32,122 nucleotides of DNA, taken from a virus. Lineage: Duplodnaviria > Caudoviricetes. This document shows positions 1-32,122 of the stretch, piece by piece. The notes under the pieces are model-generated. The model was not told the origin of the DNA, searched no databases, and was given only the letters and a program-made list of their open reading frames with translations. A program made the translations under genes and the position numbers. Where the stretch lies: positions 1-32,122 of the IMG/VR virus record IMGVR_UViG_3300038379_000713. The stretch is one strand, 5' to 3'. Numbering within the stretch: the stretch's first letter is position 1; each line of letters begins with the position of its first letter.

Positions 1-1402
1 CCCGCGCCTCCCAGGTCCGCGCCGCCGCCACGGCTTCCGGCACCGCCCCGGCCAGAGCCTCGGCGTCGTCGAGCCGGCTCTTGGCCCACCCGACCTGGAC
101 GCGGAACTCGCCGAAGGACAGGGCGTCGCCGCGGCCTTGCAGGACGTCCCGCGCGCCCTGCCACAAGGGGTTGCGCGACACCTGCCGGCCGTCCGCCGCC
201 AGCCGTTGCCGGTAGAGGAAATACTGCGCTTCCGTCTCCTGCATCGCCCGCGCCAGCTCGCCGCGCCGGCGGCGGTACTTCTGCCAGGCCGACACGTAGG
301 TGGCGCCGCCCTGCCGGTTCTTGTTCTGCAGGAACGGAATCTCCGTCAGCCGCGCGATGGCGTCGCGCGCCGCCAGGCTCTTGGATTTCAGCAGCCGCTT
401 CACCGGATTGTCGTTCAGCCGCTCCAGCCCAAACGCCGTCACCATCCCCTCGTTTTCCAGCATTTCGTTCAGGCGGGCCGCGGCGGCCGCGCGCCGTTCG
501 GCGCCGGACAGACCGGGAAACGCGGCTGCGCCGCCGTGCACGGCGGCGGCGCCCACGCCATCGAGCGGGGTGGCCTGGGCGGGGTCGATCAGGCCGGGCT
601 TGACGGGATCCCGCGCCTGCGCGGGGTCGATCAGGCCGGGCTTGACGGGATCCCGCACCTCCGCGGGATCCAGGATGCCCGGCTTCAGCGGCTCGCGCAC
701 CTGCCGGGGGTCGAGGACGCCCGGCCGCAGGCGGCCGTCGGCCGCCCGCTCGGCCACGTCCATCTCGTCGGCATAGCGCCGGCCCAAGCTGTAAGCCGTG
801 GCCGGCGCGACGCCGCGCATGGCGCCGAGGACGTGGCCGGCGACGGTGCCGATGGCGATGTTCAGCAAAGCGTCGCCGGCGGTCAGGTCGGGGTCTTCGT
901 TGGCGGCCAGTACCTCCCCGGCGGCGGCCGCCCCGCCGAGCGCGCCGGCGCCCACCAGGCTGCCGCGGCCGACGACCGCCGCGCCGACGGCGCTCAGGGG
1001 ATCGACCCCGGCGCCGAGAATCTGGCCGAGGACGGACCAGCCGCCGCCGTAATGCAGGGCGTCGCGCCGGCGGCGCCGCGCGTCCACCTGCCGCTTGCGG
1101 TCCAGCAGCTCCGCGGCGCTGCGCGCCCCCAGCAGGTCGTGGTAATAGCCTTCGTAGCCCTGGAGGTCGTCGGGCCGCACCTCGAAGCCGGGCTCGGCCA
1201 TGTATTTCCGGGGATAGGCCAGATCGGCGATGTCGCCGGCCAGGCCGGGCAGCGCCGACAGGACCGGCAGGGACAGCAGGCCCGCGGCGACGGCCTCGCG
1301 GGGCTCCACGCGCTGCTTCAGGTACATCGTCCGGGCGCTGTCGCGCGGCTCGATCTCGACGGCCGAGGCTGCGGACCTGGCGGGCAGCTCGATGAACGGC
1401 AT
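1..1402 (-). CDS. Large internal virion (ejection) protein, T7 gp16-position; 3' end truncated by window edge
   Basis: Manual translation from ATG at 1402 (MPFIELPARSAASAVEIEPRD...) stays open to base 1; starts 2 nt after the upstream stop; Gly/Ala-rich hydrophobic segment; position after the other internal virion genes. Confidence 0.75.
   Translation of the reverse strand, partial: MPFIELPARSAASAVEIEPRDSARTMYLKQRVEPREAVAAGLLSLPVLSALPGLAGDIADLAYPRKYMAEPGFEVRPDDLQGYEGYYHDLLGARSAAELLDRKRQVDARRRRRDALHYGGGWSVLGQILGAGVDPLSAVGAAVVGRGSLVGAGALGGAAAAGEVLAANEDPDLTAGDALLNIAIGTVAGHVLGAMRGVAPATAYSLGRRYADEMDVAERAADGRLRPGVLDPRQVREPLKPGILDPAEVRDPVKPGLIDPAQARDPVKPGLIDPAQATPLDGVGAAAVHGGAAAFPGLSGAERRAAAAARLNEMLENEGMVTAFGLERLNDNPVKRLLKSKSLAARDAIARLTEIPFLQNKNRQGGATYVSAWQKYRRRRGELARAMQETEAQYFLYRQRLAADGRQVSRNPLWQGARDVLQGRGDALSFGEFRVQVGWAKSRLDDAEALAGAVPEAVAAARTWEAR
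572..726. repeat. In-frame 42-bp tandem repeat (~3.5 copies; peptide KPG[LI][IL]DPA[QE][AV]RDPV)
   Basis: GCGGGGTCGATCAGGCCGGGCTTGACGGGATCCCGC at 579 and 621, followed by two degenerate copies. Confidence 0.9.
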
Positions 1403-1404
1403 GG

Positions 1405-3900
1405 CTAGTCGCCGTGCCAGAGATAGTCGATGGCGCGGCCGACGCGGTCGCCGACGCGGCCGGGAATGCGCGCCAGGTCGTCGATGGCCTGGCCGGCCGC
1501 CTCGTTGGCGGCGGTGCCGGACTGCACCGCGCTCTGCGCAATGCCGCGCAGCCAGCGCGGCAGATCCTTGACCGTTTCGGCCGCGGCCCGCTCGTCGGCC
1601 CGCTGCTTCTCGGTCACGGCCGCCGGCTGGAACGGATTCGTTTCCGGCGTGATGCGCTGCGGCCTGTACTCGCCGGGCACCCACACGTCCCAGGCCTGGA
1701 TGCCGCGGGCGAAGGCGTCTTCGTTCGGCGTGAAGAAGAACTCGCCGTTGCGCACGTACTCGCTCAGGCTCTTGGTGTAGACCGACTGCACGGACGGAAG
1801 CTTCTCCAGCTCGCGCACGTCCTCCAGCAGGCTGGCGCGGATCTGGTCGGCCGAGAGGCCCGTGGTCCGCTCGATGGGGTAGCGCGTGAACGTCGGCACG
1901 CCGGGATCCGGGCCGAACTGCGTGTAGCCGGCCGTCTCCTGGACGTCGGCCAGCGCCAGGATGGCGGCGCGCTCGGGCTCGCCTTTCGTTTCCGCCAGGC
2001 GGCGCTCGAACATCGGCGTGAACAGCGCCATGAAATCCGGCTCGGACGCCACGTCCAGCTGCATCAGGACTTCGGGCGCGGCGTCGGGGATGAAGCCGAT
2101 GGCCGGATTCGGCGGCTCGCCCGTCAGCCGCGCCCAAACGCCATACCACAGCGTGTTCTGCGCAATGGTGGTGCGCAGCGCCTGTTGCGCGTGCGTGGCG
2201 ACGAACGCGGGATCCCGGACCGCCTCGGCCGCGGACTGGCGCTGGCGGCTCACGTGATCGAACCGCTGCGCCTCCGCGACATGCAGCATCGCCTGGTTTG
2301 CGGCCTCGTTCGCGGTCATGCCGACGATGCGCGCGTTGTGCGCGACTTCCGTCAGGAACTGGTGCTGCTTCTCGCCGATGCCCGCGGACGCCGCCAGCTG
2401 CGGGTTGGCGGCAACGATGTCGGCATAGGTGGCCGCCAGCTCCTGGATCTGCTCGGGATCGCTCAGCGCGGTGGCGTTGGAGAAAGCGTCGCGCACGGTC
2501 CGGGGCATCTGGCCGAACTGCCTGACGAAATTCGCGGTCGCCACCCGCCCCTCGGCGGTGTAGGGGTCGTACAGCTGCTCCACGGCCAGCCCCTGCTCGG
2601 CCGCCGCCGCCTTGGCCGCCAGGTCGGCCGCCTTGCGGCCGGTGTCGTCGTTCGGCAACGGCCGGCCGGTCGTCAGCGACCGGTTCAGCAGGTCGTACAG
2701 CGGCTGCTGCTGCGCCTGCTCGACGATGTAGCGCGACTGGCTGTCGCGGATGGCGGCCTTGATCCGGCCGCGGGCCTGCTCGTTGGCGACGGGATCGCCG
2801 GAAAACGCCGTGGCGTCCGCTTCCAGGTAGAGCCGCGCCAGGGCGGCCGGATCGCCGGCGGCGCGGTCCATCTTTTCGTTCCAGGCGTTCAGCGTCCGCG
2901 CCTCGCGCAGGCGCAGGGATTCGGCCGCCTGCGCCCGCTGCAGGGAGGTCTCGGACGCCTTGAGATCGACCCAGGCCCGCGCCTCCGCCGCCATGGCCTC
3001 GATTTCCTCCGGGCTGGCCAGCGCGGCCAGCAGTTCCGGCGGGTTCTCCACGAGATCGTTCAGGTAGCGGTCGGACACATCGGTGTTGGGCCGGGCGACG
3101 CCGCCGATCGCCACTTTGCTGCCCAGCGCGGCGCTGGCGGCGTCGTGCATCAGCGCGCGCTTCACCGCGCCCAGGCGGTACTGGCGCAGCATTTCCTCGC
3201 CTTCCGCCGGGGAGAAATCCGGGTTGATCTCGCGGATGCGCTGCATCAGCGGCACGATCTCCGTCTGAATCATGCTCTCAATCTGGGCGAACGCATTCGG
3301 CGTCAAGCTGTAGGCGTCGGCCAGGTGCAGGATTTGCCGGTACTTGCTGTCGATCGCGTTGTTGAAGCCGTCGAGCGCCCCCTGCCGCTCGCGCGTCGCC
3401 TTCTCGTCGGCCAGCCGGCCGAACTTCTGCGCGCCGATGCGATGGAAATACGGCGCCAGCTCGCCCGCGACCTCGGGATGCAACGCGCCGGCGGTTTCCT
3501 GCGTGTAGGCGTTCCAGGCCTGGCGGAAGCCCTCGGGGTCGTCGGCGTGCTGCCGGCCGATCTCGTCCGCCCGCAGCGCCGCATCGGCCTCGGCCGCCTG
3601 CCGGTAGTTGAGCAGGGCCGCCTCGCGATAGGCGCGGCCGTAGATCGTGAAGTCGTCGGGCAGCGTGGTCAGCGGCAGCAGCTTGCCGTTTTCGTCGACC
3701 TGCACGGCGTTCTTGGCGCCGGCCAGCTTGCCCTGCACCGCGGCCTCGTTGGCCAGCTCCTCGAAGGCCACGTCCTGCACCTTGTCGATGACCTGGGCGA
3801 CCTGGCCGAACAAATCCGCCTGGGCGCGTTGCCCCGCGGACACGTCGTATTGGCCCAACGGGCCGACGACCGGGCGTTCCTCGTAGCGATCGAGCGCCAT
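1405..3900 (-). CDS. Internal virion protein (T7 gp15-position), 831 aa
   Basis: Long helical Ala/Glu/Arg-rich ORF with normal codon usage; syntenic position after tail tubular B and the small internal protein. Confidence 0.7.
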   Translation of the reverse strand: MALDRYEERPVVGPLGQYDVSAGQRAQADLFGQVAQVIDKVQDVAFEELANEAAVQGKLAGAKNAVQVDENGKLLPLTTLPDDFTIYGRAYREAALLNYRQAAEADAALRADEIGRQHADDPEGFRQAWNAYTQETAGALHPEVAGELAPYFHRIGAQKFGRLADEKATRERQGALDGFNNAIDSKYRQILHLADAYSLTPNAFAQIESMIQTEIVPLMQRIREINPDFSPAEGEEMLRQYRLGAVKRALMHDAASAALGSKVAIGGVARPNTDVSDRYLNDLVENPPELLAALASPEEIEAMAAEARAWVDLKASETSLQRAQAAESLRLREARTLNAWNEKMDRAAGDPAALARLYLEADATAFSGDPVANEQARGRIKAAIRDSQSRYIVEQAQQQPLYDLLNRSLTTGRPLPNDDTGRKAADLAAKAAAAEQGLAVEQLYDPYTAEGRVATANFVRQFGQMPRTVRDAFSNATALSDPEQIQELAATYADIVAANPQLAASAGIGEKQHQFLTEVAHNARIVGMTANEAANQAMLHVAEAQRFDHVSRQRQSAAEAVRDPAFVATHAQQALRTTIAQNTLWYGVWARLTGEPPNPAIGFIPDAAPEVLMQLDVASEPDFMALFTPMFERRLAETKGEPERAAILALADVQETAGYTQFGPDPGVPTFTRYPIERTTGLSADQIRASLLEDVRELEKLPSVQSVYTKSLSEYVRNGEFFFTPNEDAFARGIQAWDVWVPGEYRPQRITPETNPFQPAAVTEKQRADERAAAETVKDLPRWLRGIAQSAVQSGTAANEAAGQAIDDLARIPGRVGDRVGRAIDYLWHGD

Positions 3901-3901
3901 G

Positions 3902-4363
3902 TCAGGGCTGTTCCGAGGGATAGAGGACCCGGTAGGTCGAGAGCGCGCCGCCCAGGAGCGATTGGCCGGCGCCGAGATAGCCGCCGATCATGGCGCTCTT
4001 GCCGGCGCTCTTGAGCCCCTGGCTCTGCAAGCCCAGGCGGTAGTCGCGGCTGCGGGCCATCAGGCGGATGCCCTCGACGTCCCGGACCATCGCGTCCTTG
4101 TCGGCGCGGGTCACGGCCCGGATGGTGCTGGAGCGGTAGAAGTCGCGGCCCATGGCCGCCGACTGCGCCTGCTGCGCGCTGAGCGTCCGCTCGAGCTGCT
4201 CGCGCCGCAGGCGCTCCTCGTTGTCGGCCTGGATGGCCGCCATCTTGCGCTCGTCCTCGACCTGGGCGCGCTCGACGTCGGCGGCGGTCTTCTGCGCCCG
4301 CGCCTGCATGAGGGTCGAGCCGGCGGCCATGAGGGCCAGGGGAATGAGAAGGGCGGCCTGCAT
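3902..4363 (-). CDS. Small internal virion protein (T7 gp14-position), 153 aa
   Basis: ATG overlaps the tail tubular B stop (TGATG); hydrophobic N-terminus, Q/A-rich coiled coil, Gly-rich C-terminus. Confidence 0.7.
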   Translation of the reverse strand: MQAALLIPLALMAAGSTLMQARAQKTAADVERAQVEDERKMAAIQADNEERLRREQLERTLSAQQAQSAAMGRDFYRSSTIRAVTRADKDAMVRDVEGIRLMARSRDYRLGLQSQGLKSAGKSAMIGGYLGAGQSLLGGALSTYRVLYPSEQP

Positions 4364-6288
4364 CAGGTTTCCAGCTCCACCAGGAGGCCCTGGACGGTCA
4401 GGGGCAGCGGCTCGTCCTGCGTGAACTCCAGCTGCGCCACCTTGTCCCACCCCAGGAACCAGAACTCGTGCAGACCGTTGGCGTAGGCGGGCGGCTGCGA
4501 CAGATCGTCCGTCACCTGGCGGACCAGCAGCCGCTGGCCGCCGATCTTGAACGACAGCGTGTCCTTCAGCCGCACGACGGCGCGGATGATGCGTTTCTGG
4601 TCGCCGGTGATCGGCCCGTCGCCGAGCTGGCCGTCCAGCGGCATGGTCTTGCCCTGCACAGTGAAGTCGAGTCCGACGATGATTTCGGTCACGGCGTCGG
4701 ACACCGTGAGCTGGCCGCCGGCGGTCACGATGTAGCGGCCGAGATAGAAGCCGCCGGAGACGACATGCACCTGCTGGTTGGCGAACCGGGTCAGGCCCGT
4801 CCACAGGGTCTGCGGTGTTCCCGCCGTCAGCTTGGTGGCCGCGTCGAGGCTCCAGGTCTTGTCCCACTCGAAGCGTTCGAGCCAGTGCACGGTGGCGCCG
4901 GCGATGACGCGGGTCACCACGGCGAACAGGTACTGCTGCACGGCGCAGCAGGCAACGACGGTGCCCGCGGTGGACCACAGCGCCCAGCCGGCGATGCTTT
5001 CGGCGCGCAGCGACACGAACTGCGCCAATGTGCCGTCGCTGTTGAGGACGACGGCGAAGTAGTCGGGCTGGTCGCGGCCGCCGCGGACGACCTGGAGATC
5101 CTTGGGCGTGTTCAACAAATGGCCGGACAGCAGGCTGACCGAATCGGCCGTGTAGCGCAGGATCGAGTCCGCGAAGATGAACTCGCGGACCGTGTTGCTG
5201 TCCTTCTGCACGAACATCACGGCGTCGTCGAGGGTCCGCGGCCGGATCTTCTCGCTGCCGAACTCGGTCTGCGGTTTGAACGACACGTTGGCGGGCGTCA
5301 GCGGCTTGCTCTCGGTCGTCGGCACGTAGAACTCGCTGCTGTCGGTGAACAACAGGGGATGCGAGCCGGTGGCCATCCCCCGGGCCTCGTTCAGCTTGTC
5401 GGCGCCGATGGTCTCGGCGATGGCCTCGGCGTCCAGGCCGGTGCCGGGATCGAAATTGAAGAAGCCGTTGGTGCGCGAGGCCCAATAGCCGTCGGGCACG
5501 TCGCGCGAGCCGAAAAACACCAGGCGGCGGTCCACGAACATGCAGGTGACGGGATAGCCGTAGATCGACGAGAACGCCTGTTCCTCCCAGTCCGGATCGG
5601 CGGTGGTCGCCGGCAAGGTTTCGTCGACGCGGGCGGTGACGCGCGTGGCGCTGACAAACGTCAGGACGGTGAGCTGCTTGCCCTTGTACCACACGAGCTT
5701 GCCGACGTGAGCGGCGACCCAATAGTTGACGTTCGTGTCCAGGTTGATGGATGCGCCGGTGGTTGCCGACGGCTTCAGCGTCACCGTGTCATCGGCGTGC
5801 TTGTAACGGGGCATCCGGATCACGTTGGCGGCCAGGCCGGGCTCGTAAGCGACCTGGCTCACGGTGAACGACGACGCGCCCGTCCGCAGGATGCGCTGCT
5901 CCGGCATGTCCGGATGCGTCACGATCATCGTGTCCACGGCCTGCGTCCAGTAGAGATCCGGCAGCATGGCCGTGGTCCAGGGGCAGCCGCCGACGGTGGT
6001 CAGCAGGACGCCGAGGGCGTCGTAGACTTTCAGCTCGGCGTTGCCGAAGGCGAACAGGTAGAGCTGGTTGTTGGAAAAGATGAAGTCCGCCAGCCGCACG
6101 TTCGGCGTGCCGTGGTTGGCGAGATACTGCGTCCCCGGCCGGCGGCGCAACCCGCCCTGGGGGATCAGTGCCAGATTGCGGACCTTCTCGGCGCCCTGGA
6201 AATAGGCGTTGACGTCCGTGCGCAACGCCAGCAGCGGGTCGAGCTCGCCGCGCCCGAACGTGGTCTGCAGCTGCTTGGTCTTGGGCAT
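4363..6288 (-). CDS. Tail tubular protein B / nozzle (T7 gp12-like)
   Basis: N-terminal 'QTTFGRGELDP...N...PQGGLRRRPGT' signature, 'YPVTCMFVDRRLVF', C-terminal 'PLPLTV'; beta-rich, 641 aa. Confidence 0.9.
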   Translation of the reverse strand: MPKTKQLQTTFGRGELDPLLALRTDVNAYFQGAEKVRNLALIPQGGLRRRPGTQYLANHGTPNVRLADFIFSNNQLYLFAFGNAELKVYDALGVLLTTVGGCPWTTAMLPDLYWTQAVDTMIVTHPDMPEQRILRTGASSFTVSQVAYEPGLAANVIRMPRYKHADDTVTLKPSATTGASINLDTNVNYWVAAHVGKLVWYKGKQLTVLTFVSATRVTARVDETLPATTADPDWEEQAFSSIYGYPVTCMFVDRRLVFFGSRDVPDGYWASRTNGFFNFDPGTGLDAEAIAETIGADKLNEARGMATGSHPLLFTDSSEFYVPTTESKPLTPANVSFKPQTEFGSEKIRPRTLDDAVMFVQKDSNTVREFIFADSILRYTADSVSLLSGHLLNTPKDLQVVRGGRDQPDYFAVVLNSDGTLAQFVSLRAESIAGWALWSTAGTVVACCAVQQYLFAVVTRVIAGATVHWLERFEWDKTWSLDAATKLTAGTPQTLWTGLTRFANQQVHVVSGGFYLGRYIVTAGGQLTVSDAVTEIIVGLDFTVQGKTMPLDGQLGDGPITGDQKRIIRAVVRLKDTLSFKIGGQRLLVRQVTDDLSQPPAYANGLHEFWFLGWDKVAQLEFTQDEPLPLTVQGLLVELET

Positions 6289-6292
6289 GGGA

Positions 6293-6865
6293 TCACCGCC
6301 GCGACGTCAGGCGCGTCGGCTGGAGCCGTCGGGTCGTCTGCTGCTGGCTGTCGGCGGTCTTGGCGAACACCATCTGGTCGCTCCACTTGCGCCGCCAGGT
6401 GTCGGCCAGCGGGCCGTTGCGCGCAATGGCGCCGGCGAAATAGCTCGCGAGGTCGAACGTGACCAGCGTCACGAAGTAGGGCGGCCAGACGCTCTCGGCC
6501 GCGCGGTAGGCGTAGTCGAGGATCGGCCGGTCATCGGGGCCGAGATCGCAGTAGATGCCGTCGTCGTAGCGGTCGTAGGGGACCGGACAGTCCTGCAGCG
6601 TCAGGGCGTTGATGGCCAGGACGTCGGCCGGCGGCGTGTAGATCGCCGACCAGCGGCCCTTGGGCGCGTCGGCCGCCCGCTGCAGCTCCGCCTGCGTCGT
6701 GGAAAACCGCCAGCGGTGCAGCGACAGGTTGTTCTGCACGTTGCGCTCGTACAGCTGCCCGGCCACGGTGGACGGCGTCGTGCCCTCGGTGAAGGACGCG
6801 ATCGGCGGGATGCCGCAGAGAACGAGCGCATCCGAGCAGATGTCGAATCCGGTGTTCGACGGCAT
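6293..6865 (-). CDS. Tail tubular protein A / adaptor (T7 gp11-like)
   Basis: 'DICSDALVLCGIPPIASFTEG...LSLHRWRFST' motif, 190 aa, immediately upstream of tubular B. Confidence 0.88.
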   Translation of the reverse strand: MPSNTGFDICSDALVLCGIPPIASFTEGTTPSTVAGQLYERNVQNNLSLHRWRFSTTQAELQRAADAPKGRWSAIYTPPADVLAINALTLQDCPVPYDRYDDGIYCDLGPDDRPILDYAYRAAESVWPPYFVTLVTFDLASYFAGAIARNGPLADTWRRKWSDQMVFAKTADSQQQTTRRLQPTRLTSRR

Positions 6866-6880
6866 CCGCCGGACCCCGGT

Positions 6881-7132
6881 TTACGTGGCGTTGCGAACGA
6901 CGACGACGGCGGCGCCGCTGTTGGAGGTCACAGACAAGACTTCGCTCGACGGCGTGCCGCTGTTGCACTCGGCGAAGATGATGTCGCCCTTGCGGAACTC
7001 CTTGGCCGCGGCGTTGAAATAGTTGGCGGCGACGACGACGGTCACGTCATCCGTGTGCGCGTAGCGCCAGAGCGAGATGCCGGCGCGAGGCGCCCGATGG
7101 ATGAGCGCGAGGCCGCTGCGGAGAAAAGCCAT
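6881..7132 (-). CDS. Small virion protein (putative capsid decoration), paralog 2
   Basis: 83 aa; shares VVAANYFN.A...F.KGDII with 7222..7464. Confidence 0.7.
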   Translation of the reverse strand: MAFLRSGLALIHRAPRAGISLWRYAHTDDVTVVVAANYFNAAAKEFRKGDIIFAECNSGTPSSEVLSVTSNSGAAVVVVRNAT

Positions 7133-7153
7133 GTGCTGTTCCTTTGCTCAATG

Positions 7154-7223
7154 GGGAGGGGAGCCGGAGGCAAGTCCGGCCCCCCTCCGCGCGATCCCGT
7201 TCGGGTCTGAAGCAAACGGGATC
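7154..7223 (-). other. Two tandem intergenic stem-loops between the paralogous small genes (no U-tract)
   Basis: GGAGGGGAGCCGGA/TCCGGCCCCCCTCC and GATCCCGTT/AACGGGATC inverted repeats. Confidence 0.5.
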
Positions 7224-7464
7224 ACGTGCCGTTGACCACGGTCACGACCGCGGCACGGTCTGCGGAGCTCACCACCAGCGCGTCGATGGTGTTGGCGTTG
7301 GTATCGACGGCGATGATGATGTCTCCCTTGAAAAACTGGTCGCTGGCGCCATTGAAGTAGTTGGCGGCCACGACCGTGGCGATGGTGTCGGCCGAATGGT
7401 AGATGAACACATTCTTGCCGTTGGCGTGCGCGATGCGCGCCAGGTTGAGACTGTTGAGAGCCAT
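7222..7464 (-). CDS. Small virion protein (putative capsid decoration), paralog 1
   Basis: 80 aa, strong RBS (AAGGAG), directly downstream of the major capsid gene. Confidence 0.72.
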   Translation of the reverse strand: MALNSLNLARIAHANGKNVFIYHSADTIATVVAANYFNGASDQFFKGDIIIAVDTNANTIDALVVSSADRAAVVTVVNGT

Positions 7465-7491
7465 GCGGTTGTCGCTCCTTTCCCGACGGGC

Positions 7492-8325
7492 TTACGGGGT
7501 CACGTCGTAGACGTTTTCGATCACGCCCAGCGAGTCGATCAGGACGGCCCCCTGGCTCATCTTGTAGACGGACAGATGGGCCTGCTCCTTGCCCTGCCAG
7601 GTGATGTCGGCGGACAGATCCTTGCCGATGGCGTGGCCGGCGGCGCGGCGGTGGTACACGAACTGCTTGAAGTCGCCGTTGGCGTCCTTGCGCAGGCCGG
7701 AGTGCGGGAACCAGGTCATGCCGAGCCACTGCTTCGCCTGGATGCCCTTGAACGGCAGGTCGTTCTCGCCGACGTAGTCGGCGTTGGAGAACTCGTCGAT
7801 CTGTATCAGGTCGCCCCACGCCTGCCAGCAGACGACGTGGAACAGGTTGCCGTCGCCGACGGGCACGTCGGCCGCCCCCATGGCCTCCATGAAGGCGATG
7901 GGACCCGCCGCCGTGGACCAGATCTGCGCCACCGCCACGTTGTTGGGGTTGGTGGTCGCGTCCAGCGCGTCCAGGATGATGTCGTCGCTCTTGCGGCCGA
8001 CGGCGGCGGCGCCGGACTCGGCGGCCACCATCTTCTCGTCGTGGTTCACCTTGAGCTCGTCGAGCTCGTCGATGTACTCGCCGGCGTAGTGGTCCTTCAG
8101 CAGGCACTCCACGGGCGCGTGGACGAGGTTCATGATGGGCACCTGGCCGTGGCGGGCCTTCTCGCCGGCGACGCCCGCGCCCACGGTCTGGAACGTGGTG
8201 GACTTGCCCTTGACGTCGGTCTTGGTGCGGATGGTGTTGCGGAGCTTCGAGCCCATGCGCTGATACGCCAGGTGGACGTCGCTCTCGAACTGCTTGACGA
8301 AACTTTGGTCGATCGTGGTGGACAT
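7492..8325 (-). CDS. Major capsid protein
   Basis: 'MSTTIDQSFVKQFESDVHLAYQRMGSKLRNT...EYIDELDELK' typical of BPP-1/HTVC010P-like capsids; follows the scaffold gene. Confidence 0.9.
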   Translation of the reverse strand: MSTTIDQSFVKQFESDVHLAYQRMGSKLRNTIRTKTDVKGKSTTFQTVGAGVAGEKARHGQVPIMNLVHAPVECLLKDHYAGEYIDELDELKVNHDEKMVAAESGAAAVGRKSDDIILDALDATTNPNNVAVAQIWSTAAGPIAFMEAMGAADVPVGDGNLFHVVCWQAWGDLIQIDEFSNADYVGENDLPFKGIQAKQWLGMTWFPHSGLRKDANGDFKQFVYHRRAAGHAIGKDLSADITWQGKEQAHLSVYKMSQGAVLIDSLGVIENVYDVTP

Positions 8326-8534
8326 CGCGATTCGCTTTCTCTGACAGTGAAAACCGGTTCCGGTTGTCCCTGTCGTCCGGCGGGCGGTTGTCGCCGGCGT
8401 CGCCGCCGGCGGCCGCCGTCAGGAAACGCGGGGGCCGTGCACGGGCCGACATAAGCGATGTCGCGGAGGCTGGCGAAGCACAGACCTCGGCTAAGGACGC
8501 GGCTTCCGCCGCGCCCGTCGCCAACGGGTCGCCG

Positions 8535-9416
8535 TCACGTCGCCGTCTGGCCAGGGAACGCTCGGGCGTATTCGGCCTGCACCTGCGCCACGTAGGCCGG
8601 GTCCTTGTCCTTCGGGTGCCAGTAGCGGCGGTCCTGCTGCATCGCGCGCAGCTCGGCCAGCGTCTTGGCGCCGCCCTGGCGCTGCGTCTCGCTGCCGGGG
8701 CCGCCCGGCAGCACGGACGGGCCGCCGGCCTTCTGGATGATCGCCTCGATGGCGCCGATGGCGTCCGCCGACACCCCGGCGGCGGTCAAGGCGGCCGCGT
8801 GCTCTTTCGACAGGTTCTTGTCGAGCCACATCTGCACGGCCTCCAGGCGCGGCTTGGCGTTGGCCCCGAGCTTGGCCATCTCCTCGTCGAACACGGCCTG
8901 CCGGTGGCCATGCACGACGCCCAGGTAAGCGTGAATGCCCTTGGCGAACTGCTCCTGGGTCAGGCCGGATTCGTGCGCGGCGGAGCGCCACCAGCCGACG
9001 AGGGGATCGTCCTTGAAGGCTTCGGCGTCGAACGCGCCATCGGGCAGATCCCGGAGCTGGTCCGCGGACAGCTCCAGCCTGTAGCCGTCCGGCCGCTCCG
9101 GCAAGCCGCGGCGGCGCTCCGCCGCGATCTCCTGGCGGAGCTCGTCGCTGCGCAGGGTCACGATGGCTTTGTAATCGTCGCTCGTCAGCTCCGACGCCTT
9201 CTTGCCGATGAGCTTCTGCGCCTCGCCGTAGGATTTGGCGAGGTCGTCGGCGCGGATCGCCCCCTTGGCCGGATCCCAGAATTTCTCGGGCACGTGGTCA
9301 GGCCGCGCCGGCGGCGCGCCGCGCTCCCGGTCGCCGCCGCTATCGGCGCTGCCGGCGCCGCCGCCGGTCTCCGGCGCGCGCAAGGCGGTCGTGTGCAAAA
9401 GACCCGATTTCCACAT
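8535..9416 (-). CDS. Capsid scaffolding protein
   Basis: 'RPDHVPEKFWD...LAKSYGEAQK' and C-terminal 'ELRAMQQDRRYW...DPAYV' motifs; AAGGA RBS before ATG 9416. Confidence 0.85.
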   Translation of the reverse strand: MWKSGLLHTTALRAPETGGGAGSADSGGDRERGAPPARPDHVPEKFWDPAKGAIRADDLAKSYGEAQKLIGKKASELTSDDYKAIVTLRSDELRQEIAAERRRGLPERPDGYRLELSADQLRDLPDGAFDAEAFKDDPLVGWWRSAAHESGLTQEQFAKGIHAYLGVVHGHRQAVFDEEMAKLGANAKPRLEAVQMWLDKNLSKEHAAALTAAGVSADAIGAIEAIIQKAGGPSVLPGGPGSETQRQGGAKTLAELRAMQQDRRYWHPKDKDPAYVAQVQAEYARAFPGQTAT

Positions 9417-9418
9417 GG

Positions 9419-9685
9419 TCATTTCCTTTGTCGTGCAAGGTTGAGCCGGTTCATGAGAACCGACACGATGAAACGCTGCCCCTCCAGGTGGAACAGCGCG
9501 CGTTCGGCGATCTCCGGGCCGCAGACGGCGTTGATCGTGATGGACTTGAGATAGTCCAGCAGCGCCTCGCCGGCCGCGTCGCCCAGGGCATGGCCGACGA
9601 GCTGGTTGATTTCCTTCTCTTTTTCCGGCGTGCGCCGGAAGCCGTCGATCAGCGGATAGGGCGGCTGAGGCTGCGGCGCGCTCAT
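9419..9685 (-). CDS. Conserved phage protein between portal and scaffold (Bbp19-like)
   Basis: 'GEALLDYLKSITI...LFHLEGQRFIV' motif; overlaps the portal stop (ATGA). Confidence 0.75.
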   Translation of the reverse strand: MSAPQPQPPYPLIDGFRRTPEKEKEINQLVGHALGDAAGEALLDYLKSITINAVCGPEIAERALFHLEGQRFIVSVLMNRLNLARQRK

Positions 9686-11247
9686 GCCGCCGCCTGCGGC
9701 GCCGCCGCGGCCATCCGCTGCATCTCCGCCAGCATCTGCTGGCGCTCCATCTCCGTGCGGACGATGGAGGGCGGCACGCCGTAGAGCTCGCCAAGCTTGG
9801 CGGCCGTCTCCTCGGGCTTGGTAATCATCGCCACCATCTGCGGGCCGTAGCGCAGGCCCAGCTGCTCCAAGAACCGGTCGATGGTGCCGATGTCCTCCAT
9901 GCGCTGCGCCCGCGCCAGCGGCGACACCGGCTGCAAGGCAACCATGCGGCCATCGACGCGCGGCAGCTCGATGCGGCCGGCGCGTTGCAGCAGATGAACC
10001 ACGCGCCGCACCGCCGGGAACACTTTTTCCGTTTTCAGGCGGCCGAAGGGCGCGCCGATGCGCCGCGCCAGGGCCTCCTGCCGCGCCACCACCTCGGTCG
10101 CGCTCATGGGCGTCTTGTCCACCGGCGCGAACATGTCATCGTATAGGCCCTTGCGGATGTTCGTCCGCTGATCTTCCAGCACGATCTGCGACACGTCGAA
10201 GCTGCCGCCGGGCGTCAGCGGCTCCAGGCCGGCGCCGCCGACGCGCTTGGGGATGAACGTGCCCGGCAGGAGCTGCACCGTGTCCGGATTGAACACGCCG
10301 TCGTCCTCGTACTGCCAGACGCCGGAGATCGCGATTTCCGCGTTCTGCAGGATGAGCTCGACCACGAGATTGGCCGTTTTCACGCTCGACAGCACGTTGA
10401 GGAAGGGGCCGCGCCCATAAATCTCGCCGGCGGCGTTGGACCAGCGGAACACGATCCAGGGATTCGACCCCAGGCCGACGAACCGATGGCGATGCAAGAC
10501 GGTCTTGCCAGCCGGCCACAGCAGCCGCCACTCGTTTACCTCGTCCGACAGGACCGACCAGTTGCGGTACGTGCAGGACACCAGGAGCTCGCGGGCGTCG
10601 GGGTTGTCCTTGGCGCGGTCGGCCAGCTCGCGCGGGATCGTCGCCCCCGGCCAGACGATGGGAATGTCGGGGATGCGGATCAGCCGCGGGTGGAACACGG
10701 CGTCCACCTGCTGATGCGGCCCGACGTCAAGCACGAGATCGGTCAGGGGCACGGCCGTGGTGCGAATGACGCTCTGGAGATCGCCGTCCTCGATGGTGAA
10801 GGCGCCGGTGCCCACGCCGACCTCCACCAGCGCCTCGTGCGCCTGGGCCGAGAAGTTGCTGTTGTGAATGATCTCGAACATGTACTCGTTGACTTCGGCG
10901 AGTTGCCGGTTGGCGTCCGGGCGCAGGCGCGGCGGGATGCCGCTGCCGGCTTTGAGATCGACCCACCGCATGTAGTCCGGGATGAGCGAGGACGCCAGCC
11001 GCGAGGCGAAATCCTGCAGGCCCGCCACGCCGGTCTCGTCGAAGATCTGCATGGTCTTGTTCTGGCCGGGAACGTTCTCGTAGAAACCGAGGCGTCCCGG
11101 CAGGCCGTAGTCGTAGCACTCCTGCCAGAGCGGCCGCCACAGCTCCCACGTCTTTTTGGCGCGCTCGTAGCGCCGCGCCAGCCGGTCGGCCTCGGAGGCG
11201 TCGGCGGCCGGCGCCGGCGGCGCCTGCGCAATGGTCGGGACCGCCAT
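9682..11247 (-). CDS. Portal protein (head-to-tail connector, T7 gp8-like)
   Basis: 521 aa; 'WQECYDY', 'IFDETG', 'VGTG', 'RWSNAAGEIYGRGP', 'MSATEV', 'SPLARAQ' motifs. Confidence 0.95.
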   Translation of the reverse strand: MAVPTIAQAPPAPAADASEADRLARRYERAKKTWELWRPLWQECYDYGLPGRLGFYENVPGQNKTMQIFDETGVAGLQDFASRLASSLIPDYMRWVDLKAGSGIPPRLRPDANRQLAEVNEYMFEIIHNSNFSAQAHEALVEVGVGTGAFTIEDGDLQSVIRTTAVPLTDLVLDVGPHQQVDAVFHPRLIRIPDIPIVWPGATIPRELADRAKDNPDARELLVSCTYRNWSVLSDEVNEWRLLWPAGKTVLHRHRFVGLGSNPWIVFRWSNAAGEIYGRGPFLNVLSSVKTANLVVELILQNAEIAISGVWQYEDDGVFNPDTVQLLPGTFIPKRVGGAGLEPLTPGGSFDVSQIVLEDQRTNIRKGLYDDMFAPVDKTPMSATEVVARQEALARRIGAPFGRLKTEKVFPAVRRVVHLLQRAGRIELPRVDGRMVALQPVSPLARAQRMEDIGTIDRFLEQLGLRYGPQMVAMITKPEETAAKLGELYGVPPSIVRTEMERQQMLAEMQRMAAAAPQAAA

Positions 11248-11249
11248 GG

Positions 11250-11450
11250 TCAGCCTCCCAGGGTCGGATAGCCGATGCGGTCGCCGGACAGCAGCGACCT
11301 GAGGCCGCGAAAGCCTTTCAGCCGCGCCGCCATTTCCTCGCGGGCGCGCTCCTCGGCGGCCAGCCGCTCCTCCTCGGCCTTCTTCTTGGCCTCGGCCTGC
11401 GCCTTGACCAGTTCAGGGTCAGGTTTCAATTTTCCGCGGGTCATGCTCAT
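11250..11450 (-). CDS. Small charged protein upstream of portal
   Basis: 66 aa coiled coil ending 'GLRSLLSG...TLGG'; stop abuts the portal start. Confidence 0.7.
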   Translation of the reverse strand: MSMTRGKLKPDPELVKAQAEAKKKAEEERLAAEERAREEMAARLKGFRGLRSLLSGDRIGYPTLGG

Positions 11451-11874
11451 GCTCCCGTATCGTTGCCGTCAGCTCCTGGAATCGCCGCCGGGCGCCGCGC
11501 CGCAGCAGGGCGCGGTAAAGCTGCCAGGGCGTCCAGGCCCAGCTCTTTAATCCAATCAGGTGCTTTGTCATACTCACACAGAACAGGGGCCAGCCCAGGG
11601 GGAACGGGCGCTCGCCCGCCGTCTTGGTTTCCAGGATGACGGCGATGTCGGCCAGGCCCAGGAGCATGGCGTCGACGCGCTCGTCGTCCAGCGCGAAGAT
11701 CGCCAGGCCCTCGGCCGTCCAGTCGGCGAAGATCCAGACGTCGGCCTCCGGGCAGTAGCCGAAGGCGCTGCAATGGCCGAAGCCGGGCCGGTGCCAGGTG
11801 AAGACGCCCCAGAGGCGGCGCCGCGGCCCCGGCGTGTCGTAGAACGCCACGTACCAGTCGCGCGGGCCGATCAT
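11419..11874 (-). CDS. Putative permuted papain-like (His...Cys) protein
   Basis: 'GFGHC' near the N-terminus, then 'FCVSMTKHLIG...WTPWQLYRAL'; ATG coupled to the upstream mini-ORF stop. Confidence 0.6.
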   Translation of the reverse strand: MIGPRDWYVAFYDTPGPRRRLWGVFTWHRPGFGHCSAFGYCPEADVWIFADWTAEGLAIFALDDERVDAMLLGLADIAVILETKTAGERPFPLGWPLFCVSMTKHLIGLKSWAWTPWQLYRALLRRGARRRFQELTATIREHEHDPRKIET

Positions 11875-11960
11875 CGCGGCGGGTCGCCGACGTCGGCCAG
11901 GATCGGCGGGTGCACGTTGCCGCGGATGCGCGTCGCGCCCTCGATGACGCCCACGATCAT
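11871..11960 (-). CDS. 29-aa mini-ORF (MIVGVIEGATRIRGNVHPPILADVGDPPR), possibly an internally deleted gene
   Basis: ATGA overlaps with both the terL stop and the next start; below the ORF-track cutoff. Confidence 0.55.
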   Translation of the reverse strand: MIVGVIEGATRIRGNVHPPILADVGDPPR

Positions 11961-13483
11961 GAACGCCTCCGAAGGCTCGCGTTTCGGTCGCGGCTGCCGC
12001 GCTCATACACGTTCCAATGCCGCTTGGCCTGCACGACGCGGCCCTGCCGGTCGGCCGGCGGCCGCAGCAGCGCCGTGCCCTCGCCGATGCCCAGGCACAG
12101 ATACTGGTAGGCCTCGGCGACGTGCGAGGACTGGTTCTTCAGCGGCCGCTCCGCATGGCGCACCCCGCCGCTGACCGCGATGCGCGGAAAGTGATAGCCG
12201 CCGGCGCACGCCTTGCGGAAATGCCGGCAGCTGGGGTCGATTAGCAGGCCGGGCTTGCCCTCGACCATGCGCTTGAACGGCGCCTCGGCCGCCTCGATGC
12301 GCAGCGTGAAGTCGTTGCTGTGCGCCGGCACGGCCAGCAGGCCCTGGGCGTTCAGGATCATGAAGGGCGTCTGCTCGTCCGTCTGCGCCCGCTGGTCGCC
12401 GGCGGGGTCGCCGGTGATGGTCACCGGGCAGTCCGGGTAGTCGCGCGCCAGCAGCTTGCGCAGCTCGCGCCCGAACGTTTCCATGCCCATGCTCGTGGCC
12501 ACGAGCTCGCGCTGGATCAGCCGGCGGCCGCGCAGGTCCTGGCTCAGGACGGCGGCCGGCGTCAGGCCGAAGTCCAGGCCGATGTCCACGGGCGTCCGCG
12601 GCAGGATCGGCAACGGCGTCGGCGAGCAGTGCGTGTCCTCGTTGAACTGCGTGTAGACCGCCTTGCCCTCCTTCACCACGACCAGCCGGTTGCCGACGTT
12701 GCGGCGGATGTGGGAGGCCGTCTTGCCGCGGATGAGGTTCTCGTAATAGCCCGGCGGCAGGTAGCGCAGGTTCTCGGCCCGGGGGTTCATTTCCCATCCC
12801 GTGGTGCGGCCGGCCTCGTCGCGCAGCTCCAGCATCGCCGGCGGCTGGTTGAAGAACCGCCAGTTGTCGGGCTTCTGCAGCATGGCCGCTTCTTCTTCGG
12901 GAATGTCTTCCGGCAGGGGCACGTCGCCGGCGACGATCGGCCACCAGTGGTCCGGATCCATGGCGTTGGTGTCCATGACCAGGCCGGACCAGGTGGGGCC
13001 GCCGTCGATGGTGCGGGGGAAGCGGCCGATGCGCTCGATCAGCGTGTCCACGACGATCTTCGGCACGAACCGCGCCTCGTTGATCCAGCCGAAGGTGACA
13101 TCCAGGGAATAGAGTTTCTTGACGTCTTCCTCGTAGTCCAGCGCCAGGAACCACATCTCGAAGTCGATGTCGCCGACGCGGACGCGGTGCACGAACGGCG
13201 GCTGCCAGTTGAACTTGCCCCACTGCGCCTCGGGAAACCATTGCAACCAGGTGGCGATGGTCGTGGTCTTGAGCTCGGGCTGCGTGTTGCGGATGGCGAC
13301 GCCCTTCGTGCGACGTATCCCGTCCGGGCCGGGCCGCTGCTGGCAGGCGCGCCGGAACAGCTCGATGCCCGCGCAGACGGACTTGCCGGAGCCGATGGGG
13401 CCGCGGATGCCCCGGACGAAGGCGTCCGACAGCATGAACGCCGCCAGCGTCTCGCCGTCCGGCGCGTAATTCAGCTCGGGCAT
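11957..13483 (-). CDS. terL: Terminase large subunit
   Basis: Walker A GPIGSGKS, Walker B WINE, coupling motif DTN, nuclease 'IGLDFGLTPA' and 'SHVAEAYQY'. Confidence 0.95.
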   Translation of the reverse strand: MPELNYAPDGETLAAFMLSDAFVRGIRGPIGSGKSVCAGIELFRRACQQRPGPDGIRRTKGVAIRNTQPELKTTTIATWLQWFPEAQWGKFNWQPPFVHRVRVGDIDFEMWFLALDYEEDVKKLYSLDVTFGWINEARFVPKIVVDTLIERIGRFPRTIDGGPTWSGLVMDTNAMDPDHWWPIVAGDVPLPEDIPEEEAAMLQKPDNWRFFNQPPAMLELRDEAGRTTGWEMNPRAENLRYLPPGYYENLIRGKTASHIRRNVGNRLVVVKEGKAVYTQFNEDTHCSPTPLPILPRTPVDIGLDFGLTPAAVLSQDLRGRRLIQRELVATSMGMETFGRELRKLLARDYPDCPVTITGDPAGDQRAQTDEQTPFMILNAQGLLAVPAHSNDFTLRIEAAEAPFKRMVEGKPGLLIDPSCRHFRKACAGGYHFPRIAVSGGVRHAERPLKNQSSHVAEAYQYLCLGIGEGTALLRPPADRQGRVVQAKRHWNVYERGSRDRNASLRRRS

Positions 13484-13484
13484 G

Positions 13485-13676
13485 TCAGGCCGCCGGCGGT
13501 GGCGCCGCCTGCGGATCGAAGGCGCGCATCCGCGACGTCACCGTGCGGCAGGCGCCGCAGGCGAGATCGCCGTTGTCGCGGACCTCCCAGAGGTCGTGGC
13601 CGCAGCCGCAGACGAGGACGACGCGGGTGCCGGGCGCGCCGGGAATCAGCGGGAAGTCCAGGATGTCGGCCGTCAC
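13485..13676 (-). CDS. Small zinc-ribbon protein (CxC...CxxC), 63 aa
   Basis: GTG start overlapping the upstream stop (GTGA); VCGCG...ACGAC. Confidence 0.55.
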   Translation of the reverse strand: MTADILDFPLIPGAPGTRVVLVCGCGHDLWEVRDNGDLACGACRTVTSRMRAFDPQAAPPPAA

Positions 13677-13906
13677 GGGCGCACCAGCCGCGACAGGACC
13701 GCCTGCCGCAGGGTCAACGCCAGCTCCAGGGACTCGCCGGGCCGCAGGCGCCATTCGCCGACTTGGCGCGTCAGCGACCCCTCCTCCAGCTTGCGGACTT
13801 CCAGCACGAGCCCGCTGGTGCTTGGGTTCATCACGGTGACCGTGTTGTCCGGCCACAGGCGCCGCCGCTCGGCGGCGATGGCGTCGGCCGCGCAAGCCTC
13901 GGTCAT
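13673..13906 (-). CDS. Hypothetical protein, 77 aa
   Basis: ATGA-coupled to the upstream ORF; plausible composition. Confidence 0.55.
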   Translation of the reverse strand: MTEACAADAIAAERRRLWPDNTVTVMNPSTSGLVLEVRKLEEGSLTRQVGEWRLRPGESLELALTLRQAVLSRLVRP

Positions 13907-14154
13907 GCGAGCAACCCCCGGCGAACGGCCCGCGCGATCATCTTTTCGCAGGTCTCCGGGCCGAAGCTCTCGATGATCCGATCGGCCTCGCGGTCGGTGC
14001 AGCGTTCCCCGGGGTAATGCCGCATGTGCACGCGGCGCACGATCTGCCGCAGGCGCTGCAAATCCTTGAACCGGAGCTGCGCGACGAAGGACGGGCGGTC
14101 GCCAGGGATCAGCGGGTCGGCGGCGGCGTCCGCCGGCGCGTCCGGGCGCTTCAC
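13903..14154 (-). CDS. Conserved-looking phage hypothetical protein, 83 aa
   Basis: 'LRQIVRRVHMRHYP...TDREADRIIESFGP'; overlaps neighbours at both ends. Confidence 0.65.
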   Translation of the reverse strand: MKRPDAPADAAADPLIPGDRPSFVAQLRFKDLQRLRQIVRRVHMRHYPGERCTDREADRIIESFGPETCEKMIARAVRRGLLA

Positions 14155-14426
14155 CGGTTGCGCCCGGAATCACGGGAACCCTGGAAGATCGTCGGCTTGG
14201 GCGCCTTCACCGGCGCCGTCAGCAGGACGCTGAACGTGCCGCCGGCGGCGGCGCCGGGGCGGCCGCGAATGCCGCGCCCGCCAAACGGACGGCCCCCGCG
14301 CGGCCGGCCGCCGCCGGCGCTGAGAGCCTCGAACAAGGGGATTCCGGTCTGTCTCACGATCGACCTCGTGAAATCGTTGCTGGGCGTCCAGGGATTGACG
14401 CGCGTCGGCAAGGTCGCGTTGGCCAT
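14151..14426 (-). CDS. Hypothetical basic Gly/Arg-rich protein, 91 aa
   Basis: GAGG RBS before ATG; stop overlaps the next start. Confidence 0.55.
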   Translation of the reverse strand: MANATLPTRVNPWTPSNDFTRSIVRQTGIPLFEALSAGGGRPRGGRPFGGRGIRGRPGAAAGGTFSVLLTAPVKAPKPTIFQGSRDSGRNR

Positions 14427-14563
14427 GGTCTACCTCGCAGTATTGAAACAGGCGCCGGGCGCCGCGCCTGGCGGCACGTAGCAGACGATCTGCCGGAGTC
14501 TCGGCCCGGCGCGATTCTCAGATGTGCCCATGCTCCCGTTCTCCTTCCGTTCCCCCGCCGTTG

Positions 14564-14992
14564 TCAATCGGCCGCCGTCGGCTTCGCCGCCTTGCGCCGG
14601 CCCGCCGCCGCCACCTTCTTGGCCACCCGCGCCGCCATCCGCCGCCGCTGGCGCTCGACCTTCAACCGCTCGATCACCCGCGCCTCGATCTCCGCTTCCC
14701 GCTCGGCCTCGGTCGGACCCGCGACCGCCGGCCGCGCCCCCGCGCCGTCCACCGGCTCGTCCACCGACCGCCCGACCCGCGCGGCCGCCTTCACCGCCGG
14801 CACCCGCGACGGCCGCGCCGCCACCGACGGATGCAACCCGCCCTCGGCCGCCGCGATCTCCTTCCGCAACTGCCGCGCCAGCGCCCGGGCCACCCCGCCC
14901 GCATTGCCGGCCGCAATCTCCAACTCCAACGCCGACAACCGCCGCCGCGCGGCGGCCAGGTCATACGGCCGCAAGTCGCTCAGGCTGGGCAT
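14564..14992 (-). CDS. Hypothetical basic coiled-coil protein
   Basis: GGGGAG RBS before ATG 14992; same strand as the operon. Confidence 0.55.
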   Translation of the reverse strand: MPSLSDLRPYDLAAARRRLSALELEIAAGNAGGVARALARQLRKEIAAAEGGLHPSVAARPSRVPAVKAAARVGRSVDEPVDGAGARPAVAGPTEAEREAEIEARVIERLKVERQRRRMAARVAKKVAAAGRRKAAKPTAAD

Positions 14993-15116
14993 CGGACACA
15001 CTCCCCGACAAATCTCACAGGACACCCGCTATCGCGGAAACCATTTGGAGACATCTTGCCAACCTCCTGAGGAAACATGCCACCTGCGACAGTGCAGGGA
15101 GGCGGTGAAAGAAAAT

Positions 15117-15581
15117 TTACAGACGGGGCGGGGGGGTCACGGGACCATCGCGCCGTTTCGACCCCCCCGGGGTCACATCGACGATGGGGCCGTGGGGCCC
15201 CCTCGCGTCGGGGATCGAGATGTTCACCACCAGCGGGCTGCGCTGCGCCCCGGCATCGCCCGCGCCGATCCGGTTGCGATTCAGGACGTCCTTCGCGGCC
15301 TCCAGCGAGACATAGCCGCTCTTGTGGCGGATCAGCTCGTGCAGCCGCTGTGCCGCGAAGGGCGCGGCTTGCGCGAGGATCAAGTCCGTGTGTTCGATCA
15401 AGGCGTTACGGACTTTCGGGAGTCTTATAAGCCGGGAGGCGGTCACATGCGCCGACTTTTGCCCGTATCCTGCGGCTATTGCGGCCTGCGTGCCGTTGCC
15501 GTTGTTCGCTAAATACGCTTCCACGAAGCGTTCCTGCTTAGGCGTCAGCGCCTGGGCGGGTGTCAGCGGAAGGGTTGGCAT
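15117..15581 (-). CDS. terS: Terminase small subunit
   Basis: 'LTPKQERFVEAYL...NGTQAAIAAGY...AHVTASRL...PKV' HTH signature; AAGGA RBS. Confidence 0.9.
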   Translation of the reverse strand: MPTLPLTPAQALTPKQERFVEAYLANNGNGTQAAIAAGYGQKSAHVTASRLIRLPKVRNALIEHTDLILAQAAPFAAQRLHELIRHKSGYVSLEAAKDVLNRNRIGAGDAGAQRSPLVVNISIPDARGPHGPIVDVTPGGSKRRDGPVTPPPRL

Positions 15582-15808
15582 CGGCGTCCTTTGTCGTCTC
15601 GTTTGTGTACACAGGGCGCAGGGGCGGAAACCCCCGTCAATGCACAGACCTAACACTTTGGGCTGCGGCGGATTTCCGCCTTATACCCCGGAGGGGTAAG
15701 GGGGCGCCTCCCGATGCTCCGCATCGGGACCGCGCTCTACTCGCTGCGCTCCCCGAGCCGCTGCGCGTCTCGGCCCTGGCGGGTGACGATCGCTGGCGCG
15801 GCGGCGGC

Positions 15809-16272
15809 TGTCGCCGCCGGCTTCCCCGGTGGGGCGGCGCCTGATCGCGTGTGAGCGGCCCGTTCCGCCCCTGACCGAACCGCCTGGCGCTGCATCCCCG
15901 GGGCCGGCCGGCCTCGGCGGCGGGGTCCGTTCTGCGCCGTCGGCCCACGGTATAGGGGGCCGTTGTGCTTCAGACCTGCGCCCGCTCCTGCGCACGCTGC
16001 GCTGCGCTCCGCGCCCTCCGGGTTTGCAAGAACAAAGACGGTTTCCGCTGCGCGGACCCTCCGTCTTTCTTCTTGCAAATGCGCAGGACCGGTCGCGGAC
16101 GGTCACGCACAACGGCCCCCTATACCGTGGGCCGAAGACAACAGGACGCTCGCCGCGTCGGCCGACCAGCCCCTCCAGGGGGTACAGCGAACACGTTTCG
16201 CTCAGGTGCACAACGGGCCGCTCACACGCGATCAGGCGCCGCCCCACCGGGGAAGCAGACTTTTTGGCGACA
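15809..16272. repeat. ~465-nt imperfect nested inverted repeat (rod-like hairpin) in non-coding DNA
   Basis: Perfect 45 bp (15820-15864/16212-16256), perfect 29 bp (15940-15968/16107-16135), 9 bp (15986-15994/16080-16088), 18/19 bp (16023-16041/16061-16079), 7 bp (15809-15815/16266-16272). Confidence 0.95.
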
Positions 16273-16435
16273 ACCCTGTTGTGAACGAAGACCGGGACGA
16301 CGCCCTGCCCCTGACGGGGCCGGGCCGTCCCGATGCCGACATCTCCGCCGGCGCCGCGCTTGCGGCCCGGCCCCCGGCGGCGCCGCCGCCACCGACCAGG
16401 AACACCCTGGGTTTTTGCAAGAGGAGGTAACGACC

Positions 16436-16633
16436 ATGACCAAAGGACAATTCCTGAAGCACGATCTGCACACGGACCCGCGGATCCAGGACCTGCTGGA
16501 CCTTGCCGAGTACGCCGAGGGCCGCGGCGACGACGACGAGGCCGCCTGCGCCCGCGCCGAGATCGCCGCCATCCAGCGCGCGGCCCTGCCGCTGGTGGTC
16601 CAGCTGCCCATCGCGTTCAAGGGGCTGCTGTAA
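16436..16633 (+). CDS. Hypothetical protein, 65 aa (first gene after the hairpin)
   Basis: Strong RBS GAGGAGG; normal codon usage. Confidence 0.75.
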   Translation: MTKGQFLKHDLHTDPRIQDLLDLAEYAEGRGDDDEAACARAEIAAIQRAALPLVVQLPIAFKGLL

Positions 16634-16718
16634 CCGGCATCCCCCGGCGGCGGCCCGCGCCAAGCGCGCGGACCGCCCGCTGCTGTTCCCCATCCGTTCA
16701 CCTTAGGAGGTATCGACC

Positions 16719-17243
16719 ATGTCCACGCACCACCGCGTCGTCGCGCAGCGCGACGCCGCCGACGAAGCCGCCAGCACCATCTGCACGTCTCTCATGGACG
16801 CCCAGGACATCGAGAGCGCGCACCGCGACCGCCAGCAGCGGGCGCAGAAGCTCATCCAGGCCCTGGCCTCGTTGTTCGAGGAGCCAGAGCTGGAGTTCAT
16901 GCAGGAAGCGCTGATCCGCGATCTCTGCTTCGCCGCCGACCGCAACGCCGGATGGGCGAGCGGCCGGCTGCACGAGGTCCTCGGGGAGATCAAGGAAGCC
17001 CTGGAGACCTTCAACGGCTCGGAGATCGCGGACACGCGGCTCCAGCGCAAGAACGACTACGCCGCCCGGCTGGAGTTCCAGCAGGAGGCTTGGCAGGACC
17101 TGCTGGCGGCCGCGCAAGGCGCGCACCGCCAGCTGGTCGGCCGCGACTGGTTGCCGGCGCCGAAGGGCCGGACCGCGGACAAGCGCCTCACCGCGAGCGC
17201 CGCGGACGCGCGCAGCCGCCTGGCCCGCCACGGCATCGCCTGA
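16719..17243 (+). CDS. Helical protein resembling the N-terminal region of alphaproteobacterial plasmid/ICE DUF2493 proteins
   Basis: AGGAGG RBS; 'NGSEI...G.DW.P...LTAS..D.R..LA' pattern (family similarity recalled, not searched). Confidence 0.6.
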   Translation: MSTHHRVVAQRDAADEAASTICTSLMDAQDIESAHRDRQQRAQKLIQALASLFEEPELEFMQEALIRDLCFAADRNAGWASGRLHEVLGEIKEALETFNGSEIADTRLQRKNDYAARLEFQQEAWQDLLAAAQGAHRQLVGRDWLPAPKGRTADKRLTASAADARSRLARHGIA

Positions 17244-17278
17244 CAGTACTGCCGGCGAGCGGCGGCGACGCCGCTCGC

Positions 17279-17307
17279 TTGCAATCCTGCAAGTTTGCAG
17301 CTATCGT
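17279..17307 (+). promoter_or_regulatory. Sigma70-type promoter with palindromic operator in the spacer
   Basis: TTGCAA-17 bp-TATCGT; operator CTGCAAGTTTGCAG at 17287-17300. Confidence 0.75.
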
Positions 17308-17339
17308 GATCTCAATCCTGCATCCCCAGAGAGGCACCC

Positions 17340-17627
17340 ATGCAATTCATCGTGATGGTCACGGTCATCGGCGTTCTCGCCGCCGTCGCCAAGATCGTTG
17401 TCCTGCTGCGCTTGGGCGTGCTGCGCAAGCTTATGGGCTTTCACTTCGCCCTCGACCTCGCCGCCGGCGCCCTGTTCGCCTGGCTGTTCTTCGGCACCCT
17501 GACCGGCATGGTCATCGCCGCCATCGCCGGCCTTGTGTTCAGTCTGTTCATCACCGTCTACCGCCGCGTGGCCGGCTACGAGCGCTTGACGCTGCGCGGC
17601 TGGCGGGACGTGCGTCCCCATGCGTAG
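17340..17627 (+). CDS. Small membrane protein (about 3 hydrophobic segments)
   Basis: 95 aa, strongly hydrophobic; GAGAGG RBS. Confidence 0.75.
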   Translation: MQFIVMVTVIGVLAAVAKIVVLLRLGVLRKLMGFHFALDLAAGALFAWLFFGTLTGMVIAAIAGLVFSLFITVYRRVAGYERLTLRGWRDVRPHA

Positions 17628-17964
17628 CGCCGGTCCGCTCCTGGCCGCCGTCGTCGCCCTGGCCGCGCCGGCGGCCGTGGCCGACGGCGACGAGATCGCC
17701 GCCATTCTGGAAGATCGCCAGGCCATGGTGCGGCTGATGGACCGATTCTGCCGGGCCGCCGAGGACTACCGCGACTGCGCCTTGGAAGCCGTGCACGCAT
17801 CGCTGGCCTTCGACGAGGAAGTCGAGCGCCTGTTCGCCGCGCCGATGGCCGGCCCGGTCTACGCGCGGCGCGTCCTCGACACCTTGTCTTGCGCCGAAGC
17901 GGCGGGCGTTCCCCGCACGCTCGACTTGCCGCTGATGGCGCGATGCCTGGGCACGATTCCCTGA
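17620..17964 (+). CDS. Putative exported protein, 114 aa
   Basis: Signal-peptide-like N-terminus (MRSAGPLLAAVVALAAPAAVA-D), 4 Cys. Confidence 0.6.
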   Translation: MRSAGPLLAAVVALAAPAAVADGDEIAAILEDRQAMVRLMDRFCRAAEDYRDCALEAVHASLAFDEEVERLFAAPMAGPVYARRVLDTLSCAEAAGVPRTLDLPLMARCLGTIP

Positions 17965-17976
17965 TGCCCAGGCGGC

Positions 17977-18017
17977 GCCGCCGCCCGGTGTCGCCTCCGC
18001 CGGGCGGCGGCTTTTTT
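17977..18017 (+). terminator. Intrinsic terminator
   Basis: 12-bp stem GCCGCCGCCCGG/CCGGGCGGCGGC followed by T6. Confidence 0.8.
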
Positions 18018-18031
18018 CCACAGGAGATCTC

Positions 18032-18427
18032 ATGACGCCAGATTCGTCTCCGCCGACCGCCGCGCTCCGGCGCTGGCTCGCGCGCCTGCGCGATCCCGCC
18101 AGCCGGCAGGCGTTCAACAGCCTGTACAGCGGCGACGCCGCCTGCCCGCTGGGTCACGGCGCGCGGGCGTGCGCGGATCTGCTGGGGCTGGTCGTGACAG
18201 ACCGCGGCGCCGTCGATCGCGACGATCCCGCCATCGTCCTGTTGACCTCGCAGATCATCAATCGCTTCGTCGCCATCGGCTTCGACCGGTTCACCTTGCT
18301 GCGCATCCTGCGGCTGAACGACGACCAGCGCCTGTCGCTGGCGCAGACGGCCGACTGGCTCGAACGTCAATGCCGTAAACAGGAGCGGCGGCGATCCGTC
18401 TCCGCCCGGCGCGAGACCGCGCCATGA
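18032..18427 (+). CDS. Phage hypothetical protein, tandem paralog A
   Basis: AGGAG RBS; LRRWL..LRDP.SRQAF..LY...AAC.LG.G...RLNDD..L.L...ADWLE shared with the next ORF. Confidence 0.75.
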   Translation: MTPDSSPPTAALRRWLARLRDPASRQAFNSLYSGDAACPLGHGARACADLLGLVVTDRGAVDRDDPAIVLLTSQIINRFVAIGFDRFTLLRILRLNDDQRLSLAQTADWLERQCRKQERRRSVSARRETAP

Positions 18428-18777
18428 GCGCCCGGTCCCGAATCCTCCGCCGCTGGCTCGGCCAGCTGCGCGATCCGCACAGCCGGCAAGCCTTTCACAG
18501 GCTGTATGACGCCGAGGCGGCCTGCGCCCTCGGCCAGGGCATGTTGGCGTGCCTCGATCTCCTGGGGCTCATCGTGACGGAACGCGGCGTTCTCGACCGG
18601 CGGACGCCGCGGCGGCCGCTGTCGCTGGCGCAGATCGTCGACCGCTTCGTCGCCGCCGGCTTCGACCGCGCGACCGTGGCCGCCGTCATCCGCCTCAACG
18701 ACGACCGGCGCCTGCCGCTGCCGCGCATCGCCGATTGGCTCGAACAGGAAATCCGCAAACAGGAGACCCCCCGATGA
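18424..18777 (+). CDS. Phage hypothetical protein, tandem paralog B
   Basis: ATGA overlap; clear paralog of 18032..18427. Confidence 0.75.
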   Translation: MSARSRILRRWLGQLRDPHSRQAFHRLYDAEAACALGQGMLACLDLLGLIVTERGVLDRRTPRRPLSLAQIVDRFVAAGFDRATVAAVIRLNDDRRLPLPRIADWLEQEIRKQETPR

Positions 18778-18989
18778 TCGTCAGTTTCGGCAAGAGCTTT
18801 GCGTATGCCTTCGTCCGTTCGGCCGCCGGCGTCGCCGCCGTGGCCGCCGCGCCCTACGTGCTCCGGGCGTTGCGGCGGACGCCCGTCCTGTACAACCGCG
18901 CCTGCGTCGTCGTCGCCGACCGCGCCGTCGCCTGGGGCCGCCGCGTCGGCTGCGCCGCCGAAGCCCGCTTGCACGACCGAGGAGAATGA
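18774..18989 (+). CDS. Hypothetical protein, 71 aa
   Basis: AGGAG RBS, ATGA overlap. Confidence 0.55.
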   Translation: MIVSFGKSFAYAFVRSAAGVAAVAAAPYVLRALRRTPVLYNRACVVVADRAVAWGRRVGCAAEARLHDRGE

Positions 18990-18991
18990 CC

Positions 18992-19291
18992 ATGAGCGAA
19001 TTGAGCCTGGCGCTCGCCTGCGCCTTGTCGCTGACGGGCTTGCCGCCGCCGGACGCCCTGCCGGCCTGGGACGCCCGCGCGCTGACGCGCGCCGAATGGG
19101 CCTTGACCAACCGGCCGCACGGCGCCCGCGCCATGTACGACTGGCGGACGCGCACCATCGTGGCCCCGCCCGGCGATTGGCCGGCGCTGGTGCACGAGAT
19201 GGTGCATCACCTGGAGTGCGCCGGCGGCTACCGCTTCAGCGAGCGGCGCGCCGAAGCGGCGGAGATCCGGGCTTACGCCTGCGTCCGCTGA
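18992..19291 (+). CDS. Small HExxH zinc-metallopeptidase-like protein
   Basis: 'ALVHEMVHHLE' plus distal 'ERRAE'; GAGGAG RBS; hydrophobic N-terminus. Confidence 0.7.
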   Translation: MSELSLALACALSLTGLPPPDALPAWDARALTRAEWALTNRPHGARAMYDWRTRTIVAPPGDWPALVHEMVHHLECAGGYRFSERRAEAAEIRAYACVR

Positions 19292-19334
19292 CGCCGGCGT
19301 TGCCGTAACCGTTTTTTGCAGCAAGGAGTGAACC

Positions 19335-20402
19335 ATGAAACAGCAAATGACCGTTCAAGCCCTGGCGGCGGAGGTGCAGCGCCAGAAACACGCCAAGCGC
19401 GATTTCATCGCCACCACCAACAGCCTGACGTTGGTCCAGCCGGGCCCGGCCGGCGGCTGGCGCCTGGAGCTCGACGACGGCGCCGGCGCCATCGAGGCGT
19501 TCGAGCCGACGGGGCACGCGCACCGGCAGATCGGCGACCGCCTACAGATTCCCGTCAAGTATTACGAGCGGATGAAGGCCGACAACCCGCAGCTGCTCGC
19601 CGCCAACGTCAACAGCTGGTTTCGCAACACGCCGGAGCGCCGCATGGTCCGCACGCTCGACGGCCGGGCGCGGGCCTTCTTGTCCGACCGCTACCGCCGC
19701 ATCGACCACTACGATCTCATGGACGCGGTCCTGCCGGTGCTGGCGGAGGCGCCGGACATGCGCATCGAGAGCGCGGCGCTGACGGACACGCATATGTATG
19801 TGAAGGCCTTGTTCCCGACGTTGGAGGGCGAAGTCAGCAAGGGCGACGTCGTGCAATTCGGCGTGTGCATCTCCAATTCGGAGATCGGCGCCGGCGCGGT
19901 CGACATCGCGCCGCTGGTCATGCGCCTGGTCTGCAACAACGGCATGATCCTGCCGGACGCGCGGGTCCGCAAGAACCACGTCGGCCGCGCCATCGGCGGC
20001 GGCGAGGCCTACGAGCTGTTCAGCGACGAGGCGCTGGAGGCCGATGACCGGGCGCTCTTGCTGAAAGTGCGCGACCTCGTGCGCGCGACGACGACCGAGG
20101 ACGGCACGCGGCGGCTGCTGTCGCGCTTGCAGGACGCCGCCGGCGAGCGTTTCGGCGTGTCGCCGGGGGCCCTGGTCGAGGAGCTGTCCAACCAGAACAG
20201 CCTCAGCAAGAGCGAAAGCGATTCGATCATGCTCATGTTGATTGAGGGTCACGATCTCAGCCGGTGGGGCCTGGCGAACGCGGTCACGGCGACGGCCCGC
20301 GTGGTCGAGAGCTATGACCGCGCCACGGCGTTGGAGCGGCTCGGCGGCGCGATCATGGATCGGTGCGCGTTCGACGAGCGGGCGCTCGACAAGGCGGCGT
20401 GA
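19335..20402 (+). CDS. DUF932/DUF945-family protein
   Basis: 'RAFLSDRYRRID', 'ISNSEIG', 'RLVCNNGM', 'WGLANAVT' motifs; AAGGAG RBS. Confidence 0.85.
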   Translation: MKQQMTVQALAAEVQRQKHAKRDFIATTNSLTLVQPGPAGGWRLELDDGAGAIEAFEPTGHAHRQIGDRLQIPVKYYERMKADNPQLLAANVNSWFRNTPERRMVRTLDGRARAFLSDRYRRIDHYDLMDAVLPVLAEAPDMRIESAALTDTHMYVKALFPTLEGEVSKGDVVQFGVCISNSEIGAGAVDIAPLVMRLVCNNGMILPDARVRKNHVGRAIGGGEAYELFSDEALEADDRALLLKVRDLVRATTTEDGTRRLLSRLQDAAGERFGVSPGALVEELSNQNSLSKSESDSIMLMLIEGHDLSRWGLANAVTATARVVESYDRATALERLGGAIMDRCAFDERALDKAA

Positions 20403-20407
20403 CGGCC

Positions 20408-20590
20408 ATGCCCGGCTATCGCGCCGCGCCGTGTCCCTGCAGTCGTCATGACTGCCCGGACTGGCATCTGGAACCCGTCGCGACGACGCACGGCGTCCGC
20501 TTCACGCAGCGGCAGGCCGAGCTCGTCGCGGCTTTTCTCAACGCCTTGCCGGACGACATCGCCGGCGACGACAACGGAGGACGATCATGA
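20408..20590 (+). CDS. Small Cys/His protein, triplicate copy 1
   Basis: YRA.PCPC....C..WH..PVA...GVRFT..QAELVAAFLN. Confidence 0.75.
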   Translation: MPGYRAAPCPCSRHDCPDWHLEPVATTHGVRFTQRQAELVAAFLNALPDDIAGDDNGGRS

Positions 20591-20784
20591 CGCTGCCCCG
20601 GCCTATGTATCGCGCGGTGCCCTGTCCGTGCGGCGACGACGACTGCAAGATGTGGCACGTTCAGCCGGTCGCCGCGACTCAGGGCGTTCGCTTCACGCGA
20701 AAGCAGGCGCACCTCGTGGCGGCGTTTCTCAACAAGTTGCCAACCGACATAACGGCCGACGATGACGCGGGGGCGTCGGCATGA
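20587..20784 (+). CDS. Small Cys/His protein, triplicate copy 2
   Basis: Same motif; GGAGG RBS; ATGA overlap. Confidence 0.78.
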   Translation: MTLPRPMYRAVPCPCGDDDCKMWHVQPVAATQGVRFTRKQAHLVAAFLNKLPTDITADDDAGASA

Positions 20785-21041
20785 GCCGTCCTCTCGACGC
20801 CTATCGCGCGGTGCCCTGTCCGTGCGGACACCGCGCTTGCCGATATTGGCATGTCGCGCCGGTGGCGATGATGGCCGGGGTCTGTTTTACGCGCAAGCAG
20901 GCCGAGCTGGTGGCGGCGCTGTTGAACGCGGCCGCCCGTGGCAGAAGGAGCTTCATGAGACACCATCGGCGACAGAGCGATGACGTGAAGCGAAACACCA
21001 GCCTTGCGCGCAAAGCGCTTCTTGCGAGGAACAGGCCATGA
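20781..21041 (+). CDS. Small Cys/His protein, triplicate copy 3
   Basis: Same motif with a basic C-terminal extension; ATGA overlap. Confidence 0.75.
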   Translation: MSRPLDAYRAVPCPCGHRACRYWHVAPVAMMAGVCFTRKQAELVAALLNAAARGRRSFMRHHRRQSDDVKRNTSLARKALLARNRP

Positions 21042-21274
21042 CGCATTCCGGAGGCAAGCCACACACCAACATCGGCGATCGAGGCCAACGATACGAGATT
21101 CGCGCGACCGGCTATCCGAAACCGGACAAATCGGTAATCGGCTGGGCCACGACGCTGGCCGGTGCCGATGACCTCGCGGCAAGCGTTCGCCGCGCGGCCG
21201 GTTGCGCAAGCGTTGAAATCTTCGACCGACACGACAACAGGGTCGTGAAGACCTTCAAGGCGGAGCGGCCGTGA
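21038..21274 (+). CDS. Hypothetical protein, 78 aa
   Basis: GAGG RBS, ATGA overlap. Confidence 0.6.
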   Translation: MTHSGGKPHTNIGDRGQRYEIRATGYPKPDKSVIGWATTLAGADDLAASVRRAAGCASVEIFDRHDNRVVKTFKAERP

Positions 21275-21355
21275 CGCCCGCCGCCGACGTCGTTTTTCGC
21301 CTGCCATCGCGACCGGCCGGCGATGCCGTGGTGAACGACTGACGCGGAGACGGAC

Positions 21356-21688
21356 ATGAGACGCCATCAACGACACAGCGACGAGGCCAAGCGAAAGATC
21401 GGCGACGCCATCCGCAAGGCCCTGGCGAATCCGGAGGCGCGCGCCCGCATGAGCGCCTCCGCCAAGCGCCAGTGGGCCGATCCGGAGACGCGCGCCCGCA
21501 TCAGAGCGGCCATGCGAAAGGCCTGGTCCGATCCAGCCGTGCGGGCCCGGCTGCGGCCGCAGGGCCTGCCGCCGTTGCCGCCGATGACGCCGGCGCAACG
21601 CCGGCTGTACAAGAAGCTCAGCGCCGTTCTCGGGCGCGACGCCGCGCTGGCGGACGTGTTCCGCGCCGACATCGCCCTGCCCGATTGA
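21356..21688 (+). CDS. Basic repeat protein with NUMOD3-like start (putative DNA binding)
   Basis: 'HSDEAKRKIG' then three 16-aa repeats [LW][AS][ND]P[EA].RAR. Confidence 0.6.
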   Translation: MRRHQRHSDEAKRKIGDAIRKALANPEARARMSASAKRQWADPETRARIRAAMRKAWSDPAVRARLRPQGLPPLPPMTPAQRRLYKKLSAVLGRDAALADVFRADIALPD

Positions 21689-21709
21689 CCATCCTGAAAG
21701 GAGCCTGCC

Positions 21710-23581
21710 ATGGAGTTCATCGGCCTGTCCAAGCTGCGCGTGGCCGCCAGCAACACCCGCAAGACCAACGTCGGCGACGGCGTGAAGGAGCTGGCGGCGT
21801 CAATTCTCGCCCACGGCCTGCTGCACAACCTCGTCGTCGTGCAGAACGGCGTTTATTACGACGTGATCGACGGCCAGCGCCGGCTGCTGGCGTTGCGCAG
21901 CCTCAAGCTCGACGGCGCGACGCCGATTCCCTGCGAGGTCCGGAAGGCCCCGGCCGCCGTTGCCGAGGAGCTGTCGCTGGCCGCCAACGTCGAGCGCGAG
22001 CCCCTGCATCCCATGGACGAATACGAGGCGTTTGCGCGGCTGGCGGCGGCCGGGCAGAGCGTGGCCGACATCGCCGCCCGGTTCGGCGTGGAAACGCGGA
22101 CGGTCGAGCGCCGCATGAAGTTGGGCGAGCTGTGCCCGATGGCGCGCGAGGCCTATCGCGCCGGCGCGCTTGACGCCGTGGCCATCAAGGCGCTGACCCT
22201 GGTCAAGAATCACAAGCAGCAGGAGAAGATTCTGCGCGCCTGCGGCTCCCGCAAGCAGGGGTATGCGGGCTGGCGCATTTCCCGGCTGGCCAAGGAGGAC
22301 AAGATCCGGACCGGCACGCAGTTGTTCGACATCGCCGACTACGAGGCCGCCGGCGGCACCGTGTCGGTCGATCTGTTTTCCGATGACGGCGACGAACTCA
22401 GCTATTTCGACGACGCGGTGCTGTACGACAAGCTTCAGCGCGAGGCCGTCGAGCGCCGCCTGGCCGCGTTCCGGGAGGCCGGCTGGGGCGAGGCCGTGTT
22501 TCACGAGCGCTTTTCGGAGTTCACCCCGGAAGCGCGCCAGTATCCGCCGGTGCACGGCCGCCTCGGCGTCAAGGCCAGGGCGAATGCCTGCATGATGCTG
22601 TATTTCGACGGGGCCGGCAATCTGATCGAGCGGCCGTGCCAGACGCCGGCGCAGGCCGCGGCCGCCGCCAAGGCCGCCAAGGCCGCCAAGGCGGCGGCGA
22701 AGGCGGCGGGCGCCGAGGCCGACGACGCGGACGGCGCGGCCGAGGCCGACGACGCCGGGTCGTCCTATCCGCGCGCCCTCGTCGCCGATCTGGCCCGGCA
22801 GAAAAGCCAGCTGTTGCAACAGCATGTCATCGGCAGCGTGGCCTGGTCGCTGCGCCTGCTGCTGTTCAAGCTGGTGGCGGCCGACGCGCCGGAGGTGGAG
22901 TACGCGCCGCATTGGTCTGTCGCTTCTGCCGGTCCGGATCCCGCGATGCGGTACAGCGCCGGCCTGTGGGACGAGATGCTGACCGTGGCGAAGTGGCTGA
23001 ACTGCCCGCTGGCGCCGGATGCCGTCATTAACGACGAGGAGACGCGCCGGCGCGTCCATCGCTGGCTGTTCTGGCGCACGGGCAGCGGGCAGGCGGCGGC
23101 CGACGCCCGGAAATGGGAGGGCATCGTCGCCATGGGCGACGAGCGGCTGCAGCGCAGCCTGGCGCTCTTGGGCGTGTTGTCCGTTGGCGTCAGCCCGACG
23201 CTGAGCGAGGGCCTGGCCGCCAATGGGGCGGCCGTGGCGCTGAACCTGCAGATCGAGAAGGTTTGGACGCCGAAGGCCGAGTTTTTCGCGCGCCTGTCCA
23301 AGAAGCAAATCGTCGCCATCGCCGACGAGATCGGCGCCAGGAACCACGGCCTCGCCGGGAAGAAGAAAGAGGCGGCCGTGGCGACGATGACGCGAATCTT
23401 CAGGGAGCCGCACGAGTGGGCGCCGACCAACGAGGACTTCCTGCGCAACGTCCGCACCTGGTTGCCGCCGGGCATGGGCTACAACACGCGGGTGGAGCGC
23501 CGGGATGCCGACGACATCGACGTGTTCGACGACGCCGACGACGACGGCGCGGAAATCGAGGGGTCCGGCGCCGATTCCTGA
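21710..23581 (+). CDS. ParB/RepB/Spo0J-family protein, long plasmid/ICE type
   Basis: 'ELAASILAHGLLHNLVV...VIDGQRRLLAL', 'ANVEREPLHPMDEYEAF', HTH 'VADIAARFGV', 'YEAAGG....DLF', C-terminal 'WLPPGM'; 623 aa. Confidence 0.9.
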   Translation: MEFIGLSKLRVAASNTRKTNVGDGVKELAASILAHGLLHNLVVVQNGVYYDVIDGQRRLLALRSLKLDGATPIPCEVRKAPAAVAEELSLAANVEREPLHPMDEYEAFARLAAAGQSVADIAARFGVETRTVERRMKLGELCPMAREAYRAGALDAVAIKALTLVKNHKQQEKILRACGSRKQGYAGWRISRLAKEDKIRTGTQLFDIADYEAAGGTVSVDLFSDDGDELSYFDDAVLYDKLQREAVERRLAAFREAGWGEAVFHERFSEFTPEARQYPPVHGRLGVKARANACMMLYFDGAGNLIERPCQTPAQAAAAAKAAKAAKAAAKAAGAEADDADGAAEADDAGSSYPRALVADLARQKSQLLQQHVIGSVAWSLRLLLFKLVAADAPEVEYAPHWSVASAGPDPAMRYSAGLWDEMLTVAKWLNCPLAPDAVINDEETRRRVHRWLFWRTGSGQAAADARKWEGIVAMGDERLQRSLALLGVLSVGVSPTLSEGLAANGAAVALNLQIEKVWTPKAEFFARLSKKQIVAIADEIGARNHGLAGKKKEAAVATMTRIFREPHEWAPTNEDFLRNVRTWLPPGMGYNTRVERRDADDIDVFDDADDDGAEIEGSGADS

Positions 23582-23682
23582 CGCCCGGCGGGGTCGGGCC
23601 CGTCGCCCGGCAGCGGCGAGCCCGTCGCTCGGCCGCTGGGTCCGGCGCCGCTCGCGGCCGCTGTCCGGTTGCAGTTTTTATC

Positions 23683-23711
23683 TTTACAAGGCTGCAAATT
23701 TGCAGCATGAG
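23683..23711 (+). promoter_or_regulatory. Operator palindrome within a putative promoter of the cro-like gene
   Basis: Perfect palindrome CTGCAAATTTGCAG at 23692-23705; TTTACA at 23683; ATG at 23718 has no clear RBS (possibly leaderless). Confidence 0.65.
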
Positions 23712-23717
23712 AGATTC

Positions 23718-23906
23718 ATGCTGTCGTATCTGGAGCAACTGAGGGATTACGCCGCGGCCAAGCGGGTCAAGCTGCTGGACGCGGTCATCGACGCCGGCCT
23801 GCCGGATTCGACGTATTACCGCTGGAACGCGGGCACGGCGGAGCCGCGCCGGGAAAAGGCCGAGGCCGTCAAGCGCGCCATCGACCGGCTGGCGCAGACG
23901 ACATGA
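23718..23906 (+). CDS. Cro-like small HTH regulator
   Basis: 62 aa; 'AGLPDSTYYRWNAGTAEPR' HTH pattern; heads the replication operon. Confidence 0.75.
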   Translation: MLSYLEQLRDYAAAKRVKLLDAVIDAGLPDSTYYRWNAGTAEPRREKAEAVKRAIDRLAQTT

Positions 23907-24160
23907 CCGAGCAGGATGCGTTCAACGCACTGATCGCCAGCCTGCGCCGCCGCCGCCAGCACCTGGGATTGACCCAGGAAGCCCTGGAGATGGCGCTCGG
24001 CTGGACCAAGGGCCACATCTGCAAATTCGAGAACGGCATCCGCCGCCCCACCGGCTGGAACCTGTCGATTTGGGTCGTTGCCCTGGGCGGTCAATTGCAA
24101 GCCGAGTTTCCTCCACCTGCGGGAGCGTCTGTGTATGACTGTCCAACAAACGACCCGTGA
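23903..24160 (+). CDS. XRE-family HTH protein
   Basis: 'LRRRRQHLGLTQEALEMALG...ICKFENGIRRPT'. Confidence 0.85.
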   Translation: MTEQDAFNALIASLRRRRQHLGLTQEALEMALGWTKGHICKFENGIRRPTGWNLSIWVVALGGQLQAEFPPPAGASVYDCPTNDP

Positions 24161-24461
24161 CGCCTACGCCGTCGCGAATCTCACCCTGCGGCAGCGGCAA
24201 GTCTATGCCGCCTTTGCCGTGCACGGCTCGCTGACTGACCTTGAGACGCAGGCGGCGACCGGACTGCCCATCAACATCGTGACCAGCACCAGGAACCGCT
24301 TGCGCGAGCTCGGGCTCGTGGCCGATTCCGGCGAACGCAAGCGGGGGCCGCATGGCCTGCGCAACATCGTCTGGCGCCTGGAGCGCCGGGACGACATCAG
24401 GGCCGGGCAGGATCTGCGGCAAACCGAGCTGGCCGAGTCTCGCCAGCTCTCGTTGCTGTGA
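24135..24461 (+). CDS. Winged-helix DNA-binding protein
   Basis: 'LTDLE...TGLPINIVTSTRNRLRELGLVADSGERK'. Confidence 0.7.
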   Translation: MTVQQTTRDAYAVANLTLRQRQVYAAFAVHGSLTDLETQAATGLPINIVTSTRNRLRELGLVADSGERKRGPHGLRNIVWRLERRDDIRAGQDLRQTELAESRQLSLL

Positions 24462-24835
24462 GCGCCGGCAAGCGGCGCTGGAGCCGCCGGCGCCCGAAGT
24501 TCAACGCCGCGTCCACGGTGGTGGACGGCATCCGCTTCGATTCCCGGCGCGAGGCCATGCGCTGGCTCGATTTGAAGCTCCTGGAGCGCGCCAACCAGCT
24601 GCAGGGGCTGACGCGCCAGGTGCGTTTGCCGATTGAGATCGGCGGCCAGCCGGTCCGCATCCGCAGCGCCGGCTATCCCAACGGCCGCCGCGTCGTGTAC
24701 GTCGCCGATTTCCAGTATTTCGTCGGCGCCGAGCGCGTGATCGAGGACGTCAAGGGCATGGACACGCCGGTGTCGCGCCTGAAGCGCGCGCTGGTCGAGG
24801 CGATCTATAACGTCACCATCCGCGTCGTGAAGTGA
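24458..24835 (+). CDS. DUF1064-family putative endonuclease
   Basis: 'KFNA..TVVDGIRFDSRREA', 'YVADFQY', 'IEDVKG'. Confidence 0.88.
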   Translation: MSAGKRRWSRRRPKFNAASTVVDGIRFDSRREAMRWLDLKLLERANQLQGLTRQVRLPIEIGGQPVRIRSAGYPNGRRVVYVADFQYFVGAERVIEDVKGMDTPVSRLKRALVEAIYNVTIRVVK

Positions 24836-24842
24836 GGAAACC

Positions 24843-25565
24843 ATGAGCCGCTTTGGCATCGTGCCGGCGTCGGTCTTCGACGACGAGCGCATGGACGCCG
24901 GCCTGATCGCCGTTCTCCTGCTGCTGTCCACCTACGCCGACCGTCACGGCTGGTGCTGGCCGAAGCAGGAGACGCTGGCCCGGCAGCTCCGGCTCAGCCG
25001 CACCACCACCAACGGCTACGTGAAGCGCCTGGTCGAGCTCGGCTACGTGGAAAGCCGGCGGGAAAGGAACGGCTGTTGCTACCGGCTGCTCTACGATAGA
25101 TGTCGGCCAGACCGACATCAGATGTCGGCGGGGCCGACATCAGATGTCGATGGCGCCGACATCACATATAAGGATGAACAACCCAAGGAACATACCATTG
25201 AACAGAAAACGAAGGGCGCACGCCTGTCGCCCGACTTCGCGCCGGCGGCAGACGATCTCGCCTGGGCCGGCCGGGAGTACCCCGCCGTGAACCTGGAGCG
25301 CGAGACCGAGAAATTCAAAAACCACTGGCTCGACAAGCCCGGTGCCGCCGGGGTCAAGCTGGCCTGGAACCGCGCCTGGCGGAACTGGATCATCAACGCC
25401 GAGAAGGATTACGCGCATGGCCGCCATCACGCTGCCGGCGGCGCGGGACAGCGCCGACGTGTCGCCGAGACCGACGAGGAGCGACGCGCTAAAATTGATT
25501 CTGCGCTCCGCGGACTTGGCGACACACCGATTTTTGGCCGATCTGAAACGGACAGATTCGGATGA
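24843..25565 (+). CDS. Phage replication initiator (N-terminal wHTH)
   Basis: 'YADRHGWCWPKQETLARQL.LSRTT', C-terminal 'KFKNHW...W..AWRNWI'. Confidence 0.8.
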   Translation: MSRFGIVPASVFDDERMDAGLIAVLLLLSTYADRHGWCWPKQETLARQLRLSRTTTNGYVKRLVELGYVESRRERNGCCYRLLYDRCRPDRHQMSAGPTSDVDGADITYKDEQPKEHTIEQKTKGARLSPDFAPAADDLAWAGREYPAVNLERETEKFKNHWLDKPGAAGVKLAWNRAWRNWIINAEKDYAHGRHHAAGGAGQRRRVAETDEERRAKIDSALRGLGDTPIFGRSETDRFG

Positions 25566-25935
25566 GGCGATCGAGGCGGCCATCGCCGAAGTGCAGCGCG
25601 AGCTCATGCCCGCCGGCAACGGCGAGGCCGCCCGCATGGTCGAGATGGTGGCCGTCGCGCTTCAGGTGGCGACGCCCAACGAGCTCGGGATGCAGGTGTA
25701 CATGCGGATCCTGGGCGAACTGCCCGCCGATCTGCTGCACGAAGCGACCAAGCGGGTGCTGGAGCGGCACACGATTTCCAAGCTTCCGACGCCTGGCGAA
25801 TGGCGCCAGGCCGTCGCCGATGAGTTATCGAATCGACGGGCGGACGTGAACCGCCTGCGACACTACAAGGGGAAAGTCCAGCTGGCTGAGAAGTATTACC
25901 GACCGAGGCATACGGCATCCGGTAATACAAAATGA
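25417..25935 (+). CDS. Putative helicase loader/replication accessory protein
   Basis: Follows the initiator; 'Y..ILGELPADLL.EA...LPTPGE'; AAGGA RBS; overlaps the initiator 3' end. Confidence 0.6.
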   Translation: MAAITLPAARDSADVSPRPTRSDALKLILRSADLATHRFLADLKRTDSDEAIEAAIAEVQRELMPAGNGEAARMVEMVAVALQVATPNELGMQVYMRILGELPADLLHEATKRVLERHTISKLPTPGEWRQAVADELSNRRADVNRLRHYKGKVQLAEKYYRPRHTASGNTK

Positions 25936-25970
25936 CTCGCCTGCTCGCAGGCCATAGACCATAATCGCAT

Positions 25971-25986
25971 CTGCATTATTGCAGGA
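25971..25986. promoter_or_regulatory. Operator palindrome upstream of the repressor gene
   Basis: CTGCATTATTGCAG at 25971-25984; reads TCCTGCAATAATGCAG on the minus strand. Confidence 0.65.
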
Positions 25987-25988
25987 TT

Positions 25989-26022
25989 TGTCCTGGAATT
26001 TGCAGGACAGACCCTTTTTTTT
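25989..26022 (+). terminator. Possible terminator ending the replication operon
   Basis: TGTCCTG/CAGGACA stem with a T8 run 5 nt downstream. Confidence 0.4.
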
Positions 26023-26104
26023 CCGGGCGCGGAAAGGCAGAGTGATTGCGGCGACGTGCAGCTACTCGCTAGGCCGCTATTGGTCTATAATTGGGAGTGA
26101 CAAC

Positions 26105-26749
26105 ATGGCTCGAAAGCCAGGGCTCGAAACCAAGCTGCGGATTGCAAGCTGGATGCGGACGGTGATGGAGCAACGAGGGTGGTCGGCGGAGGAGTGGGCG
26201 CGGCGCGCCGATACCAGCGCCACGAACATCACCCGGATTCTTGCCGATCCAAAAACCGCAAGCCTGCCGACTTCTGCGACGGTGGCAAAGCTGTCGAGGG
26301 TCGCGTCGTCTCAGCCGAACCTGGTTTTCGACCAGGCTACGCAGAAGCTGTTTGAGGGAGTGCCCTTGTTCAACGCGCGTCAGGTCGAGCGCTTTTTGAA
26401 AAGTGATAGGGACATGCAAAAACAATTAGTGCGGGCCTCGCTCGAGGAAGGCCCTGCGATTACGACCATGTACAAGCCGTCGCCGCGGGCGTTCGCTGTG
26501 CGGCTCGATACCGACAGCTTGGAGCTTCGCGGGCTTTACAAGACAGACCTCGTTGTCGTCGAACCGGTCGATGTTGTACCGCCGACTAACGGCAGCATCA
26601 TCATCGCCCAGGTCGCCGGCAAGTTGAGTGCTTACCTTTACCAGCCGCCGCTGCTTGTGCCGCAAAGCCGAAGCGACAACCAGCCGATCGAGATCCGGTC
26701 GGTGGCGATCATCGGGCGCGCCGTTCATCTGGAGCGTCCGCTAGTCTAG
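26105..26749 (+). CDS. CI/LexA-like repressor (HTH plus degenerate S24 domain)
   Basis: N-terminal HTH 'GWSAEEWARRADTSATNITRI'; C-terminal 'AFAVRLDTDSL...DLVVVEP...GSIIIAQV'; GGGAG RBS, TATAAT at 26086. Confidence 0.8.
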   Translation: MARKPGLETKLRIASWMRTVMEQRGWSAEEWARRADTSATNITRILADPKTASLPTSATVAKLSRVASSQPNLVFDQATQKLFEGVPLFNARQVERFLKSDRDMQKQLVRASLEEGPAITTMYKPSPRAFAVRLDTDSLELRGLYKTDLVVVEPVDVVPPTNGSIIIAQVAGKLSAYLYQPPLLVPQSRSDNQPIEIRSVAIIGRAVHLERPLV

Positions 26750-26760
26750 ACCGTCGAGAG

Positions 26761-26794
26761 AAGAACACGCGCCTGGGCCAGGCGCGTTTCTTTT
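26761..26794 (+). terminator. Intrinsic terminator after the repressor
   Basis: ACGCGCCTG/CAGGCGCGT stem followed by TTCTTTT. Confidence 0.75.
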
Positions 26795-26796
26795 GC

Positions 26797-26825
26797 TTGC
26801 GGTCCTGCAAAAATGCAGCTATTGT
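26797..26825 (+). promoter_or_regulatory. Sigma70-type promoter with operator in the spacer (recombination/integration operon)
   Basis: TTGCGG-17 bp-TATTGT; operator CTGCAAAAATGCAG at 26805-26818. Confidence 0.75.
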
Positions 26826-26856
26826 CGCATCAATCCTGCAAACCCGAGGAGAGAAC

Positions 26857-27804
26857 ATGATCGCAGCCGTTCCAGCTTCCCCGAAAGTCGACCTGACACC
26901 GCAACAAATCGCCAACCGCGCCAAGGGCATCGGAGGTTCCGACGCCAAGCGCATCATGGACGGCGACGTGCTGGCCTTGTGGGAGGAGAAGACCGGGCGC
27001 CGCGAGCCCGAAGACCTGACCTGGAAGCTGCCGGTGCAGGTCGGCAAATGGACCGAGGGGCTGAACGCCCTGTGGTTCGCGCACGAGACCGGCCTCGCAA
27101 TCGACACCAGCGCCGCCGTCAAGACCGCCACCCTCTACCACCCGGCCTATGCGTTCATGCTGTGCCACCTCGACGGCATCGTGACCGAAAACGGCGTCGC
27201 CAAACTCTGGGAGGCGAAGCATACGAATCCCTTCGAGGACGACACCGTGGTGGTCGATCGGTCGTTCGCCCAGATGCAGCACAACATGGAGTGCGGCGAT
27301 TATCCGGAGGCCTTCCTGTCCGTGATCTACGGGAACAGCAAGTACCGCCACTTCCGCATTGCCCGCGACGCCGATTACATCGGCGAGCTGTTGCAGCGCG
27401 AGGCCGAGTTCTGGCATTGCGTCGAGACCGACACGCCGCCGACGGGAACCATCGTCGAGCCCGTCGTCGCGCCGAAGTTCGAGGAGCTGCGGACTGTCGA
27501 TCTCAGCGCCAACAACATGTGGGGCGACGCCGCCTCGACCTGGTTGCAATACCGCAGCTCCGCCAAGGCCTACGACGCCGCGGAAGCGACGCTCAAGGGG
27601 CTGGTCGAGCCCGACGTCGGGTTTGCCTACGGGAAGGCGTCGTACCAGACAATCTCCAGCGGCAAATCCATGACCGTGCAGACCCGGCTGGTCATCGCCC
27701 GCTCACGCAACAATCGGCTGACGGTGCGCGAGGCGACCGCCAAGGACAAGGCCGCCATCGCCGAACGTGAATTGGAGAGATCCGACAATGTCGCACGCCA
27801 GTGA
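26857..27804 (+). CDS. YqaJ / lambda-exonuclease-family recombination nuclease
   Basis: 'R.KGIGGSDA', 'LWEEKTG', 'CHLDG', 'WEAKHT', 'QMQHNM'. Confidence 0.92.
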   Translation: MIAAVPASPKVDLTPQQIANRAKGIGGSDAKRIMDGDVLALWEEKTGRREPEDLTWKLPVQVGKWTEGLNALWFAHETGLAIDTSAAVKTATLYHPAYAFMLCHLDGIVTENGVAKLWEAKHTNPFEDDTVVVDRSFAQMQHNMECGDYPEAFLSVIYGNSKYRHFRIARDADYIGELLQREAEFWHCVETDTPPTGTIVEPVVAPKFEELRTVDLSANNMWGDAASTWLQYRSSAKAYDAAEATLKGLVEPDVGFAYGKASYQTISSGKSMTVQTRLVIARSRNNRLTVREATAKDKAAIAERELERSDNVARQ

Positions 27805-28135
27805 ATTGAACGCCGCCGCCGCGCTCGTCGAAGTCGCCGTGATGAAGCTTCTCAAGGTCCTCGACCGGCGCGGCTACGTCGATGCAGACGTGTCGCTGTA
27901 CATCCTGCGTTCTTCGTACCGGACGTCGAGCTACATGCTGGTCGTCTATCCCGTCGAACATCGGACAGACCTGCGGTTCGGCCGCACGTTCGATCCCGAC
28001 GCGTTCGCCGACACGCTGGCGGAAGCGCGGGCGTGGTGCGACGCGTTGCCGCCGAGCATCCGGTGGACGCCGGAGCTGGTCGAGCAAGTCCTGGGTGTCG
28101 CGCCGCCGCCGGCGGAGCCCCAGGCGACGGCGTGA
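27788..28135 (+). CDS. Hypothetical protein, 115 aa
   Basis: GGAGA RBS; in operon. Confidence 0.6.
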   Translation: MSHASELNAAAALVEVAVMKLLKVLDRRGYVDADVSLYILRSSYRTSSYMLVVYPVEHRTDLRFGRTFDPDAFADTLAEARAWCDALPPSIRWTPELVEQVLGVAPPPAEPQATA

Positions 28136-28143
28136 CCCCGAGC

Positions 28144-28183
28144 GGCGCGGCCGGCGAGCGACGCGCCGGCTCCGCCTTTTTTT
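28144..28183 (+). terminator. Intrinsic terminator/attenuator
   Basis: GC stem (GCCGGCG/CGCCGGC core) followed by T7. Confidence 0.65.
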
Positions 28184-28196
28184 CGAGGAGAGAGTC

Positions 28197-28973
28197 ATGA
28201 GCAGCAAGAAAGGCCCGCTGGAGAATCCGAACCTGGCGTTGTGGCATCGCTTCTATGTCACCGACCCCTCGCAGACCAAGACGTTCAAACGCGGTGGCGG
28301 GTTCTCCGGCACGGCGATTCGGCCGTTCTGGGTCATCATGCGCGCCACCGAGGAGTTCGGCCCGGCCGGCAAGGGTTGGGGCTGGCAGGAGGTCGAGCAC
28401 AAGATTCATGTCACCACGGACGACCGCGCCGTGTGGTTTTCCAAGGTCGTCGTCTGGTACACGCTCGACGGCCAGCGCCACGAGACCGGGCCGCAGTGGG
28501 GCGCCACGGAAATGGTCGGCGTGTACGCCAGCGGCAAGAAGTTCTTCGACGAGGAAGCCGCCAAGAAGGCCGTGACCGACGGCATCATGAAATGCCTGTC
28601 GTACCTCGGCCTGGCCGGCGACGTGCACATGGGAAACTTCGATGACAGCAAGTACGTCGCGGAGGCGCGCGAGCATTATCGCGAGAAAGACGGCGCCGCG
28701 GCCGGCCGGAAGGTCGAAACGGCCGACGCCGACGCCGTCGCCTGGCGCGAGCAGATGGTGGCGACCGTCAAGGCGACCACCGACGAAGCCGCGCTGAAAA
28801 CGCTGTGGGAATCGCACAAGGCCACGTTTCGGAGTTACAGCCAGTCCGGCGTGCCCGGCCAGAAAGCCGTCGCCAACTTCGTCAAGAGCCAGATCGAGCG
28901 GCGCCTGGCTGAACTTCGCCAGCACGCCGCCGGCGATCCGGACGCGACCGAAGCCGATACGGAGGCCGCATGA
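28197..28973 (+). CDS. Rad52/22 (Sak)-like ssDNA annealing protein
   Basis: 'ATEEFGPAGKGWGW', 'DEEAAKKAVTDGIMKCLSYLGLAGDVHMG'; adjacent to YqaJ and SSB. Confidence 0.8.
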   Translation: MSSKKGPLENPNLALWHRFYVTDPSQTKTFKRGGGFSGTAIRPFWVIMRATEEFGPAGKGWGWQEVEHKIHVTTDDRAVWFSKVVVWYTLDGQRHETGPQWGATEMVGVYASGKKFFDEEAAKKAVTDGIMKCLSYLGLAGDVHMGNFDDSKYVAEAREHYREKDGAAAGRKVETADADAVAWREQMVATVKATTDEAALKTLWESHKATFRSYSQSGVPGQKAVANFVKSQIERRLAELRQHAAGDPDATEADTEAA

Positions 28974-29257
28974 CCTGTGACACCGTCAAATTGCCCAACG
29001 GCGTCATCGCCATCGTGTGCAGCCGCGGCCGACGGCAAAACTGCTCGATGCCGCGCTGCACCCGGCCGGGGACGCTGCTGTGCGATTATCCGGTCGCGGA
29101 AGGCCGCACCTGCGACAGGCGCATGTGCAAGACGCACGCCGCCAAGATCGCGGCGAACAAGCATTACTGTCCGCAACATCAGGTAGGCGCGTCGGACGGC
29201 CGGCCGGGGCCGGCCGCGCCCGACGTCGCCGGGAAAGGAGAGGACCATGTGGAATGA
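28970..29257 (+). CDS. Cys-rich zinc-finger protein
   Basis: 'LCDYP...TCDRRMCKTHA...HYCPQH'. Confidence 0.7.
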   Translation: MTCDTVKLPNGVIAIVCSRGRRQNCSMPRCTRPGTLLCDYPVAEGRTCDRRMCKTHAAKIAANKHYCPQHQVGASDGRPGPAAPDVAGKGEDHVE

Positions 29258-29690
29258 GGCCATCATTTGCGGCTATGCCGGCCGCGACCCCGAGGTGCGC
29301 ACCACGAACGGCGGCGACGCCGTCACGTCGCTGTCCGTCGCGACCACGGACCGCTGGAAGGACAAGGGCACCGGCGAGCCGCGCGAACGCACCGAATGGC
29401 ACCGCATCGTGCTGTTCGGCCGCCTGGCGGAGATCGCCGGCGATTATGTCAAGAAGGGAACGCTGGTCCTTGTCCGCGGGCAGATCCAGACGCGCAAGTG
29501 GACCGATCAGTCCGGCAACGATCGCTATACGACGGAGATCGTCGTCAGCGGCTTCGATGCCAGGCTCAAGATTCTCGGCGGCGGCGGCGACGACGGCGCC
29601 GACGCGCCGGTCGACAGAAAAAGCGTCCGCAAGCGCGCGGCGGCGCCCGCCCAGCCGGCCGCCGAGCTGGACGACGAGATTCCCTTCTGA
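29247..29690 (+). CDS. ssb: Single-stranded DNA-binding protein
   Basis: 'GRDPEVR', 'ERTEWHRIV', 'G.IQTRKWTD', acidic tail LDDEIPF. Confidence 0.97.
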   Translation: MWNEAIICGYAGRDPEVRTTNGGDAVTSLSVATTDRWKDKGTGEPRERTEWHRIVLFGRLAEIAGDYVKKGTLVLVRGQIQTRKWTDQSGNDRYTTEIVVSGFDARLKILGGGGDDGADAPVDRKSVRKRAAAPAQPAAELDDEIPF

Positions 29691-29792
29691 CCGGCGCCGC
29701 CCGCGCCGGGGGCCGCGGCGGCGGCCGGCGCGGCACCGGCGACGCTCAACCAGCGTTTCCGCCGCCGCCCCCTCCCAGTGACAGGAGTCACA

Positions 29793-30374
29793 ATGACATC
29801 GGAAGAACTTCGACAGCAGCCGGCGGACGTCAGCGCGGAGACGCTGCTCGACAAGGACGGCAAGTACCTGCTTGGCGATTACCGCGATTTTTTGCTGCGC
29901 CAGGTCAGGCGATACGCGCCCTGGGCGACGATGACCGAGAAGCAGCAGCAGGAGCTCATCGACGCCAGCACCGCCGCCGCCGTCACCTTTATTCACCGCG
30001 CGGTCGCGATCGTCGCCGCCAACGGCAAGCCGGCCATGCGCGCCGTCCTGGCGCAGATCACCATCAAGGACGGCATCGAGGCCAAGGTGAAGGTGTCGAA
30101 GTATGACCCGATGCGGCACGATCTCGTGGACGCCCAGGGCTCCACGCTGCTGATTTCGATCGTGGACGCGGCGGCGTTCAGCGAGACGCGCGGGGACGTC
30201 AAGCCGGATCCCGACCAGCCGCCGTTGCCGATCGACGACGATGCCGGCCCGGACGACGACAGCGGCCCGTCCGCGAAGCGCAGCGACAGTCCCAAGCCGC
30301 GCAAAGGCCGCCGCCCGCCGCCCGTTGACGACGGCGGCACGGACGACGATCCCGACGACAACGACGACGACTGA
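29793..30374 (+). CDS. Phage hypothetical protein with acidic tail
   Basis: AGGAG RBS; 'PWATMTEKQQQELID...QITIKDGI'. Confidence 0.75.
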   Translation: MTSEELRQQPADVSAETLLDKDGKYLLGDYRDFLLRQVRRYAPWATMTEKQQQELIDASTAAAVTFIHRAVAIVAANGKPAMRAVLAQITIKDGIEAKVKVSKYDPMRHDLVDAQGSTLLISIVDAAAFSETRGDVKPDPDQPPLPIDDDAGPDDDSGPSAKRSDSPKPRKGRRPPPVDDGGTDDDPDDNDDD

Positions 30375-30380
30375 CCGGTC

Positions 30381-30626
30381 ATGGCCGCGTGTCCCTGGTG
30401 CGGACAGCCCGTCAAGCCCGCCCGGCGGCGCGGCTGGGCGGCAAAGCGATTCTGCTCCGATACCTGCCGGAACAGCTTCCACTCGGCCGCTCGGCGATGG
30501 GTGCATCAAGCCATCGCCGCCGGCCTGCTGACCGTGGACATCATCCGAAACGCCTCGCGGCGCCCGTGCACGCCTTCAGGATTGCCGGACGTTGCGGTGG
30601 GGATTGCCGATGCCCAAAGTTCCTAA
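30381..30626 (+). CDS. Zinc-ribbon protein (CxxC...FCSxxCR)
   Basis: 'CPWCG...KRFCSDTCR'. Confidence 0.65.
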   Translation: MAACPWCGQPVKPARRRGWAAKRFCSDTCRNSFHSAARRWVHQAIAAGLLTVDIIRNASRRPCTPSGLPDVAVGIADAQSS

Positions 30627-30891
30627 TGCATGGCCTAGCGGCGCGTTGCCGGCCCGGATGAATGCCGAGTGCGCGGCGTACTTCGTCGGCGTGTCTCTCG
30701 CGAAGTTTCGTTTGGGCGTGAAGGCCGGGAAGTATCCGGCCTCAGTGAAAGACGGCGGCAACGTGCTGTGGCGCACGAAGGATTTGCAAGCCTGCATTGA
30801 CGGCGAGCGCAATCCCGGTCAGGGTCGGGGGAAGGACTACTGGCTTGGAAAGCTGGGCGATGGTGCAGATCACGCTGCAGGGCCTGAATAA
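30610..30891 (+). CDS. Excisionase / AlpA-like DNA-binding protein
   Basis: 'AAYFVGVS...F...V..GKYP...LWRTKDL'; directly upstream of and overlapping the integrase. Confidence 0.75.
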   Translation: MPKVPNAWPSGALPARMNAECAAYFVGVSLAKFRLGVKAGKYPASVKDGGNVLWRTKDLQACIDGERNPGQGRGKDYWLGKLGDGADHAAGPE

Positions 30892-32038
30892 GGTCCGCTC
30901 CAAAGGGCGCTGGTACTACTACCACCGCAAGACACAGACGAGGATCCCTGACGAGCTGCTTGAGCCGGGCCGCGAGTCAGAGCTGTTAAAGTTTGTCGAT
31001 CGGCTTATTGGCAAGGCGAAGCACGCCACGTCATCCAAGACCCTGGGCGCGCTGATCGTTGCCTACAAGGCATCCCCGGAGTTCGCGAGTCTTGCGGCGC
31101 GGACGCGCCAGGACTACGGGCGCGTGTTCGATTATCTCGCGGACATCGCCGGCATGGAACTCAACGAGTATCTGGATGAGGAGTTCGTCATTGGCGCCCG
31201 CGACAAGGCGTTTAAGACACGGACGGCTGGCAAGGACGGCAAACCGCGCACTCGGCGCCGTTTTGCCAACTACCTCGTACAGGTGATGTCGCTGTTGTTT
31301 TCCTGGGGGAAACCGCGGGGCTGGCTCAAGCACATGAACGGCAATCCTGCCGCCGATGTGCCGCTGATCGCCCGTCCGAAGAACATACCGAAGGCGAATC
31401 GAGCCTGGCGTCCGCATGAGCGCGAGGCCATCTTTACCGCGGCCAAGAAAAAGCTGCCGCAGATCCTCGTGCCGCTGGCGCTAGGCCGCTGGGCCGGCTT
31501 GCGCGAGGCAGACGCGGTTTACTTTCAGCGTCGATTTTATGACGGCAAGAACATCGACCTGGACCAGGGCAAAACAGGCAACCCGCTGTGGCTGCCGGCG
31601 CCGCTGCCGCTGCGCGAGATCCTCGATGCGGCGCTGGCTGACGCGAGGGAGAAGAACATCGTGTCGCCGCAGCTGGGCTTGAACAGCCGCGGGAAGCCCT
31701 GGACGCAGAATGGCTATACTCGGATGTTCTTCAAGTTGATCGGCGATCTGAAGGTCAAGGAGACGATCGCGCCGGGGATCACATTCCACGGTTTACGGCA
31801 TACTGTCGGCAAGGAGCTGGCGGATCTCGGCTTTGACAACGAGACGATCGCCGCCTACCTCGGCCACACGACCATCGACATGGCGCGGCACTACTCAAGG
31901 GAAGCCGACCGAAACAAACGCCGCAAGGCGGTGGTCCGGAAGCTGGATCGCCTGCACCGCAAGAACAATCCGGTGACAGAGTTGCAAAACCGCGTTGCAA
32001 AACTAGGCCCGGTTCGGGACGATGGATCTGCTAAGTGA
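30860..32038 (+). CDS. int: Tyrosine integrase
   Basis: Catalytic residues GLR, K (QGKTG), HGLRH, LGH, Y (RHYS); adjacent to a tRNA 3' end. Confidence 0.95.
   Translation: MVQITLQGLNKVRSKGRWYYYHRKTQTRIPDELLEPGRESELLKFVDRLIGKAKHATSSKTLGALIVAYKASPEFASLAARTRQDYGRVFDYLADIAGMELNEYLDEEFVIGARDKAFKTRTAGKDGKPRTRRRFANYLVQVMSLLFSWGKPRGWLKHMNGNPAADVPLIARPKNIPKANRAWRPHEREAIFTAAKKKLPQILVPLALGRWAGLREADAVYFQRRFYDGKNIDLDQGKTGNPLWLPAPLPLREILDAALADAREKNIVSPQLGLNSRGKPWTQNGYTRMFFKLIGDLKVKETIAPGITFHGLRHTVGKELADLGFDNETIAAYLGHTTIDMARHYSREADRNKRRKAVVRKLDRLHRKNNPVTELQNRVAKLGPVRDDGSAK
31981..32003 (+). repeat. 10-bp direct repeat, putative integrase arm-type sites
   Basis: GTTGCAAAAC at 31981 and 31994, about 50 bp from the tRNA 3' end. 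Confidence 0.6.
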
Positions 32039-32049
32039 CTGAAAAAGCT

Positions 32050-32122
32050 TGGTTGGGGGACTAGGATTCGAACCTAGACTGGCGGAGTCAGAGTCCGCTG
32101 TCCTACCGTTAGACGATCCCCC
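32050..32122 (-). tRNA. tRNA-Gln(CTG), probable integration site; first base lies outside the window
   Basis: Reverse complement GGGGGATCGTCTAACGGTAGGACAGCGGACTCTGACTCCGCCAGTCTAGGTTCGAATCCTAGTCCCCCAACCA: cloverleaf, CTG anticodon, TTCGAAT loop, CCA end. Confidence 0.95.

What the first reader, a model, noticed from the sequence alone, without database searches (positions are those of the whole stretch)
15809..16272. Giant ~465-nt imperfect rod-like hairpin at the terS/early-gene divergence point
Seen: about 850 bp of non-coding DNA contains five nested inverted repeats with one shared centre near 16051 (7, 45, 29, 9 and 18/19 bp). The 75/76-nt segments between the 45- and 29-bp arms are also roughly two-thirds complementary by eye, so the whole stretch folds as one interrupted rod, with a 28-nt one-sided bulge (15995-16022) and a small apical hairpin. 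Extra local hairpins flank it (15667-15680, 15709-15729, 16294-16331). Known: long interrupted rods are the form of single-stranded DNA promoters/priming sites (F-plasmid Frpo, IncI ssi, rolling-circle sso), and pac sites usually lie near terS. Inference: this is a functional ssDNA/cruciform element (promoter, primer site or packaging/terminus signal) or an undescribed large structured RNA, which would be unexpected in a dsDNA podovirus prophage.
Basis: partly seen in the sequence, partly recalled or inferred. Interest (0 to 1): 0.88.

Follow-up and report, generated by a model that had tools for sequence, protein, structure and literature searches.

The report
Plasmid-style single-strand fold-back in phage
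A double-stranded DNA phage carries a 470-base fold-back, kept in about half of its relatives and also found before the same gene family on conjugative plasmids, that likely works as a promoter only while one DNA strand is single, which would mean these phages start infection from a single-stranded end.

Summary
The rod is real: 7-, 45-, 29-, 9- and 18/19-bp arms, z about -17. It is a family feature: 25 of 50 non-redundant related terS loci carry one, 0 of 25 unrelated terS loci, including the isolate Pelagibacter phage Hodr. The terS-side arm is a degenerate mirror of the first early gene's start and co-varies with it. One strand is favoured, the early-gene template: isolated G.T 222 vs A.C 19, and DNA-type GC(GNA)GC mini-hairpins 81 vs 24 expected. 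The first early protein is the N-terminal domain of DUF2493 proteins of alphaproteobacterial conjugative elements, which carry the same fold-backs and mini-hairpins on the template strand; window 15703-15793 matches DNA just upstream of such a gene. Best reading (0.55): an Frpo-like single-strand promoter/template used at the first-entering genome end. No consensus -10 box, termini or reads were obtained, and the mismatch spectrum partly fits RNA. The scan noted this kind of fold-back before on other phage DNA and on one conjugative element; I found no paper describing it in phages.

The parts
15806..16041 (-). terS-proximal arm of the rod; on the - strand it is the mirror that would stand in for the missing non-template strand
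   Evidence: in relatives it mirrors the first early gene's start
16061..16275 (-). distal arm; the - strand here is the template of the early (+) genes
15995..16022 (-). 28-nt one-sided bulge made of short GNA-triloop hairpins (GGA, GGA, GCA, GCA), directly 3' of TTGCAAA on the - strand; a junction seen in relatives
16044..16056 (-). apical mini-hairpin, GCA triloop on the - strand
16024..16029 (-). TTGCAA, -35-like hexamer of the proximal arm (paired copy at 16073-16078); role inferred
   Evidence: TTGC[AG] in first 90 nt of the proximal arm in 21 of 31 rods, shuffles 6.8 +- 2.2
16109..16135 (+). inferred start of the early transcript (A 30 nt after the hexamer) and its possible 5' stem-loop; by analogy with L099/L111 only
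   Evidence: inference and 73 alignments; not tested
15684..15818 (-). mini-hairpin cluster between rod and terS; 77-86% like non-coding DNA of plasmids, incl. the stretch directly upstream of a DUF2493 gene and the end of a linear Rhodococcus plasmid
15635..15646 (-). conserved TGTGCA-TTGAC motif before terS (likely -35 of the late promoter)
   Evidence: TTGAC within -260..+40 of terS in 61 of 68 loci; extended motif in 37 of 68, background 0.04 per 300 nt
15117..15575 (-). terminase small subunit (open frame from 15656)
   Evidence: PF03592 E 2e-16, phrog_51
15155..15168 (-). G-run + A-run motif at the end of terS; likely packaging (pac) signal, inferred from place and conservation
   Evidence: 51 of 60 loci, background 0.07 per 470 nt
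16436..16633 (+). 65-aa first early ORF, no family; shares a 21-nt start motif with the next gene
   Evidence: (D5)
16719..17243 (+). 174-aa helical-hairpin protein, member of the family that is first early gene in most relatives; homologous to the N-terminal part of DUF2493/YAcAr proteins of conjugative elements
19335..20402 (+). DUF932 gene; same Pfam family occurs in the DUF2493 cluster of a conjugative element (direct similarity weak)
21710..23581 (+). ParB-like gene, 33% identical over 274 aa to the ParB-like gene of that cluster

Best explanation
The rod is a conserved fold-back of the early-gene template strand that likely acts as an Frpo-like single-stranded-DNA promoter and stand-in second strand, and would be used when the first-entering end of the phage genome is made single-stranded. 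Shown: the terS-side arm mirrors the start (in long rods the whole) of the first early transcription unit, follows its changes, and pairs well only on the template strand; DNA-type mini-hairpins sit on that strand; conjugative elements carry the same arrangement before the same gene family. Inferred: (1) packaging starts at the motif after terS and runs towards terL, so terS-rod-early genes are packaged last and enter first, with the 3' end of the template strand leading; (2) 5'-to-3' resection (host AddAB/RecBCD-type or the phage RecE-like exonuclease) removes the coding strand; (3) mini-hairpins, which bind SSB poorly and resist 3' exonuclease, nucleate folding; (4) host sigma70 polymerase binds at TTGC(A/G)A beside the looped-out bulge, opens at the mismatch-rich stretch and transcribes towards the early genes (or lays a primer); (5) mismatches and periodic bulges keep the inverted repeat stable in double-stranded DNA and stop the other strand from folding.
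For: Family-wide, position-specific: 25 of 50 non-redundant family loci vs 0 of 25 unrelated terS loci and 0 of 38 downstream controls; 32 of 68 after adding metagenome loci; Hodr 11935-12643. 23 of 31 rods include the first early start codon, the long ones run through the ORF to its terminator. At 839 sites where two distal arms differ, 513 proximal arms follow their own partner, 121 unchanged, 1 crossed, 204 other (12 pairs); each of 8 mirrors is closest to its own gene. Isolated mismatches on the template strand: G.T 222 vs A.C 19 (24 loci up, 0 down), G.G 52 vs C.C 5 (31 rods). GC(GNA)GC 81 vs 23.7 expected on the template strand, 19 vs 21.5 on the other; CC(GNA)GG 45 vs 15; AC/TC stems not enriched on that strand; all four N used (68 loci). 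PMC13037366 (section 2.3 and passages read): only GNA loops with GC-GC or CC-GG stems form these very stable DNA hairpins, the RNA forms are much weaker, they occur at ssiA, G4 origin and N4 promoters, bind SSB poorly, resist 3' exonuclease. First early protein = DUF2493 N-terminal part (prob. 96.7, E 3e-10); before those genes mini-hairpins 51 vs 14.9 expected on the template, 8 vs 11.5 on the coding strand, rods in 6 of 15 loci, a 1,079-nt rod in conjugative plasmid pLA6_006; in 3 of 3 annotated plasmid regions the gene lies on the side away from the relaxase and points towards it, the leading-region layout described in PMC11541004 (passages). Window 15703-15793 is 81% like DNA just upstream of DUF2493 on pYGP1, same orientation.
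Against: No canonical -10: the sigma70 scan found 0 promoters and I saw no consensus 17 nt after TTGC(A/G)A in the 14 anchored rods. G.A vs T.C shows no preference (80 vs 72) although DNA energies predict -1.6 kcal/mol and RNA energies 0; the four mismatch classes fit RNA energies better. Half of the family has no detectable rod (25 of 50; 36 of 68), and 9 of 15 DUF2493 loci and 2 of 3 annotated plasmid DUF2493 genes have none or only a short one. No evidence on termini: contig ends near terS are at mixed positions; pac and direction of packaging are inferred. No single-stranded phase is known for these phages. In the window the rod ends 160 nt before the first ORF and does not cover the DUF2493-like gene; its own polarity is weak (9 vs 4). 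CG(GNA)CG, which should not form a mini-hairpin, is also somewhat raised (25 vs 14). Pairs and loci share ancestry, and mirrors were aligned to their own partners, so the counts overstate independence.
Confidence: 0.55

Rival explanations
1. The fold is RNA: a terS-sense transcript starts beyond the first early gene, runs antisense over it and folds back on the mirror arm; bulges limit RNase III cutting; it would tune or shut off the first early gene.
For: Mismatch classes track RNA energies (G.T strong, G.G strong, T.T weak, G.A none). 4-nt pyrimidine bulges (71; 80% pyrimidine; commonest spacings 28-31 nt) suit a nuclease-resistant RNA rod. Earlier notes e1-3261980 and e1-3505537 preferred RNA-level control.
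Against: No gene or evident promoter feeds that strand from the early side; terS has its own TTGAC motif, downstream of the rod in 22 of 25 rods listed; RNA-type UNCG loops are on the other strand (19 vs 4 and 16 vs 6 expected) while the folding strand has GNA triloops; no Rfam match. Control on the early mRNA itself is disfavoured because that strand carries the A.C and C.C mismatches.
Confidence: 0.2
2. Single-stranded DNA element, but for replication or end protection rather than gene expression: an ssi/sso that primes the complementary strand, or a fold-back that caps and re-primes a 3' overhang left after pac cutting or resection.
For: Same strand and mini-hairpin evidence; the cluster 15703-15772 is 80% like the first 80 nt of a linear Rhodococcus plasmid, with the hairpins on the strand whose 3' end is at the terminus; other plasmid matches lie near parA/rep genes. 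Frpo itself also primes replication (title of Masai and Arai 1997, seen in a reference list).
Against: Does not explain why long mirrors cover one exact transcription unit from promoter region to terminator.
Confidence: 0.14
3. Cruciform or packaging/terminus signal read on double-stranded DNA by terminase.
For: Next to terS in all cases; window has 45- and 29-bp perfect arms.
Against: The second strand is depleted of wobble pairs; perfect runs are short in relatives (median 3, 95th percentile 9; only the window has 29 and 45); a separate pac-like motif follows terS; the element occurs on plasmids without terminase.
Confidence: 0.05
4. Neutral inverted duplication kept alike by arm-to-arm gene conversion or inversion, or an assembly artefact.
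For: Conversion would also make mirrors follow their partners; half of the family lacks it; reads were not seen.
Against: Conversion gives no strand polarity (222 vs 19) and no repeated TCTT bulges; arms are about 70% alike, not identical; present in many independent assemblies and an isolate genome; no invertase besides the integrase.
Confidence: 0.06

Closest known systems
Frpo1/Frpo2 of plasmid F and ssi of ColIb-P9 (single-stranded-DNA promoters; PMC9849209 and PMC11541004, passages read)
   Same: Long imperfect fold-back of the template strand upstream of first-expressed genes; neighbours of leading-region type (DUF2493-N, DUF932, ParB-like, SSB); -35-like hexamer inside the stem.
   Different: In a tailed dsDNA phage with no relaxase or coupling protein; no canonical -10; up to 1.4 kb long in relatives and covering a whole gene; no Frpo-region match among the listed plasmid hits.
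Hairpins upstream of DUF2493 (PF10686) genes on alphaproteobacterial ICEs/plasmids
   Same: Same gene family downstream, same strand polarity and mini-hairpins, rods that cover the gene start, direct DNA similarity of the flanking cluster.
   Different: There the mirror often lies in the 3' end of a toprim gene and the protein has an extra YAcAr/SLOG domain; function is untested there too.
Phage N4 early promoters, RSF1010 ssiA, G4 origin (GNA mini-hairpins; PMC13037366)
   Same: GC(GNA)GC and CC(GNA)GG hairpins on a template strand.
   Different: Those are small hairpins read by a virion RNA polymerase or a primase; no such enzyme was found among 46 window ORFs scanned (record may be incomplete at its left end).
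Actinomycete linear-plasmid telomeres (3' overhang fold-backs; mechanism recalled, not read)
   Same: 70-nt similarity to the end of a linear Rhodococcus plasmid, hairpins on the strand with the 3' end outward.
   Different: Internal in the phage record; no terminal-protein system seen; similarity may be convergence of low-complexity hairpins.
T7 M-hairpin for terminal-repeat duplication (recalled)
   Same: Fold-back near the genome junction of a podovirus.
   Different: Short, near-perfect, primes towards the repeat; here the folding strand would prime away from terS.

Membership tests
Frpo/ssi single-strand promoter | template strand folds into a long stem-loop | tested here: met
   (computed, not probed)
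Frpo/ssi single-strand promoter | -35 and -10 boxes rebuilt in the stem | tested here: inconclusive
   TTGC[AG] in 21 of 31 rods vs 6.8 expected; no -10 consensus
Frpo/ssi single-strand promoter | lies in the leading region of a conjugative element (oriT, relaxase) | tested here: not met
   no hit of TraA, DUF3363 relaxase or TraG in the window; met by gene order for the plasmid homologues, oriT not located
Frpo/ssi single-strand promoter | transcription from ssDNA, off in dsDNA | not testable with these tools
   needs in vitro transcription
Frpo/ssi single-strand promoter | sequence homology to F Frpo or ColIb ssi | tested here: inconclusive
   blastn against 72,556 plasmids: 110 records, top genera Rhodococcus and Alphaproteobacteria; the 10 rows shown cover only the flank 15700-15820, not the rod; no Frpo sequence compared directly
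N4-type hairpin promoter | GNA triloop hairpin on the template strand | tested here: met
N4-type hairpin promoter | phage-encoded virion RNA polymerase | tested here: inconclusive
   none among 46 ORFs; left end of record not fully scanned
pac/cos site | virion DNA ends map there | not testable with these tools
   no reads; contig ends mixed; a better candidate lies at 15155-15168
Described structured RNA (Rfam) | match to a covariance model | tested here: not met
   0 hits at E<=1 in window 14000-18000; 0 at gathering score in 6 related loci
Diversity-generating retroelement template repeat | reverse transcriptase and adenine-only differences in a direct repeat | tested here: not met
   inverted repeat, all bases differ; no RT among 46 ORFs
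DUF2493/YAcAr protein (for ORF 16719-17243) | N-terminal helical region | tested here: met
DUF2493/YAcAr protein (for ORF 16719-17243) | C-terminal PF10686 SLOG domain | tested here: not met
   no Pfam hit, protein ends at 174 aa

The most novel reading that the evidence does not exclude
A widespread family of dsDNA podoviruses, including SAR11 phages, runs a conjugation-style 'leading region': the first-entering end becomes a 3' single strand that folds into a self-made duplex up to 1.4 kb long, so that a gene shared with conjugative elements is transcribed exactly when the host resects the incoming DNA. This would be a damage-triggered, single-strand-only transcription unit in a double-stranded virus.
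Probability: 0.33. Interest if true: 0.93.

Novelty: new variant of a known kind. Interest (0 to 1): 0.8.

Why it matters
Single-strand promoters are known from conjugative plasmids, where DNA enters as one strand. Tailed phages are taken to inject and express duplex DNA. If the fold-back works as inferred, abundant marine and freshwater podoviruses have an unrecognised single-stranded stage at the entering end and share an establishment module (element plus gene) with conjugative elements. It gives a cultured test system (Pelagibacter phage Hodr), points to a function for DUF2493-family proteins at DNA entry, and offers a natural design for a promoter that fires only on single-stranded DNA.

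Tried and rejected
Rod DNA against 50,697 phage records: 9 chance hits at E>=0.07. A 17-nt junction pattern in IMG/VR: 26 loci, none with a rod at the motif, terS or the early gene. A first self-complement score was too lax and was replaced (by 44). Contig ends as a proxy for termini: 15 of 76 left ends lie within 200 nt of terS but at unrelated positions and partly from the same contigs; not used. More distant podoviruses: no long rod in Vibrio 121E34-1, MEP301 or SI2; a 108-nt palindrome in BcepC6B; a weak AT-rich repeat across the record ends of HTVC010P, not shuffle-tested. 16 bacterial regions upstream of capsid-gene hits had neither terS nor the early gene. Fold of the early protein (pLDDT 87): only generic helical hairpins in PDB, unnamed phage proteins in BFVD, nothing named in the Atlas, PHROGs, Pfam or PDB sequences; a Gam-like or Gre-like role is neither shown nor excluded. 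Upstream of DUF932, ParB and ArdC genes in two plasmids no rod was found (5 of 5). Literature: HTVC010P + inverted repeat 0 papers; Hodr 0; searches listed nothing on such an element in phages (listings only); DUF2493 occurs 0 times in the main text of PMC11541004 and PMC5512222 (supplements not read and may list it). PMC10504331 reports a 125-bp terminal repeat near terL for the more distant Skadi (passages).

Full report
The observation. The window is a whole 32,122-nt virus record of a temperate podovirus: late genes on the - strand starting with terS (15117-15575) and terL, early genes on the + strand from 16436, integrase and tRNA-Gln at the right end. The stretch folds 17 to 19 standard deviations better than shuffles and is the only such element in the record. 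No Rfam family, no consensus sigma70 promoter and no similar phage DNA were found.

It is a family trait. TerL and TerS searches gave related loci; the closest isolate is Pelagibacter phage Hodr (TerL 49%). I kept loci with TerS profile score of at least 100 and at least 900 nt upstream, and removed near-duplicates. A fold-back above 1.5 times the best of 20 shuffles was found in 25 of 50 such loci, 0 of 25 loci with unrelated TerS, and 0 of 38 downstream control stretches; with metagenome loci, 32 of 68 scored 75 or more. The 31 scoring 85 or more were used for the tallies below. Lengths run from about 200 to 1,400 nt; Hodr has one at 11935-12643. Half of the family shows none by this test.

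Anatomy. The distal arm is the start of the first early transcription unit: 23 of 31 rods include its start codon, and the long ones run through the whole 116-171-aa ORF and stop at its terminator. The terS-side arm is a non-coding, roughly 70% copy with frequent indels; it keeps the ribosome-binding site and often spoils the start codon. Each of 8 homologous mirrors is closest to its own gene (0.63-0.76 against 0.49-0.65), and at 839 sites that differ between two distal arms 513 mirrors follow their partner, 121 stay unchanged, 1 is crossed, 204 are other (12 pairs; pairs share ancestry and were aligned to their own partners). Near the apex a TTGC(A/G) motif is common (21 of 31, shuffles 6.8), and in most of 14 anchored rods a one-sided 13-28-nt hairpin bulge lies next to it; the window's CCC-GGA-GGG plus second hairpin has counterparts in L021, L026, L007, L194 and L206. 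Four-base pyrimidine bulges recur in the mirror, often 28-31 nt apart. In the window the rod ends 160 nt before the first ORF, and its 45- and 29-bp perfect arms are the longest in the set.

One strand folds. Among isolated mismatches, the terS-sense strand (the template of the early genes; the window's - strand) has G.T 222 against A.C 19, G.G 52 against C.C 5, T.T 49 against A.A 23, and G.A 80 against T.C 72. The first three show that this strand is favoured and the other disfavoured, which argues against a cruciform and against a lock on the early mRNA. The fourth goes against my reading: DNA energies predict a G.A preference of 1.6 kcal/mol, RNA energies none. For DNA: GC(GNA)GC occurs 81 times against 23.7 expected on that strand and 19 against 21.5 on the other, CC(GNA)GG 45 against 15, with all four loop bases and a peak in the 600 nt before terS; RNA-type UNCG loops are on the early-sense strand (68 loci). 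CG stems are mildly raised as well (25 against 14). The window has 7 GCGNAGC between 15722 and 16053, and C(GNA)G hairpins 8 against 2.0 in shuffles on the - strand, 1 on the + strand. PMC13037366 (section 2.3 and passages) reports that these are the very stable DNA mini-hairpins, weak as RNA, poor SSB binders, resistant to 3' exonuclease, and present at ssiA, the G4 origin and N4 promoters. terS has its own TTGAC motif (61 of 68 loci), downstream of the rod in 22 of the 25 rods listed, so the rod is unlikely to be the terS leader.

The link to conjugative elements. The first early proteins form one family that includes window ORF 16719-17243. Its profile hit 19 of 401 alphaproteobacterial genomes; the two hits scanned are DUF2493/YAcAr proteins, beside ssb or an ArdC-type peptidase (profile probability 96.7), and DNA of one matches 309 plasmid records, 189 predicted conjugative. 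Upstream of these genes mini-hairpins number 51 on the template strand (14.9 expected) and 8 on the coding strand (11.5), and 6 of 15 loci have a fold-back, three of them about 900 nt and covering the gene start; plasmid pLA6_006 has a 1,079-nt one, while two other annotated plasmids have little. Polarity over 7 such loci is the same but on few sites (G.T 29, A.C 9). In 3 of 3 annotated regions the gene lies on the side away from the relaxase and points towards it, the leading-region layout in PMC11541004 (passages); oriT itself was not located. The window's own flank 15703-15793 is 81% like the DNA directly upstream of DUF2493 on conjugative plasmid pYGP1, in the same orientation, and the window's DUF932 and ParB-like genes belong to families of the same cluster. 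The window has no relaxase or coupling protein by three queries.

How it likely works. On plasmids a folded template strand before a leading gene is what Frpo is (PMC9849209, passages). The phages keep the element under selection without conjugation genes, so the template strand is likely single at some stage. A G-run/A-run motif follows terS in 51 of 60 loci (background 0.07; window 15155-15168; absent by this pattern in Hodr). If this is pac and packaging runs towards terL, as in P22-like phages (recalled), the terS-rod-early block is packaged last and enters first, led by the 3' end of the template strand. Resection from 5' to 3' would leave just the strand that folds. The mirror would then supply a non-template strand for promoter binding and, in long rods, for release of the message over the whole first gene. 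These steps are inference; termini, single-stranded DNA and transcription were not observed, no reads could be examined, and no -10 consensus was found. I put this at 0.55, an RNA fold at 0.2, a priming or end-capping role at 0.14 (helped by the likeness of the flank to a linear Rhodococcus plasmid end), and cruciform, pac, relic or artefact at about 0.1 together.

Novelty. It works like Frpo but fails membership on location and is inconclusive on the boxes: a new variant of a known kind. My literature searches (listings, plus passages of five papers) showed no description in phages; the library lacks most subscription papers and I read no supplements. The scan itself noted such mirrors in other marine phages five times and a DUF2493 hairpin once; these notes are unchecked, were seen after my own results, and are not counted as evidence. 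What this window adds is the tie between the two: same gene family, same strand, and direct DNA similarity.

Noticed in passing
window 16068-16087 with 16406-16425: An alternative 20-nt pairing (80%) could cover the ribosome-binding site of ORF 16436; TTTGCAAGA occurs at 16023, 16071 (reverse) and 16414 (I19 and D12).
   Followed up: no
window 16422-16442 and 16705-16725: The first two early genes share a 21-nt start motif (90%); the 65-aa ORF may be an insertion before the family's usual first gene.
   Followed up: partly
window 15703-15772; L305:3-79: The mini-hairpin cluster is 80% like the first 80 nt of a linear Rhodococcus plasmid; 15 Rhodococcus records match.
   Followed up: partly
L302:4159-4320 versus L017:2100-2260: By eye, the plasmid hairpin before DUF2493 shares two G-run motifs with the apex of phage rods L006/L017/L021, in swapped order.
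   Followed up: no
L300:14020-15098; L264, L266, L267: On these conjugative elements the mirror arm overlaps the 3' coding end of a toprim gene, so two coding regions are near reverse complements.
   Followed up: partly
L075 (Hodr) 11935-12643; L102: Here the mirror arm runs into the terS promoter motif and the first terS codons.
   Followed up: partly
window 18032-18427 and 18424-18777; 6881-7132 and 7222-7464: Two pairs of tandem paralogous small genes (the second pair both phrog_18004).
   Followed up: no
family loci, 20-45 nt after the TTGAC motif; window 15694-15705: Paired G-runs (GGGGG-N3-4-GGGGG) before terS in many relatives, in either orientation; possible protein-binding site.
   Followed up: no
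L153 (BcepC6B) 42411-103: A 108-nt palindrome spans the record ends, about 370 nt before terS.
   Followed up: no
L299:16320-17083; L301:16784-16987: Further fold-backs downstream of DUF2493, before DUF736 or a small ORF.
   Followed up: no
L283-L298: Many genomes of one alphaproteobacterial order hold a capsid gene about 50% like the window's, but the 16 upstream regions read had no terS of this family; perhaps another element.
   Followed up: partly

Follow-up and report, generated by a model that had tools for sequence, protein, structure and literature searches.

Single-strand promoters and priming signals are known in plasmids and in phages with ssDNA genomes; to our knowledge, they are not thought necessary in tailed dsDNA phages. 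The early promoters of phage N4 are read by the N4 virion polymerase, and the early region of T7, which includes Ocr, uses ordinary duplex promoters. The closest described systems are the Frpo/ssi leading regions of F and IncI plasmids (classes 1-3). According to parts of three reports (PMC9849209, PMC11541004, PMC12672017; the second also mentions Ocr), these regions carry long fold-back DNA on the template strand ahead of establishment genes. Sections of a further report describe GNA mini-hairpins in DNA as greatly exceeding the stability of RNA hairpins of similar sequence, and place them at the initiation sites of G4, RSF1010 ssiA, and N4 (PMC13037366). The listings of a search over open-access papers showed no description of elements like these for tailed phages, although the supplementary Frpo lists of PMC11541004 may be relevant here. 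In a search combining phage and Frpo, the first match was a phage name.

We analyzed a 32,122-nt stretch of DNA from a virus of the Caudoviricetes (IMG/VR record IMGVR_UViG_3300038379_000713), hereafter the window. A sequence-only reading had proposed that positions 15,809 to 23,581 hold a module resembling a conjugative leading region, expressed upon entry. Like the F and IncI regions, as portrayed in parts of the reports cited above, the locus has a template strand that folds back on itself over a long distance, and it encodes a HerB-like ParB and a DUF932 protein; ArdC and SSB are shared by relatives of the window phage. Unlike those regions, it lies in a tailed dsDNA phage in which no relaxase was found, its stem has no reconstituted -35/-10 pair, and most of its genes stand behind an ordinary promoter candidate. 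As at G4, ssiA, and the N4 promoters (per the same sections of PMC13037366), GNA-type loops occur on the strand that would be primed or transcribed; the likeness is one of loop type, and no dedicated primase or virion polymerase was found.

The window phage and its relatives

The window phage is temperate, a podophage whose head and tail genes resemble those of T7, and the window contains an integrase gene and a tRNA-Gln end. As in T7, a cluster of small genes may enter first; unlike T7, the phage has lambdoid control and nothing Ocr-like was matched. The terminase small subunit gene, TerS (15117..15581, minus strand; PF03592, E 1e-16; PHROG 51), heads the late operon and is divergent from the module. 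Upstream of it, at 15636..15646, is the plus-strand motif GTCAATGCACA, which includes, read on the minus strand, a TTGAC hexamer resembling a -35 box. By eye, the motif recurs in the TerS-upstream DNA of most relatives, and it is likely part of the late promoter. The module had been placed beside a probable packaging start: its adjacency to TerS was shown and the start itself was not located. Literature searched by term held nothing on the packaging mode of this clade.

Clade counts were taken over 26 dereplicated loci, which are related and hence are not independent draws. In the clade, TerS is recurrently followed by a structured gap and then by divergent establishment-type genes. The family of ORF2, the second gene of the array, occurs in 16 of the 26 loci, DUF932 in 9, ArdC in 8 (the isolate Hodr among them), and the long ParB in 5, while SSB (5/26) and SLOG (3/26) occur in the same region. 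A more distant prophage, L045, has ArdC after a short gap devoid of mini-hairpins. Genome contigs yielded only one prophage.

The closest isolate is the pelagiphage Hodr (Pelagibacter phage EXVC031P Hodr, OQ414635), whose TerL and capsid are 49% and 47% identical to those of the window phage. Hodr likewise has TerS, a hairpin gap, and an ORF2 homolog as first gene. Its gap, however, is 337 nt long with neither module 1 (see below) nor a cGNAg hairpin, the ORF2 homolog is followed by ArdC and not DUF932, and no long ParB was found. HTVC010P-type pelagiphages are more distant (portal 24%, capsid 27%, TerL no match). HTVC010P was rejected as a carrier of the module: its record ends contain no ORF2, membrane protein, ArdC, DUF932, or hairpin.

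The integrase, the tRNA-Gln end, and a ParB of plasmid type would suit a module that serves the prophage during conjugative transfer of the lysogen chromosome, or one that is a relic of a conjugative element. We regard this as a long shot. The layout is kept across phages of 33% to 69% GC, with genes swapping within one slot, and is present in Hodr, which was isolated on Pelagibacter, a host not known to have conjugative plasmids. Moreover, none of the 45 window proteins scanned, from a contig that lacks part of the tail region, matched a relaxase or transfer family, and the neighbors of the module are TerS and TerL and not oriT or a relaxase.

A strand-biased fold in the gap

The gap at 15.7-16.4 kb contains the hairpin that had been reported ahead of the array. 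It is a rod-like structure of 437 nt (15820..16256, minus strand) built of nested inverted repeats: an outer pair of 63 nt (15820-15882/16194-16256, 92%) and an inner pair of 29 nt (15940-15968/16107-16135, 100%). The fold energy of an 841-nt stretch was -316.7 kcal/mol as compared to -212.6 ± 6.4 kcal/mol in 20 shuffles (z = -16). Assembly duplication is disfavored because the aligned arms, interrupted by nested gaps, match at just 160 of 232 columns. In addition, contigs of one sequencing run, from which the window probably derives, tile across this region without differences in the hairpin interior.

The minus strand, which is the template of the downstream genes, folded better by 19.6 kcal/mol (shuffles, 5.4 ± 2.9), and folding predicts on it the stable stem-loop expected of Frpo and ssi elements. 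Across the clade, the template-strand advantage in whole-region folding exceeded that of shuffles in only 15 of the 26 loci. Mini-hairpins with a cGNAg loop were enriched in the gaps of these loci on the template strand, with 43 as compared to 6.9 expected, versus 9 and 5.0 on the sense strand. Coding controls had 4 (3.7 expected) and 3 (4.5 expected). The window alone has 5 where 0.5 were expected. The middle base of the loop was evenly spread (A14, C10, T10, G9), and the next commonest triloop class numbered 11. The signature is no hallmark of Frpo since the leading-region gaps of plasmid F have none. Overall, the gap looks built for folding as single-stranded DNA on the template strand.

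The tip of the hairpin, module 2 (16000..16105, minus strand), is a stem bearing TTGCAA and capped, on the minus strand, by a cGNAg loop; homologous elements precede the first gene in relatives. In module 2 stems, of which 6 of 8 loci were parsed, 10 G-T wobbles were counted for the template strand and none for the sense strand. When module 2 was scanned for independently, 55 matches came back, just one of which was the element, in a duplicate of a known locus; the others mostly belonged to an unrelated sequence family and were rejected. Module 2 of locus L117 had no match in plasmids.

Strong folding of both strands of the gap could mean that the structure acts as RNA, either as a long leader or as an antisense transcript coupling early and late transcription; in some relatives, the upstream arm has a minus-strand -10 that, in duplex DNA, could drive transcription in the direction of TerS. 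Nevertheless, we consider an RNA role very improbable. Rfam has no family in the gap (the best E value, 0.27, fell outside it), the loops belong to the DNA-stable GNA class, have an evenly spread middle base, and are not limited to UUCG or GNRA, and the wobble pairs favor the minus strand.

A covarying element shared with plasmids and filamentous phages

Adjoining the hairpin is a multi-stem element of 115 nt, module 1 (15700..15815, minus strand). It matched 131 plasmid records at E<=0.01; the listed plasmid matches of the gap fell in module 1, mostly in alphaproteobacterial plasmids. A blastn search of the gap against annotated phages gave 8 matches, which is chance level. In an alignment of 20 copies, 91.7% of cells were paired and the covariation exceeded that of 500 of 500 shuffles. 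Plasmid matches include intergenic DNA upstream of genes for DUF2493, a zincin metallopeptidase, and SprT, and in three of four plasmids opened, module 1 precedes genes of the leading type. Other tailed prophages also have it, near Erf/Rad52/SSB genes.

A pattern scan for module 1 returned 42 matches. By eye, 16 seemed genuine, 13 of which were examined, and the remaining 26 were discarded as chance. Among the 13, module 1 was on the coding strand in all five inovirus-like contigs, as it is in Pf1. The packaged strand of inoviruses is, as a general rule, the coding strand. By this rule, module 1 in the inovirus-like contigs and Pf1 occupies the strand that passes through an ssDNA stage, as befits an ssi or sso. 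We predict that, in the window, the minus strand of module 1 acts as a signal for single-strand priming (ssi/sso). As a compact covarying element common to plasmids, Pf-type inoviruses, and tailed phages, it is directly testable for priming. Only five of the 26 clade loci have it, all of them already in the training alignment.

In an alternative that requires no long single-stranded stage, the hairpins extrude from supercoiled dsDNA after circularization and are read there by host enzymes. The perfect 29-bp and 92% 63-bp repeats of the window would allow this, and N4 promoters work through template-strand GNA hairpins, according to sections of PMC13037366. We think it unlikely: no virion RNA polymerase family was detected in the scanned large virion genes of Hodr or the 831-aa protein of the window, the stems of most relatives are imperfect, bulged, and wobble-paired on one strand only, making poor cruciforms, and module 1 is also present in phages with single-stranded virion DNA.

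Genes of the array

The co-oriented array with strong ribosome sites was confirmed as 15 plus-strand ORFs from 16436 to 23581, most with a GGAG/GAGG site; GC3 was 0.72-0.94 in those printed in frame. The co-oriented enrichment in establishment/anti-defense genes expected of a leading region was present: a HerB-like ParB, DUF932, and DUF2493-N are in the array, with ArdC, SSB, and SLOG in relatives. The window's own SSB gene (29247-29690) is in the recombination operon, outside 15809..23581. The small ORFs had been put forward as anti-defense proteins; none matched an anti-defense family in the searches run.

ORF1 (16436..16633) encodes an acidic protein of 65 aa that matched no family. ORF2 (16719..17243, 174 aa) had been described as DUF2493-N-like, and hhalign does relate it to the N-terminal portion of DUF2493 proteins from plasmids (probability 91, E 1e-6). 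It is a stand-alone four-helix protein comprising the N-terminal helical domain only; the YAcAr SLOG domain is absent from it and fused to 2 of 22 homologs scanned. ORF2 alone had no match by tblastn in phages and plasmids, in a word-indexed protein search, or in viral contigs, and all atlas leads were under 0.8. Its confident four-helix model had no PDB match at E<=0.001 and three viral structure matches, all unnamed.

ORF3 (17340..17627) encodes a 95-aa membrane protein (PHROG 37899) whose family occurs in 15 of the 26 loci. ORF4-8 (17620..19291) encode small proteins without family; ORF5 and ORF6 are paralogs, ORF8 has an HExxH motif, and a plus-strand terminator lies within the stretch at 17977-18011. 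The 355-aa DUF932 protein (19335..20402) was verified by profile search (PF06067, E 4e-6; PHROG 1362, E 2e-50) and is of a subtype common among phages in the atlas. ORF10-14 occupy 20408..21688: ORF10-12 are three tandem Cys-rich paralogs, and ORF13 and ORF14 encode 78 and 110 aa, the latter with a weak NUMOD3 match below cut-off.

The long ParB (21710..23581, 623 aa) was confirmed by its ParB_N/HTH_ParB domains and is akin to HerB/YfjB of plasmid F across its length (hhalign probability 100, E 6e-70, 595 columns). The profile match spans all four HerB domains, with domain 3 short by ~50 of 180 residues and hence under the cut-off in the HerB paper, which, in the part consulted, is 80% per domain D1-D4 (PMC13370423). 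The GQRR box (CTP Box II Arg), the HTH, and the C-terminal dimerization motifs are kept. In contrast to F HerB, the Box III Glu (Glu130 position) is Ala, domain 3 is shortened, and no SSB or PsiB adjoins. It matched at least 5000 plasmid records as compared to 6 phage records, strengthening the leading-region link together with module 1 in plasmids, ArdC, SLOG, and SSB in relatives, and the template-strand bias. Part of the same paper reports three phage homologs of HerB/YfjB (ParB2), from cyanophages and of unclear significance (PMC13370423).

Control of the array

Stems that pair a -35-like hexamer 55-175 nt ahead of the first gene occur in 18 of the 26 loci, as compared to 6.0 in shuffles. 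The Frpo-like hairpin promoter that had been envisaged did not hold up in the window, whose hairpin has no -10 at 16-18 nt from a paired -35. An automated test found such fold-back pairs in four of the 26 loci (L007, L112, L145, and Hodr; 1.0-1.7 in shuffles), all with TAnnnT on the non-template arm. A strict scan gave no plain sigma-70 promoter before ORF1, and it also missed the candidate described next.

After ORF2 is a 10-bp hairpin (17255..17278), without a T-run in the window; read by eye, a hairpin with T-run follows ORF2 in 10 of the 15 loci having sequence there. It is followed by an ordinary promoter candidate, TTGCAA-N17-TATCGT (17279..17307, plus strand), whose spacer contains a palindrome (17287-17300) that is likely a repressor operator. 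Since ORF3 onward has its own promoter of this kind, the hairpin probably governs ORF1-2 only. These observations do not support a single 7-kb cassette driven by the hairpin.

The gap might alternatively do no more than prime the lagging strand in rolling-circle (concatemer) replication, its fold having no control over the ordinary early genes behind it. This accounts for the ssi/sso-like character of module 1 and its occurrence near Erf/Rad52/SSB in other tailed prophages, the failed fold-back test in the window, and the normal promoter candidate ahead of ORF3. It fits poorly with the placement of -35-pairing stems in 18 loci, the TAnnnT arms in the four loci named, and the lack of a plain promoter before ORF1 in the strict scan. 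We rate it as quite unlikely.

Proposed priming and first-gene expression upon resection

Our preferred reading, to which we give slightly less than an even chance, is that the gap is an ssDNA signal that primes the complementary strand and launches ORF1-2, and that ORF3 to ParB are ordinary repressor-controlled early genes from the plasmid establishment pool. It builds on observed strand-biased structure, the sharing of module 1, gene kinships, and operator-like sites. Specifically, the cGNAg excess and G-T wobbles favor the template strand; module 1 is on the inovirus and Pf1 coding strand and ahead of leading-type plasmid genes; and the -35-pairing stems, HerB kinship, ArdC, and operator-like palindromes point the same way. 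Against it are the missing -35/-10 pair in the window, the folding bias in only 15 loci, the F gaps without cGNAg, module 1 in five loci, the single true match of the module 2 scan, and L045 without a mini-hairpin.

Within this framework, the gap would most likely serve priming and the expression of the first genes upon resection of the entering end. A virion DNA end would lie near TerS and enter first. Before circularization, a nuclease of the host or the YqaJ exonuclease of the phage would resect this end 5'-3', removing the plus strand and leaving exactly the minus strand unpaired. Priming of the folded strand and rightward transcription from it would then restore the duplex and yield ORF1-2 in a brief pulse. 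The HerB-like ParB and DUF932, or ArdC in relatives, may then aid establishment. ORF3 to ParB would act as ordinary early genes under the repressor.

A bolder version, which we doubt more than we credit, makes resection of the entering end, by the host or by the phage itself, the switch: once exposed, the template strand would fold, prime the repair of its own duplex, and turn on the first genes, with ORF2 a conserved counter-defense or end-protection protein. If true, it would be a phage counterpart of zygotic induction in conjugation, in a widespread clade with a cultured SAR11 member. If the strand bias reflects function, these phages would begin infection with a programmed single-stranded phase, a point relevant to the survival of linear phage DNA in the face of end-degrading nucleases. 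Hodr is available in culture as a study system, and the clade provides a shortlist of establishment proteins: the ORF2 family, the membrane protein, DUF932/ArdC in one slot, and the HerB-like ParB.

The gene for the YqaJ/RecE-like exonuclease (26857..27804, plus strand; PF09588, E 3e-11; PHROG 434) is a candidate source of the 5'-3' resection. Comparison of the adjacent 258-aa gene did not demonstrate an annealing protein. The operator-like palindrome recurs beyond the array: at 23692-23705 within a second promoter candidate (23683..23711, plus strand) that precedes the cro-like/replication genes, and at two sites in 25971..26825 that accompany a CI-like repressor gene (26105-26749). The last of these, the fourth in the phage, lies in the promoter of the YqaJ/SSB operon. 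The palindrome gave 9 strand-matches as compared to 1.3 expected.

Genome organization and layout across the clade

The window, a single 32-kb virus record terminating in tRNA-Gln, carries on its minus strand TerS, TerL, portal, scaffold, capsid, T7-like tail and internal virion genes. The module is on the plus strand, together with cro-like and replication genes, a CI-like repressor, YqaJ exonuclease, SSB and integrase. The phage is a temperate podophage; judging from its relatives, its host is most likely an alphaproteobacterium. Among isolates, Hodr (Pelagibacter phage EXVC031P) is nearest (TerL 49%, capsid 47%); the module is missing from HTVC010P, a distant phage. A minus-strand gene at the left end contains a 42-nt tandem repeat in three copies (573-698).

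TerL searches yielded 40, 1 and 57 loci, and a TerS start was present in 48, including the window and Hodr. After filtering for 900 nt of upstream sequence and dereplication, 26 loci remained, several of them cut short. Gene families were counted out to 7 kb, on the strand divergent from TerS, and were confirmed for examples. The ORF2 family occurred in 16 of the 26 loci, the membrane protein in 15, DUF932 in 9, ArdC in 8, long ParB and SSB in 5 each, and the SLOG protein, by the profile used, in 3. DUF932 and ArdC occurred together in none of the 26 across the 7 kb scanned. In Hodr, a gap of 337 nt containing a hairpin follows TerS; the first gene beyond it is an ORF2 homologue, and ArdC comes next. 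The gap and module layout is a clade trait. The module is akin to a conjugative leading region, here carried unexpectedly by a tailed phage; no tailed-phage element of this kind appeared in the literature listings searched.

A strand-biased signature in the gap

The non-coding gap (15.7-16.4 kb), between TerS (15117-15581, minus strand) and ORF1 (from 16436, plus strand), looks built for single-stranded DNA of one strand. Across the 26 loci, cGNAg triloop hairpins with stems of at least 3 bp numbered 43 on the early genes' template strand (6.9 expected) and 9 on the sense strand (5.0 expected). The template count exceeded the sense count in 16 loci and fell below it in 4; two coding controls showed no cGNAg enrichment. 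Whole-strand folding favored the template in only 15 of the 26. The window has five such hairpins, all within 15717-16048, one at the tip of the large hairpin. PMC13037366 describes GNA mini-hairpins as unusually stable in DNA and as present at the G4, RSF1010 ssiA and N4 initiation sites. Four F leading-region gaps had zero cGNAg hairpins. That the gap functions as an RNA structure is improbable; the middle base of the loops was evenly spread, which disfavors an RNA UUCG loop on the opposite strand.

The large hairpin (15820-16256) proved to be real, as the sequence-only reading had claimed: its outer arms are 63 nt long (92%) and its inner arms 29 nt (100%), and an 841-nt stretch here folds with z = -16 (versus 20 shuffles). 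It looks unlike an assembly duplication, as the arms agree overall in just 160 of 232 columns. Such arms might act by cruciform extrusion, which we consider unlikely. Module 2, the hairpin tip (16000-16105), is homologous to elements in relatives, and the template strand of its stem shows 10 G-T wobbles, the sense strand 0 (six of eight loci parsed). A fresh scan for module 2 gained no new member; many of the 55 pattern matches (L150-L204), in other viral contigs, had in common a single conserved sequence unrelated to it. A plasmid element upstream of DUF2493 (L001:6175-6300) contains the module 2 internal-loop motif with its halves in swapped order.

A shared element and a possible mechanism

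Of 131 plasmid records that matched module 1 (15700-15815) at E ≤ 0.01, 27 were conjugative, 56 mobilizable and 48 non-mobilizable. In three of four plasmids opened, module 1 lay upstream of DUF2493, a zincin metallopeptidase gene or SprT. Twenty copies were 91.7% paired, with covariation above that of 500/500 shuffles, the structure having been drawn from the same sequences. Module 1 was present in 5/26 clade loci, all from the training set, and in five inovirus-like contigs among 13 examined. It also matched, weakly (E 2e-3 to 4), 15 records of Pseudomonas phages, of which 12 bear the name Pf. In inoviruses, the coding strand is the packaged strand. As the mini-hairpin strand of module 1 is the coding strand in all five inovirus-like contigs and in Pf1, the sequences point to module 1 as a putative priming signal. 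The Pf1 homologue (L091:1501-1570), situated immediately ahead of the gene 5 protein and overlapping the end of PA0719, is a candidate complementary-strand origin of Pf phages. That the gap provides priming for rolling-circle replication only is quite unlikely. Module 1 also occurs in further tailed prophage-like contigs (L066, L067, L068, L080 and L086), near Erf, Rad52-type, SSB or integrase genes.

Pac-type phages start packaging near TerS and proceed with the late genes. Packaging along this path would place the gap on the first-entering end, with the 5' end of the plus strand outermost. Resection (5'-3') before circularization would then strip away the plus strand, leaving the signature-bearing minus strand exposed. 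Rightward priming and transcription from this strand would restore the duplex and produce a pulse of ORF1-2. Alongside the observed structure, strand bias, sharing of elements and gene kinship, we hold this joint mechanism tentatively, at slightly less than an even chance.

Promoters and transcription units

In a test for fold-back promoters, paired -35-like stems occurred in 18/26 loci (6.0 in shuffles), with TAnnnT at 16-18 nt in only 4/26; the window hairpin had no TAnnnT at this spacing. Frpo elements are defined by reconstituted boxes (PMC9849209, PMC11541004 and PMC12672017), so the window hairpin, which lacks them, was not classed as Frpo.

The palindrome CTGCAANWWTGCAG has exact copies at 17287, 23692, 25971 and 26805 and, at up to 2 mismatches, 9 strand-matches versus 1.3 expected. 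Promoter candidates before ORF3, the cro-like gene and YqaJ each have a copy in their 17-nt spacer, and these three copies are likely operators of the CI-like repressor. A weaker copy occurs at 15084. The CI-like gene is co-oriented and follows the replication gene in the window; relatives have it in divergent orientation, flanked by the early region and cro.

A hairpin lies 3' of ORF2, with a T-run alongside in 10 of 15 loci with sequence, as judged by eye. This hairpin and the operator-bearing promoter candidate before ORF3 argue against the single 7-kb cassette proposed earlier; the structured gap probably controls only ORF1-ORF2. Control after ORF2 may differ in relatives, as the promoter pattern was matched in the window and one doubtful other case. 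Since a terminator follows ORF4, genes beyond it would depend on read-through. A short conserved element ending A(A/G)CGCA/AGCGAAGG follows the ORF2 terminator T-run in nine loci (L100, L111, L106, L116, L012, L098, L112, L008 and L022) and is a possible antitermination or processing site. The motif GTCAAT(G/T)CACA, conserved at 15636-15646 and in the TerS-upstream DNA of most relatives, and a nearby TGCTTTTGCA-like box are a candidate late promoter and activator site.

Genes of the array

The co-oriented array described from sequence was confirmed: 15 ORFs follow the hairpin (16436-23581), and SSB lies outside it. ORF2 had no match in Pfam, PHROG, NCBIfam or PADLOC; an unindexed search returned 62 proteins at E ≤ 0.001, a count that takes in ORF2. 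Its earlier label, DUF2493-N-like, was right, since 2/22 homologues scanned are fused to YAcAr SLOG and a profile built from nine members of the clade matches a DUF2493 protein from a plasmid at its N-terminus (probability 91). The predicted structure is a confident four-helix fold, for which no solved-structure match was found. Phage L093 has ORF2-family and SLOG matches within one reading frame, the fused plasmid-like form, and a ParB match among its late genes. On a short contig, an ORF2 homologue (P0020) is fused to a tyrosine integrase-like domain.

The long ParB (21710-23581) aligned with F YfjB/HerB over 595 columns (probability 100); it differs in a shortened third domain and in Ala where Box III has Glu. 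It matched at least 5000 plasmid records, 3962 typed conjugative among the matches listed, and 6 phage records, all across the N-terminal half. According to PMC13370423, HerB reprograms host transcription following conjugation, and three cyanophage homologues are reported without explanation. Use of the module in conjugative transfer of a lysogen, or its survival as a relic, has a low probability.

The DUF932 protein (19335-20402) belongs to a subtype common in phages. The remaining small ORFs were assigned to no family, and most had no homologue among related loci. Three tandem paralogues (20408-21041), likewise without family or homologue in related loci, share the motif CxC-x(4-6)-CxxWH and are possibly zinc-binding. 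ORF8 (18986-19291), which has no Pfam match, contains an HExxH metallopeptidase motif, reminiscent of ArdC with its zincin domain and of SprT, whose gene stands behind module 1 in one plasmid.
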